A stretch of DNA of 64,000 nucleotides from the human T2T-CHM13v2.0 reference genome, Homo sapiens: the NCBI RefSeq assembly GCF_009914755.1, contig NC_060928.1; one strand, written 5' to 3'. The notes under the pieces are model-generated. The model was not told the origin of the DNA, ran no database searches, and saw only the letters and a list, made by a program, of their open reading frames with translations. The translations under genes were made by a program, and so were the position numbers. Positions 1-64,000 of the stretch are shown in pieces (the stretch's first letter is position 1; each line of letters begins with the position of its first letter).

Positions 1-157
1 AATAGAGTATTTATAAACATGCTGAACATGGAGTATTTATAAACACACTCCATGACTAGAGTGTGCAATTTAAGCATTGCATTTTAATTAGAAGGGACCT
101 GATTATTATAGTATTTTGACCAATTACTCAATATGAACTAAGAGACTATTATAGTGA

Positions 158-410
158 GACAGTTTAATAGTGTGTTAAGAGCCTGGACTCTGAAATTATA
201 CTGTCTATGTTAAAATCCTGGTTCCTCCAAGTACTAGCTGTTCAGCCTTGGATAAGTACTTAACCTCTTTGGACCCCAGTTTCTCTTTTGCAAAGTGAGG
301 ATAATAATAGTACCCATCTACATCACAAGGTTGTGGTGAGGATGAAATCAGTTAATATGTGTATATATGAAGCACTTAGAATAGCATCTGCCATACATTA
401 ATAGTAAAAC
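158..410 (+). mobile_element. MIR SINE
   Basis: Core 'gccttggataagtacttaacctct...cagtttc...aagtgaggataataatagtac...gttgtggtgaggatgaaat'. Confidence 0.75.
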
Positions 411-788
411 TTATATAAGTTAATTATTTTTATGTACATCTATATATTGAATTGCACTGCCTCGTTGGATTCTAATATTCTTCCACCATCGTTCGTGTTT
501 CTCAGGATTGGCTTAAGGATGGAGAAGCAGTAAGGTCAAAGATTAAAAGAAAATTCAAGTTAACTAGGTAAATCTAGTATTCTGTCATTGTGAATGAAAG
601 TTGGGGCGCATTACTGTGGTAAATAATGAAAAAAGTCAGTGATTTGTGAAGATTTTAAAAGACTGAACCTTTTGATCTTGTTTTTTAAAAGTGTAAATAG
701 ATAGTAGGTAGAATATTAAACCAGTTTTATTTTTCAGCATGTTTATAAATACTATTTACACTATGTGAAATTACACACTTCAATGTGA

Positions 789-1206
<418 letters not shown>

Positions 1207-1734
1207 TATTACTATCATCATTTTATACTTTCTGCCTTATTGAAATTTAGTACTTAGCTTCCATCTATAAAAAAGAAAAATCATAAATATTTAACTTCCA
1301 TAAAACAGTACTATTTTTAAGACTCATGCAGGTCATCCAAAAAAGTTACCTACTGTAGAGTTATGGGCAAGGTTCTGTTAGATCGTTTGCTCTGAGATGT
1401 TGGCAAGATATTTAATTGCTGCCTAATCCCCTAACCCATAAGACAGTGCCCCACAGGTCCTTTAATGAAAATGTTTTTAAGTGTTCTACCAAAGTAATTA
1501 TGATGAGACCTATTTTATGATAGCACCTAATTATGATAACACCTTAAAAGGGTGTTCTAGGAGTCATCTTCTAATTGAAGCTGATGTCATCCTGTTAAAT
1601 GAAGATTTCCCAATGGCAACTGATTAAATGATCAGTTTAATCATTTAATAACATGATAATGCTGAGCCCCCACCTTAATTATTATTCTCCTATTTACAAG
1701 TAATTGAAGAGTATTCTCCTATTTACAAGTAATT

Positions 1735-2120
1735 ATCTGGATTGGAAACAATCCAGATATTCATCAGTAAGTGGCCAGTTAAATTATGGTCTGTCCTTTT
1801 GATGAAATATCATGTAGTTATTCAAAAGAATGAGTACTCTGCGAACTAATATAGAAAGATCTCAGTTATACAGTGTTAAAATATTTTAAAAGATGGGTGT
1901 AGAACAAAGTGTGTGTAGAAATGATTCTATGTTCATGCATAAAGAAATTCTGGAAGGATACCTAAGAAATTAATAACAGTATTTACCACTGGCTGGTACA
2001 CTGTAGGAACTGCATGGATGGGGAACAAGAATGTCAAAGAGAATACCACTGTATGCTTTTTTATATTTTATAAGATCTTTATCCCTGTGAATATATTACA
2101 TAGTCAAAAAATCAAACTGA
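1735..2120 (+). mobile_element. Old L1M(E)-type 3' fragment
   Basis: ggaaacaatccagatattcatcagtaagtgg...aaattatggt resembles diverged L1 3' sequence; boundaries approximate. Confidence 0.5.
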
Positions 2121-2551
2121 AAAATGCTTAAATCCCTAACATACCACCAAGAACTAATGTGTTATGATGCCAATGTAAGCAATGTTTAGTTTCTTCTCTT
2201 CATCACTGGCCTGTAGCCATCTCTCTCTTTCCATACCCAGTCTTTCTGATGTTGCTCTAAATAATCTTGGAGGCTTTTAAGGCTGCTTTGGAAGAGAAGA
2301 AAGTATATGCAGTGAATTTTATAAGCATGATATTTACAACTAGAAGACATTTGAAATAGACAAATGAAATAATAAAGCTTCGTAGTACATTAGCATAGCA
2401 TTGTATTTTGATTTTACAGTAGCAATTTCATAAAAATGTATCGGTATAGAATTCTGAGTTTGGAACTTTCTCCAGGACACGGTGTTTTTTAGTACACTGT
2501 GTCTAAACATTGGGTATAAAGAAAAGCATAAGGAATGTGTTTAATGAGTAG

Positions 2552-3135
<584 letters not shown>

Positions 3136-6100
3136 TGAGAAGAGGACAAGCTAATTAGAAAAGATCAGTTAGTCACCTCCTTTGAACAGCTTTCTAGTAA
3201 CAGGTCCCTGGATCCATGGTGCTTATTTTTAGAAGAGACAGTAGTATATTATTTTGAGGTCATGGAATTAGTCTAGCTTTTTAAAATAATGTTATTTCCA
3301 CCAAGCTTATATGAGATTTAGACATTGAGAATTTGTCTTTGAATTTGAGAATCTAACATTTATTGACTAACTCAGAGTTCAAGCAGCTGAGATGAAAAAA
3401 TCAGGCTTGCTGTTTAGGAGAATCAGCCAGTTAGTCAACCAGCCTCAGGCGGTGGAACAGAAAACTTGGCCAACATGCACTGTGAAACTATGAAAATGAG
3501 TAAGGCATCATTCTTTCTCTCACAAAAGATGCTTTAAGAAAGGGCACTCATAGGTTTCTTAAATAGTTATAATGTAAATTATGATTTTAATAAGTACCGA
3601 AAGTGAAGCATCCATAAAAATATAAGAGAATGTTGAAGAGAGAGCCCTTGGTCCCTTTATTCTAAAGCAGCCTCCAAAAAGAAGGCTTCGTCAAGGAGAT
3701 ATCATTTGGCCCTCAGCATTTGGGGTATATTTCAGCAGTTGGGTGTTAAACAGAGAAGGAGAGGGTTCTCTAGGTTTAAGTTACTTGAGGAGCTTAAAGA
3801 GAGAGGTAAACACAGCGTTTATGCAGAGGGAAAAAAGTGTTCTGAGCGCTCGGATGGACATGAAGGCCAATGTGGGTAAGGAAGGCCAGGGCCAGGCTAA
3901 AGAGGGCTGTGAATGGCAGCTTAAGAATTTTGCATTAATTCTGGAGAGGGATAGCCGGGCCTGCCTAGGTTTGGAATGATGGCTCTGACTTCTTTATGTC
4001 ACCACTGAGGGTACCATTTAGGAGGCAGATGATGAGTCAGAAGAGTAATGCAAGAATCCAAGTGAGAAACAGTGCAGTTAGTAAAGGTCCTAGTGCCAGG
4101 AATGAAAGGAGATGGTGGACTTAAGAGAGAGTGCAGTGATACTGTGATACAGTGATACTGTCAAGAGGGCCTAGAGGTCGGAGGTGTAGGAGAGACGGGG
4201 AGTCATAGATGGGTCTAAGACTCCCTGACCAGGAAGCTTGTGATGTGGTTGACTTGATGAAAGGAACAAGGGAGCAAAAGTAGATTTGGGTGGGAAAAGA
4301 AGGAGCTCAGAGTAAAACATGTTATATTTTAGGTCCCTGTGGGAAAATCAAGTGTAAGTTCTTAGTAGGCAGATCAAAAGGCAGAACTGGAACTCAAGAG
4401 AGGACAGGGTGAGAAATTTAGCATTAGAATCATCTCAAAACGAGATATAACAGGCACCAACTGAGTCATCATTCAAAGGTATTTCTTAACCTAGAGTCCA
4501 CTGACCCCCAAAGAGTCTGTGGATAGAAATGTACTTTGATATCATCAGCTTCTTTTATAATCCTGTTTTGTATTTTACATACTGAAAACCATGATTCTGA
4601 GAAGAGATCCATAGAGTTCACCAGACTGCAGAAGGGGCTGTGGCACAAACAAAATTAGAAACCCCTCAGTTGGAGGGAAGTGAGACTGGGAAGGGAGGTC
4701 AGTAAAATGATTGCCACGGGGCACCCAGATCCTTGCTGAGGTTGGAAACCGCAAAGGTGCAGCAGCAACAAGCCACATGGGTGGGTGTTGTCTCCTGTGA
4801 GAGCAAGATGTGATAGGTAATCTTTGAAGAGGGCTTTCCTTTCCTAGAATTCGTGCTGCCACAGGAGTGTTTAGAAAACGGTTCTACAAGTTCTTGTTTC
4901 TTTTCTGAGGTTGTGGCCTCTCCATTGTTTGGTCAGATTTGTAGTGCACTCTATATCCTGGTGGTTTGAAAACATTGTCAGCACAATAACTTTTCTTTCT
5001 TCACATGAGATTTCATACAAAATCCCAGTGTATGGACATGGTAGGCTTTGATTAAAATAGGGGTGAAGGGCCCTGCCAGCTCGGCCTTCCGAGAGGCTGT
5101 CCCACCTCTCCTTACTTCCCTATCAGGAGCTGCTGGAGGTCTTTTGAATGCTTCTGCCTACACAAAATGATGTGAAAATCACTGCTTTAATTTAAACACC
5201 CTTCTTTAAAAGTAGACACAGAAGAAAAATATGGATAATTTTTTTAGACTTTCTGAGGAAAAAAATAGATTTCTTCTCCAGAAATATGTCTTCAAATAAT
5301 GCCAGTTTTTGCTAACACAGAGAATCATGAAGAAAGAAAACCCAGGTTACCTGTATGTGTATGAACCTAGAAACATTCAAAGCTCAGCTTGGTATCTAGG
5401 CTGCCTGTCTCCCTTTCCCAGTGGTATCTATGCCTCAGAAAAGTATGTTATAGTGGGGGTATATTCAGGTGATTACTTTAATGCCTCGTTATCATAGTAG
5501 GAACTATCCAATGCAGGGATTAGAGAATGGGGTCACCTGAAAGTTCAAAATTGCACCTGTATGCTTCATGCACCTACCTTCCAGGCTGTCATTGATGAAA
5601 AGCTTCATACAATACAAAGTTTAAGAACTGTCTGGAGAAATACTTACCCATTGAGCTCTGAAGGAAAGAATGGACAACATATATATATATGAGGACAACA
5701 AATTACTTGATTCTATAGAAACCTTCTGGATTATAAAAACTCAAGATAATAGGACCAAGGAGAAATAATCTGACCAGGCAATATAACTGGTCAGAAAAGT
5801 AGTAGGCCATTTAGCATTAGAGTAAGTAGATAGAAATGGATCCAAACTGTACAACCCAGGGAAACATTGCATACATTTCTCAGAAGTCATTGAACACACT
5901 TTTCCTTACCCCCAGTCTCTGTAGTCATTCCCTATCTCATTGCCTAATTTTATGTTCTTCATTATTTTTATCAATATGTAAACCTGTCTTATCTATTTAT
6001 TTATGGGTCTATTGTCTTCCTACCACCCCGAGTACAAAGAATCTTCTTTAGGTCATAGACTATCTAGAACAGTATAAGTTGCATAGAAAATGCTCATTAA

Positions 6101-8301
6101 ATATCTGTGGACTGACTTATTGATTGACCAGCCAAGCTGCCATCCATCCTCATCTATAAGGCTAGTAATATGTTGGGTATCATCAGGTAAGACATTATAC
6201 ATAAATATAAAGCATCATACAGAACCAGCCCGGAGCTTTGCATCCTCTATGGTCATCAACATTGTACTTCACAAAAAATTATTGGAGATGGTTGGGTCCA
6301 GGGGAGACGATCGAAATAATCAAGAGAAGGATGATTGGCAGAGGAGGAAGATAGTTGAGGAACTGCTGTACAAAAGCAAAAAAAAATAAAAAAAAAATAA
6401 AAGAGACCATAATGATTTTTCAGTCTGAAAGATGGAGATTAGGGATAAATAATCTTTAAATTATGAAAGGTATGGCCAAGATAAATGCAGTCACCTTTAC
6501 TGGTAAACTAAAACCTGAAAAGTGAGAATGAGGTACTTTTAAGGCACATGCACAGAAATAGGTAGCAAACACTAGGAGATTATCCATATTTGTGAATTGA
6601 ACTATTATCTAAAGTCATCAACTGTTATGTAAAGTCATTGATTATTAAAGTCACTGGTTATTATTATACAAAGCTATTTTGGAGTGTTTTCAAAAGAATG
6701 ACAGCCTAACATAATGAAAACATCACTGCACTTTGAGACTGATCTTGACTCCATTGTGACCTCAGATAAGTCACCTAACCCCTCCTAGCTTCAGTTTCCT
6801 CTCCTGCAAAAGGAGAACTTGTAGTAAGTGGCTGCTTTGGTTCCTTCTAAAATAGGTTGATGTTTCATAGTACATCCCATGGTGCCATTGTCAAAAGCAG
6901 ACCGCAAGGATAAATGATCCCTTGAATATGGAGTGTGAAAGTCTCCATATTCAATTCTGTGGAGATTCAAACAGCAGGTTCTTTTATAAAGCTTATGTGG
7001 AATGTTCTGTATCAGTTTCTTGTCATTGGAATCTTACTAGCTGTGTTATAATTAATATTTTGCCCTTAAAATTCCCATTTTACAGTGAAATACAGCCAAT
7101 AAATATCTCTCTGCTTTAAAAGGTAAAATGAATACATAGAAAATACTAACTAGTCTCTTTGCTGGAATCCATGTCAATAGATAACATTTATTTCTGAAGA
7201 TAAATAAGTTGCCTGCTTCCCTCTTGTGTTTCATATGTCTGCAGTGAACAGTAATGAGTATAGCTGTAAATTAGTTATGATATAACCGATGGGGAAATTA
7301 TAAATCTGAATCTAAAACATATTTGATAAGTAAGTCAAAGTTTCTCCACTTAAAGGTCATCCCCTTCTAGTGGAAGCATATTTTTCTCAAAATTTGGCAA
7401 CCTTGGTTTTTTTTTTTTCCTGGGAAGTCTGGAGATGCTCAGCTTTTAAACAACTATTAAAGTGTACTTTGTTACCCTGCTTTCCCCTGCTTCATCTTTC
7501 AACTGCAGTTAGATGATCATGAGATAATCAGTAAACAGAGACCTTCTATCTAGCCCTAAGATGACTGAAACAACCACAGAATTAGAAATAATCGAAGTTC
7601 TTTCTGAACATAAGCATGACAAAACTGACATTGAAGAATCAGAAATAGAATAATTGTTAAGGGTTCAGCACTAATCAAAAAAAAGAATACCTCATTGACT
7701 GTATTTAATTTGAAAAAACGAAATAAAACCTCCTTAACTGCTCCAGCCCAAAAAAAGAGAAGAAAGGTATATGATAGAAAAAGAAGAGAAAGAAAAGGAA
7801 ACAGAAAGGAGAAACAAGAACACAGTAACACCACATAGGCAGTAACGGAACTCAAAAGGGCATTGGGGCTGGTGAGAAGCACAGATAGCGAGAAACAGAA
7901 AGATGAAAACAAAACAAAAAGAAAAGCAATCAGAAGTCTCAGAGGGCATCACTGTATTGTAGTCAAATAGTGGTCTTAGACTTTTAGCCCCAGTATCTCA
8001 TCAGTCACCAGAGGTTACAGATCCCTTGGTTACTGTTTTTCTGGCATCCACCCCATTTTTATTATCCTGGTGACCACTAAGGAATGGGCCTCCATCACTT
8101 ATGTCCGCATTGTCTCTGCCTCTCACTTTAACTCTTTAGTATGTCCCACACACACGTAAAAGATGAACTTCCTAAAATACCATCCCCTACACATTATTTC
8201 CCTGTTCAAAAACATTCAGCAGCTTTCTTGCCTGTAAGTTCATTCTCCGGGTGCTCCGCAGTGTTGTCCCAAACAGTTCCATTTCTCAGGAATTCCTTAT
8301 A

Positions 8302-10653
8302 CAGTCATAGCTTGTTTCTTTATATTTTGCAAATACTGTGATTTTTACAAATTGAAGGTTTGTGGCAATAGTGTCAAGAAAGTCTATTGGTGCCATTTTT
8401 CCCACAGCATGTACTCACTTTATGTCTCTGTGTCACATTTTGGTAATTCTCTCAATACTCGAAACTTTTCCATGATTATTATATCCATTATGGTGATCTG
8501 TGAACAGTGATCTTTGATGTTTTGGGGGTACCACAAGAAGTGTCCATGTAAGATGACAAACTTAATCGATAAATGTTCTGTGTGTTCTGACTGCTCTACT
8601 GACTGGCAATTCCTCCATCTCTCTCCCTCTCCTCAGGCTTCCCTATTCCCTATCACACAACCATATGGAAATTAGGCCAATTAATAACCTTACAGTGGCC
8701 TCCAAGTGTTCAAGTGAAAGGAAAAGTCACACCTCTCACTTGAAATCAAAAGCCAAAAATGATTAAGCTTAGTGAGGAAGGCATGTCAAAAGCTGAGATA
8801 AGCCCAAAGCTAGGCCTCTTGTGCCAGTTAGCCAAGGTTTTAGTGGTCTGAGTAGAAGATTAAACCAGCCACAACATTCCCTTTTACCAAAGCCTAATCC
8901 AGAGAAAGGCCTTAACTCTCTTCAATTCTATGATGGCTTAGAGAGGTGAGGAGGCTGCAGAAAAAAAGTTGGAAGCTAGCAGAGGTTGGTTCATGAGGTT
9001 TAAAAAAGAAGCCATCTCGATAACGTAAAAGTGCAAGGTGAAGCAACAAATGCTAACAGAGAAGCTGCAGCAAGTTATCCAGGAGATCTAGTTCAGAAAA
9101 TTGATGAAGGTGGCCACACCAAACAGATTTTCAGTGTACAAGAAACAACCTTCCATTGGAAGAAGATGCCATCTAGGACTTTCATAACTAGAGAGAAGAT
9201 GTAGAAATGCCTGGCTTCAAAGCTTTTAAAAACAGGCTGACTCTCAGGAGGTTGAGGTGGGAGGATCACTTGAACACAGAAGGTCGAGGCTGCAGTGAGC
9301 TATAATTGCACCACTGCACTCCAGCCTGGGCAACAGAGTGAGACCCTGGCTCAAAAAAAAAAAAAAAAAAGGCAGACTTTCTCATTAGGAGTTAATGCAG
9401 CTGGTGACTTTAAATTGAAGCCAGTGCTCATTTATCATTCTGAAAATCCTAGAGCTCTTAAGAATTATGCCAAATCTTCTCTGCCTTTGCTCTGTAAATG
9501 GAACAAGAAAACCTGGATGACAGCACATCTGTCTACAGCATGGTTTACTGAATATTTTTAAACCCACTGTTGAGACCTACTGCTCTGAGAAAAAAGAAAA
9601 AAAAAGGATTCCTTTCAAAATGGTAGTGCTCATTGACAATACACCTAGTCACCCAAGAGCTCTGAAGGAGATCTTTTCATGGCTACTAACAGCCATTCTG
9701 CAGCCCATGGATCAAAAAGTAATTTTGACTTTCAGTCTTATTGTTTAAGAAATACATTCTGTAAGGCTGTAGCTGCCGTAGATAGTGATTACTCTGATGA
9801 ATCTGGGCAAAGTAAATTGAAAACCCTGTGGAAAGGATTTACCATTAACCACATTTGTGATTCATGGAAGGAGGTCAAAATATCTACATTAATAAGAATT
9901 TGGAAGAAATTGATTCCAGCCCTCGTGGGTGACATTGAGGGGTTCAAGGCTTCAGTGAAGGAAGTAACAGCAGATGTGGTGGAAATAGCAAGAGAATGAG
10001 AGTGAGAAGTAGAGCCTGAAGATGAGACTGAACTGCTGCTCATGATTTAACTTTCATGGTTGAGGAATTGCTTCTTATGGATGAGCAAAGAAAGTAGTTT
10101 CTTGAGATAGAATCTACTCCTGGAGAAGATGCTGTGAACATTCTTGAAATGACAATAATTTAGAATATTCCATAAACTTAGTAAAGCAGCAGCAGTGTTT
10201 GAGAGAATTGACCCTAGTGTGGAAAGAAGTTAAAACTGTGGATAAAATGTTATCAAAACAGCATTGTATACTATAGAGAAATCTTTTGTGAAAGGAAGAG
10301 TGAATTGACAAATTTCATTTTTGTCTTATTTTTAAAAATTGCCACAACCACCCAGCCTTCAGTAGCCACCACCCTTATCAGTCAGCAGCCATCAACATTG
10401 AGGCAAGACCTTCCACCAGTACAAAGATTACAACCTGCTGTAGGCTTAGGTGATCATTAGCCTGTTTTAGCAATAAAGTGTTTTTAATTAAGATATGTAC
10501 ATTGCTTTTTAAGACATTCTGTTGCACACTTAATAGCCTATAGTATAGTGTAAACATAATTTTTTTGTGTACTGGGAAACCAAAAACATCATGTGACTTG
10601 GTTTGTTGCAGTAATGTGGAATTGAACCTTTCAATATCTCAGAGGCATGCCTG
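8302..10653 (+). mobile_element. Tigger1 DNA transposon, near full length, decayed
   Basis: TA|cagtcata...gaggcatgcctg|TA termini; pogo-type transposase remnants in ORFs 9295..9561 ([25 protein letters not shown]) and 9679..9999. Confidence 0.9.
9246..9370 (+). mobile_element. 5'-truncated Alu (right-arm/FLAM-like) nested in Tigger1
   Basis: gaggtgggaggatcacttgaac...cactgcactccagcctgggcaacagagtgagacc + A tail; degenerate TSD aggctgactctc/aggcagactttc. Confidence 0.85.
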
Positions 10654-11357
10654 TACTAAACTTTCACTTCAGCCAAACTTATCTACTCCTGTTCTCAAAA
10701 GCACCCTGTGTACATCTTCTTTTTCCTCTTCTTATATAAAACTGATTCTGAGAAGCCTTTCCTGAATTTCCCATCCCTCAGTGAACTCCTAAAAGGTTTT
10801 CCCCAAACTCCTAGAACACTGATCTGCACCATGAATTTAATGTATGTCCTGTTATAGTGCTGTCTCACTAAGTCTTTCCCCCACTATCTTAAAATTATGT
10901 TGGAGGGTTCTTGGCAGCAAAGACATTATGTCATGCTTTTTTTTATTTCCAGCATTTAGCTCATTGTAGATGCATAATAAATGTTAACTTTTTAACATGA
11001 GTTATTTTGTGTGACCAAGCAAAAGGGTCAATAATTTTTTAATTCAGCATCTTCAGGATCTTTTTGATGGATAATCAAATATTTCACTAGTTTTAACAAC
11101 ACTGGGGACTTAAGAAACTGTTGTAGAGTGGATTTGGGTGTGTACTGCTCTGTGGTCTCTCTGGAGCTAACTTTCAGCCTTCATACCCATTGGAATAAAT
11201 ATAACGCTTCTTGAAATTTACCATCTCTTCCTCTTTGAGTGCTTTCTATTTCCCTTTAAGATGTTTAAAAATACCATTAGAATCAGTGGTCTTTCTGTGG
11301 CTAGTGGTGGGACCAAATCAATCTTTTCTCCTCTGGTTTCTCTTCCTTTAAATACAG

Positions 11358-11501
11358 ATAAAGAAGAAGTGCAGAGGAAACGTCAGAAGCTCATGCCCAA
11401 TTTTTCGGATAGTTTCGGCGGTGGTAGTGGTGCTGGAGCTGGAGGCGGAGGCATGTTTGGTAGTGGCGGTGGAGGAGGGGGCACTGGAAGTACAGGTCCA
11501 G
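11358..11501 (+). CDS. NFKB1: NFKB1 exon 12 (NLS RKRQK and glycine-rich region)
   Basis: tacag| and CAG|gtacaa; 144 nt; [48 protein letters not shown] inside ORF 11261..11551. Confidence 0.98.
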
Positions 11502-12772
11502 GTACAAAAATACTTATTCTTCCTAAAACTTTTTCATATTGGAGAGGGTAGAATTTTCTTTTCTTTGGTTTCTGAGCATGTCTGTGAGTTGAGTGGCTAT
11601 GATATTATTGAGTATATTAATTAAAATTTCCTGACAAATGTAAATTTATTTTTCAAAGAAATCCATGTTCATTTTACAATATGTAGGTAATCTCAAAAGT
11701 CATTAAGAAGAAAAAAAAGTACCCCAAAGCCAGTTATTTAATGAATACCTTCCTAAAGATTTTGGTATATTTCTCTTTTACATTTTTTGACATAGTTGTC
11801 TTGTTTTTGTTTGGAAACATTGAAAAGATTGTATATTATCATACTACAATATAGCTATATATTAAACATCTCTATATACTACATTGTAGAAACTTTGAAA
11901 ATACATAAAATCTGCCATCAAAGGTTAACTACTACTATTTTTATGTATATGTTATAGTATATATTTGTAAATTTTACCCTGAATACAGCTGTGATCATCA
12001 TTATGCATTTTATTTTAATCCATTTATTTGCAATACTATTTTACTATCATTTGCACCATGACTGTGTGTATAGAGTCATAGGTGCAACGTTTACCTGAGA
12101 TGTTAACATAAACATTTCCTCCAGTAATATGAACTTTAAGCATAAATTTTAAGCATCATTTTAATGACTCATTTCCTCAAGTGAACAAACCATAGTATAA
12201 CTTACTTACATGTAGTTTCCTGTTTTCTATATAAAATGCTATACTGAACCTCTGTCCACCTAACTTTTCACTTATTCCAGATTACTTTTGTAAATTAGAG
12301 TCTTTGTAGTAAAATTACTACGTCAGAGGGCATGACATCTAATGCCATCTGTTTTCCCAAAGAGTTGTACCAGTTTATGCTTCCACCAAAAATGCCTAAG
12401 AATGAACAGTGGTGGCCATTTTTCCATTGAGGAGTCAGTATGTTTTTCTGTGCTTTGTTTGATTAAGTTTTTTTCCTCAAGGGGTTATTTTAATGTCTTC
12501 TACATAGGCAAGTCTGAGTTTGGTTGGTGACCCTCACTATTAGCCTCTCCCCTTCACATAGGAGTGAAGGCTTTCTCCATTACAACCCCTCCCCAAATCT
12601 GGGGTGCTGTCAGAGTTGCCAACATGTAAACTTTACCAAAGTGGAATTCTGATAGTCCCATGACCCCCACCATGTGTCTTAGTCCCAACAGAAAAACCAT
12701 GTGTGGGCACAATACTGTCCTGTCACACCAAAGGCTGTGCTCACCTGAGAGACAGACACTAAGTTGTGCTGA

Positions 12773-12919
<147 letters not shown>

Positions 12920-14039
12920 TAATGCTTTGTTCTTAATACCAAGAAAGGAAAAAAATAATTAATGCTAAAAAGGGTTTTTAAAATCATTACTTATCACAAC
13001 AGTATTATCATCTTGACAAATAATTGATGAATGCAAATAAACTAAGAAGATACTTTTCCCAAAAGATATTATTTCCTGTGGCTAGTATAAACTCTATTAC
13101 TTTTATATATTTTATATATTTACTTTGTAAGTGGCATGAACAGAGGAAAGAAAAGAGCATTGAAAAGAGACAACAGAGACCTGACTATTCAAATATTTTA
13201 AACATCATCAAACTTAATGTATTCTGTCTCTTTTTTTCTCAAATAGTACACTTCTGAAATCATTTTGAGTTTTATAGGATCGGTCTTTTCCCATCAAGTC
13301 ATCCCCTGAGAAGCTGCAGTTAAACCACATGTTGATAGTTTATATTACAGGTCCATTCTAGTGTACCCATGGAAGAAATAATACTATAAAGAAGTCTTCC
13401 CATTTATTGAATACCTATTTTTGTGCCAAGTGCTTTTACATGTTTTAACTGTTATCTTCATGACTGCTCTATATGGAAAATAGTAACTCCATTTTGCACA
13501 CAAAAGGCATCAAAGTTCAGAAATGTTCGTACTCACTGAAGGCACACAGAAGTTAGTGGCAGAACAAGAATTTGAAGCAGGTCTCCTGCAGAAAAGCTAG
13601 ATGCTCTCATAGTATCTGTCAGATAACATAGTTGAACCTGAAAGAGGGTGATCAGGAATGGTACACTGGATAACTCCCACACTAAAGAATGTGAGTCGAC
13701 AACACGTCTTTATGATTTGCTTTGTTCATTAGCATTAGGAAAAAACTGCTCTGTTTTCAAGAACTTTAAAAATTCAGCTTTCCTGCAATTCATAGAAGAG
13801 CTTTATTTCATTTTTCTCCTTTACAAATAAGCAAAATGAGATTTAAGATTTTAGAAGTATACTAAAAATGATTTTTAGAAATGAGTTTAGAATATCTCCA
13901 AAACATGGTATTTATGATATGACCATTTTTAAAAGAATTTTAAATTATTATTTTTCTTTTCCTTTTGCAGCAAACTTGTCTCTTACCTTTATCTGACCTA
14001 CATTGGAATAGCGAATTATCACTAAATACATTTTACTGA

Positions 14040-14270
<231 letters not shown>

Positions 14271-14789
14271 TGAGCACACAAATTACGTTCTGTTGGTTGG
14301 CTGGGGAGGGGTCAGTCCTAGGTGCAGAAAGATATCTGCTAATCTAAAGATGATATATCAATATCTAGTTTAGTGTACTCTTCAAAGTTCTGTATGCCTT
14401 TGGAAAAGCATATGTCAGATCATTTTATTCACACTGGGATTTCCATTTTTGCTCTGTTATCTTTGAATGTAAAGGACAGAAATTTATATGTACATTCTCC
14501 AGTCATAATCATGCAGTTTTAGGGTATTGTGAGAGATAATCAACTTCTTTTCTGGCACAGATAAATAGAGAAGTATTTCCACAAGCTTAATAGTCACCCT
14601 GTCTAGATTCTGGCTTAACCGTCATACTGAAATAGAACTTTGCCTTAAAATAGGAACTTTTCTTTTTATCTTGTGCCCTCTTTGAAGAAGTAGGATTAGG
14701 AGAAAATGTACTTTTGCGTTTACTGTGAACCAATACTTATTAGCATATGTGTCATGATTCTAGGTCATCCTAGATCGTACTAAGAAGAC

Positions 14790-14966
14790 GTCTATAAAAG
14801 CAAAGGTAGTAAATATTTAGAGTTGGTGGCCACATGTGGTGTCTATCACATATGCTTTTTTTTTACACCCCTTTAAAAATGTATAAGCCATGATTAGCTA
14901 GGGAGCTATATGAAAAGCAGGCCATAAACAGGTTTTGGCCCAAAGGTCACAAATGCCATTCCCTGA
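14790..14966 (+). mobile_element. MER58-like hAT-Charlie element
   Basis: gtagtaaatatttagagttggtggccaca...ggttttggcccaaaggtcacaaatgccattccctg. Confidence 0.5.
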
Positions 14967-15452
14967 CCTTAATGGAACAAACTTTACAAAAACGTGAGTG
15001 GCTCATTGAACGTCTCTGTTTATGGCAGAGATGTGTGTTTTTTCACACATTGCCTAACAAGCTAATTGTTAGAGATTCCAATGAAGGATTATTTCACCAA
15101 GATATTGGTGATTTAAAATCATGGTAAAATCTAACATTGTTTGGAGATTGTTTTCCTTAAAATAACAGATAATGGTCGTTCCCTTAAAATAATACATTTC
15201 TAAACTTTTTTCCTCTAACAAATCATACACAGATTCTTTAAGATCAATCTCTAACTATATTTGTCAGTGACCCAGTGTCCAATTCTGCTTTTTCTAGTCC
15301 ACACAATCCAAAAGCATTGAAAGAACATTTTCAACTAAAATGATATGTCAAGGTGTCAGAACACTGATGCTGGTCAGTTTGTCCTTAAGCATGCCATACC
15401 CATAAAACAAAAGTAGGAACACTCAACTATGATTGTGGTCATTGCCTTACAG

Positions 15453-15594
15453 ATAACCTCTTTCTAGAGAAGGCTATGCAGCTTGCAAAGAGGCATGCCA
15501 ATGCCCTTTTCGACTACGCGGTGACAGGAGACGTGAAGATGCTGCTGGCCGTCCAGCGCCATCTCACTGCTGTGCAGGATGAGAATGGGGACAG
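15453..15594 (+). CDS. NFKB1: NFKB1 exon 15 ([46 protein letters not shown])
   Basis: ttacag| and AG|gtaagt; 142 nt; manual translation. Confidence 0.96.
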
Positions 15595-17034
15595 GTAAGT
15601 CAGAACTTTTGCATGATAGGTTGTCCTGGGTGGGGAAGAAGAAGAGCATCGTATAATGCATACTGACTAGAGATAAAAATAATTGTTCAAATATATTGAG
15701 TCCTCTAACTGGAATGATGAAGAAAAATAATGTGTGAATAAGGTTAAGTAGCACAATTTGCTGCTCCATCCTGCTGCTGTCATCTGTTGGAATCTGTAGT
15801 AGCTGGAGGACTCATCTAAGAGTGAATCTCTCTGGGCAAGAAAACTAAGATGTGTGTAGGTAATGGTACTTTTTGAAAAGCCTTGCTTTGTTTATTGAAG
15901 TAATATTTGGAGAATTGTTAAGAGTCCTACCAAATCCCTGAAGCATTGTTATCCCAGCTGCATATTTATGACAGTGTACTCAAGAAAAAGCCCAATAAAG
16001 GCAGCAACAACAACAGAAAGATTAAGAGGGACTGGTCATTATTTCCCAGTTACTGGTTTCTTCTCTGCTCCCTCTTCTGATGGTCATCAGTCTATGACTG
16101 TTTCAGACTTTTGTGACTGCTCCAGCCCATATGTGGGAGTGGAACATTCCAAACACCATGCCTTCCATTCTTGCTATTACTGAGATTGTATTTGCAAAGC
16201 CACCTGGCTTCTTTCTAAAACAGTTCTCTTAGTCCTTTCATTGAGACTTCTAAAATGATCTCAAAAGCCTATAAAAATAACAAGAGACAGCAGCCTTCAC
16301 ATTCAAGTCAAGTGCCTTATCTAAAACCTTCCTAAAATAGCATCAACATAGAGAAATCCTTTTCTGTGGAAGAGCTCTTGAGTGCTGTGTTTTAGACTTC
16401 AGTTTAAAAATTAAACCAAGCACTTTAGGAAAGTAACAACCTCAGGGTTTCAAGCAGAGACACCTTTGTTCTCATTCCTTGCAACGTAACCAAGGATGTG
16501 GTATAACCACTGGCCTTGTTATACAGTATGAGAGGAACCAGTACAACCTTCTTGGTATAAAGCCATGAACAGCAGAATTCTTTTTCAGGGTTAAATAATC
16601 CAGTTAGCATTCAGTAGCATACAACCACAAGAAAAAGCAGTTAACCAAGACAGTACAGCAGTGTTTCAAGTGGCATTTCCAGGGACCTGTTAAATTGATA
16701 AGTCTAAGAAGATGAGCACATACAGGTTAGAAAGGAAGTGCTGATATCTGAAGGGAGGATTGTTGGAAGGGATACAAGGCGAGGCACATGCAAGTTCCCT
16801 CCTAAGACCCAAGCACACTCACACAAGCCGGCTCTCAGAGAGGCCACAGATTTGGGACTTGGAGAGACCAGAGGATCCTCATAAGAGCATAGGTATAGGG
16901 CAGCTTTTGGCCATCACAGCCCAAGTCTCTTGTTTTAATTCAGCTCGTCATATTTGGCTAATAGTTTAAATCCTGTGGCCATTAGTCATCATAGAAAATA
17001 TAATAAAGAAAAATATATAAAACTTCTGCTATTG

Positions 17035-17045
17035 GGGAAATTCCC
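17035..17045 (+). promoter_or_regulatory. Consensus NF-kB site GGGAAATTCCC in NFKB1 intron 15
   Basis: Exact GGGRNNYYCC match; function inferred only. Confidence 0.45.
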
Positions 17046-17554
17046 ATAAGGGTGTGAGGATTTGAGGGGGAGGGGGAATGTACTTCTGCTATGAAATGCT
17101 GAGCGGCACATGGAAATTTTCGAGCAGTTTTAGAAGTATGACCTTTTTCTTGGTGTATGTGCATCATGTCTATGTCAGAGTTTAGGCCCTTTTCAGAAGT
17201 CTTCTTCCAGTATCACATTTCAAGAAGCAATAGTGAAACCCTGAGATCATCCGTTTTAAAATATTTCTCAAGTAGCAAAATCACAATTTAGTTTTTTAGG
17301 CTCTTCTGTGCCGGAGTTAATCCCAAGTACGATATACTTGCTATTGCTAAGGAAGAGGCTTGAGTAAAGTGGCACCTGATAGCTTATTTTAGAGAAGATC
17401 CAGCCTGTACCTCGTGTCCCAGATGTAGTGCTGCTGCGAGATGCTTTAGTGTGCTCTGCACCTCAATCTGTCCATGCTCTGGAGTGGTCATCTTCTTAGA
17501 CATTCATCTGAATGTCTTTAGAACAGTGCACATGTATCCCCTATGCAGGATTGC

Positions 17555-17810
17555 TTAAGGGATTAAGAGATGGCTTTGGAGTAAGACAGGCCTGGGCTTG
17601 AATCCCAGCTTCACCACGTATTGGCCTTGACTGAGTTATATGACGCCTGCAAGTCTCAGTTTCATTAGCTGAAAAGTGAAGATAATATTACCTAACTCAT
17701 AGGATTATTGTTATAGTAAAAAGACAATATATATCAAATGCTTAGCATAGTCTGGTAAATCAAAGCTCCCAACAAATAGTAGCCACTGGTAAAATGATTG
17801 TTATTGTTAT
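17555..17810 (+). mobile_element. MIR SINE
   Basis: gacaggcctgggcttgaatcccagcttcacca...ctcagtttc...gataatattacctaactcataggattattg. Confidence 0.7.
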
Positions 17811-18827
17811 TGTTTTGAATTTTAATAGTATGTTTTTTAATAATTAAAAGAATTACGCTCCTGTGAGTGACTTTGACACCACCAGTATGTTCAGCCTCAT
17901 TAGCGTAAGCTCTTAAGTTCCTTCTATCATTCTTATTTTTGTGCCTCTACTGCATGCTAGGGTTGTAAGGCTGACTCAGACAGAACCTGCCCCAGAGATG
18001 ACAGGACAGAGAACGAGAAAAATGTGTAGAAAACTGCAGTTGCATAACCAAGCAGTAAATTTGAGAGGGACAACTTGCTCCACCTAGGAGGTTAGGAAAG
18101 TATTCTCTGAGGATGTCAGGTTTGAACTGGAATATAAAGGATGGAGTAGGCATTGTTCAGGCAGAAGAAAGGAGCAAAAACATTCCAGGCAGAGGGAATA
18201 TTTGCTGGAATGTTTGCAGGAGTGGTGGGAAATACAATCACTTTGTTTCTTCACAAGTTTACTGCAAGAATTTTCTTCCAGTAGTTAAAAGCTTCACTCC
18301 ATTCTCCACTCTTGGGATCTGGAAAGATCTTTAAAAAACCACCACACTGTATTTTGGAGGAGGGCAGCAGGGCTAAGTGAGGTAACTAAGTTTTTCTGAA
18401 CAATTCCTAGTGCCAGGCATTCATTTTACATAGAATCTGTGTGTCAGGAAAAGTCAGGGGGAAAGGTAGAGAAGAAAACCGCCCAAAGCCATGGTATAGA
18501 GGCAGGATTGGGATTTAAGCTTAGGTCTTTCTGGGCTGGAAGCCTCAGTGTGTTTATACATCAAGGGGTCAAGACCTGAATGCTCCCAGAGGCCAGGAAG
18601 GTACCACAAATAACGTAGCAGCCTTGGGTAGGCAGTTGGGAGGGACCAGTCCTCTGGAGACAGCATCCCACCTCAGATTCAATGCATTTTATAGATTCAA
18701 AACATTTTAGGGCCAAATAAAACTAGGTATGAGAGCAGATTCCATTCTTGAGTCTAATCACATCTTGGGAATCTTTTCTTTTTCATTAACATTTTAGTTA
18801 ATTATTGCCACTGTGTTTTCATTCCAG

Positions 18828-18942
18828 TGTCTTACACTTAGCAATCATCCACCTTCATTCTCAACTTGTGAGGGATCTACTAGAAGTCACATCTGGTTTG
18901 ATTTCTGATGACATTATCAACATGAGAAATGATCTGTACCAG
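18828..18942 (+). CDS. NFKB1: NFKB1 exon 16 (first ankyrin repeat; [18 protein letters not shown]...DLYQ)
   Basis: ttccag| and CAG|gtaagc; 115 nt; inside ORF 18805..19068. Confidence 0.97.
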
Positions 18943-20181
18943 GTAAGCAGAAATCTCAAGAAAACAACTGAAGAAAAATCTGTAGTTTACTTTTTCTTCT
19001 GTTATGTTTGGGTGCATGTTATTTTTAGTAATGTTAACAGTAGCAAAAACAAAAACAAACCTTTGTAGGTAATATCTAAAATCCCATTAGTTGAGAATGT
19101 TACTTTATGATGTAGGATCCTTTGATCTGTGGGTATAACAGCCATCAAGCCACAATGAAATTCAGCATCCCGCTGGGGGAAGGCAAACTTTAAACTTTAG
19201 AAATCAAACAGTTTTTTCATTTAAGAGGGAGAAACTAAAGTAAAAATGTCACATCTGTCAAGAAAAATAAAGTTAAAAAAAGTTTGAAAAGCCAGTAATT
19301 TATAATAATTTTGAAGTCTACTGAAACATACCTTGACAACATCCAGATTAAATGTATATCAAATGAAGCATTCTGAAATCACCACACAGAAAGGTTAAAA
19401 GTTTGCTTGAGGAGGAAAAGGTGTCTTTCAAAAGCAGAAAGACAGCTCCAAGTGAGGAAAAGTGGGAACACCAGAGTTTTGCCCAAATCAGGTTTTCTTA
19501 GGAATTAATTAGGTGGGCTGAAAATACAAGTTGAGGAACTGTTTTTTCCAGAGGTCTTCCAACACTGCAAAGGGAGAGTTAGCTGGAGACACAGCGAGGC
19601 CCTTTGATGGGCATATGCAGAATTCAGGGAGAGGCAAGGAGCCTGGGAGCCACTTCGGCAGAAGCAGAGCTTGGACGTTGGTGATGGGAGCCCAGTGACC
19701 CCAGCCAGCCTTTCTGGCTGAGCGACTGCACTGGCATGAAACCAAGATGGGGTTCGGCTCCTGAGGTTTCCTCCTTCCTGCCCCTGATTGCTTTTCCCAC
19801 CTCACTGTCTTTCCCCTACTCCCACCAGTCTGCTGTATGGGGCTCCTGCCCTTGCCCACTTCTTACCTTTCCATTTGTCTCCTTCCCTTCATCGACCCGA
19901 AGCATCTTCCTCATCCTCCTTGGAGAGATGGTTTGCTGGTTCACGTGTATCTCTCACTCCAAAACTATGGCCAAAATCCTGTGTAATTATTTACTTAGTA
20001 AAGATATTTGTTCCTGCTCTCTCAGTTTTTATAGCAGTGATGTGAATCATTTCTATTTCCTCACTTTAAAGGAAAATGCTTTTATTATTTTAAAGAAAAT
20101 TAATTAAAACTTCATTTTCTTTAAAGGAAATTAAAATATCTATTTTCTTATTTTTATTTCCATTCTTTAAAATGTGCTTTA

Positions 20182-20487
20182 GGCTGGGTGCGGTGGCTCA
20201 CACCTATAATCCCAGCACTTTGGGAGGCCGAGGCAGGCGGATCATGAGATCAGGAGATCGAGATCATCCTGGCTAACATGGTGAAACCCCGTCTCTACTA
20301 GAAATACAAAAAAAAAAAAAAAATTAGCCAGGCATGGTGGCAGGCGCCTGTAGTCCCAGCTACTCGGGAGGCTGAGGCAGGAGAATGGTGTGAACCTGGA
20401 GGCTGAGCTTGCAATGAGGCGAGATCGCGCCACTGCACTCCAGCCTGGGTGACAGAGTGACGCTCTGTCTCAAAAAAAAAAAAAAAA
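20182..20487 (+). mobile_element. AluY
   Basis: gagatcgagatcatcctggctaac, gagaatggtgtgaacc, gagcttgca diagnostics; TSD tgtgcttta. Confidence 0.92.
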
Positions 20488-20877
20488 GTGTGCTTTAAAG
20501 TGCATTTAAAGCAAAACTACTAAAACGTTTACATGTGGCTCTTAATAGTTTTTACCTGTGACTAGGTAAAAATTAATAGGTTTCCTGATAGGGGAAAATG
20601 ACCATTTTTCATTCAATATAAGTCACCATTAGGCTTCTTCACTGGCTCTTGTGCTTCTTGTCAAAGGAAAAGTAAAGTTAGTGACTCTTCACTGCCTGTT
20701 AATATAAAATAACTAGTATGAAGTGTGATTGTAGATTTACATTTAAAGGATGTCTTCTTGAAACTTTCATACCGTTTTGGGGTCATTGGTATCCGTAAGG
20801 TCATTTTGCCTGTAAAGCTTGATTCTCGCAGACTTTTGGCTGATTGTTCCTTGTAGTCATCACAAATCTATGAATAA

Positions 20878-21303
<426 letters not shown>

Positions 21304-21849
21304 AGTAGCTATGATTTTTTTTTTATATCCTAAACTCTTTACTGTATCATTTGGTTACATATGTTGAGACTCTCCAGTGTGTTAGAGACAAAAACCCTGA
21401 AACCGCCACCATTGATACTTCTATCCCTTCTGATTTGGGGACTCTCAGAAGACTATACGTCCATTTTTCCCCTACCTTACCACCAGTCTGATTAATGGGC
21501 AGTGATTCTGGCTTCCCTAGTATGCCTTCTAGGTGTCAAACACACACCCAATGGCAACTTTGATTTGAGAATTAGAAACTGCTAAGATTTGAACTCTTGA
21601 TTATCTGTTGTAAAGGTTCTCTAGTAACTATTCTTAATGGAAAATGATACAGTTCTCTAAATAATTTGGATTATTTGACAGTTAAGCATTCTTCCCAAAT
21701 ACCTTTCACTAATCTAAGTACATTTCTGTGACCATCTGTCATGATCAAATTCCTCTCCCCACCCACCCTCTAGAAACACACTCAAAATAGTCCAAGTGCA
21801 CCGAGTTAGGATTTTTTATGAAAATATTCTCTTTAAGCCTTTTTCTCCT

Positions 21850-22830
21850 TTCATTCTCCTTCCCCCAACATAGACAACCACTCTATCGTGTTTGGTATGG
21901 ATTGTTTTATTTGTGTATGTTCCCATAAAACATTATTGGAGGGTTTTATGTATTTTTATGTTTTTAATTATTATACATATCATGTATATTCATAGTTTTA
22001 AAAATGGTACAGAAGAATCTACATTGGAAAGTCAAAGTTGCCCACCCTGACAATGCCCAGGTCTGCTAGCACAAATGTCACTATTGTGTTTATAGGTAGT
22101 TTTTCAAGTACTGGATACAAATGTACGTATACTTGAAATACATAGATATTTTCATATACTCTCACATACAATCCACATTATATTAAATGTACTTCTCTTG
22201 CCTTGCATTAACCTTTAAAATTTTTTTAATTTAATTTAATTATAGATTCAAAGGAGGTTACAAAAACGTACTAGGAAGTCCTAGTATTTACTGCAAGGAA
22301 ACCAGAGGTCTCTTCACCCAGTTTCCCCCAATGGTAACATCCTGCATAACCTCAGAACAGTGTCAAAACCTGGAAATAGACGTTGATACAATCCACAGAT
22401 CTTAATCAGATTTCACCAGTTTTACACACACTTGTGTGTATCTGTATAGTTCTTTGTGCATATATTTTTTAAATGCCTAAGTGGCATTGTGCTACATGTT
22501 ACTGTATTTCTGCCTTCACTGCTTATCCACACAGTTCTACATATAGCTAGTTTGTTGTTTCAGCTCCTGAAGAGAATCTAGTATGGGTCTTTCACCTATA
22601 ACATCCTTGTTTCCTAGTAGTAGACATTTAACCAACTTCTAACTTCCTACCTCAGTAGATAATACTGCAGTGACTGTCCTCACTTATGTCCTCTTGTGGA
22701 TTTGTGTCAGAATTTCACCCAGATACATCTGCAAGAGTTGGGTTGCTGGGACATTTGTATATTTGGCTTTCCAGAATGTCTGTGTAAGTCCCCATGCCCA
22801 CAGCCATAGCATGAAGGTATAATTGTTTAA
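21850..22830 (-). mobile_element. Old L1M fragments
   Basis: cacccagtttcccccaatggtaacatcctgcataac...; gggttgctgggacat; boundaries approximate. Confidence 0.55.
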
Positions 22831-24039
22831 GATATAATCCTTGGATTTAAGAACTAGAAGGTTTATATCATGGAAAACCATTGATTGGACTGTGGAAGAA
22901 AATATTAAAAAAAAAAAACCTCTCCGACTCATAAGATATTTTTTAATTAAATTCAAGCTACAGATAATTTATAATTCCTGAATGGTATACTATCTTATAA
23001 TTTCAGATCCTTTTTTCACAATCTCATTCTCTTTCCTTTTCCCATCTCCCCAAGTAGCATTTCAGAAAACACAGATTAGTAAACACAGTTTCCATTGACT
23101 TATTTTTGAGAAGAAGGCTCTTGGCAACAATATCTAAAGTTTTGAGGACATCACTTCATTTCAGGCCAGGTTGATAGTCCTAGAAAATGAAAGAAATAAG
23201 GGCAAGTAATAATTTGGCAAAAAAAAAGGGTCTTGTATAGTAAATAATCACTGTAGTTGAGATTTAGACTACCCTCCCATCATTCATCCTGCCAGTTATC
23301 ATGTGCTGTGGTCACCTACACAGCTAGGAGGTTGGTGGCTCACCTGCTGCTGTAGCCAGTAACTGCTCAATGAAAAGGGAATTTTAGGCAAATTGTCACA
23401 AGACTGGCTGGATGTCATAGTTAGGCTCCTGTGAAATAAACTGATTTGTATAAAGATACATTGCTGTTCTCTGTCAGTGAACTCAGTTATTTGAAAGATA
23501 CGTTTGTGATTGTATTTGTCTTACTCATTTTTGAAAACACACAGTTTGCAAAACATCTTATTTGCATTCACCGAAGTAATACCTTGTGGGCAGGATAGTC
23601 AAATGGACTATTTAAGTACCTATTAGGTATCAGCAGCTCACCTTTTTTATTCAGCTGAGCCCCCTTGGTGAGATACTTGTATTATCCTGGTTATGTTATT
23701 TAGAATCTTATAATACCTTTTATGAAATGGGTGTAGGAAAGCTATATTGACTGGTCTCAGGAGCCAGTCCATGGGACAGTATTTTTTAATTTAGTAAATT
23801 TAGTTTCCATGTCAGCATAGAATCATGGCACTTTTGTTAATTGGTTTCTATTGAGTACTTTATTTAAATTTCTTCAGTGAAAACATAGCCTTAATTTGAT
23901 TTGTTAATATAAAATTATCAGCTGGAGGTAACTCCTACCAGATATTTAAGAAAACTAAATTTACTACTAGGTGTGCTCAAAATCAACAATCAGTGGGTTG
24001 TAGTGAGAAACAAGAAGCTATTAAGACTTGTAAATATGA

Positions 24040-24195
24040 AAATAACCCACCACAGAAAAAATTGTAAGTATATGAAGTGATGGATTTGTAACTTAGCCTG
24101 ATTTAATCATTTTATGTTGTAAACTTAGATTAAAACATCACATTGTACCTCATAAATATATACAATTACTATTTGTCAATTAAATTTAAGATAAA
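24040..24195 (+). mobile_element. L1MA-type 3' end fragment
   Basis: gtaagtatatgaagtgatgga...aacatcacattgtacctcataaatatatacaatt...gtcaattaaa. Confidence 0.7.
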
Positions 24196-24404
24196 TAAGA
24201 ATTTTAAAACATGAATTATTGAATGGCTAAGTGTTAGTACAGTATATGTACTTCATTAGCATATAGTATGGAACAGGATAACTTGGGTGCCAAGGTCAGA
24301 AGTTAATCTGGGAATGAGAAATATTCCTGCAGTATGGCCCCACCTATTGCAGTAACAGCTACCAAGCTGTGAGTTGTAAGTAAGTATTCACTGCTGACCA
24401 GTGA

Positions 24405-24674
<270 letters not shown>

Positions 24675-24850
24675 TAAATATCTACTAGGTATTTGATAAA
24701 CGTGTGTTATTTGATTTGCACCCAAAAGTGCTTTCCTTAGTCACCTGGAGTTCATCATCTCTTTTGGGCATTTCTGTTGCTCACCAAAGCTAATTTTTTT
24801 AAAGATGATTTGGAATAGTTAGTAGGAGGAGAAAGCAGAGGCCTGAGTAA

Positions 24851-25300
<450 letters not shown>

Positions 25301-25581
25301 TAAGGAAATCTTTTCAAAGAAGGAAGTCAGTAGCTGCTGTTCTCCCTTACAATCAGCTCTATTTGTTTAACATTTATGGAGGGCTTCAGAGTACCACCTT
25401 TAGACATTCCCCCAACCCCCTTGCTTGGCATCTCTAACTGGGGATTTCTTCAATGACAGAGCCAGCCCAAAGTAGCAATTGGGCTAGTAATAGGACCCAA
25501 GGAGCCATGCACACTGGGAGGTGGGGACAAAAGGGCAAAAGAACCTTCCACTAACGCTTTCTTGTGTGGGCTGGATTGTAG

Positions 25582-25770
<189 letters not shown>

Positions 25771-26169
25771 TAAGCCACAGACCTACTGCTGAAAAACAAG
25801 GGTAAATAAAAATTATATGGCAAATCACATTTTATCTGCCATAAGGCACTGTTTGGACTAGTAATCTTGGGCTTTACCCTGATAGTCATTTTAGTTTTTA
25901 CTTTCTGATTCATCTGTTTGTTTGGGGTTTGATTGTTTAGATTGACTCCCATGACAAAGGGTCTTTTCAAAGTAGAGTTTGATTCCTTATAGAATTCTGA
26001 GTGGTATTAGTCTCAGATCATATCAGAAGGCCCCAGAAGAAAAAGATTATTGGTATAAGAAATCATTTAAAGACTTCATTTTGAAAGAAATATCTCTTAG
26101 AAATTGAAGTGTAGGAAAAAGAAAATGGGCCATGTATTAAGACCCATTATGTGGAAGGCACTAAAAATG

Positions 26170-26400
26170 GCTAGCACTTATTGACCTTTCTGTGTACCAG
26201 GCACTGTGATATGCACTTTATGTGCACAGTCTCATTTAATGCCCAATCACCCCTTGTGACAAATACCATTATTCCCCATCTTAGAGTCAAGGAAACAGAC
26301 TAGAGAGACTACCAGATCCCACTTCAGGGTTCCAGTAAGTGACAGAGCTATGAATCACACTTCGGCAGTGTGAACTTCAAGACTTTATTCTCTGTACTAT
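26170..26400 (-). mobile_element. MIR SINE
   Basis: tgtgtaccaggcactgtg...ctcatttaat...attattccccatcttagagtcaaggaaacagac. Confidence 0.7.
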
Positions 26401-26803
26401 GTTTCTCTCTCCTATTTTGCTCATAGGTTTGCAGATGTTATTCCATTTAATTCTCTAGTCCTGTGAAGTATAGAAAATTATCCATGCTGATCTTTGAATC
26501 TCCAGTGCCTTGCATATTTAGAACCTCAAAATATGTGTAATGAAATTGGCATCTGAAGCCTGCCCTGACATATCTGATATACTTTAGAGGCTTTTTTTTT
26601 TTTTAACTTAAAAGGTAAATGCTTCATAAATTCAAGAAAACAAAGCAAAAGACATAGGAACTTTTTCTTTGGGACACCATATTTTTCTTTTCTCTTTTGT
26701 TAAATAGAACTTTTTCTTGAACAAGAAACTCTGATTGCAGTGGGTATTAATAGTTTTAGAAGACACTGATTAATTAAATGCCTTCCAACAAGAAGCTATA
26801 ACC

Positions 26804-27112
26804 AGCCAGACGTGATGGCTCACACCTGTAAACTCAGCACTTTGAGAGGCTGAGGTGGGAGGGTCACTTGCACTAGGAGTGTGAGACCAACCAGGTTAAC
26901 ATTGTAAGACCTCATCTCCATTAAAAAATTTAAAAAGTAGCCAGGCATGGTGGCATGCGCCTATAGTCGCAGCTAGTTTGGAGGCCGAGGTAGAAGTATC
27001 ACTTGAGCCTGTGAGTTCAAGGGTGCAGTGAGCTACAGTTTCACCACTGCACTCCAGCCTGAGCTATAGAATAAGAATAAGACCCTGTCTCAAAAAAAAA
27101 AAAGAAAAAGAA
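26804..27112 (+). mobile_element. AluJ-type element
   Basis: Diverged dimer; TSD aagaa(g/a)ctataacc. Confidence 0.88.
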
Positions 27113-27261
27113 AGAAACTATAACCCTTTTAAAAATGCTTTATATTGAATTCTCAGAATCCCATGAAAGGAAAAGCAAGTAACAGTTTCTCTGATATATA
27201 AATGAAGAAACTCAGATGAAAAACCAAGTCCTAATCTTAATGTCGTGGAAAAGGTCAGTTA

Positions 27262-27574
<313 letters not shown>

Positions 27575-28494
27575 TTAAGAGATAGCTCATCCCTCCACAC
27601 TTTGGTCCTGTAAATTGTTCATCTTAATTTCTCCATGGATTACATTTATTGCCTCATAGATCAGGCCAGAACTGGGAGAATAAAATCAAGAAACAGCATG
27701 AAGATCCTTCTTTGTTTCCCATTAAGTACTCCTCTATTATTGATATTGACCCATCTGATGTTCTCCCAGCAAGATAAAAACAAGTTCCTCCCTCAAAAAT
27801 GGCATCATTAGACATCAAGCTAAACACTCATAAAAATCATCTAAGCCTCTGAGAAGTAACTCTAGCTCTAGTCTTTGAGTTACTTTGATGTTTTGTTTAT
27901 TTGTTTGTTGTTTTTGTTTTTGCTGGATGCTAAAGAGCAGACTACATTTCCCAAAATATTTCAATAATTATACATCCTAGTAGGTTTGTTTATTTAAAGA
28001 TCAGAACCCTGGCATTGCTGTACCCAGCAATGAAACTGGCCATGCTGTCACTAGACATCAAGCATCTTTGCTCTTTTGAGTGTCCAAGAAAAGGGGCTGA
28101 GAAATACACATTGTCATGCATAAATTTGAACAGTTAGGACCCTAATCCTGAGGGTGCACCCTAGTGGCTGTAATCATGCTGTCCATCAGCCCTAAGATTA
28201 AAGATGCACTATTCAGTTGAGAAATATCCTGTAGAGTTAAATGTGAAAGAGTATTTGAAGTCTTTTTTTCTTCAATAGTATCTTTGGCTATTTCAGGTGT
28301 CATAAGACACTTTAACAATCAAAGTAAATTACAATTTTAAAATAATTTCTCTGGATATTCCAGTAGAAATGTTTTATGATTTAAAAATTATCCAGGAGAT
28401 TGCCTCAAGCTGCTACATTGCTTTGCCTTTGGGAATCTGACCTTTGCAGGCAGTTGGAAGTTGACAAGATCTGGGTTTACCTAATGCTGTGTAA

Positions 28495-28653
<159 letters not shown>

Positions 28654-29892
28654 TGATGGCTGCCCCTGAGGGAGTCAGAGGTTCAGGAATGTAAGAACAG
28701 ATGGTCTTCCTGGTGCTTTATTCCCCAAAGAACATGCCTTTTATTTTTAAGAAAGTCTGTTTGTCAGAGACCATTTTTATCTTGAAAAACCCTATCCATG
28801 AAAGATCTAGGTCAGCTGAGTTCTGAGTACGAAAGTGTATGCCTAATCAGATCAGAGTTGAGATGTGAGAAAAGGTTAGAAGAAAAACACAAAATTCACA
28901 TAAAAGTTACCCATTCCAAATTCACACCATAATTGTGACCATCTCAATTTCTGAAGCTAGGATAAATGTTACTGTTTGCTTAGGACTTAGGTAAGTGATT
29001 TCAGGATGTAAAAATAAACTAAGAATTCTTCTTAGAATTTCAATAAATATAAACAGAGTAAATAGATTTAAAGCCTTCCTCAAAACTCCACAGGGCTGAG
29101 ATCTGAAGGTATAAAGCAGTTACTAGGTCATTTGGCCCCAGGAAGAAAAGCCAGAGGGAGGAGGTGGGCAGCATGCAAGATCTCCAACATGACAAGATCA
29201 GTTCTTCTAGAGACGAGAGCTGCTCCACTTCTAAAACTGCTCATGTGCCTCCCACAGCCTGTATGTGTCCAGCTCACTGACGTTAGCAGAGACTCCATGG
29301 TTCTCCCTTTATGTTAGCACCTCATTTCCCCAGAAGGCCTTGCCACAGAACACAAAAAGATGATGCACTCAGTGACCCCACGCTCTCCTTACCCAGGTCA
29401 GCCAGCAACAGAGTGACTGCAGAGAACACCACAAATGCCTCGGCAGCTACAGAATAATTTTTCTTTTAGCCTAAGACAATTCTGGACCCTCAGTTAAAAT
29501 GTCAGTATTGCCAGAGGGTTAACACCAAGCCTTGTGAACATCTAGACATCTCAATTTGAGCAAGTTTATACAATTCATTCTCATAAGCTTGTTCCTATGG
29601 AAGAAGGGAGACAGCTTCACAGCTCTGAGTAAGCTCTTCACTAGCCTTAGGTCTCTGAGCAGGAGATGATTGACATGGTGGCCTGGACTGCCTGTTCCTT
29701 CCAAAAGGCTATAGCTCTGACTCTCTGCAGTTTGGTTGGGTATTCTGACCCAGCTCAGAGTTTGTGCAAAGCACTATTTCCCAGTACCAGAGCCCCTACA
29801 GCTGTTCTTCCCCCAAAGGGTACCATATTCTTGGAGGGTGGTCCTGATTCCTCTTGCCATTCCTCCATCATTAGGGTACCAGGCCCTCCTAA

Positions 29893-30060
<168 letters not shown>

Positions 30061-30344
30061 TGATAAAACCAGATTCTCTTAACCATTATTATCTCCACAC
30101 TGTCATTTAAAGGGAGGAACCAGCATTATCCAGGGTCTACTGTTAAAAGTTCTTATTTCAGAACCAAAAGATGCTGGAGGTAGATAAGGAGAATATCCAG
30201 TTTTAATCTACTGTAAATGTATACTGCCTTCTACTCAGCTGGGCTTTGACCTTCAAGTAGAGTAGCTTGGTTGGTTCCACTGGGAGTTGGACAGCAAGCC
30301 AGGCAGCAATGATCAGTCCCTCCAGAGTGTCTATGGCATGTTAG

Positions 30345-30584
<240 letters not shown>

Positions 30585-31261
30585 TGACTTTACTCTGTTA
30601 ACATCTCTGGCCAGGGCATAATCTCCTTCCCTTTTCCTTAACTCTGAAGAAGAAAACCAGTCATTGCCCAAGGCCTGGGAGGGTGACCCAGGCCAAGTTG
30701 GCAGCCCATCTTCCTGAGAATGCTGTTTTCAGATACCTTCAGATTTTCCCCGTTTTCAAATACCTGGAGACTTCCTGTGAAAATGCTACGTAGAGGGTCA
30801 GGATTTTCACAGAACTTTAACGGCCCTGAGCAAACAATCGACTGTAATCAACGTGTAGCTTCCTGTCCCCAAGAACACACCTTACCCCATGGCAGGGCAT
30901 TGAGTCATGTTCTGTGAGGTGACTCCTAGTGGAGCCATTACCCGGGGATTTTTTTTTTTCATTTCTAAAAATAAAATGTAGAAAAGCATGGGGTGAAGTT
31001 TTCTGTTGAAAATTTCATGGTTAGCTTTTGTTTCTGCATGGATTTCAGAGCTTCAGCTTACAGAGGGAGACTGTGTAGACGTCACTGTAGGCAGAGTTTC
31101 ACTGCCTCAGCGCTTCTCTCGCTGTCTCTCTCTCTGCTTACTACAAACCACTTCTCTGTGATTTCCTGAGTGGTCTTTGAGCCGAAACAGGAAACTTGAT
31201 TCGAAGACTGTATTTTCTTAGTCGCTCTTCTCTGCCCTTTCCATTTCCTCCTGGCTCCTGA

Positions 31262-31681
<420 letters not shown>

Positions 31682-31999
31682 TGATAGTACCATTCAGATG
31701 AGGGGGTCGTACCCTTGGAAAATCACATTGACACATGAACTACTTAGTAAACACTAAATAATACAATAAATACTAAAAACAACATGATGTGGGTGATTAA
31801 ATTTAACACATGAGAGAAATAATATTTACCTTAAAGAGAGAACCATCTCCTTCTTCCTTTGCCTCCTCTCTCAAGCTTATGACACTGACCTTGTCCCCCA
31901 CCATATATGGGACTACGTGTCATGCCACCAAAAGTCTCGCAACCATATGAAATGGACTCTCAACCCAGCCCAGTAATCCTATATTTCCTACAATTTTAT

Positions 32000-33480
32000 T
32001 CTCCCACTCTGTAAATGATGATTCCATGCTTTCTATTTCTAAACCCCCAACACTCCTTCCCTCCCCTTACTCATGCAACACCCTTGCTTCACACTCTGTT
32101 GAAAACAGAAGAAACCAGAACCCTCTCACCTTTGCACCAAGTGCCAGCCCACCTGTGCCTGTGCCCACATTGGCAGCCTTCCATCCGGACTTGGTGGGTT
32201 AAATTTCTTTGCCCAGCTGAGGAGCCACCTCTCCCCTGAGTCTAACCCCCTCACCTTTACTAGGTTGTTGTTCCTGTTAATTCTTACCTCTCTCTCCTGT
32301 ACTAGCCGTTCCTCCTCCCCACTCTCCGACTAGGTCACCTAGCAAGCATTTCATGATTTCCTCATCTTTAAAAACAAAACACACCGAAACAATCACCCTC
32401 TTGATCCCACATCCCATTTAGCTACAGTCCAATTGCTCTATTCCCATACATAGCAGAGCTCCTTCAAAGAATTTTTTAGAGTTATTCTTTCCAGCTTGCC
32501 ACCTTCCACCCTCTGCTTGGCCTCCTGCAGTTGGGATCGCATCCCCACCGCTCCACCAGGCCTGCTGTCCTCACAGTGACCGGTCACCTCCACATTGCCA
32601 GATCTGGTCACCTCCTTTTCACCTTGACCACTTGCAGAGTGTGTCATGGTTGACGCCTACCTTCAACTTCAGACCGTCTCCATTCCTGGCTCCTCCACAG
32701 CACACTCCCCTGGCTGGCTCTTCTACACTCACCTTTTAAAGTCACAGCCCTCCAGGGTCAGTCCTAAACCCTCCCTGCTTGGTACCTCACCCAAGCCCAA
32801 TACTGGCTACATCTGTCAGAAGCGCTGCCATCTTCCAGGAGATTAAGACAAAACCCAAGAATTCCTCAGGAGTCCTTTCTGCCACTAATCACTTCGTATG
32901 CGACGCATCGAGTGTCATCCTGTCTGCAACCACCGCCCCAGGCCAGCCTGCCGTCATTTCCTGCCCAAATTCTTGCACGGCTCCTACTCAGTCCCCTTGT
33001 TTCCTTCCTGTCCACCTCCCTTCAGTCCATTCTCTGCCCAACAGATGGTATGATTCTTCTAAAAAATCAGTGACATTGTATTAATTCTGGGTTATGCCCT
33101 TCAGTTCATTCAGTCATTCATTCAGCAAATCCTGATCCAGCATACACTGTGTGCCTAGCAGTGTTCGAGGTTTTAAAGATAAAACTGTGTCCCTGCTTTA
33201 CTCGTTTGCTTTCTTAAACATTGCTGTGGAAGCTCTTCCTCCACACTGCGCCTCCATTCCCAAGTGTTTTCTCTGCTCCCCTGGCTCACTAGTCTGACCA
33301 ACCTTTTGACTGTTTCTTCCCATTCCCTGGAAAGCTCTTAATTGGCTGGCTCTTTCTTGCCACTCAGTTTCAGCACCCATCTCACCCTGCCAGGGGGCCT
33401 TCCCAGGGGAGCAAGGGCAGACGTCATTGTCCGCACTTGAGAAAGGAATAATGTATCCGCCGGAAAACAACCCAGATCTC
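32000..33480 (+). mobile_element. L2 LINE remnant (RT region), with a small inverted L2 3' end near 33105-33197
   Basis: agctacagtccaattgctctattccc...ctccttcaaaga resembles the CR1/L2 YRPISLL..KLLER motif; boundaries approximate. Confidence 0.6.
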
Positions 33481-34332
33481 CTGAGTCACAGCCCAGTGCT
33501 CCTTCTGCACAGATATTAAAAAAGAAAAAAAGCAAATACTTAACATTTTTTTAAAAAGTAAATACCTAAGCATTAAGCCCTTAATTTGTAGTTATTTTTA
33601 GGATATCGCATAGTTTGTAACCCATAATAGACACCAAATAAAGATTGGTTGATTAAACAAATCAGTCAATACCAAAATGATAGTCGTGCCACTGGCATTA
33701 AAGTCTTAATATTCTAATATTGGAATTTGGTACATAAGAAGATAGCATTTTGATTAGTGTATGTTAGACTTCTGTTTCCTTCCTCACTGTATAGGAAATA
33801 ATTTGTCTTGGTCATATCCCTAAGGACACTTATAAACAAAGGGAATTCAACCTGATTTTCCAGTATAGACTCATTTTCACCAAAATCATTTTACTTTTAT
33901 TGCTACCAAAAATGTTTTCAAGGCAATGTATGCTGTAATAGCATATGAGGCCCAGAGAGAGATCTCATTTTTAGTTCTTGCTTCTGTCACCAATTTATTT
34001 TGCTGAGGTTCAGCAGTTTCCCCAGCTATGAAATAGATAATACAGTGGTTGGAAAACTACACTTGATTTCTAAGGGAAAAAAAGGTCCACTGTGAGTCAA
34101 GAGAATTCAGAAAGGATTCTCATAAACACAAGACTAGATTGCAGGAAGATGTGAAAGCATTTGGCTAATTCTGACATTTGGCTAATAACATCCTCACAGT
34201 ATGTCCCAAGTATCTTCTGCCCTTCCCACCACGGTGAGCAGTCATGACAGTGAGGGTGGCATAGGTGGGATGTGTGGCTGGCAGAAGCCAGTGGGCAAGA
34301 GTTGTCCACAGAATAGTCCATGAGCTTTTTAG

Positions 34333-34536
<204 letters not shown>

Positions 34537-34564
34537 CCTGCTGACAATTTCCCACACCGTGTAA

Positions 34565-34571
34565 ACCAAAG
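34565..34571 (+). promoter_or_regulatory. miR-9-5p seed match (ACCAAAG) in NFKB1 3'UTR
   Basis: 7-mer 29-35 nt after the stop; miR-9 repression of NFKB1 is established. Confidence 0.8.
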
Positions 34572-35216
34572 CCCTAAAATTCCACTGCGTTGTCCACAAG
34601 ACAGAAGCTGAAGTGCATCCAAAGGTGCTCAGAGAGCCGGCCCGCCTGAATCATTCTCGATTTAACTCGAGACCTTTTCAACTTGGCTTCCTTTCTTGGT
34701 TCATAAATGAATTTTAGTTTGGTTCACTTACAGATAGTATCTAGCAATCACAACACTGGCTGAGCGGATGCATCTGGGGATGAGGTTGCTTACTAAGCTT
34801 TGCCAGCTGCTGCTGGATCACAGCTGCTTTCTGTTGTCATTGCTGTTGTCCCTCTGCTACGTTCCTATTGTCATTAAAGGTATCACGGTCGCCACCTGGC
34901 ATTCCTTCTGACCACAGCATCATTTTGCATTCAAATTAAGGGTTAAGAAAAGAGATATTTTAAAATGAGAGTCACTTGATGTGCCATTTTAAAAAAAAAG
35001 GCATATTGCTTTTTCTAATGTGGTTATTTCTCTGATTTGCAAAAAAAAAAAAAAAAAAAAAATACTTGTCAATATTTAAACATGGTTACAATCATTGCTG
35101 AAAATGGTATTTTCCCCCTTTTCTGCATTTTGCTATTGTAAATATGTTTTTTAGATCAAATACTTTAAAGGAAAAAATGTTGGATTTATAAATGCTATTT
35201 TTTATTTTACTTTTAT

Positions 35217-35222
35217 AATAAA
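35217..35222 (+). terminator. NFKB1 polyadenylation signal AATAAA
   Basis: Canonical hexamer with U-rich upstream and GU-rich downstream sequence. Confidence 0.85.
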
Positions 35223-35593
35223 AGGAAAAGCAAATTGATGACCTCACCTTGTTTGATCTGTGCAAATACTTTTCTAAGATGCTTCCTTATAATCATGGGA
35301 TCATTCCGTATAGCCTGGTTATCACATTCACATTGCCTATTAGAGTCAATTTTTTAATCTAGAAATGAACAAATAATTATCAAAAGGAAAGTGTTTTAAC
35401 CTAAGATGAAAGCTTTGGATTTGCCTAATCCTTACCCAGCTCATCTTATTTAGATTGTGCCACCTCACTTTCCTCCATCTCATGCAATGCTACACCTCTT
35501 CAATGTCTTCTCCACACCTCTGTGATAAAGTATTAAGATTTCCATATACCAGAGGGCCCTGGACTAGGAGCCTTCCAGCATGAAGCTTTGCTG

Positions 35594-36257
35594 AACAACA
35601 GGTGCTGGAGAGGATGTGGAGAAACAGGAACACTTTTACACTGTTGGTGGGACTGTAAACTAGTTCAACCATTGTGGAAGTCAGTGTGGCGATTCCTCAG
35701 GGATCTAGAACTGGAAATACCATTTGACCCAGCCATCCCATTACTGGGTATATACCCAAAGGACTATAAATCATGCTGCTATAAAGACACATGCACACGT
35801 ATGTTTATTGCGGCATTATTCACAATAGCAAAGACTTGGAACCAACCCAAATGTCCAACAATGATAGACTGGATTAAGAAAATGTGGCACATATACACCA
35901 TGGAATGCTATGCAGCCATAAAAAATGATGAGTTCATGTCCTTTGTAGGGACATGGATGAAATTGGAAATCATTCTCAGTAAACTATCGCAAGAACAAAA
36001 AACCAAACACCGCATATTCTCACTCATAGGTGGGAATTGAACAATGAGCTCACATGGACACAGGAAGGGGAATATCACACTCTGGGGACTGTTGTGGGGT
36101 GGGGGGGGAGGGGGGAGGGATAGCATCGGGAGATATACCTAATGCTAGATGACGAGTTGGTGGGTGCAGCGCACCAGCATAGCACATGTATACGTATGTA
36201 ACTAACCTGCACAATGTGCACATGTACCCTAAAACTTAAAGTATAATAAAAAAAAAA
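35594..36257 (+). mobile_element. 5'-truncated young L1 (L1PA2-like): ORF2 C-terminus, 3'UTR and polyA
   Basis: ORF 35588..36040 is the ORF2p C-terminus (CWRGCGE.GTLLHCWWDC...SLIGGN); 3'UTR has GAG (gatgacgagtt), not the Ta ACA, and aaacttaaag. Confidence 0.95.
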
Positions 36258-36309
36258 GTTGGGAATATGGAAGAGGAAAAAAAATCAGTTTTTGAGCGAG
36301 GTACTATTG

Positions 36310-36690
36310 TCGACATTGTGATGCACAACCAGGATTCCCCTTTGACAAAGGACTATTCTGCTGGTGGTGCACTCTAGCTGTCAGCTTTCTCATGGAATGC
36401 TGCCGGGAGCTGTGTCTTCCTAGGCCACATCCATTTCCACAATGGCACCCATGCAACATTGATCAATGTGGACATATGAATAAGCCTGTCCAACCAGGGA
36501 CAACACTGAAGGGCTGTTGAAGCTTCAGGGTTCCCATTAGAGAGGCTGAGGCTGCATTGCACTCAACTTCTCCCTCTGCCCATCCTGCTTACTCTCTCAC
36601 CCTTCCATAGCTGTTGAGCTTGAAGGCACTCCAGAAAAACATTTAACATAAATTTCCAACTCAGAGTCAGTCTCCCCGAGAACCTTGCCT
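36310..36690 (+). mobile_element. Old ERVL LTR (LTR16-like)
   Basis: ggattccccttt...agctgtcagc...ctcagagtcagtctccccgagaacc resembles LTR16 from memory. Confidence 0.4.
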
Positions 36691-36983
36691 GCACAAGGTG
36701 CTTGGAACCATGCAGAACAATTTTGCGCAACACATTGAGCCATTAATCTTGAAAAACAACCCAACTTATAAAGAAGGAAATTGAGGCTTAAAGTAGACCA
36801 TAGCTAAGCTGCTTCTGAGTTTACACCCAGCTCTGTCTAGCTCCAGAGCTCATGATGGGATATTATCCTGATGAGAAGGCAGATAAAAATCATTTGAGTC
36901 CAGAAGTAGGCTCCAAAATATATAGGAATTTAGTATATGATACAGTAAAATTTCAAATCAATGAGAAAAAGATGATTACTCAA

Positions 36984-37338
36984 TGTATTAGTCTGATAAA
37001 TGCTGATAAAGACATACCCGAGACTGGGTAATTTATAAAGAAAAAGAGGTTCAATAGACTCACAATTCGACGTGTTTGGGGAGGTCTCACAATCACGGCG
37101 GAAGGTGAAAGACACATCTTACATGGCATCAGGCAAAAAGAAAATGAGAGACAAGCGAAAGGGGTTTCCCCTTACAAAACCATCAGATCTCATGAGACTT
37201 ACTACTACGAGAACAGTATGGAGGAAACTGCCCTCATGATTCAATTATCTCCCACCAGGTCCCTCCCACAACACGTGGGAATTGTGGAAGCTATAATTCA
37301 AGATGAGATTTGAGTGGGGACACAGCCAAACCATATCA
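36984..37338 (-). mobile_element. THE1 (MaLR) solo LTR
   Basis: tgtattagtc...ggggacacagccaaaccatatca; perfect 5-bp TSD ctcaa on both sides. Confidence 0.93.
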
Positions 37339-37751
37339 CTCAATCAACAGAGGTCCCAACCGGCTAATCACTTAAAAACAATCCATCTGAACACCTGCCT
37401 CCCTCCTTTCATCAAAATAATTTCCAAATATATCAAAAATTAAGCCATAAAAATATTAGAAGTACTAGACGTCATTGATTGATAAATAATCTTGATATAG
37501 GGAAGGCTTTTCTAAGCAAAACTTTTCACTGGTATAAAAGCAGTTTAGGTTCTTCATTTTACAGCACCTCCCAAATAAATAGAATCTCAAGGAGAATCCT
37601 ACTTATGTTTTCTATTACATTGCCATTTCTCCACCCCTACCCAGCCCCTACCCAGCCCCACTGTAAAGTGAAAAAATACAGCTCTGATTTTCCTCAATTC
37701 TTAATTTTCCAACAAGCAGCCCATGCCTCCACACCTCTGCGGGTTCCTTTC

Positions 37752-38490
37752 TGTGGCAGATCATTGTTTTCCAGCTGGCCACTACAAAGCCTCCTGACCT
37801 ACAACATGAGGCTGACACTCCTCCCACTGAGGGGAGGGGCCTGGGTTCCTTCTCTGAGAATCTAAGCAAAAGTGACAAGGACGGAGGAGATGCTAAGTGA
37901 CTTCCAAGGTTAAGTCATAAAATGGAATACAACTTCTACCCCCATCGTGCTGTGCCCTCTGTCTTAGAAGCTGGTCATTGTGTTCTGAGGGAGCCAAGTG
38001 GCCACATGGAGGAACCAAGTGCAGGTGTTCAGTCCACAGACTTACTGAGGCCCTGGCTGATGCCAGCATCAACCAAGAGATGTGTAAGGGAGTGAAGCTT
38101 TCAGAAGATTCCAGCCCTCAGCCATTGAGTCACCCCATCTAGCCCTCAAACTGCCTCAGCTGATGCCACCATCAACCAAGAGATGTGTAAGGGAGTGAAG
38201 CTTTCAGAAGATTCCAGCCCTCAGCCATTGAGTCACCCCATCTAGCCCTCAAACTGCCTCAGCTGATGCCACCATCAACCAAGAGATGTGTAAGGGAGTG
38301 AAGCTTTCAGAAGATTCCAGCCCTCAGCCATTGAGTCACCCCATCTAGCCCTCAAACTGCCTCAGCTGATGCTGCCCAGAATAGAGACAAGCTGTTCTGC
38401 AGAGCCCTGCCCACATTGCAGATTCGTGAGCAAATTAAATAATGGTTGAGGTTTTAAGCCTTAAGTGTGGAGTGGATTGTCACCATGCTC
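37752..38490 (+). mobile_element. MLT1 (G/H-like) MaLR LTR carrying an internal triplication
   Basis: gtgacttccaaggttaagtcataaaa...gagccctgcccacattgcagattcgtgagcaaattaaata...ttttaagcc. Confidence 0.75.
38056..38372. repeat. Tandem repeat, 103-bp unit x3 plus 8-bp partial
   Basis: Units start at 38056, 38159, 38262; only difference seen is G38066 vs C38169/C38272. Confidence 0.97.
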
Positions 38491-41400
38491 CAGGCTTCCA
38501 ACTTGACAGCTCACCTACCAGAAGTTCACTTGAAGTGAAGCTGACTTGAGGAGGAGGAACAACTAAGCAACTCATGCCAAGATAGAAAAATCACATTCCC
38601 CTTCTTTCATAAGAAGCCCCATTTCTCTTCTGTCCCAAAAACTTACTCTTCCTCCCAGATCTCAGTGCTGGCCTGAACCTCTGTGTGGTGCTGCAACAGC
38701 AAGGCCACCAGTGCTGTCTGGGTCTCTGTGAAAGTATCTTTCATATTGTACCAGCAGATGGAGATAAACCAAAAGGAATGCAGGAGATCAGGTGGAAAGC
38801 TATAATGGGCCTGAAATAAACCTTCCCAGAAAGCTTGTGTCACAGCAGGAGGCCATTTAAAAATAGCTTCCTCAGAACTTCAGTCATTTTTGAGGTTTCT
38901 ATACTCTGCAGGCATAACCCAGACTTTTTCAGGATCAGCGGTCTTTCTTTTCAGCAGAACGAAGCCCTGCTGCTGCTCATTTACCTATCTGCGTCTTCTG
39001 AAGTAGCTGAATGTGGCACAGACGTTCCTGGTCACCACTATGGAATGCAGCTGCACAAACTGGACTTTGTACATTTTAACAGGAAAAAAGGAGGAGGGGA
39101 AAGATCCAGCCAGCATGGAGCATTTATTACATGCCAGCCCTTTTGGATTAATAATTTCTAATGATAATTCTCAAGACACCCCTATTAGGTATATATTTAA
39201 CCCCAGTTTATAAAAAGGAAATGAATGATCTGAAGTTATTAAATAACTCGCCCCAGATTCAAATGCCGGCCCATCTGATTCCAAAGACTATTCTTTAGTG
39301 AGGTTTGCAGTCCTTTGACAAAAACATGCTTTATTTAAAAGAGAAAGAAAAATGCATACAGTCCTGTACAAAGATGATGGAGTCGTCACGTACCCAACCA
39401 AAATGCAAAATGAACCCAAAGTATAACTAAGAGGACATATTGCTTGGAGACTTGATTTTCCCCCTAATAAAAGGCAAGGATGCCTTAAATATGAATTATT
39501 CATTGACTGGAAGTTATTGCATTTCTTTCAGCCTCCTATTTTGTGCTTTTGGGGGAAATTCTGTTTCTGACTTGTGCTTCCCCAGGGAATGGACATGGGA
39601 GGCACAGGAGTCAAAAGAGGATGAAACTAAAATTCTGTTTATTTTCTTGAAGATCACAGAACTTGGGGTTGGTTAAGATCTTAAAGATCACCTTCCTAAA
39701 CTATCCAAGTTTTTCTGAATGCCTACAAAGTGAGAGTGTCTCTTCTCCATTGGCCTCACTGTGGCTGGCTGCTTCATGTAAATACCAATCCTAGAGACTA
39801 CAAGTTCCTGTCCATTGGTTTTCCAGGTTTGTCATTTGGTTTTGGAATTGGGGGAGACACTGAGGAGAGGCTTGAAATTAAATGGATCTCCTTCAATTAC
39901 CATGGATTTCATTATGTCCACAATAGCCTTTTTCTGTTACCCTGGACAAATGAATAGTTCCACAAGTTGTTCAAGCTTCTTAAGATGAAAGGGAGGAAGG
40001 GGCTGAGATAGCATCATCTTACTTCTGTCAACTAGCTTTTCCACGTTGATACCTCTTTCCAAAGTGATTATTTCATTGAACTATCACAAGAGTCTTCAAA
40101 GAATAAAGATATGTGTTCAATCAAGATTTCTTGGGCATCTGTTGCTTGCCAGGCACTACAATGGGTGGTCATGGGGAAACTGAGACACATGAGAGGCATG
40201 ACTGCAGGATCACTTGACTCCAGTAACAACACTGCAGCAGGGTCAGGGGTGAGTAGTGTCTCTCTTCCACTTAGCCACACATGGATCCAGGCTGACAGTC
40301 ATTCTTCCTCCAACGCTTGGCTCCTAAGGTCTTGCTAGGGGCGATAGCCCCAGTCAGCCAGGAGAAAAATGTTGAGAGAAGTATGTGAGGGAGTTTTGAA
40401 TGTGTCACCTCCTCTCATGTTGTGCTGGAGAAAAACTTCAGTCCCTTGGTCACACTAAGAGCAGTGAAGATAGAAGGGTGGTCTACTTCTGTTCCCAGTA
40501 TTAAGAGAGCTGTTGATTTTGGAACAGGTCACAGCCTTTGGCACAGGTAATAATCCCTTCACTGAGGGAGGCTGAGCCATAAGGTTCTTTCTAGTTGCAA
40601 CTTGTATGCAGATATTCACTCTGAAAGTCACCTGCAATCATGGTAAATGGCCATCACTAAAGGCAAGATCATTTCGTAGGATTAAGCATGAAGATTGCAT
40701 TGTAAGCACAAAGTCACAGTTTTTCTTAAGGAAATCCTCAGAGATGATCAAGGATATGAGGGCAGGTAGGCTGGGGAAGAGGTATAGCAGCTATATCTTG
40801 TTGCCCTCGCACTGATTCACAGAGATCTCTGCTCTCCAACCTCTATGCTCCGTAGTTCCTTAAACGCTGCACAAGAAGTCCTGGGCTTGTAGACACCACA
40901 GTTAGCGTTCAAGAGGCCCTGGCCCTTTAAGATCCTACCCAAAAGAAAGGGACAAGCAAGTTTATCTTAGTTGTGTTCTGCAGAAAGCTGGAAAGACCTT
41001 GGCTCCCATTTTCTCAGATAAATTGGAAAGGAGCAGAAATTGGTTCTTGTGGAAATAATATTCTCTTCAGGCCAGAAGGATAGCAGATGAAACAAATTCT
41101 TGAAAACTTTTCTCCCAGGATTCCTTCTTGGGATCCAGGAAGCAGAGCTGGTGATGAAGATAGTGAGATGGAACCCTGAGGACTATGTTGGGGACACATC
41201 AGATCAGGGAAGGCTGTAAGTCGATGCCCAGTAGCAGACAACCAGGTTACTAGGTCTGTTCCCTGGCGAAAAGAGATCGATATTTTCTTCATTTCAAAAC
41301 TGTTTCGCAGTTCCCTTTTTCCTTTTCCTAAAGCAATAATGCACAACTTATTTTTTGGCTTTAAAAAATTGAATGAAAAACTTCATGTCGTGGGTTTTTT

Positions 41401-42816
41401 TTTTTTTTACATTTCCAGCATCCCTTTTTATCACCTTATTCAAATGCAAATGTTCAAAAGTCTTTTGAAATAATTTTTTTCTGTAATTTTGAAAAAAATT
41501 CGCAAAATAAAAAACTTTAAATGTAAATGTTTTCATTTAGAAAATATTTTCAAGTACTGACTGTCATAGCAGCCTGAGAGGTGAACAGGGAGGGGTTTGA
41601 ATTCCTGCCATTGTCCACAGGACAGAGTTGCTGATGTGCTGGAAGGCCCCTGGTCTAATGTAAAGAGCAAAGGCTGGGCCGGGACTCAGTCTTCAATCCC
41701 CATACTGTGCTCCTTGGCTTCACGCTGCAGCAGTGCGTCACGGAACACACAACTGTTTCAAAGGGGTGGGTCATGCCCAGGAAAGGGAAGAAGCTTGCCA
41801 ACAGGGGGCTCTGAAGTATTATCCAAGGGTGGCCAAACAGCAGGAAGCCAGCATTCCCTCAACAAATGAACTCAGCTCCAGCACACATGATGCTTGGCAC
41901 CGGTCCCCAAGAACAGGCCCAGGAAGAGGCCTTGAGTCCATGCTGACTTTCTTCCTCCTACCCACTCCTTCCAGCCCCACTCCTTTTGCTTTGGGGCCCT
42001 CAGAAGCTTTTTTTCTCCACCACTTGCTTCTTTCTGCCACTTCTTTGTGTCCCTTCACCTTCCCTCAACAATTCAAGCCAGGACCCCCAAAAAGCTATCC
42101 ATGGGCCACCCACATTAATGCAGAATCCTGCCTCCCAGCTGAAGCAAAGCCTGGCCTAGGGAGGCCAAAGGGATCAGAAATGACATCCCCGTAAAGACCC
42201 ATCGTAATCCCACAGACAGGTCCTGCTACAGGAGCAGGGCTGCCAAAAAGCAACATTCTTGTTCTCTTCCTTTAGGTCCTGAAGCTCCTGCCCCTCCACC
42301 ACTGCTGCCAGCGACCACAGTAGCAGGGGGAATTTTACCTCCCCAGTATATGGAGACCATATATGCTCAGGAAGTGCATATATGCTCACAGATGAGCAAA
42401 CCTCTCAGGCCTGATTGATGCAAGCAGTCCTTAGCATTCTTCTCCATCCCAGTTTTGATCTGGGAAGGTCAAAGCCACCATTTGGCCCCGCCTTCCTTTA
42501 CTGCCTAGCCAAATGCACATCTTGAATGATGAGCAACATATGCACACAGCGTGTGGGCCAAGGACGATTTTGGTCCCTCCACCAGCAGAATGTAATTCCT
42601 TTCCCCAAATCACGCCCATAGCTCACAGTTTTGGCCCTTTCCTGATTGTTTTGTTACTAAGCCTTTAAATAGCTCATCTGACTTCTCCTCTGTCAATCAT
42701 CTATTCAGGAGGCTTGGTACCAAGTTTTCATAGATCCATAGTAAGTAAATTTGAATTAAAAAGCATTTATATGCCACACTTTTGCCAAGGTAGCAACAGT
42801 GGATGGAAATGAAATA

Positions 42817-42962
42817 CACATGCTTCTCCACTTACAATGGGGTTATGTCCTGATAAACCCATTATAAGTCAAAAGTGCACTTAATACCTTGATAAACCCA
42901 TCATAAAGTCAAAAAGTCATAAAATCGTAAGTCAAACCATTGTTAAGTCTGGGACCTGTCTG
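42817..42962 (+). mobile_element. MER6-like TcMar-Tigger MITE
   Basis: TA|cacatgcttctccacttacaatggggttatgtcctgataaaccc...aagtctgggacctgtctg|TA. Confidence 0.65.
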
Positions 42963-43104
42963 TAACCAAAAGACAGGCAGAAAGTAGACAAATTTGCTCT
43001 GTGGATCTGAACCTTGTGATCCAGCTATGCTGGTGCTCAGCCTTTATTAGCCCTGGATCCATGGAAGAAACCAGAGCTCAGCAAACAGAGACGCCCTTTG
43101 GGTT

Positions 43105-43490
43105 CCTTCTTTCTCCTTCCACCCTTCCTCCTCACCTCCCTCCTTCCTCTTTCTCCCTTTCTCTCTCCCTGTGTCTATCTCTTCTCTCTCCTTTCCTTTC
43201 TCTCCTTTTCTCATTGTCTTCCTTTCTCTCCCTTCTACTTTTCTCTCTCCCCTCCGCTTTCTCTTTCTCTCTTTTCTCTCTCTCTTCCTTTCTCTTTCTC
43301 TCTCACCATTTCTTTCCTTTTCTCTCTCATTCTTCTTCTCTCCCTTCCTTTTTCCTTTCTCTTTCTCTCCTAGTCTCTTTCTCTCAACTCTTCTCTTTCT
43401 CTTTCTTTTTCTCTTTCTCTTTTTCTCTTTCTCCCACCTCTTTCCCCCTTCATCCCTCCCTTCTTTTCTTTCTCTTTATTTCCTTCTTTA
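43105..43490. repeat. CT-rich low-complexity polypyrimidine tract
   Basis: ~390 bp almost entirely C/T on +. Confidence 0.92.
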
Positions 43491-43782
43491 AGGTACTTTC
43501 ACATTCATGCATTCCTCTGGGGCACTGGCATCCAACTCCCTGAAGCCCAGAAGGTGAGGGGTTTGGGGAGCAGCCCTGCAAGTGTTTCCTTAGGCTCCCC
43601 TCGCCTCGCTGAAGGCAGCAAATGCCCTGTACTCTGGGGAAGCCTCCAGGAAGCCAGCACCCTGGCCCAGGGCAGTCCCTTCTGCACACCACTAGCCTCA
43701 TTTCCTGAGCACAAGAGGCCTCTGCTGGAAGAAGCAGAACTTTGCACAATCATCCAACAGCTGGCTTGCCTATTGCTACTCA

Positions 43783-43840
43783 ATTTTATTTTATTTTATT
43801 TTATTTTATTTTATTTTATTTTATTTTATTTTATTTTATT
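43783..43840. repeat. (ATTTT)n microsatellite, ~11 units
   Basis: Direct reading. Confidence 0.95.
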
Positions 43841-44069
43841 GCTTCTGTAAAATTGGAAAAACCTTACCAAAAAAAAGGAATTAGAAATTTCTTCAGCTTT
43901 CTGCCTGGATTTTTCTCCTTCAACTCAGTTCATGAAGCCTGTTGATTATTTTCCCTCAGTACAGAAGGCTTAAGTTGCTCTTTCCTTTTAGCAAGCGGAA
44001 TCAAAGATTCTTAGGCCTGAACACTTCAGCCACCACCAGCCTTATCCTTTGAGGGATGATATTGATAAA

Positions 44070-44260
44070 CCAACATTTATTGCATTTACTACATTTATAT
44101 CTTTATTTTATTTAATCCTCACAGGAACACTGTGAGATAGTTATTACCATTAATCTCAACTTCAAGATAAGGAAACTGAGGCTTAGAGGTTAAGTGATTG
44201 GTCCAAGGCCAGTACCGGGAGGTTCAGTATCAGAGCATGAGCCCATAGCCCTTGCACCAC
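44070..44260 (-). mobile_element. MIR SINE
   Basis: atttaatcctcacag...gataaggaaactgaggcttagaggttaagtga. Confidence 0.75.
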
Positions 44261-44392
44261 ATGCAGTCTTCACACTTACACACGCACGTGCATGCACACA
44301 CAATTTGGATCTTTGACAAGGCAAAATTTCATTCATGTTTGTAAGTTGACTAGTTAAAAATCTTTTCATTCCAATACCAAAAATATGGGTAG

Positions 44393-44768
<376 letters not shown>

Positions 44769-45577
44769 CACTTCAGCAAATTATGTCCCCAACAGCCTTC
44801 CTCACTAGAGGCACCACTGCCACTGCAGCATCCCAGCACAAGGAAGTAGGTGACGCATCTCCCAACAGGACACCCAGGTGCCCACACTGCCCTCTCCAAG
44901 GCCCAGATATGTTTGACCTCAAAGACCCATGTCTTTATCCACGAGGATGCTTTTAATGATAAAATGAGAATGCCTGACTATAAGTGGGCTAAACAAATAA
45001 GGGCTTTAAAAAATACCATTACAAGATCAGCGATAGATACATCGATATTTTACATGGAATCTTTCCCTTTTTAAATGTTAGCATGTAATTCAACTTTTTA
45101 AAACACAGTCTAGACCATGACCTGCTGGTCAAATATGACCTAAATCTTCAGGATGACAAGGCAGGGTGCGGGGGGATCCAGGTCCTACCTGCTCCTCTCC
45201 CAGGCTCACTGCTGCCCCCGACACCTCCAGCTCTCCTGTCTGATGCTGTTCACAGCCACCACCCAATGCCTGCACACGTTCAGTTCTGCCCACCTCCCTA
45301 GATTTCTTCTGATGGCTTCACACAGAGGCAATGATGATTGTAATAGCTCACATTTGGTGGATAGTTATCATGTGCTATCAATAATCTGTGCATTATCTCC
45401 TTTATACCTCACAATTAACCTATGAAGCAGATACTGTTGTTATTGTTCCCATGTTTAAAGAAACTAAGGCACAGAAAGACTCAGTAGCCTGTATCCAATG
45501 AAGAACAGCCTGCTACTGGTGGATCTGGGACTGAAACACAAGTAAGTCCGATTTCAACGCCCACACCTTTAACTGCT

Positions 45578-46070
45578 GTATCAATTAGGATGCTTTGGGT
45601 TGTAAAATCAGAACACCTGACTACAAGATTAAACAATTAAGCCTTTATTTTTTACCACATTATAATAAGACCACAGTTAGATGGTTGCAGGGTTAATTTA
45701 GCAGCTAAACATCTCTGACACCCCCTGTCAAATATGTTTCTTTAAGATCACCAAAAAAAGGCTGCAGCAGCTCCAAGTGTCAGGCCCTCAAATAGCTTCT
45801 CAATTTTACCCAACAGCAGAGGGTTTTGCCTCAGGTCTATCCCTTATCAGGCAGGGAAACCTTCCCCCAGAAACCCCACATTAGACATCAACTTATGATT
45901 CATTCTTGAAATGTGTCATGGGCCTAACCCTACATCAATCACTGGCAATGGAGACTAGGATTAGAATAACAAATTATGATTCAGTCTCTGAGGCTGGACA
46001 TGGCCACCTCTATTAGCAGAGAGGAGGAAGATCTGGCTGTGAGGTGGCCAGCCAACACTGTCTGCTCCAA
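45578..46070 (-). mobile_element. Old MLT1 (K/L-like) LTR
   Basis: tatcaattaggatgctttgggttgtaa...gccagccaacactgtctgc; subfamily and strand tentative. Confidence 0.45.
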
Positions 46071-47635
46071 CTACTGGCAGTGGTCCAATAAATTTTACAA
46101 AACCAACAAAAAGTAACAGGAACAGAATCAGAACAAGGGGGTTGTTCCCACCTAAATTATGAGGCAGGGATGAGTGCTAGTTCTCAAACAGAAATTTTCG
46201 TGAGCCAGAATGTCTCATTTCCTGAGAGTTGTAGGTAACTTAGGTGTTACTATAATCATGTGTACTTGATCACTGCATAGCATGATGTGGCACACAGGGG
46301 AGCTCAATAAATCTTGTTTAAAGACAGAGACCAACCTAAGGGGTTAAGCAAACTTTTCTTTCATGGCAGGATTCAGTAACCCGTGTCTACAGAAATAAGG
46401 AGAGATATTTATAAGGAGAGATATTTATAAAACACGAAACAGTGATGCATTGGTCTTATCTTTGCTAAGTTCATTCACTGTTTGGCCCCACACAAGGACT
46501 TAAAGATGTCTTGGCAGGTTAGTTCACCCCCAGCTTGTAGATCACAGGCTCAGAGCCCCAACTACATAACCAGCTGATTTTGTGCTTTTCTTTCCTTATG
46601 TATTAATTACAATGAAGGTCTTTAAAGACTCATTTCTCAACTGAAATTTTTTCACTTATTTTTTACCATATACTTTCCAAAAAGCTTCCCTGAAGTATTG
46701 AACAAGATGGTGCCTTATCTAACATTGCTCCCCTGTCGCCATCACATTAACCTTAAGGACTTATCGCCAGCTGGAATTGCCTCGTTCGCTGGTTTAATGA
46801 TCCATGAGAACTAGGACTTGTCTGCCTTTTTCATTGCCATACCCCCAGTGACAAGGACAATACCTGCCCAGAGTGGTCTGCAGTACATGCTTGATAAATG
46901 AATGAATAAATCCTTAAGTTAAACAGTGTCTAGGGGCAGAATATAAACATGTCTTAAGACAACACCGGTTTTGCCAGTGATTTTAAGGTTTTGTATGCTA
47001 CTCTGGTTCATGCCTCTGATAAATCAATTAGAAAACAAGAATTCTCCCATTCACTTGAAAATATTACTGTCTTTTCTGCATAACCCTTTTAATTGCATGT
47101 GCTTATTGAATTAATAAGATTGCATTCAGTCAAGGCAGACTCTGGGGATGTTTTCAAATGCTTTGAATTTCCCACACAGACAATGCCTACCTGCTTTTCT
47201 CCCTAAATCTTACCAAGCTGGGGAATAAGTTTCATATCTGAGAGCCAGAGGTAGCCCAAGAGAATATTCTTTCTATCTCAGGTCTTTGTCACTTTAGGAA
47301 TGTTAGGGAAACATATCTTTATTTCTCCTGCACTCCAGTTCACCTTCATTCCAACAGAGAACAAAATCTTTCTATTTATTTTCCAAGTGACTTCTCATGG
47401 TGTGAAAATGTCTCACAATGAAAAGTGAAGTAAGGAAAAAAAGAGAATAAGAAGAGTTATCGTGAATGTGAATGAGAAAATTATGATTTTTATTGTTCTC
47501 TCTGTTCTGAAATGGGAAGATATAATCCTGGGAACTGACCTCTCTTCATCCCACTCTCTCTGGAATGTGCTTTGCAAGAGCATATGACAGTAAGACCTGG
47601 TTCTGGTCTTTTTATCCTATTGTTCACACAACTAA

Positions 47636-48034
47636 GGATATGGTTTAGATATATGTCCCCATCCAAATGTCATGTTGAAACGTAATCTCCAATGTTGAAA
47701 GCGGGGCCTGGTGGAAGGTGTCCGGATCATAGGCACGGATCCCCTTGGTGATAAATGAGCTCTTGCTCTGAGTTCACAGGCGATCTGGTGGTTTAAAAGT
47801 GTGCGGCACCTCCCACCCACTCTCTCTCGCTTGCTCCTGCTTTCGCCATATGACATGCTTGTCGCTGCTTCGCCTTCTGCCCTGACTGTAAACTTTCTAA
47901 GGCTTCATCAGAAGCCAAGCAGATGCCCGGTGCGATGCTTCCTGTACAACCTGCAGAACTGTGAGCCAATTAAACCGCTTTTCCTTATAAATTACCCAGT
48001 CTCAGGTACAGCAATGCAAGAATGGACAAATACA
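47636..48034 (+). mobile_element. MST (MSTA-like) MaLR solo LTR
   Basis: gatatggtttagat...ccaaatgtcatgttgaaacgtaatc...cctgcagaactgtgagccaattaaacc...gcaatgcaagaatggacaaataca. Confidence 0.88.
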
Positions 48035-48419
48035 ACCACTAACAGAAAAACCCTATCAGAAACTCAAAGTCAAGAGTAAGTGCATCAGACTGTATTCCTG
48101 CATGGCAAGATAAATCTATGAAAACAGTAAAAATGACTAACTGTGCTGCCACACAAGAACTGCGGAAGAATGTTTTGGCTACTATTATTCCTTAATAGGA
48201 ATAATATGTATACGGCACATTTCTTTTCTTTTAGAAGTTGTTGTCAGCATATATTTATGTCCTTTAATTTATTCTTCCCTTACAAATTATTCTTTTCTGG
48301 TATTATTTTCAGAAAGAATTTGCTGAAGAACTTACTTACCATTTGCCTCTCTTCACTTCATTTTTACTATTGCTTTCTGTACTAACTGGATGATAATGAA
48401 TGTGATGTTAAAAGTACAA

Positions 48420-48870
48420 TCACCATTTACTTAGCATTTTAATTTGTTCCAGACCCTATTTGTTAAGTCCTCACACCTACCTTTGAAGGTGAGGGATCAT
48501 TAGCTCCATTTTACAGAGGTGGAAACCACAGTTCAAAAGGTTGAATTGTTGCCCAAGGACACACAGTCAGAAGCTTCAGTACCTGGATTTGAATCTAGAG
48601 ACTGCGGCTGGAAGCCTCACCCTCTCCAGGACACCGAGCTCAGGCCCAGGATGATGCTTCCATTACAGAGCGTCACTATGTGCCAATCTGGGGCCCAGCC
48701 CTTGAGCTAAATTATTTTATTTATTCTTCAAAACAAACTTACAAGGTGGGTGTTACCACTCCCATTTAGCCACAAGAAAACTGAGCACAGGAAGTTAAGT
48801 AACTTGATTAAGGTTACAGAACTAGTAAGGGCAAACTACAAAGTAAACTCTGGCTCATCAGCTTGAAAGC
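48420..48870 (-). mobile_element. Two MIR fragments
   Basis: ccattttacagaggtggaaacc...ttgcccaaggacacacag; gaaaactgagcacaggaagttaagtaacttg. Confidence 0.65.
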
Positions 48871-49048
48871 CCCTTCTCAGGGCCCCTGGCAGAACATGCA
48901 CAGGTGTCAAGAAGAGCAGTCCTCCCTGCCTCGCAGCAATGCTTTGCTAAAACAGGATTTACAATAGTCATAAGAACATGACATAATATTTACCAAGTAA
49001 GACTCTACGGAGTCCCAGCCCTAAGTCCCCTTATCCCCTTGATAAGGC

Positions 49049-49050
<2 letters not shown>

Positions 49051-49096
<46 letters not shown>
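49051..49096. repeat. (TG)23 microsatellite
   Basis: Direct reading; uninterrupted. Confidence 0.97.
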
Positions 49097-49099
<3 letters not shown>

Positions 49100-49584
49100 A
49101 TATAAAATGAGGATACTCTTAGATACTGAAGAAGACTGGATTGTCTGTAGTTACTTTTAGAGTCACTGAACATAATGCTTCTCATTTTTAAAACCAAAAC
49201 CACTAATAATATCTTAATTTTAAAGCCAAACACTCTTTGCTGGTCCATTCTATAACCAATTACATGACTGTTTCCAGAGAAAACCTTTCACATGTCTTAG
49301 TTTAGATTCTTCAAACTCTCCCAGTTTACCAAGCAGAATAATAACGAGAACTAAATGGAAATTAGGGTCCAGCACAGTATTGGGCAAAATTGAATATTTA
49401 TAGAACGGTTAAATAAGCCACAGATGAAATATCAAGTTGTCAATGTAATTTATATAACTTTTATTTTTATATAATTTCACATGTACAGAAAAATACCCAT
49501 ATACCTTTACCCAAATAGCTACCACCAAGAAATCTCTGTTGTAACATTTCAATCGCCATTCCCTCTGAAATAATAACAAAGCAC

Positions 49585-49590
49585 TTTATT
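49585..49590 (-). terminator. MANBA proximal candidate polyA signal (AATAAA on -)
   Basis: tttatt on + ~410 nt past the stop; other candidates at 49460-49465 and 48716-48725. Confidence 0.55.
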
Positions 49591-50000
49591 TGAGTATTCC
49601 GTATTCCCCAAAGCTAGCTGTGAAAGACCTACATCACCTCAAAACCTTCCATTTGGTTCCATAGATCCTGCCATGTCACATTCTTGTAACCAGCTGCAGG
49701 GCCATCTTGTTATAACTGGTTCATGTCCTGCTAAAGCTGAGAGGTGAAGGGCTAAAAACACAGTCCTGGCACAGATTCCAGGACACCCCGGCACAGGCTT
49801 GTTTGAGGACATTGCCTGGGTAAACAGCCTCCCCTGAAAGTGTTCAGTGTACAACTCTTCACAGAGCAATCGCTCAAATGCGTGGCAGCACGCAGACATG
49901 TCTCTCGGCTTCTCTCCTTGTCTCTGTTGCCTTCCTCTCCAGTCGGTGCTTTAGAAATGCTTTATTCCCATTGTCCACTGAAAATACAACCTAGATTCCT

Positions 50001-50369
<369 letters not shown>

Positions 50370-52614
50370 TCAAACACAAAACAATACATGGAAAATGACT
50401 ACAGGCTATGGAACGTTACCAAATTATAATCACAAATCAAGGAAATACATCGTCTCCAATCATTAAGGAGAATATTTCACAAGAAGCTCAAAGCTTTACA
50501 TCTTTTACAGTTTTTCTCAGAGTATCATCAAGAGAGCAACATTTTTACATACAGCCTGGGTGGTTTTAATGACTTTCTAAGGATATATCTGGACCTAGCT
50601 ACAGAGCCCAACTGTGGAGCTTACATTCAAGTCTCCTGAAAAGATCCAGCAATCTAGAAAGTCCACTGCCAGAAATTTACAAAAGCTCTACCATTAGAGC
50701 TTATCTCTTTTACTGCATAGTTAAGTAAAGTCACATTATTAGCATTTTTTTTACATGTGTGAATTCCACAAAATAGCAGCAAAAAGAGACAGTGCAATTT
50801 AAATCGTGTTGGCTCCATTCCTCTTAAGTAGCCGAATAGCATATGCCCAGAGTGAGGATGCGCTGCTCCCCAGAGTGGGAGGGTTTGCAAACCTCTCTTT
50901 GTGTGAGCACGGAGCTGAGTGCAACCTGGTTTCTTAATCTGTGCATTTGTCATGCAACATCTCAGTCTTACATTATATGTTATGTGTGACATAAAGAATT
51001 TCAAAGGGCCATTTTCACTATATATAATTTAGCCTTACATATTTGTGTAATATGTTATCATTCAGGGTTCTGAGTTATACACAAGGAAACCTATATTGAT
51101 AGAAGCAGAAAAGAAGCTTAATAAAGCGTATCAGGTTGCTCTTCAGGATCAGAGACTCAGGCTTGAATTTGGATGGCAAATTCCCAGATCGCACCGCCCA
51201 GCTGTTCCAGTGAAGGTCCTAAAGCAGCCACAGGAACAAGGTTCATGCGGCTCATGCCAGCCTGCCCAGGAAGCTGCCAGGGTAGCATCAGCTTCTGCTG
51301 CTCCAAGACCAAGGCCGAAAGAGATGCTGGTGTCATGCTTATGCTGGTTATCTTCGTTGGATTGGAAATCTCCTCTCTGTATGTCTGACTGCAGAGCCTG
51401 GGATTCAAGCTTGCACCCTGGCTTCAGGGAGACAGGGAGAACAAGTTTCTGGCATCTCCCTTGAGAAAAGAAGCCAAATACCTAGTCTATATTAGCCCCG
51501 AATTAAACATTAACTAACAGTATTATTACTATCATTTTATCTCTTTAAGAAGGACAAGTCTCACTGAAATCAAAATGAGATAGAACAAAGAAAGAGCCCT
51601 GCTTTTCTCCCACCCCAATTACCCACCTCAAGGTAATGAAGGCCTAACTCAGGAAAGAAAAAAATTTGGTTTTCAAAATCATAAGTTTAGAGACTGAAAA
51701 TTCATCCAGTACATAGTGGTTTTTTTTTTCTTTTTTGGAAAAAAATATATGTAAGACTGTCATTTTCTTCTGTTCTCTATTAGTTGTTACAGATAACTTG
51801 GATTTTATTATGTGACTATAGAAAGAAGGTATGTTTTCAGTTGTTAGGCTCTTTCAAATAAAACACAAGAATTAGGTGTTTTTATATGATTATTTCTAAA
51901 TTAAATGTAGAAAATCCCTTTCTATGAAGTAAAAGTGTAAAACAAATTTAAAATTTTCTAAAAACAGAGAATGTAACTTTCTAGAAAGATATTTCCTGAG
52001 TGTCCAGAAGATAAGATAATAAAATTAAAAACATATATGTGTACATATATTTCCAACTGCTATGTGTAGGGGAGAAGGAAGGAAAGGTTTTCAACCTACT
52101 AGACAAATTCCAAATTCTCCAGCTGCACAATTTTTATAACAACACATCCTGATCATCCCATTTTTATATCTTGGCAATTATAAAAAGATTTGGTGATTGA
52201 GCTACTTTGAAGCAATAAATCAAAGAGACTAGAGTGAATATTAATAGACTCTACTTAAAATTAGACTGCGTCAGCTGGGCTCCAATGCTTCCCAGCTACA
52301 GGACCTCGAGCTCATCACTTAACCTCCTAAACTGGCTTCCAAACTTACAAAATGCAGATGATAATGCCTGGAGCTGTGGTGAAAGTCAGAGACTATGAGG
52401 TGAAGCACCTAGAACACAGCCTGGAACCTAGTGGGCATGCAGGCAGTGGTGATGACTCGAGCTTCCTCTCCCATCACTGCACCTGCCCACTAAGGAGGGG
52501 TGATGGGACAAACGAGTAGTGGTCACCAGCAACTCTGACAAATCCTGGATTCGAAATAGAAATCATTTGGTGTTTGCTTTTAGTGGGAAGAGGCCAATCT
52601 TCCCCCAGGCCTCA

Positions 52615-53040
<426 letters not shown>

Positions 53041-53074
53041 TTAAGGAACAATAGTAGTAATAATTGCTGAAAGT

Positions 53075-53300
53075 CAGGTTAGCAGAAATGGTTAAGAGAC
53101 TATGAAACCTGAGTTTTAATCCCAGTCCTGCAAAATACTAGCTATGTGACTAAGTAACTTCTCAGTCTTCATTTCTTCATATGTAGAATGAAAATAACAG
53201 CAGTAATGTCACAGGCTGTTGTGAGAATTTAAAAAATAATCCACGGAAGGCACAGTACCTGGTGCGTTGTAATTTTTCTGTAAATGTGACCTATTTTCAG
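53075..53300 (+). mobile_element. MIR SINE
   Basis: aacctgagttttaatcccag...ctagctatgtgac...gctgttgtgagaattta. Confidence 0.7.
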
Positions 53301-53763
53301 TGTTATTAGTGTCCTCCAAACTATAGCCACCTAAGACTTTGAGTTTCTAGCCTTTCTTTTTACTTAAATTTGTTTTTTAAAACAAATTTGCTTTCCACAT
53401 GCGCATTCTGAATAGTTTTACTGATTTTCACTATAACATGCCATTTTTAACCATTTCTTTTTATAAAGTTTGGACTATTTCCAGCCTCTCACAATTATAA
53501 ATAACCTTGCATTTAAGGGGCACATTATAGCATATGTGATTTGCTTTCATCTAGTTATTTTATTTCCTACTCATAGAAATCCTGTAAGAAGAGAGACTGG
53601 TATCATTTTACTGAGAAGAAATTGAATCAACAAGATGTGAAGGGTTTTGCTTATGGTCACATGATTAATGGCAGGGTTGTAGCCTGAATATATGTATTCT
53701 AACTCTAAATTAATTTCTCTTTTATTTTCCCAAAAGAATGTAACCAAACAACTAAAGAAATCA

Positions 53764-53961
<198 letters not shown>

Positions 53962-54189
53962 TCAAGAGTGTCAGGAGACGGCAAGGTCAAGTAGTCAGAG
54001 AGGCACTGTCCAATGGCCCAGCTGTTTGTGGCTCATCGGGGTTCTAAGGGAGTGAGCATGTGAGGGAGAGTCAACAGTGGAGGGCACCCATGTTTGTGAA
54101 GCGCTCTGAGCACTCTGGACATTATGTCATGTCACCCTCACAACATCTGGGCAGGCACTAACGAACCAGGGCAGGCATTAACGAACCAT

Positions 54190-54449
54190 GCTGTTAGGCA
54201 ATTTCATCATTGTGTGATCATAGAGTGTACTTAAACAAACCAAGATGGTATAGCCTACTACACACCTAGACTATATGGTATAGCCTGTTGCTCCAGGCTA
54301 CTAACCTGTACAGCATATTGCTGTGCTGAATACTGTAGGTAATTCTAATCATAGAAATGGGACAGTGAAAATACAGTATTATAATCTCATGGGACCACCA
54401 TCATATATGAACTGTGTTGTTGACTGAAATGTTATACGGTGCATGACTG
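54190..54449 (+). mobile_element. Tigger3/Golem-family non-autonomous element (partial)
   Basis: gatggtatagcctactacacacctag...gttgactgaaatgttatacggtgcatgactg|TA terminal repeat. Confidence 0.75.
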
Positions 54450-54793
54450 TATATAATAACTTATAGATTCTAGGTAGCTATTGATTGCTTTAATATATAA
54501 CCATTTCGGGTGATAAGAGATAACAAATACCTCCCCTACTGCACGCACTAGAAGCAGTGGATTTATTGAGCCAATCAACATGGGGCTGTGAGGCCCCCAG
54601 AGCAGAAGCAGATATAGAAAACTTGTCACAGCTTCTCCCGGATAACCTTTTTGTCTAATAAGTACAAGGAGCTGGTGATCCTCCTCAGGCAGGCAGGATC
54701 CTGCCAGGGTTTAGAAAACAGCCAAGCTCTGGTACTTGGGTTTTCCTACTGTAATATTATTATATATACATATATAATTTTTCTTCTACAGTT

Positions 54794-55159
54794 AGATATG
54801 GTTTGGCTGTGCCCCTACCCAAATCTCATCTTGAATTGTAGCTCCCACAATTCCCATGTGTTGTAGGAGGGACCTGGTAGGAGGTAACTGAACCATGGGG
54901 GCAGGTCTTTCCTATGCTGTTCTTGTGATAGTGAATAAGTCTCACGAGATCTGATCGTTTTATAAAGAAGGAGTTTCCTGCACAAGTCCTCTCTTACCCA
55001 CTGCCATGTAAGAAGTCCCTTTGCTCTTCCTTCGTCTTCTGCCATGATTGTGAGGTCTTCCCAGCCATGTGGAACTGTGAGTCCATTAAACCTCTTTTTC
55101 TTTACAAATTACCAGTCTCAGGTATGTCTTCATCAGCAGCATGAGAACAGACTAATACA
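54794..55159 (+). mobile_element. THE1B-like solo LTR in MANBA intron 14 (antisense to MANBA)
   Basis: gatatggtttggctgtg...aaatctcatcttgaattgtagctccc...gaacagactaataca; TATAAA at 54961. Confidence 0.92.
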
Positions 55160-55199
55160 GGTTCCTAGCTCACAACTACCATAGCCCTTGTTACAGACT

Positions 55200-56430
55200 C
55201 TTGTTATAATGTTGAGAAGCTTTAGGACTCAAAAGCAGGCCTCAGAAAACAGAATCTATCTCTCTGATCTCCTTCCCTCCTTTCACCAGCCCAAGGCAGG
55301 TCTCTAATCCGATTGTGGGTCATAAGACACTCATTCAGAAGGTGTCCTGCCTCATACCCTGGAGGAGGAAATGCTTCACAGAGAGGCCAAGAAGCTGAAT
55401 GGACAGGCCTTGCTGTGTTTCCCCACTCAGTCTAATGGTATTAGATCATACCCGCTTTGTCCAATCACATTTCTACATGGTTATCAATCATGGCTGTCCA
55501 ATGAAGTCTCCCTATAACGCCCAAGAGGACAGAGTTCAAAGAACTTCCACATAGCTGACCATGTGAAGGCTGACAGAAAGAGGAACAAGTATTCATCTAC
55601 ATGCCTGGAGGGTGGCACACCCCAGCCTCACAGGGATAAAGTTCCTGCACTCAGGACCCTTCCAGACTTCACCCCATATATCTCTTCATACGGCTGTTTA
55701 TTTGTGTCTTTTAAAACATCCTCTGTAATACAGCAGTTAGAATGTTTCCTTGAGTTCTGTGAGCCATTCCAGCAAATTAAACCCAAAGAAGGGGTCATGG
55801 GAACCCCAGCTTGAAGCTGGTCAGTCAGAAGTTCTAGAGGCCCAGACTTGCGACTGCTGTCTAAAGAGGGAAGGCAGCTTTGTGGAACTGAGTTCTCAAC
55901 CTATGGAATCTGATGCAATCTGCAGGTAGATAGTGTCAGACTTAAATTGGAGGGCACTCGCATGGTGTCCACTGCAGAAGTGATTGCTTGCTTGGTGTGT
56001 GGGGGAAGTTTCCCATATATTTGGTCACAGAAGTCTTCTGTGTGGATTGTTGTTGTGGAGTGAGGGAATTAACAAAGCACTTTTAGGCCAGGTGCGGTGG
56101 CTCATGCCTGTAATCCCAACACTTTGGGAAGCTGAGGAGGGTAGACTGCTTCAGACCAGGTGTTCAAGACCAGCCTGGGCAACATGGCAAAACCCTGTCT
56201 CCAGAAAAAAAATACAAAAATGAGCCAGGCATGGTGGTATGCAGCTATAGACCCAGGTACTCAGGAAGTTGAGGTGGGAGGAAGGCTTGAGCCTGTGGGG
56301 TGGAGGCTACAGTGAGCCATGATTGCACCACTGCACTCCAGCCTGGGCAAAAGCAGAGTGAGACCATCTCAACAAAAAAACAAAACAAAACAAAAAACCA
56401 CTTAGAGTTTGAGTGTCTTGTTTCCCACAG
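55200..56430 (+). mobile_element. MER21-type LTR interrupted by an Alu
   Basis: tgtttccttgagttctgtgagcc...agcaaattaaacccaaagaaggggtcatgggaaccc; boundaries approximate. Confidence 0.6.
56087..56398 (+). mobile_element. AluJ-type element
   Basis: ggccaggtgcggtggctcatgcc...cagcctgggcaacatggcaaaaccc...gaggctacagtgagccatgattg; (AAAAC)n tail. Confidence 0.9.
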
Positions 56431-56821
56431 ACCTACTCTTCCTGAGGAACTCAGGAATAATCTGCATGGGATCACTTAAAGGAATATTTACAAAAATTGG
56501 GCTCTCCCATTTCTTGAATCGAACTCAGTTTCAGTCCACAACCTCATCCACAGACAGAAAGCAGGATCAGTATCCAAGAGTCTCTGAACAGTTATCTCTT
56601 TGCCTACCTTTCCAGCATCCCAGAAGGATTTTCCCCCCAATTCTACCCCTGATTCTCATTCAATGCTCTCTTATCTGGTTGGTGCTGATAAAGAGTTTGG
56701 TCAGAGAAATTTGATTAGAAATCCAATTCTCTGTAAGAGTCATCCATCTGGCACTAATGAAAACATGTTTGGAATGAATTTCTTTTGATCTGCATTCACA
56801 GCCAGTTTAAGAGCCTCACCC

Positions 56822-56872
56822 CTGCACTCTAGCCTGGGTGTCAGAACAAGACTCTGTCTCAAAAAAAACAAA
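56822..56872 (+). mobile_element. Extremely 5'-truncated Alu
   Basis: ctgcactctagcctgggtgtcagaacaagactctgtctc + A tail; TSD aaga(g/a)cctcaccc. Confidence 0.8.
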
Positions 56873-57597
56873 AAGAACCTCACCCAACCTTTCTACTTTG
56901 TGGCCTTGCCTCGTTTTTGACCCCAAACTATTCTTTACATTATTAACTGAACTTTGTTTCAAGTCATCTCTAGTGAAGGGCAAAGACTATTATTCCTTAA
57001 TTTTTTTTAATGTACCAGAATAGATGGGATAATTCGAACTGCAGGTTCCATGCCAGTCATCTCACCTGTTGCTAGTTGAACTGTTTCAACTGGTCACCTT
57101 TCCCATTCGGGATTCTGCCTCTACTAGCTTTTCCCCAAGAGCTAAACAGGGCATAATAAAGATGGCCTTAAGAGACATCTTCATTATGTCCTTAAAGGAC
57201 ATCTTTATTTGTCCTTAAAGGTGAATCAGAGAAAGGGAAACTTTAACACATAAGCGGGCCAAACTTCTACCTGATTGAATTCTCCAACACAGAAGAAGGG
57301 ATGCTTAAGTTCATGCTTCTTTAGCCCTGGAATGCCCTCTTAAATAAATTCAAAATTCTATGCGTAATAACAAGACACATGGCTGAGACTTTTGTATAGG
57401 AATCTATCCCATGCTTAGCCTGCTGTTGCAACTTTGCACAGCACAGAACCCATAATTAGGTTGACCCTAAGGCTCATGGAAAGGCTACTAAGGTGAGTTG
57501 GGTGGCTGTAGTTCCTAGGCAGGCTTTTTAAAGAATGACTCTTTTGGTCATAGTTCTGCCTGGGCTAATCTGACCCCTCCAGCACTGTGCTTTCTCA

Positions 57598-57831
<234 letters not shown>

Positions 57832-58842
57832 TTATTGTTTGATGTAGACTGCCTAGATCTGAGAAAAATACAGGGTTTAGTTTTGTTTTGGGTTTTTTCT
57901 TTTTGGAGCAATTTGGATAAAATTAGGGAATTTAATTAGTATTAGGAATACATTATACTAGATCTGTAACTAGCCCCTTAGCATGAGAGAAGCTGTTGTC
58001 TGTAACAGTGGGTTTGTCTGGTAGACTTGGTGTTTCATTATGGTGACAATGGAAATAGGATGGTGTAAAAGGTTCTCTGCTAATGATAGTGTAGGCCGTA
58101 AAGAAAAACAAAGACTACTATTCCAGAGCAAATGCTATATATAGTCCAAAACTAGATTATTTTCACTGAAAAATTTTGCTAATACCTTCATAGCTATTTT
58201 TAAGAAAAACTTTTACTAGAAAAAATTCTATAAGAAAAATAACATTGTTATTATGAGTCTGATATTATCCAATCCCTAATTATTTTTTCTAGTCAAACAA
58301 TTGTTTTGATGTCATGATTTTTGGTAATGTAAGATTTCTCATGAATGCAATTCCTTCGTTGTAGCAGAACAGATGGCAAATTGCAGCAATGAGACAAATG
58401 AATTTAGTTCTTGTTTAAGAGACACTAAAGAACTTCACACAGGACCCTTGATTACCGACACCATCATGGAAAAATCAGTCTCTTTTATCGCTGCCATTAC
58501 CGACACATATGAATCACATGCTCTTAGCCTGGAGTTGTGCTGAGGAGGGGCTCATGAATGGACCACTGAGGAGAACCCAGAGATGGTCAGAGCAGCGAGG
58601 ATTTCAGAGAACAAGAAGGCCTTAGAATAGGGCTGGGGTTTTCACAGAGGAATAAAAAGAATGGTGCATATGGCCACCAAAAGACTAAGTCGAGACGCTT
58701 TCCCATAAAAGCAAAAAAGCTCAGATAAAGGTAGAACCTTTAAATAGAGGAAGGCTGACCAGTAAGGAAGTCATAGATGAGGTTATGACTTACATGAGTC
58801 ACAGCCATCAAATTCCAGAACGGAAGCCAGAAGAAATTGTGG

Positions 58843-59460
58843 TCAGTCAATAAATATTTAATAAGAACCTGCAGGATATGTTACATACTGAGAATGGTGG
58901 GCACCCCTGCCAGAAAAAAATGATACAGCCCACCATATGGAGCTTATCAGCTTGTGTAGAAGACAGTCCTTCATCAAAGAATCACAGAAAGATACGTAAT
59001 CATTAAACAGTACCAATGCTAAGTAGAAGAGGTATGCAATGTTACAAGCTCATATGGTGGGGCAATTGGGCAGAGCTGTAGAGTGAGGATTGGCCTAAAA
59101 GAAGAGGAATGGGAAAAAGAGAGAGGGCAGAACCTTCCAGAGAGGACAATACACCATTGGAGGAGGATGCCAGGTCAGCTAAGAACTGAAGGAAGGCCAA
59201 GAAGGCCTGAGCACAGGAAGCCGGGAGCAATGGAAGAGAAGCTGGTGAGAATTGCAGGGGCCAGACCCTGGAAGGCCACATGTTGAAGGTGTTGGTGTGC
59301 ATCCTAAAGGCAAATGGAGGTCACAAAAGGCTTTTGAACTAAAGGGTGATGTGAGCAGATTTACATTTCCAAAAGATGACTGAGACTACTGAAGGAGGAA
59401 GGGCTTGCAAGGGGGCTAGAGTGGATTTAGGTAGACCATTTAGGCAAGAGATGGTTTTAG
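58843..59460 (-). mobile_element. L2 LINE fragment
   Basis: cagtcaataaatattta...ggggccagaccctggaaggcc...gatttacatttccaaaagatgactg. Confidence 0.6.
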
Positions 59461-60269
59461 CTATGAGCAGACAAAGCAATGTCTTCTCATTCAGGAACCA
59501 GACCACTAGGACCACAGCAACAGTAGCTGGAAAAAATGTTCTAAAGCAAGAATCTCACAAAGCAAGCAGCATTGGTGCCACCTCAAAATGACCATGGCCC
59601 CTATAAACATTTGAGTTTTCAGTCTCTAAACTATATCAATTTTCAGCATTATCTGCAAGATATATTTATTTCTATATATCCATTCTAACATTAATCTCCT
59701 CACTATAAGTTATTTTTTCCTGGTTTAATAGGTAAAACTTATTAGTTCCTTAGAATTTTCAAAATTTGAAAAAATTTTAAATGCAAGTAGGATTCCTAAC
59801 CCTCACTAGCAATGAAAAGAAAAGAGCACAAAGTGGCTCTATCTAGTAGCCTCTCTTACAGGAAATTAGCATGAAAGAGCATAACCAAGACTCTTTTGTG
59901 CTCCAGGCTCTGGCACAGTGCAGTACACTCCACACACAGATGGTACCATGCTAATAACATGGACCTGAATCTATCCAAACCAGTGGGTACCAGTCAAGGC
60001 TAATGAATGACACCTTTGTTCATAAAAATGCAGAAGGCTATTGCCCACTAAACTTCTTAAAGGGGTGTTGTACAATCCTAGTTCCCTGGAAAATCTCTAG
60101 AACTTCCCCTTCCCCTTTAAAAACTGTACCTATATTTACACATCCATGCATCCTTTCCTAAAAAGGGCAATCTTTACACATAAGAGGGATAAATGCTTAG
60201 TCATTTTCTAGGTTATCCAGTCCACTGTTAGCAGACAAATGAATTTTAGTTTTAAAAATATGCCTATTT

Positions 60270-60618
<349 letters not shown>

Positions 60619-60884
60619 CTATGAGAGACAGATGGTATGGTGAGAAGAAATTGGATCAAGATACGAAGACCTAAGTTCCAGTTCCAGCACTGCCACTGGT
60701 GGTTGCTAGCTGTCTTCCAAAACCAATATCCCTTTCCTCCAGAGTGATGGAGTTGTAGCTGGACTACATTTTCCAGAAACACACCCCAACCCCTGGGACT
60801 TTGAGTAGCCATGTGACTAAGTTCCCTCAATATCTATATACTTTATTTACTAAAATTATCCCGACACTAAGAATCTTCCAACAA

Positions 60885-63800
60885 AGCTGTTTTAAAACCA
60901 AGATATAATTCACATACCATAAAATTCATCATTTTAGAGGTTATAATTCATTGGTTTTTAGCACAGTCATAAGGTTGCACAACTCTTTCCACTATCTAAT
61001 TCCAGAATATTTTCATCACCCCAAAAAGAAACACCATACTGGGAAGCAGTCACTCCCCATCCTCCCCTCTCCCCGGCTTCTGGAAACCACTTAATCTACT
61101 TCCTCTGTTCTGGGATTTGCCTATTCCGGACATTTCACATAAATGGAATGATAAAATATGTGGCTTCTGTGACTGGCTTCCTTTTTATTTCTGAATAATA
61201 TTTTATTGTATGGAGATGCTACATTTTGCTTGTCTATTCGTCAGCTGAAAAATTAGGTTATTTCCCCTTTTTGGCTACTATGAACAATGCTGCTATGAAT
61301 CTGTGAACAGGTTTTTGCATGAACATATGCTTTCAATTTTCTTGAGTATATATACCTAAGAGTAAAATTGCTGGGTCATATGGCAAACTCTATGTCTAAC
61401 TTTTTAAGGAATTAACAAACTGTTTACCGCAGCAGCTGAACTGTTTTACATTCCCACCAGCAACATATGAGGGTTCCAATTTCTCCACATCCTTGCCAAT
61501 ACTCATTATTTTCCTTTTTTAAAAATTTGTAGATATTGTAGTGGATATAACTGGTATCTCACTGTGGTTTTGATTTGCATTTCTCTAATAACTAATGATG
61601 TTGAGCATCTTTCTATGTGTTTACTGGTCATTTTCTTTAAAGAAGTGTTTATTCAAAGCCTTTACCAATTTTTCAATTGGGTTGTCTTTTTCACTATTGA
61701 GTTCTAAGAGTTCTTTATATATTCTGGATGCTGGATCCCTATCAGACATATGGTTTGTAAATTTTTTCTTTCATTCTGGGGATTATCTTTTCATTTTCTC
61801 GATAGCGTCTTTTGCCATACAAAAGGTATTTTTGTTTTCTGTTTTTGATGACATACAATTTGCCTATTTTTTCTTTGGTTAATTTCTTTGATGGCAAATT
61901 TAAGAAACTGTTGCCTAACCAAAAGCCATAAAATTTATACCTATGTTTCCTTCTAAGAGTTTTATAGTTTTAGCTATTACATATAGATCTTTGATCCATT
62001 TTGAGTTAATTTTTGTATATGGTATGAGGTAGTGGTCTGAATTTATTCTTTTGCATGTGGATATCCAATTGTTCCAGCACCACTTGTTGAAAACATGATT
62101 CTTCCTCCCATTTTATTCTTTTTACCATTTGGAATGTAAATTAGTACAGCCATTATGCAAAACAGTATGGAGGCTTCCCAAACTATTAAAAATAGAACTA
62201 CTATATGATCCAGCAGTCCCACTACTGTGTATCTATCCAAAGGAAATGAAATCAGTATGTTGAAGAGATATCCACACTCCCATGTTCATTACAGCATTAT
62301 TTACAATAGCCAAGATATGAAATCAACAGATGAGTACATAAAGAAAATGTGATACATATACACAATAGAATACGATCCAGCCTTAAAAATAAAGGAAATC
62401 CTGTCAGTTGTGACAACCTGGAAGAAACTGGAGGACATCATGTTAAGTGAAATAAGTCATGCACAGACAAACAAATACTACATGATCTCACGTATACATG
62501 GAATTGAAAAAAGTTAAACTCATAGAAGCACAGAGTAGAATGGTGGGCTGGATGGGGGAAAGAGGAAGTACCAAGGAGATGCTGGTCAATGAATACAAAA
62601 TTTCAATTAGGAGAAATAAGTTCAAGAGATCTATTGTAAAACATGGTAACTATAATTAATAATGTATTGTATATTTGAAAATTGCTAACAGGGTAGATTT
62701 TAAGTGTTCTCACTACAAAAAAGATAAGTACGTGAAGCAATGCATATGTTTAACAGCTTGAATTAGCCATTCCATAATGTACACATATACCAAAACATCA
62801 TGTTGTACACCACAAATATATATTTTTAATTTATCAATTAAAATAAAGAAATATTAATTTTTTTAAAAAAAGAAAATCAGTTGACCATAAATGTATATTT
62901 GTTCCTGGATTCTCAATTTTATTGAATCAATCTATTATATATACCTTGTCTTTTGTCATTACCACACTGTCCTGATTACTACAGCTTTGAAGTAAGTTTT
63001 AAAATCTTTTTTTCAACAGTATAAGATTTGTCAAATGCTTTTTCTTCATTTATTGAGATGATCATGTGTATTTTTTCTTTCTTTACTAATATGGTTTATT
63101 ATACTGATTAACTTTCATATATCGAATCAATCTTGCATTCCTGGGATATTTCCCACATAGTTATGCTATATAATCCTTTGTATATGCTGCTGGATTTGGA
63201 TTGATACCATTTTATTGAGGATTTTTTTCTGTCTACATTCACAAATGATATGAGTCTGTAGGTTGCTTTTCATGAGATATGTTTGTCTGGTTTTGGTATC
63301 ACAGTAATGTTGGCTTCACAGAATGAGTTAAGTGTTTCCTCCTCTTATTACTAATTTTTTAGGGAGTTAATGAGGGGTTTCTTTTAATTCTTCTTTAAAC
63401 ATTCTTAGAATTCACTAGTGAAGCCATCTGGTCCTGGATTTTTCTTTTTACGGGAAGGTTTTTTTGTTTGTTTTTGTTTTTTAACTAACTCAATCTCCTT
63501 AGTTGTTATAGGGCTATTAAGATTTTCTATTTCTTCTTAATTCAGTTTTCATGGGTTGTTTCTCTAGGAATTCATCCATTTCATCTAAATTAACTGACTT
63601 GTTGCCATATAATTGTGTATATATTCTCTTATCACCTTATTTATTTTGGTAAGGTGAGTAGTAATATTTCCTCTTTCATTCCTGACTTAGTAATTCAAGT
63701 GTCCTCTCTTTTTTCTGGGCCAGTCTAACTAAAGGTTTGTCAATTTTGTTGATCTATTCAAAGAACTAACTTTTGGCTTCACTGGTTTTCTCCAGTGTTC
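60885..63800 (-). mobile_element. L1MB-type LINE (several fragments)
   Basis: gatataattcacataccataaaattca...ttgctgggtcatatgg...cattcccaccagcaa; resumes after 62870. Confidence 0.8.
62128..62870 (+). mobile_element. L1MA-type 3' end inserted in opposite orientation inside the L1MB
   Basis: ggaatgtaaattagtacagccattatg...atatgatccagcagtcccactact...aacatcatgttgtacacc + A-rich tail. Confidence 0.82.
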
Positions 63801-64000
63801 TAATGAGGTCTTTATTTAATGTGCCAAATTTCTGATGCCCACTTTACTTAATTGCTGAAAATTACTGTTAACAATTTAACCAAACACCATTATTGCAACT
63901 GTGAAGGGATAGAATATTACAGTTTAAAAAGCAGAAACCCTACTCCATTCATTGCCCTGAGTCCTTAGGCAAAATATTTAACTTTTCTGAGACTCTGTTT

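What the first reader, a model, noticed from the sequence alone, without database searches (positions are those of the whole stretch)
38056..38372. Recent 3x103-bp tandem array in an ancient MLT1 LTR multiplies an AP-1 site between NFKB1 and MANBA
Seen: three units (38056, 38159, 38262) identical except one base, bounded by the microhomology gctgatgc (38056 and 38365). Each unit has a perfect AP-1 site TGAGTCA (38126-38132, 38229-38235, 38332-38338) and a HindIII site. Established: MLT1 LTRs are ancient and heavily diverged, so near-identical units imply very recent duplication. The NFKB1/MANBA interval is an immune-disease association and eQTL region. Inference: a copy-number-variable AP-1 dosage enhancer ~2.8 kb past the NFKB1 polyA site, poorly captured by SNP arrays and short reads, could tune either gene.
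Basis: partly seen in the sequence, partly recalled or inferred. Interest (0 to 1): 0.72.

Follow-up and report, generated by a model that had tools for sequence, protein, structure and literature searches.

The report
Tripled 103-base segment in old LTR
A very old, solitary retrotransposon end-piece lying between the human NFKB1 and MANBA genes has had a 103-base inner segment copied into three nearly identical tandem units, each carrying an AP-1-type binding motif, but nothing seen here shows that the copy number varies among people or affects either gene.

Summary
TRF finds one array at 38056-38372: period 103, 3.1 copies, 99% matches, no indels. The units differ at one base, G in unit 1 and C in units 2 and 3. 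Each has TGAGTCA and AAGCTT, and GCTGATGC bounds the array.

The host is a dispersed, old, LTR-sized repeat of about 37754-38508. Both flanks are single-copy, so it is a solo LTR. Its copies are 66-83% identical to it.

The name MLT1 (ERVL-MaLR) rests on indirect links to copies named in print, plus my recollection. Direct comparison was not significant, and no subfamily could be assigned.

In 8 of 8 copies where both boundaries map, the segment is single, so the triplication is private to this locus. The G of unit 1 is ancestral (11 of 12 copies), so at least two duplication steps occurred. The AP-1 heptamer is inherited from the family, not newly made.

"Recent" holds only relative to the LTR. 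One difference in 103 bases allows 0 to about 50 Myr.

Copy-number variation, AP-1 binding and any effect on NFKB1 or MANBA are untested. RefSeq lists no functional element there. The closest known case is the AP-1 VNTR of LTR10.

The parts
37754..38508 (+). Solo LTR of an old dispersed family (MLT1-type ERVL-MaLR by indirect evidence). Bounds are approximate. It is 755 bases as it stands, about 549 without the two extra units.
   Evidence: BLAST homology to 20 fetched copies spans about 37800-38483. MAFFT rows show similarity among copies starting near 37754 and ending near 38508 (A1, A3, A4). The flanks 38484-39484 and 37345-37830 are single-copy in the genome. The strand comes from co-orientation with L001 and L032, L032 being the SAMMSON MLT1D region that is printed as '+'.
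38056..38372 (.). Tandem array of 3.1 units of 103 bases
   Evidence: TRF: 99% matches, no indels, score 627.
38056..38158 (.). Unit 1, which keeps the ancestral G at 38066
   Evidence: G at the homologous place in 11 of 12 family copies that cover it.
38159..38261 (.). Unit 2, with the derived C at 38169
38262..38364 (.). Unit 3, identical to unit 2 (derived C at 38272)
38365..38372 (.). Right-hand copy of the 8-base direct repeat GCTGATGC. The left copy is 38056-38063. This is the microhomology bounding the duplicated segment.
   Evidence: The right octamer is exact in 5 of 17 family copies covering it. The left one is exact in 0 of 13 and has one mismatch in 2 of 13.
38126..38132 (+). AP-1-type heptamer TGAGTCA, unit 1
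38229..38235 (+). AP-1-type heptamer TGAGTCA, unit 2
38332..38338 (+). AP-1-type heptamer TGAGTCA, unit 3

Best explanation
A solitary LTR of an old, eutherian-age retrotransposon family, most likely MLT1-type ERVL-MaLR with the subfamily unassigned, was inserted here at least about 70 Myr ago. Much later a 103-base inner segment, which lay between two copies of the octamer GCTGATGC, was duplicated in tandem at this locus only. The array then grew to three units. The likely order is: first duplication; a G-to-C change three bases past the junction, made either during that event or afterwards; then one unequal exchange, which yields the observed order G-C-C. Each unit carries an AP-1-type heptamer that the LTR family already had, so there are now three sites spaced 103 bases apart. 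The structure, its privacy to this locus, the order of events and the old age of the LTR are shown. The mechanism (microhomology-mediated duplication followed by unequal exchange) is inferred. My working view is that the array is a neutral structural change with at most latent AP-1-responsive potential. No evidence seen here shows regulatory activity or copy-number variation.
For: Array and its single difference.
Dispersed family: 37 other places at 70-85% identity (a lower bound).
One unit in relatives: all three window units hit a single stretch in relatives. The spacing between the two boundary positions is 73-107 bases in 8 of 8 copies where both map on one strand; 12 of the 20 did not map at both.
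Ancestral G: 11 of 12 covering copies.
Heptamer: perfect in 2 of 12 and one mismatch in 4 of 12 covering copies.
LTR age: median pairwise K2P is 0.39 (13 of 20 copies with at least 100 columns) and 0.31 (16 of 20). That gives about 70-190 Myr depending on the rate.
Solo status.
Non-coding: no Rfam hit and no ORF of 60 aa or more over the array.
No other 99% copy of the unit in the genome.
Family name: family copies hit the print-named MLT1D region (L032, E about 1e-5, 4 copies), the MLT1H2 region (L033, 3e-8 and 2e-6) and the MLT1A region (L030, 9e-8). In the shared 3' block they are 63-71% identical to those regions, while the two named regions are 59% identical to each other.
Print: most MLT1 members are eutherian-wide and absent from opossum (PMC10735291 passages).
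Function: no RefSeq functional element at the site.
Against: Direct window-versus-named-copy comparisons were not significant. blastn and nhmmer gave no hit. Smith-Waterman z-scores were 0.2, -0.2, 0.3 and 0.5 for the MLT1D, MLT1C, MLT1A and THE1A regions, and 3.9 for the MLT1H2 region, where 2 of 200 shuffles reached the score. In the 3' block the window is only 53-58% identical to the named regions.
Placing the printed hg38 intervals on this assembly used gene-start offsets and, for ERBB4 and HULC, hg38 gene coordinates that I recalled. The named elements may therefore be misplaced by tens to hundreds of bases.
No target-site duplication was recognised.
Neutrality is not shown. [quoted passage not shown] It also says the causal variant of the rs7665090 block is unknown. 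The array lies in that intergenic region, so a regulatory role is not excluded.
No population or ape data could be consulted.
Confidence: 0.7

Rival explanations
1. One reading: the array is a copy-number-variable enhancer in which the number of AP-1 sites tunes NFKB1 or MANBA, and it may underlie part of the local disease and eQTL signals.
For: There are three perfect TGAGTCA sites 103 bases apart, and the motif reads TGAGTCACC. Those nine bases are also in the AP1 motif printed for LTR10A in PMC466953. That paper reports that AP1-motif copy number in an LTR-internal VNTR correlates with FOSL1 and H3K27ac signal, and that such VNTRs are polymorphic. The array lies in the intergenic part of the rs7665090 block, where open chromatin is reported and the causal variant is unknown (PMC6297228). 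Near-identical tandem units can undergo unequal exchange, and the G-C-C order suggests one already happened.
Against: No data here show variation, binding or activity. RefSeq lists no enhancer or other functional element between 19763 and 55567. The heptamer is no more frequent in the window than chance (12 found, 12.5 expected). For primary biliary cholangitis, the functional variants put forward are intronic SNPs far from the array (PMC6396435). No paper in the searched library links MANBA or NFKB1 to a VNTR. Three units give little homology for frequent unequal exchange (my own knowledge).
Confidence: 0.1
2. The duplication is old, tens of Myr, and its units stay alike through gene conversion or repeated unequal exchange. 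Unit identity would then say little about its age.
For: The Poisson intervals already allow up to 27-54 Myr for units 1 versus 2 and 18-36 Myr for units 2 versus 3. The units have no CpG, so they change slowly. The shared derived C of units 2 and 3 could be a conversion tract.
Against: With only three units and one variable site, the data cannot tell conversion from simple youth. A young two-step history explains everything without an extra process.
Confidence: 0.15
3. The array is an assembly artefact of the reference.
For: None from the calls.
Against: The array is 317 bases, far shorter than the long reads behind this assembly (my own knowledge). The units are not all identical. The odd unit carries the family's ancestral base at an orderly position, which is what real history would leave rather than a collapse or expansion error.
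Confidence: 0.02
4. The host repeat is not an MLT1/MaLR LTR but another old interspersed family.
For: No direct significant match to five print-named MaLR regions. The RefSeq soft mask does not cover 37345-41455. No target-site duplication or paired LTR was seen.
Against: Indirect links lead to three named MLT1 regions. The 3' terminal block is shared with them. Size, solo state and age fit. The RefSeq mask is sparse throughout the window, so its silence means little. I also recall MLT1 3' ends as looking like this.
Confidence: 0.1

Closest known systems
Internal AP1-motif VNTR of LTR10A/LTR10F (ERV1) enhancers (PMC466953, passages seen)
   Same: In both, a tandem repeat inside an LTR multiplies an AP-1 motif. 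The motif core plus two bases (TGAGTCACC) is shared with the motif printed for LTR10A. The idea that motif number scales regulatory strength, and that such repeats vary among people, is already published for LTR10.
   Different: The LTR10 unit is 28-30 bases, belongs to the subfamily as a whole, and reaches up to 33 motifs. LTR10 is primate-specific and has documented FOSL1/JUND binding, H3K27ac, CRISPR-validated enhancers and gnomAD indel periodicity. Here the unit is 103 bases and there are three copies. The array is private to one copy of a much older, unrelated LTR family (8 of 8 relatives have one unit). None of the functional or population evidence exists.
MLT1 LTRs of the ERVL-MaLR group (PMC5134097 table; PMC10735291; PMC5753468)
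   Same: It is a dispersed, LTR-sized, mostly solitary element with eutherian-age divergence. Its 3' terminal block is shared with the print-named MLT1D and MLT1H2 regions.
   Different: Membership is shown only indirectly, and the subfamily is not assigned. Ordinary MLT1 copies, judged by the relatives examined, have the 103-base segment once.
THE1B (MaLR) LTR used as the CSF1R promoter in Hodgkin lymphoma, with NF-kB, AP-1 and Sp1 sites (as described in PMC11007075, passage seen)
   Same: It is a MaLR-group LTR whose AP-1 site contributes to regulatory activity.
   Different: THE1B is a young primate subfamily that acts as a promoter, with experimental support and no tandem array. Here nothing shows promoter or enhancer use.
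Ordinary human minisatellites (VNTRs) associated with expression of nearby genes
   Same: Head-to-tail units of tens to hundreds of bases in non-coding DNA near genes.
   Different: Variation in copy number, the defining property of a VNTR, was not testable here. Three units is at the low end.

Membership tests
MLT1 / ERVL-MaLR LTR | Interspersed in many diverged copies | tested here: met
   37 other places at 70-85% identity. This is a lower bound, because the tool scores only the best candidates.
MLT1 / ERVL-MaLR LTR | Sequence similarity to named MLT1 members | tested here: inconclusive
   Direct comparison: no significant hit to the L030 (MLT1A), L032 (MLT1D), L033 (MLT1H2) or L034 (MLT1C) regions (best z 3.9). 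Indirect: family copies hit L032, L033 and L030 at E from 1e-5 to 3e-8, with 63-71% identity in the shared 3' block. No Dfam or RepeatMasker library is on hand.
MLT1 / ERVL-MaLR LTR | LTR size and TG...CA ends | tested here: inconclusive
   Homology runs from about 37754 to about 38508, roughly 549 bases without the extra units. TG and CA occur at those approximate ends, but the ends are placed by eye to within a few bases.
MLT1 / ERVL-MaLR LTR | Short target-site duplication flanking the element | tested here: not met
   The five bases on either side of the approximate ends do not match (read). This is expected for an element this old with uncertain ends, so the weight is low.
MLT1 / ERVL-MaLR LTR | Eutherian-age divergence (print: most MLT1 are eutherian-wide and absent from opossum) | tested here: met
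   Median pairwise K2P of 0.31-0.39 to relatives, about 70-190 Myr.
MLT1 / ERVL-MaLR LTR | Occurs as paired LTRs around an internal region in some copies | not tested
   Only 1.1-kb loci were fetched. This locus itself is solo.
VNTR / minisatellite | Head-to-tail units of 10 to a few hundred bases | tested here: met
   Period 103, 3.1 copies.
VNTR / minisatellite | Copy number varies among individuals | not testable with these tools
   One haploid reference only. Reads, other assemblies and paper supplements are closed.
LTR-borne AP-1 VNTR enhancer (LTR10 type) | The repeat unit carries an AP-1 motif | tested here: met
   TGAGTCA once per unit.
LTR-borne AP-1 VNTR enhancer (LTR10 type) | The tandem repeat is a feature of the LTR subfamily | tested here: not met
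   One unit in 8 of 8 relatives where both boundaries map.
LTR-borne AP-1 VNTR enhancer (LTR10 type) | AP-1 factor binding and active-enhancer chromatin | not testable with these tools
   No epigenomic data are on hand. There is no RefSeq functional element at the site.

The most novel reading that the evidence does not exclude
The array is a human-polymorphic minisatellite inside the rs7665090-tagged NFKB1-MANBA haplotype block, whose causal variant is stated to be unknown (PMC6297228). Its number of AP-1 sites would alter an inducible enhancer acting on NFKB1 or MANBA. It would then be a hidden structural contributor to the multiple sclerosis, primary biliary cholangitis or kidney-function signals that SNP arrays and short reads miss.
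Probability: 0.03. Interest if true: 0.7.

Novelty: new member of a known kind. Interest (0 to 1): 0.3.

Why it matters
If the unit count varies among people and tracks the local risk haplotypes, this would be a concrete, countable candidate variant. It would sit in a disease-associated interval (multiple sclerosis, primary biliary cholangitis) where one paper states that the causal variant is unknown. It would also extend the published LTR10 principle, that tandem repeats inside LTRs set AP-1 motif dose, to a far older LTR family. As it stands, it is a clean example of a late, locus-private, microhomology-bounded tandem duplication inside an ancient LTR, with an event order that can be inferred. 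It has no demonstrated function.

Tried and rejected
1. RefSeq soft mask as a test of repeat status. The mask does not cover the site, but it is sparse across the whole window, so I gave it no weight.

2. Direct naming against print-named copies. I fetched regions for HULC (MLT1A), AFAP1-AS1 (THE1A), SAMMSON (MLT1D) and ERBB4 (MLT1H2, MLT1C). blastn and nhmmer with the window pieces found nothing. Shuffle-controlled local alignment was null for 4 of 5 regions and weak for one. Only indirect links remained.

3. Print search for a 14-base stretch of the conserved 3' block found 0 papers.

4. Smit's 1993 MaLR paper, by a PMC id I recalled, is not held.

5. Searches for a VNTR or structural variant at NFKB1/MANBA. 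One search found 0 papers. One search found 4 and one search found 11 (9 listed). Judged from the listings only, none concerns this array.

6. The lncRNA name LOC105377347 gave 2 papers, both uninformative by listing.

7. Rfam gave no match over 36500-40000, and there is no ORF of 60 aa or more over the array. An RNA-gene or coding reading is rejected.

8. A segmental-duplication or satellite reading is rejected, because there is no other 99% copy of the unit.

9. No target-site duplication was recognised.

10. I could not see other human assemblies, ape genomes, reads, epigenomic tracks or paper supplements. I did not ask for the supplements, which are closed; the VNTR and SV catalogues kept there may list this array.

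Mutation rates, the read lengths of the assembly and the hg38 gene coordinates of ERBB4 and HULC are from my own knowledge, not from a call.

Full report
**1. The observation**

The sequence at 38056-38372 is as described. TRF reports a single array of period 103, with 3.1 copies, 99% matches, no indels and score 627.

A script cut the three units at 38056-38158, 38159-38261 and 38262-38364. It found:
- One difference: unit position 11 is G at 38066 and C at 38169 and 38272. Units 2 and 3 are identical.
- One TGAGTCA per unit (38126, 38229, 38332) and one AAGCTT per unit (38095, 38198, 38301).
- No CpG in any unit.
- The octamer GCTGATGC opens unit 1 and recurs at 38365-38372, directly after unit 3.

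This is the strongest tandem repeat in the 64-kb window (score 627; next best 193). The unit has no other near-identical copy in the genome. Only the array itself matches at 99-100%, and the next matches are 70-78%. TGAGTCA occurs 12 times in the window against 12.5 expected, so the three sites are one site copied. The array starts 2810 bases after the annotated NFKB1 end (35246) and 10.3 kb before the MANBA 3' end (48714).

**2. What hosts the array**

A search of the window's own genome with 37700-38700 found 37 other places at 70-85% identity. These covered query positions 258-783, which is window 37957-38482 (the tool gives a lower bound).

I fetched 20 of them. Sensitive blastn showed homology from about 37800 to about 38483. 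MAFFT rows of the two ends show similarity among copies starting near 37754 and ending near 38508 (A1, A3, A4).

The flanks are single-copy. For 38484-39484 only the self match was found. For 37345-37830 there was the self match plus one weak hit. Further left, at about 36981-37341, lies a very abundant Alu-like repeat.

The host is therefore a solitary, LTR-sized element: 755 bases as it stands and about 549 without the two extra units. There is no Rfam match over 36500-40000 and no ORF of 60 aa or more over the array.

**3. Family name**

No repeat library is on hand, so I tried print-named copies. Two papers give hg38 intervals (PMC5134097 passages; PMC11007075 passages):
- MLT1A at HULC
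- THE1A at AFAP1-AS1
- MLT1D at SAMMSON
- MLT1C and MLT1H2 in ERBB4

I fetched the corresponding stretches of this assembly by offset from the annotated gene ends. For ERBB4 and HULC the offsets used hg38 gene coordinates that I recalled.

Direct comparison with the window failed. blastn and nhmmer found nothing. Shuffle-controlled local alignment gave z-scores of 0.2, -0.2, 0.3 and 0.5 for the MLT1D, MLT1C, MLT1A and THE1A regions. It gave 3.9 for the MLT1H2 region, where 2 of 200 shuffles reached the score.

Indirect links do exist:
- Copies L001, L003, L006 and L018, which match the window at E from 1e-16 to 1e-26, hit the MLT1D region at E from 1e-5 to 2e-3.
- L008 and L013 hit the MLT1H2 region at 3e-8 and 2e-6.
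- L011 hit the MLT1A region at 9e-8.

In the shared 3' terminal block, family copies are 63-71% identical to the two named regions. Those two regions are 59% identical to each other. The window itself is 53-58% identical to them.

The printed '+' strand of the SAMMSON MLT1D, together with co-orientation through L001, puts the window LTR on the + strand.

I also recall MLT1 3' ends as looking like this; that is memory, not a test. My reading is MLT1-type ERVL-MaLR with the subfamily unassigned. Inner genes are not needed and none was touched.

**4. Age of the LTR**

I compared the pieces on either side of the array separately:

| Piece | Copies used (at least 100 aligned columns) | Median identity | Median K2P | K2P range |
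|---|---|---|---|---|
| 37800-38158 | 13 of 20 (7 dropped) | 70% | 0.39 | 0.33-0.46 |
| 38262-38510 | 16 of 20 (4 dropped) | 75% | 0.31 | 0.23-0.40 |

Taking half the pairwise distance per lineage gives about 70-90 Myr at 2.2e-9 substitutions per site per year. At 1e-9 it gives 150-190 Myr (the rates are my own knowledge). Local alignment of the best hits biases these ages downward. This fits the printed statement that most MLT1 members are eutherian-wide and absent from opossum (PMC10735291 passages).

**5. The triplication is private and stepwise**

In one search all three window units align to one and the same stretch of each relative. In one search both boundary positions mapped on one strand in 8 of the 20 copies. 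In all 8 the spacing was 73-107 bases, which is one unit.

At unit position 11, 11 of 12 covering copies have G and 1 has C. Unit 1 therefore keeps the ancestral base, and units 2 and 3 share a derived C.

The right-hand octamer is exact in 5 of 17 covering copies. The left-hand one is exact in 0 of 13 and one mismatch away in 2 of 13. The family thus carried two similar octamers about 100 bases apart, and in this copy they are identical.

From this I infer the following history:
- A microhomology-bounded tandem duplication produced two units.
- A G-to-C change arose three bases past the junction, either during the event or later.
- One unequal exchange on the G-C dimer followed. It yields G-C-C unless the crossover falls in the first 11 of the 103 positions.

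**6. Age of the duplication**

One difference in 103 bases gives 9.7 Myr at 0.5e-9 per site per year (95% interval 0.25-54 Myr). At 1e-9 it gives 4.9 Myr (0.12-27 Myr). Zero differences between units 2 and 3 allow up to 36 or 18 Myr at the same two rates.

The duplication is much younger than the LTR. 'Very recent' is not shown, and homogenisation by conversion would make the array older still. Only ape and human haplotype comparisons can settle this, and they were not available.

**7. The AP-1 site**

At the homologous place the heptamer is perfect in 2 of 12 covering copies and one mismatch away in 4 of 12. This is far above chance for a given 7-mer, so the site is inherited from the family. 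The duplication multiplied it but did not create it. The motif reads TGAGTCACC, and those nine bases are also in the AP1 motif printed for LTR10A (PMC466953).

**8. Function**

Nothing seen here shows activity. RefSeq lists no enhancer, silencer or other functional element between 19763 and 55567. The array lies in intron 1 of the predicted lncRNA LOC105377347 (minus strand), 613-990 bases downstream of its annotated start at 39046 (annotation).

The literature gives context:
[quoted passage not shown] Its causal variant is unknown.
- PMC6396435 (passages) puts forward intronic SNPs, rs17032850 and rs227361, for primary biliary cholangitis. It admits that other functional variants presumably exist.
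- No paper in the searched library ties a VNTR to this interval.

**9. Comparison with what is known**

The idea is not new. LTR10A/F carry an internal 28-30-base VNTR with an AP1 motif. It is polymorphic in gnomAD and long-read data, and motif number correlates with FOSL1 and H3K27ac signal (PMC466953 passages). The present case differs in four ways: the family is much older and unrelated, the unit is 103 bases, the array is private to one copy, and there is no functional or population evidence.

It is best filed as a new, unstudied member of a known kind.

**10. Verdict**

- The structural history is well supported.
- The family name is probable but only indirectly tested.
- The recency claim is softened.
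- The enhancer and copy-number claims remain open.

Interest is modest (0.3). The boldest reading still allowed is that the array is a hidden causal VNTR in the NFKB1-MANBA risk block; I put that at about 3%.

Noticed in passing
window 49051-49097: A perfect (TG)23.5 microsatellite lies inside the last MANBA exon (48714-50225), in its 3' UTR part (coding starts at 50001). This kind of repeat is often length-polymorphic.
   Followed up: no
window 43143-43433 and 43783-43840: A CT-rich low-complexity block (several overlapping TRF rows) and a perfect (ATTTT)11.6 lie in the NFKB1-MANBA intergenic region.
   Followed up: no
window about 36981-37341: A very abundant repeat of about 340 bases (9484 first-look candidates, 84-89% identity), Alu-like, lies about 400 bases left of the LTR. 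It overlaps the RefSeq masked stretch 37075-37344.
   Followed up: partly
window 38985-39046 (minus strand): The first exon of the predicted lncRNA LOC105377347, which is antisense to the NFKB1 3' part, starts about 0.5 kb right of the LTR. The array is in its first intron. The two papers that hold the name were uninformative by listing.
   Followed up: partly
L001, L010, L011 versus window, L005, L007, L012, L015 (alignment A4): In the 5' roughly 100 bases of the LTR the fetched copies fall into two groups that do not align with each other, while they share the middle and 3' parts. Several copies (L003, L004, L006, L008, L017, L018) match the window only from about 38344 on. This suggests several subfamilies with a common 3' block.
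   Followed up: partly
L033 585-775: This stretch of the ERBB4 intron locus matches the flanks of many unrelated fetched loci at 68-89% identity. It is presumably a common interspersed repeat unrelated to the LTR, and I ignored it for naming.
   Followed up: no
window 37634-37659: A short perfect 11-base repeat (CCCCTACCCAG, 2.4 copies) lies about 100 bases left of the LTR.
   Followed up: no
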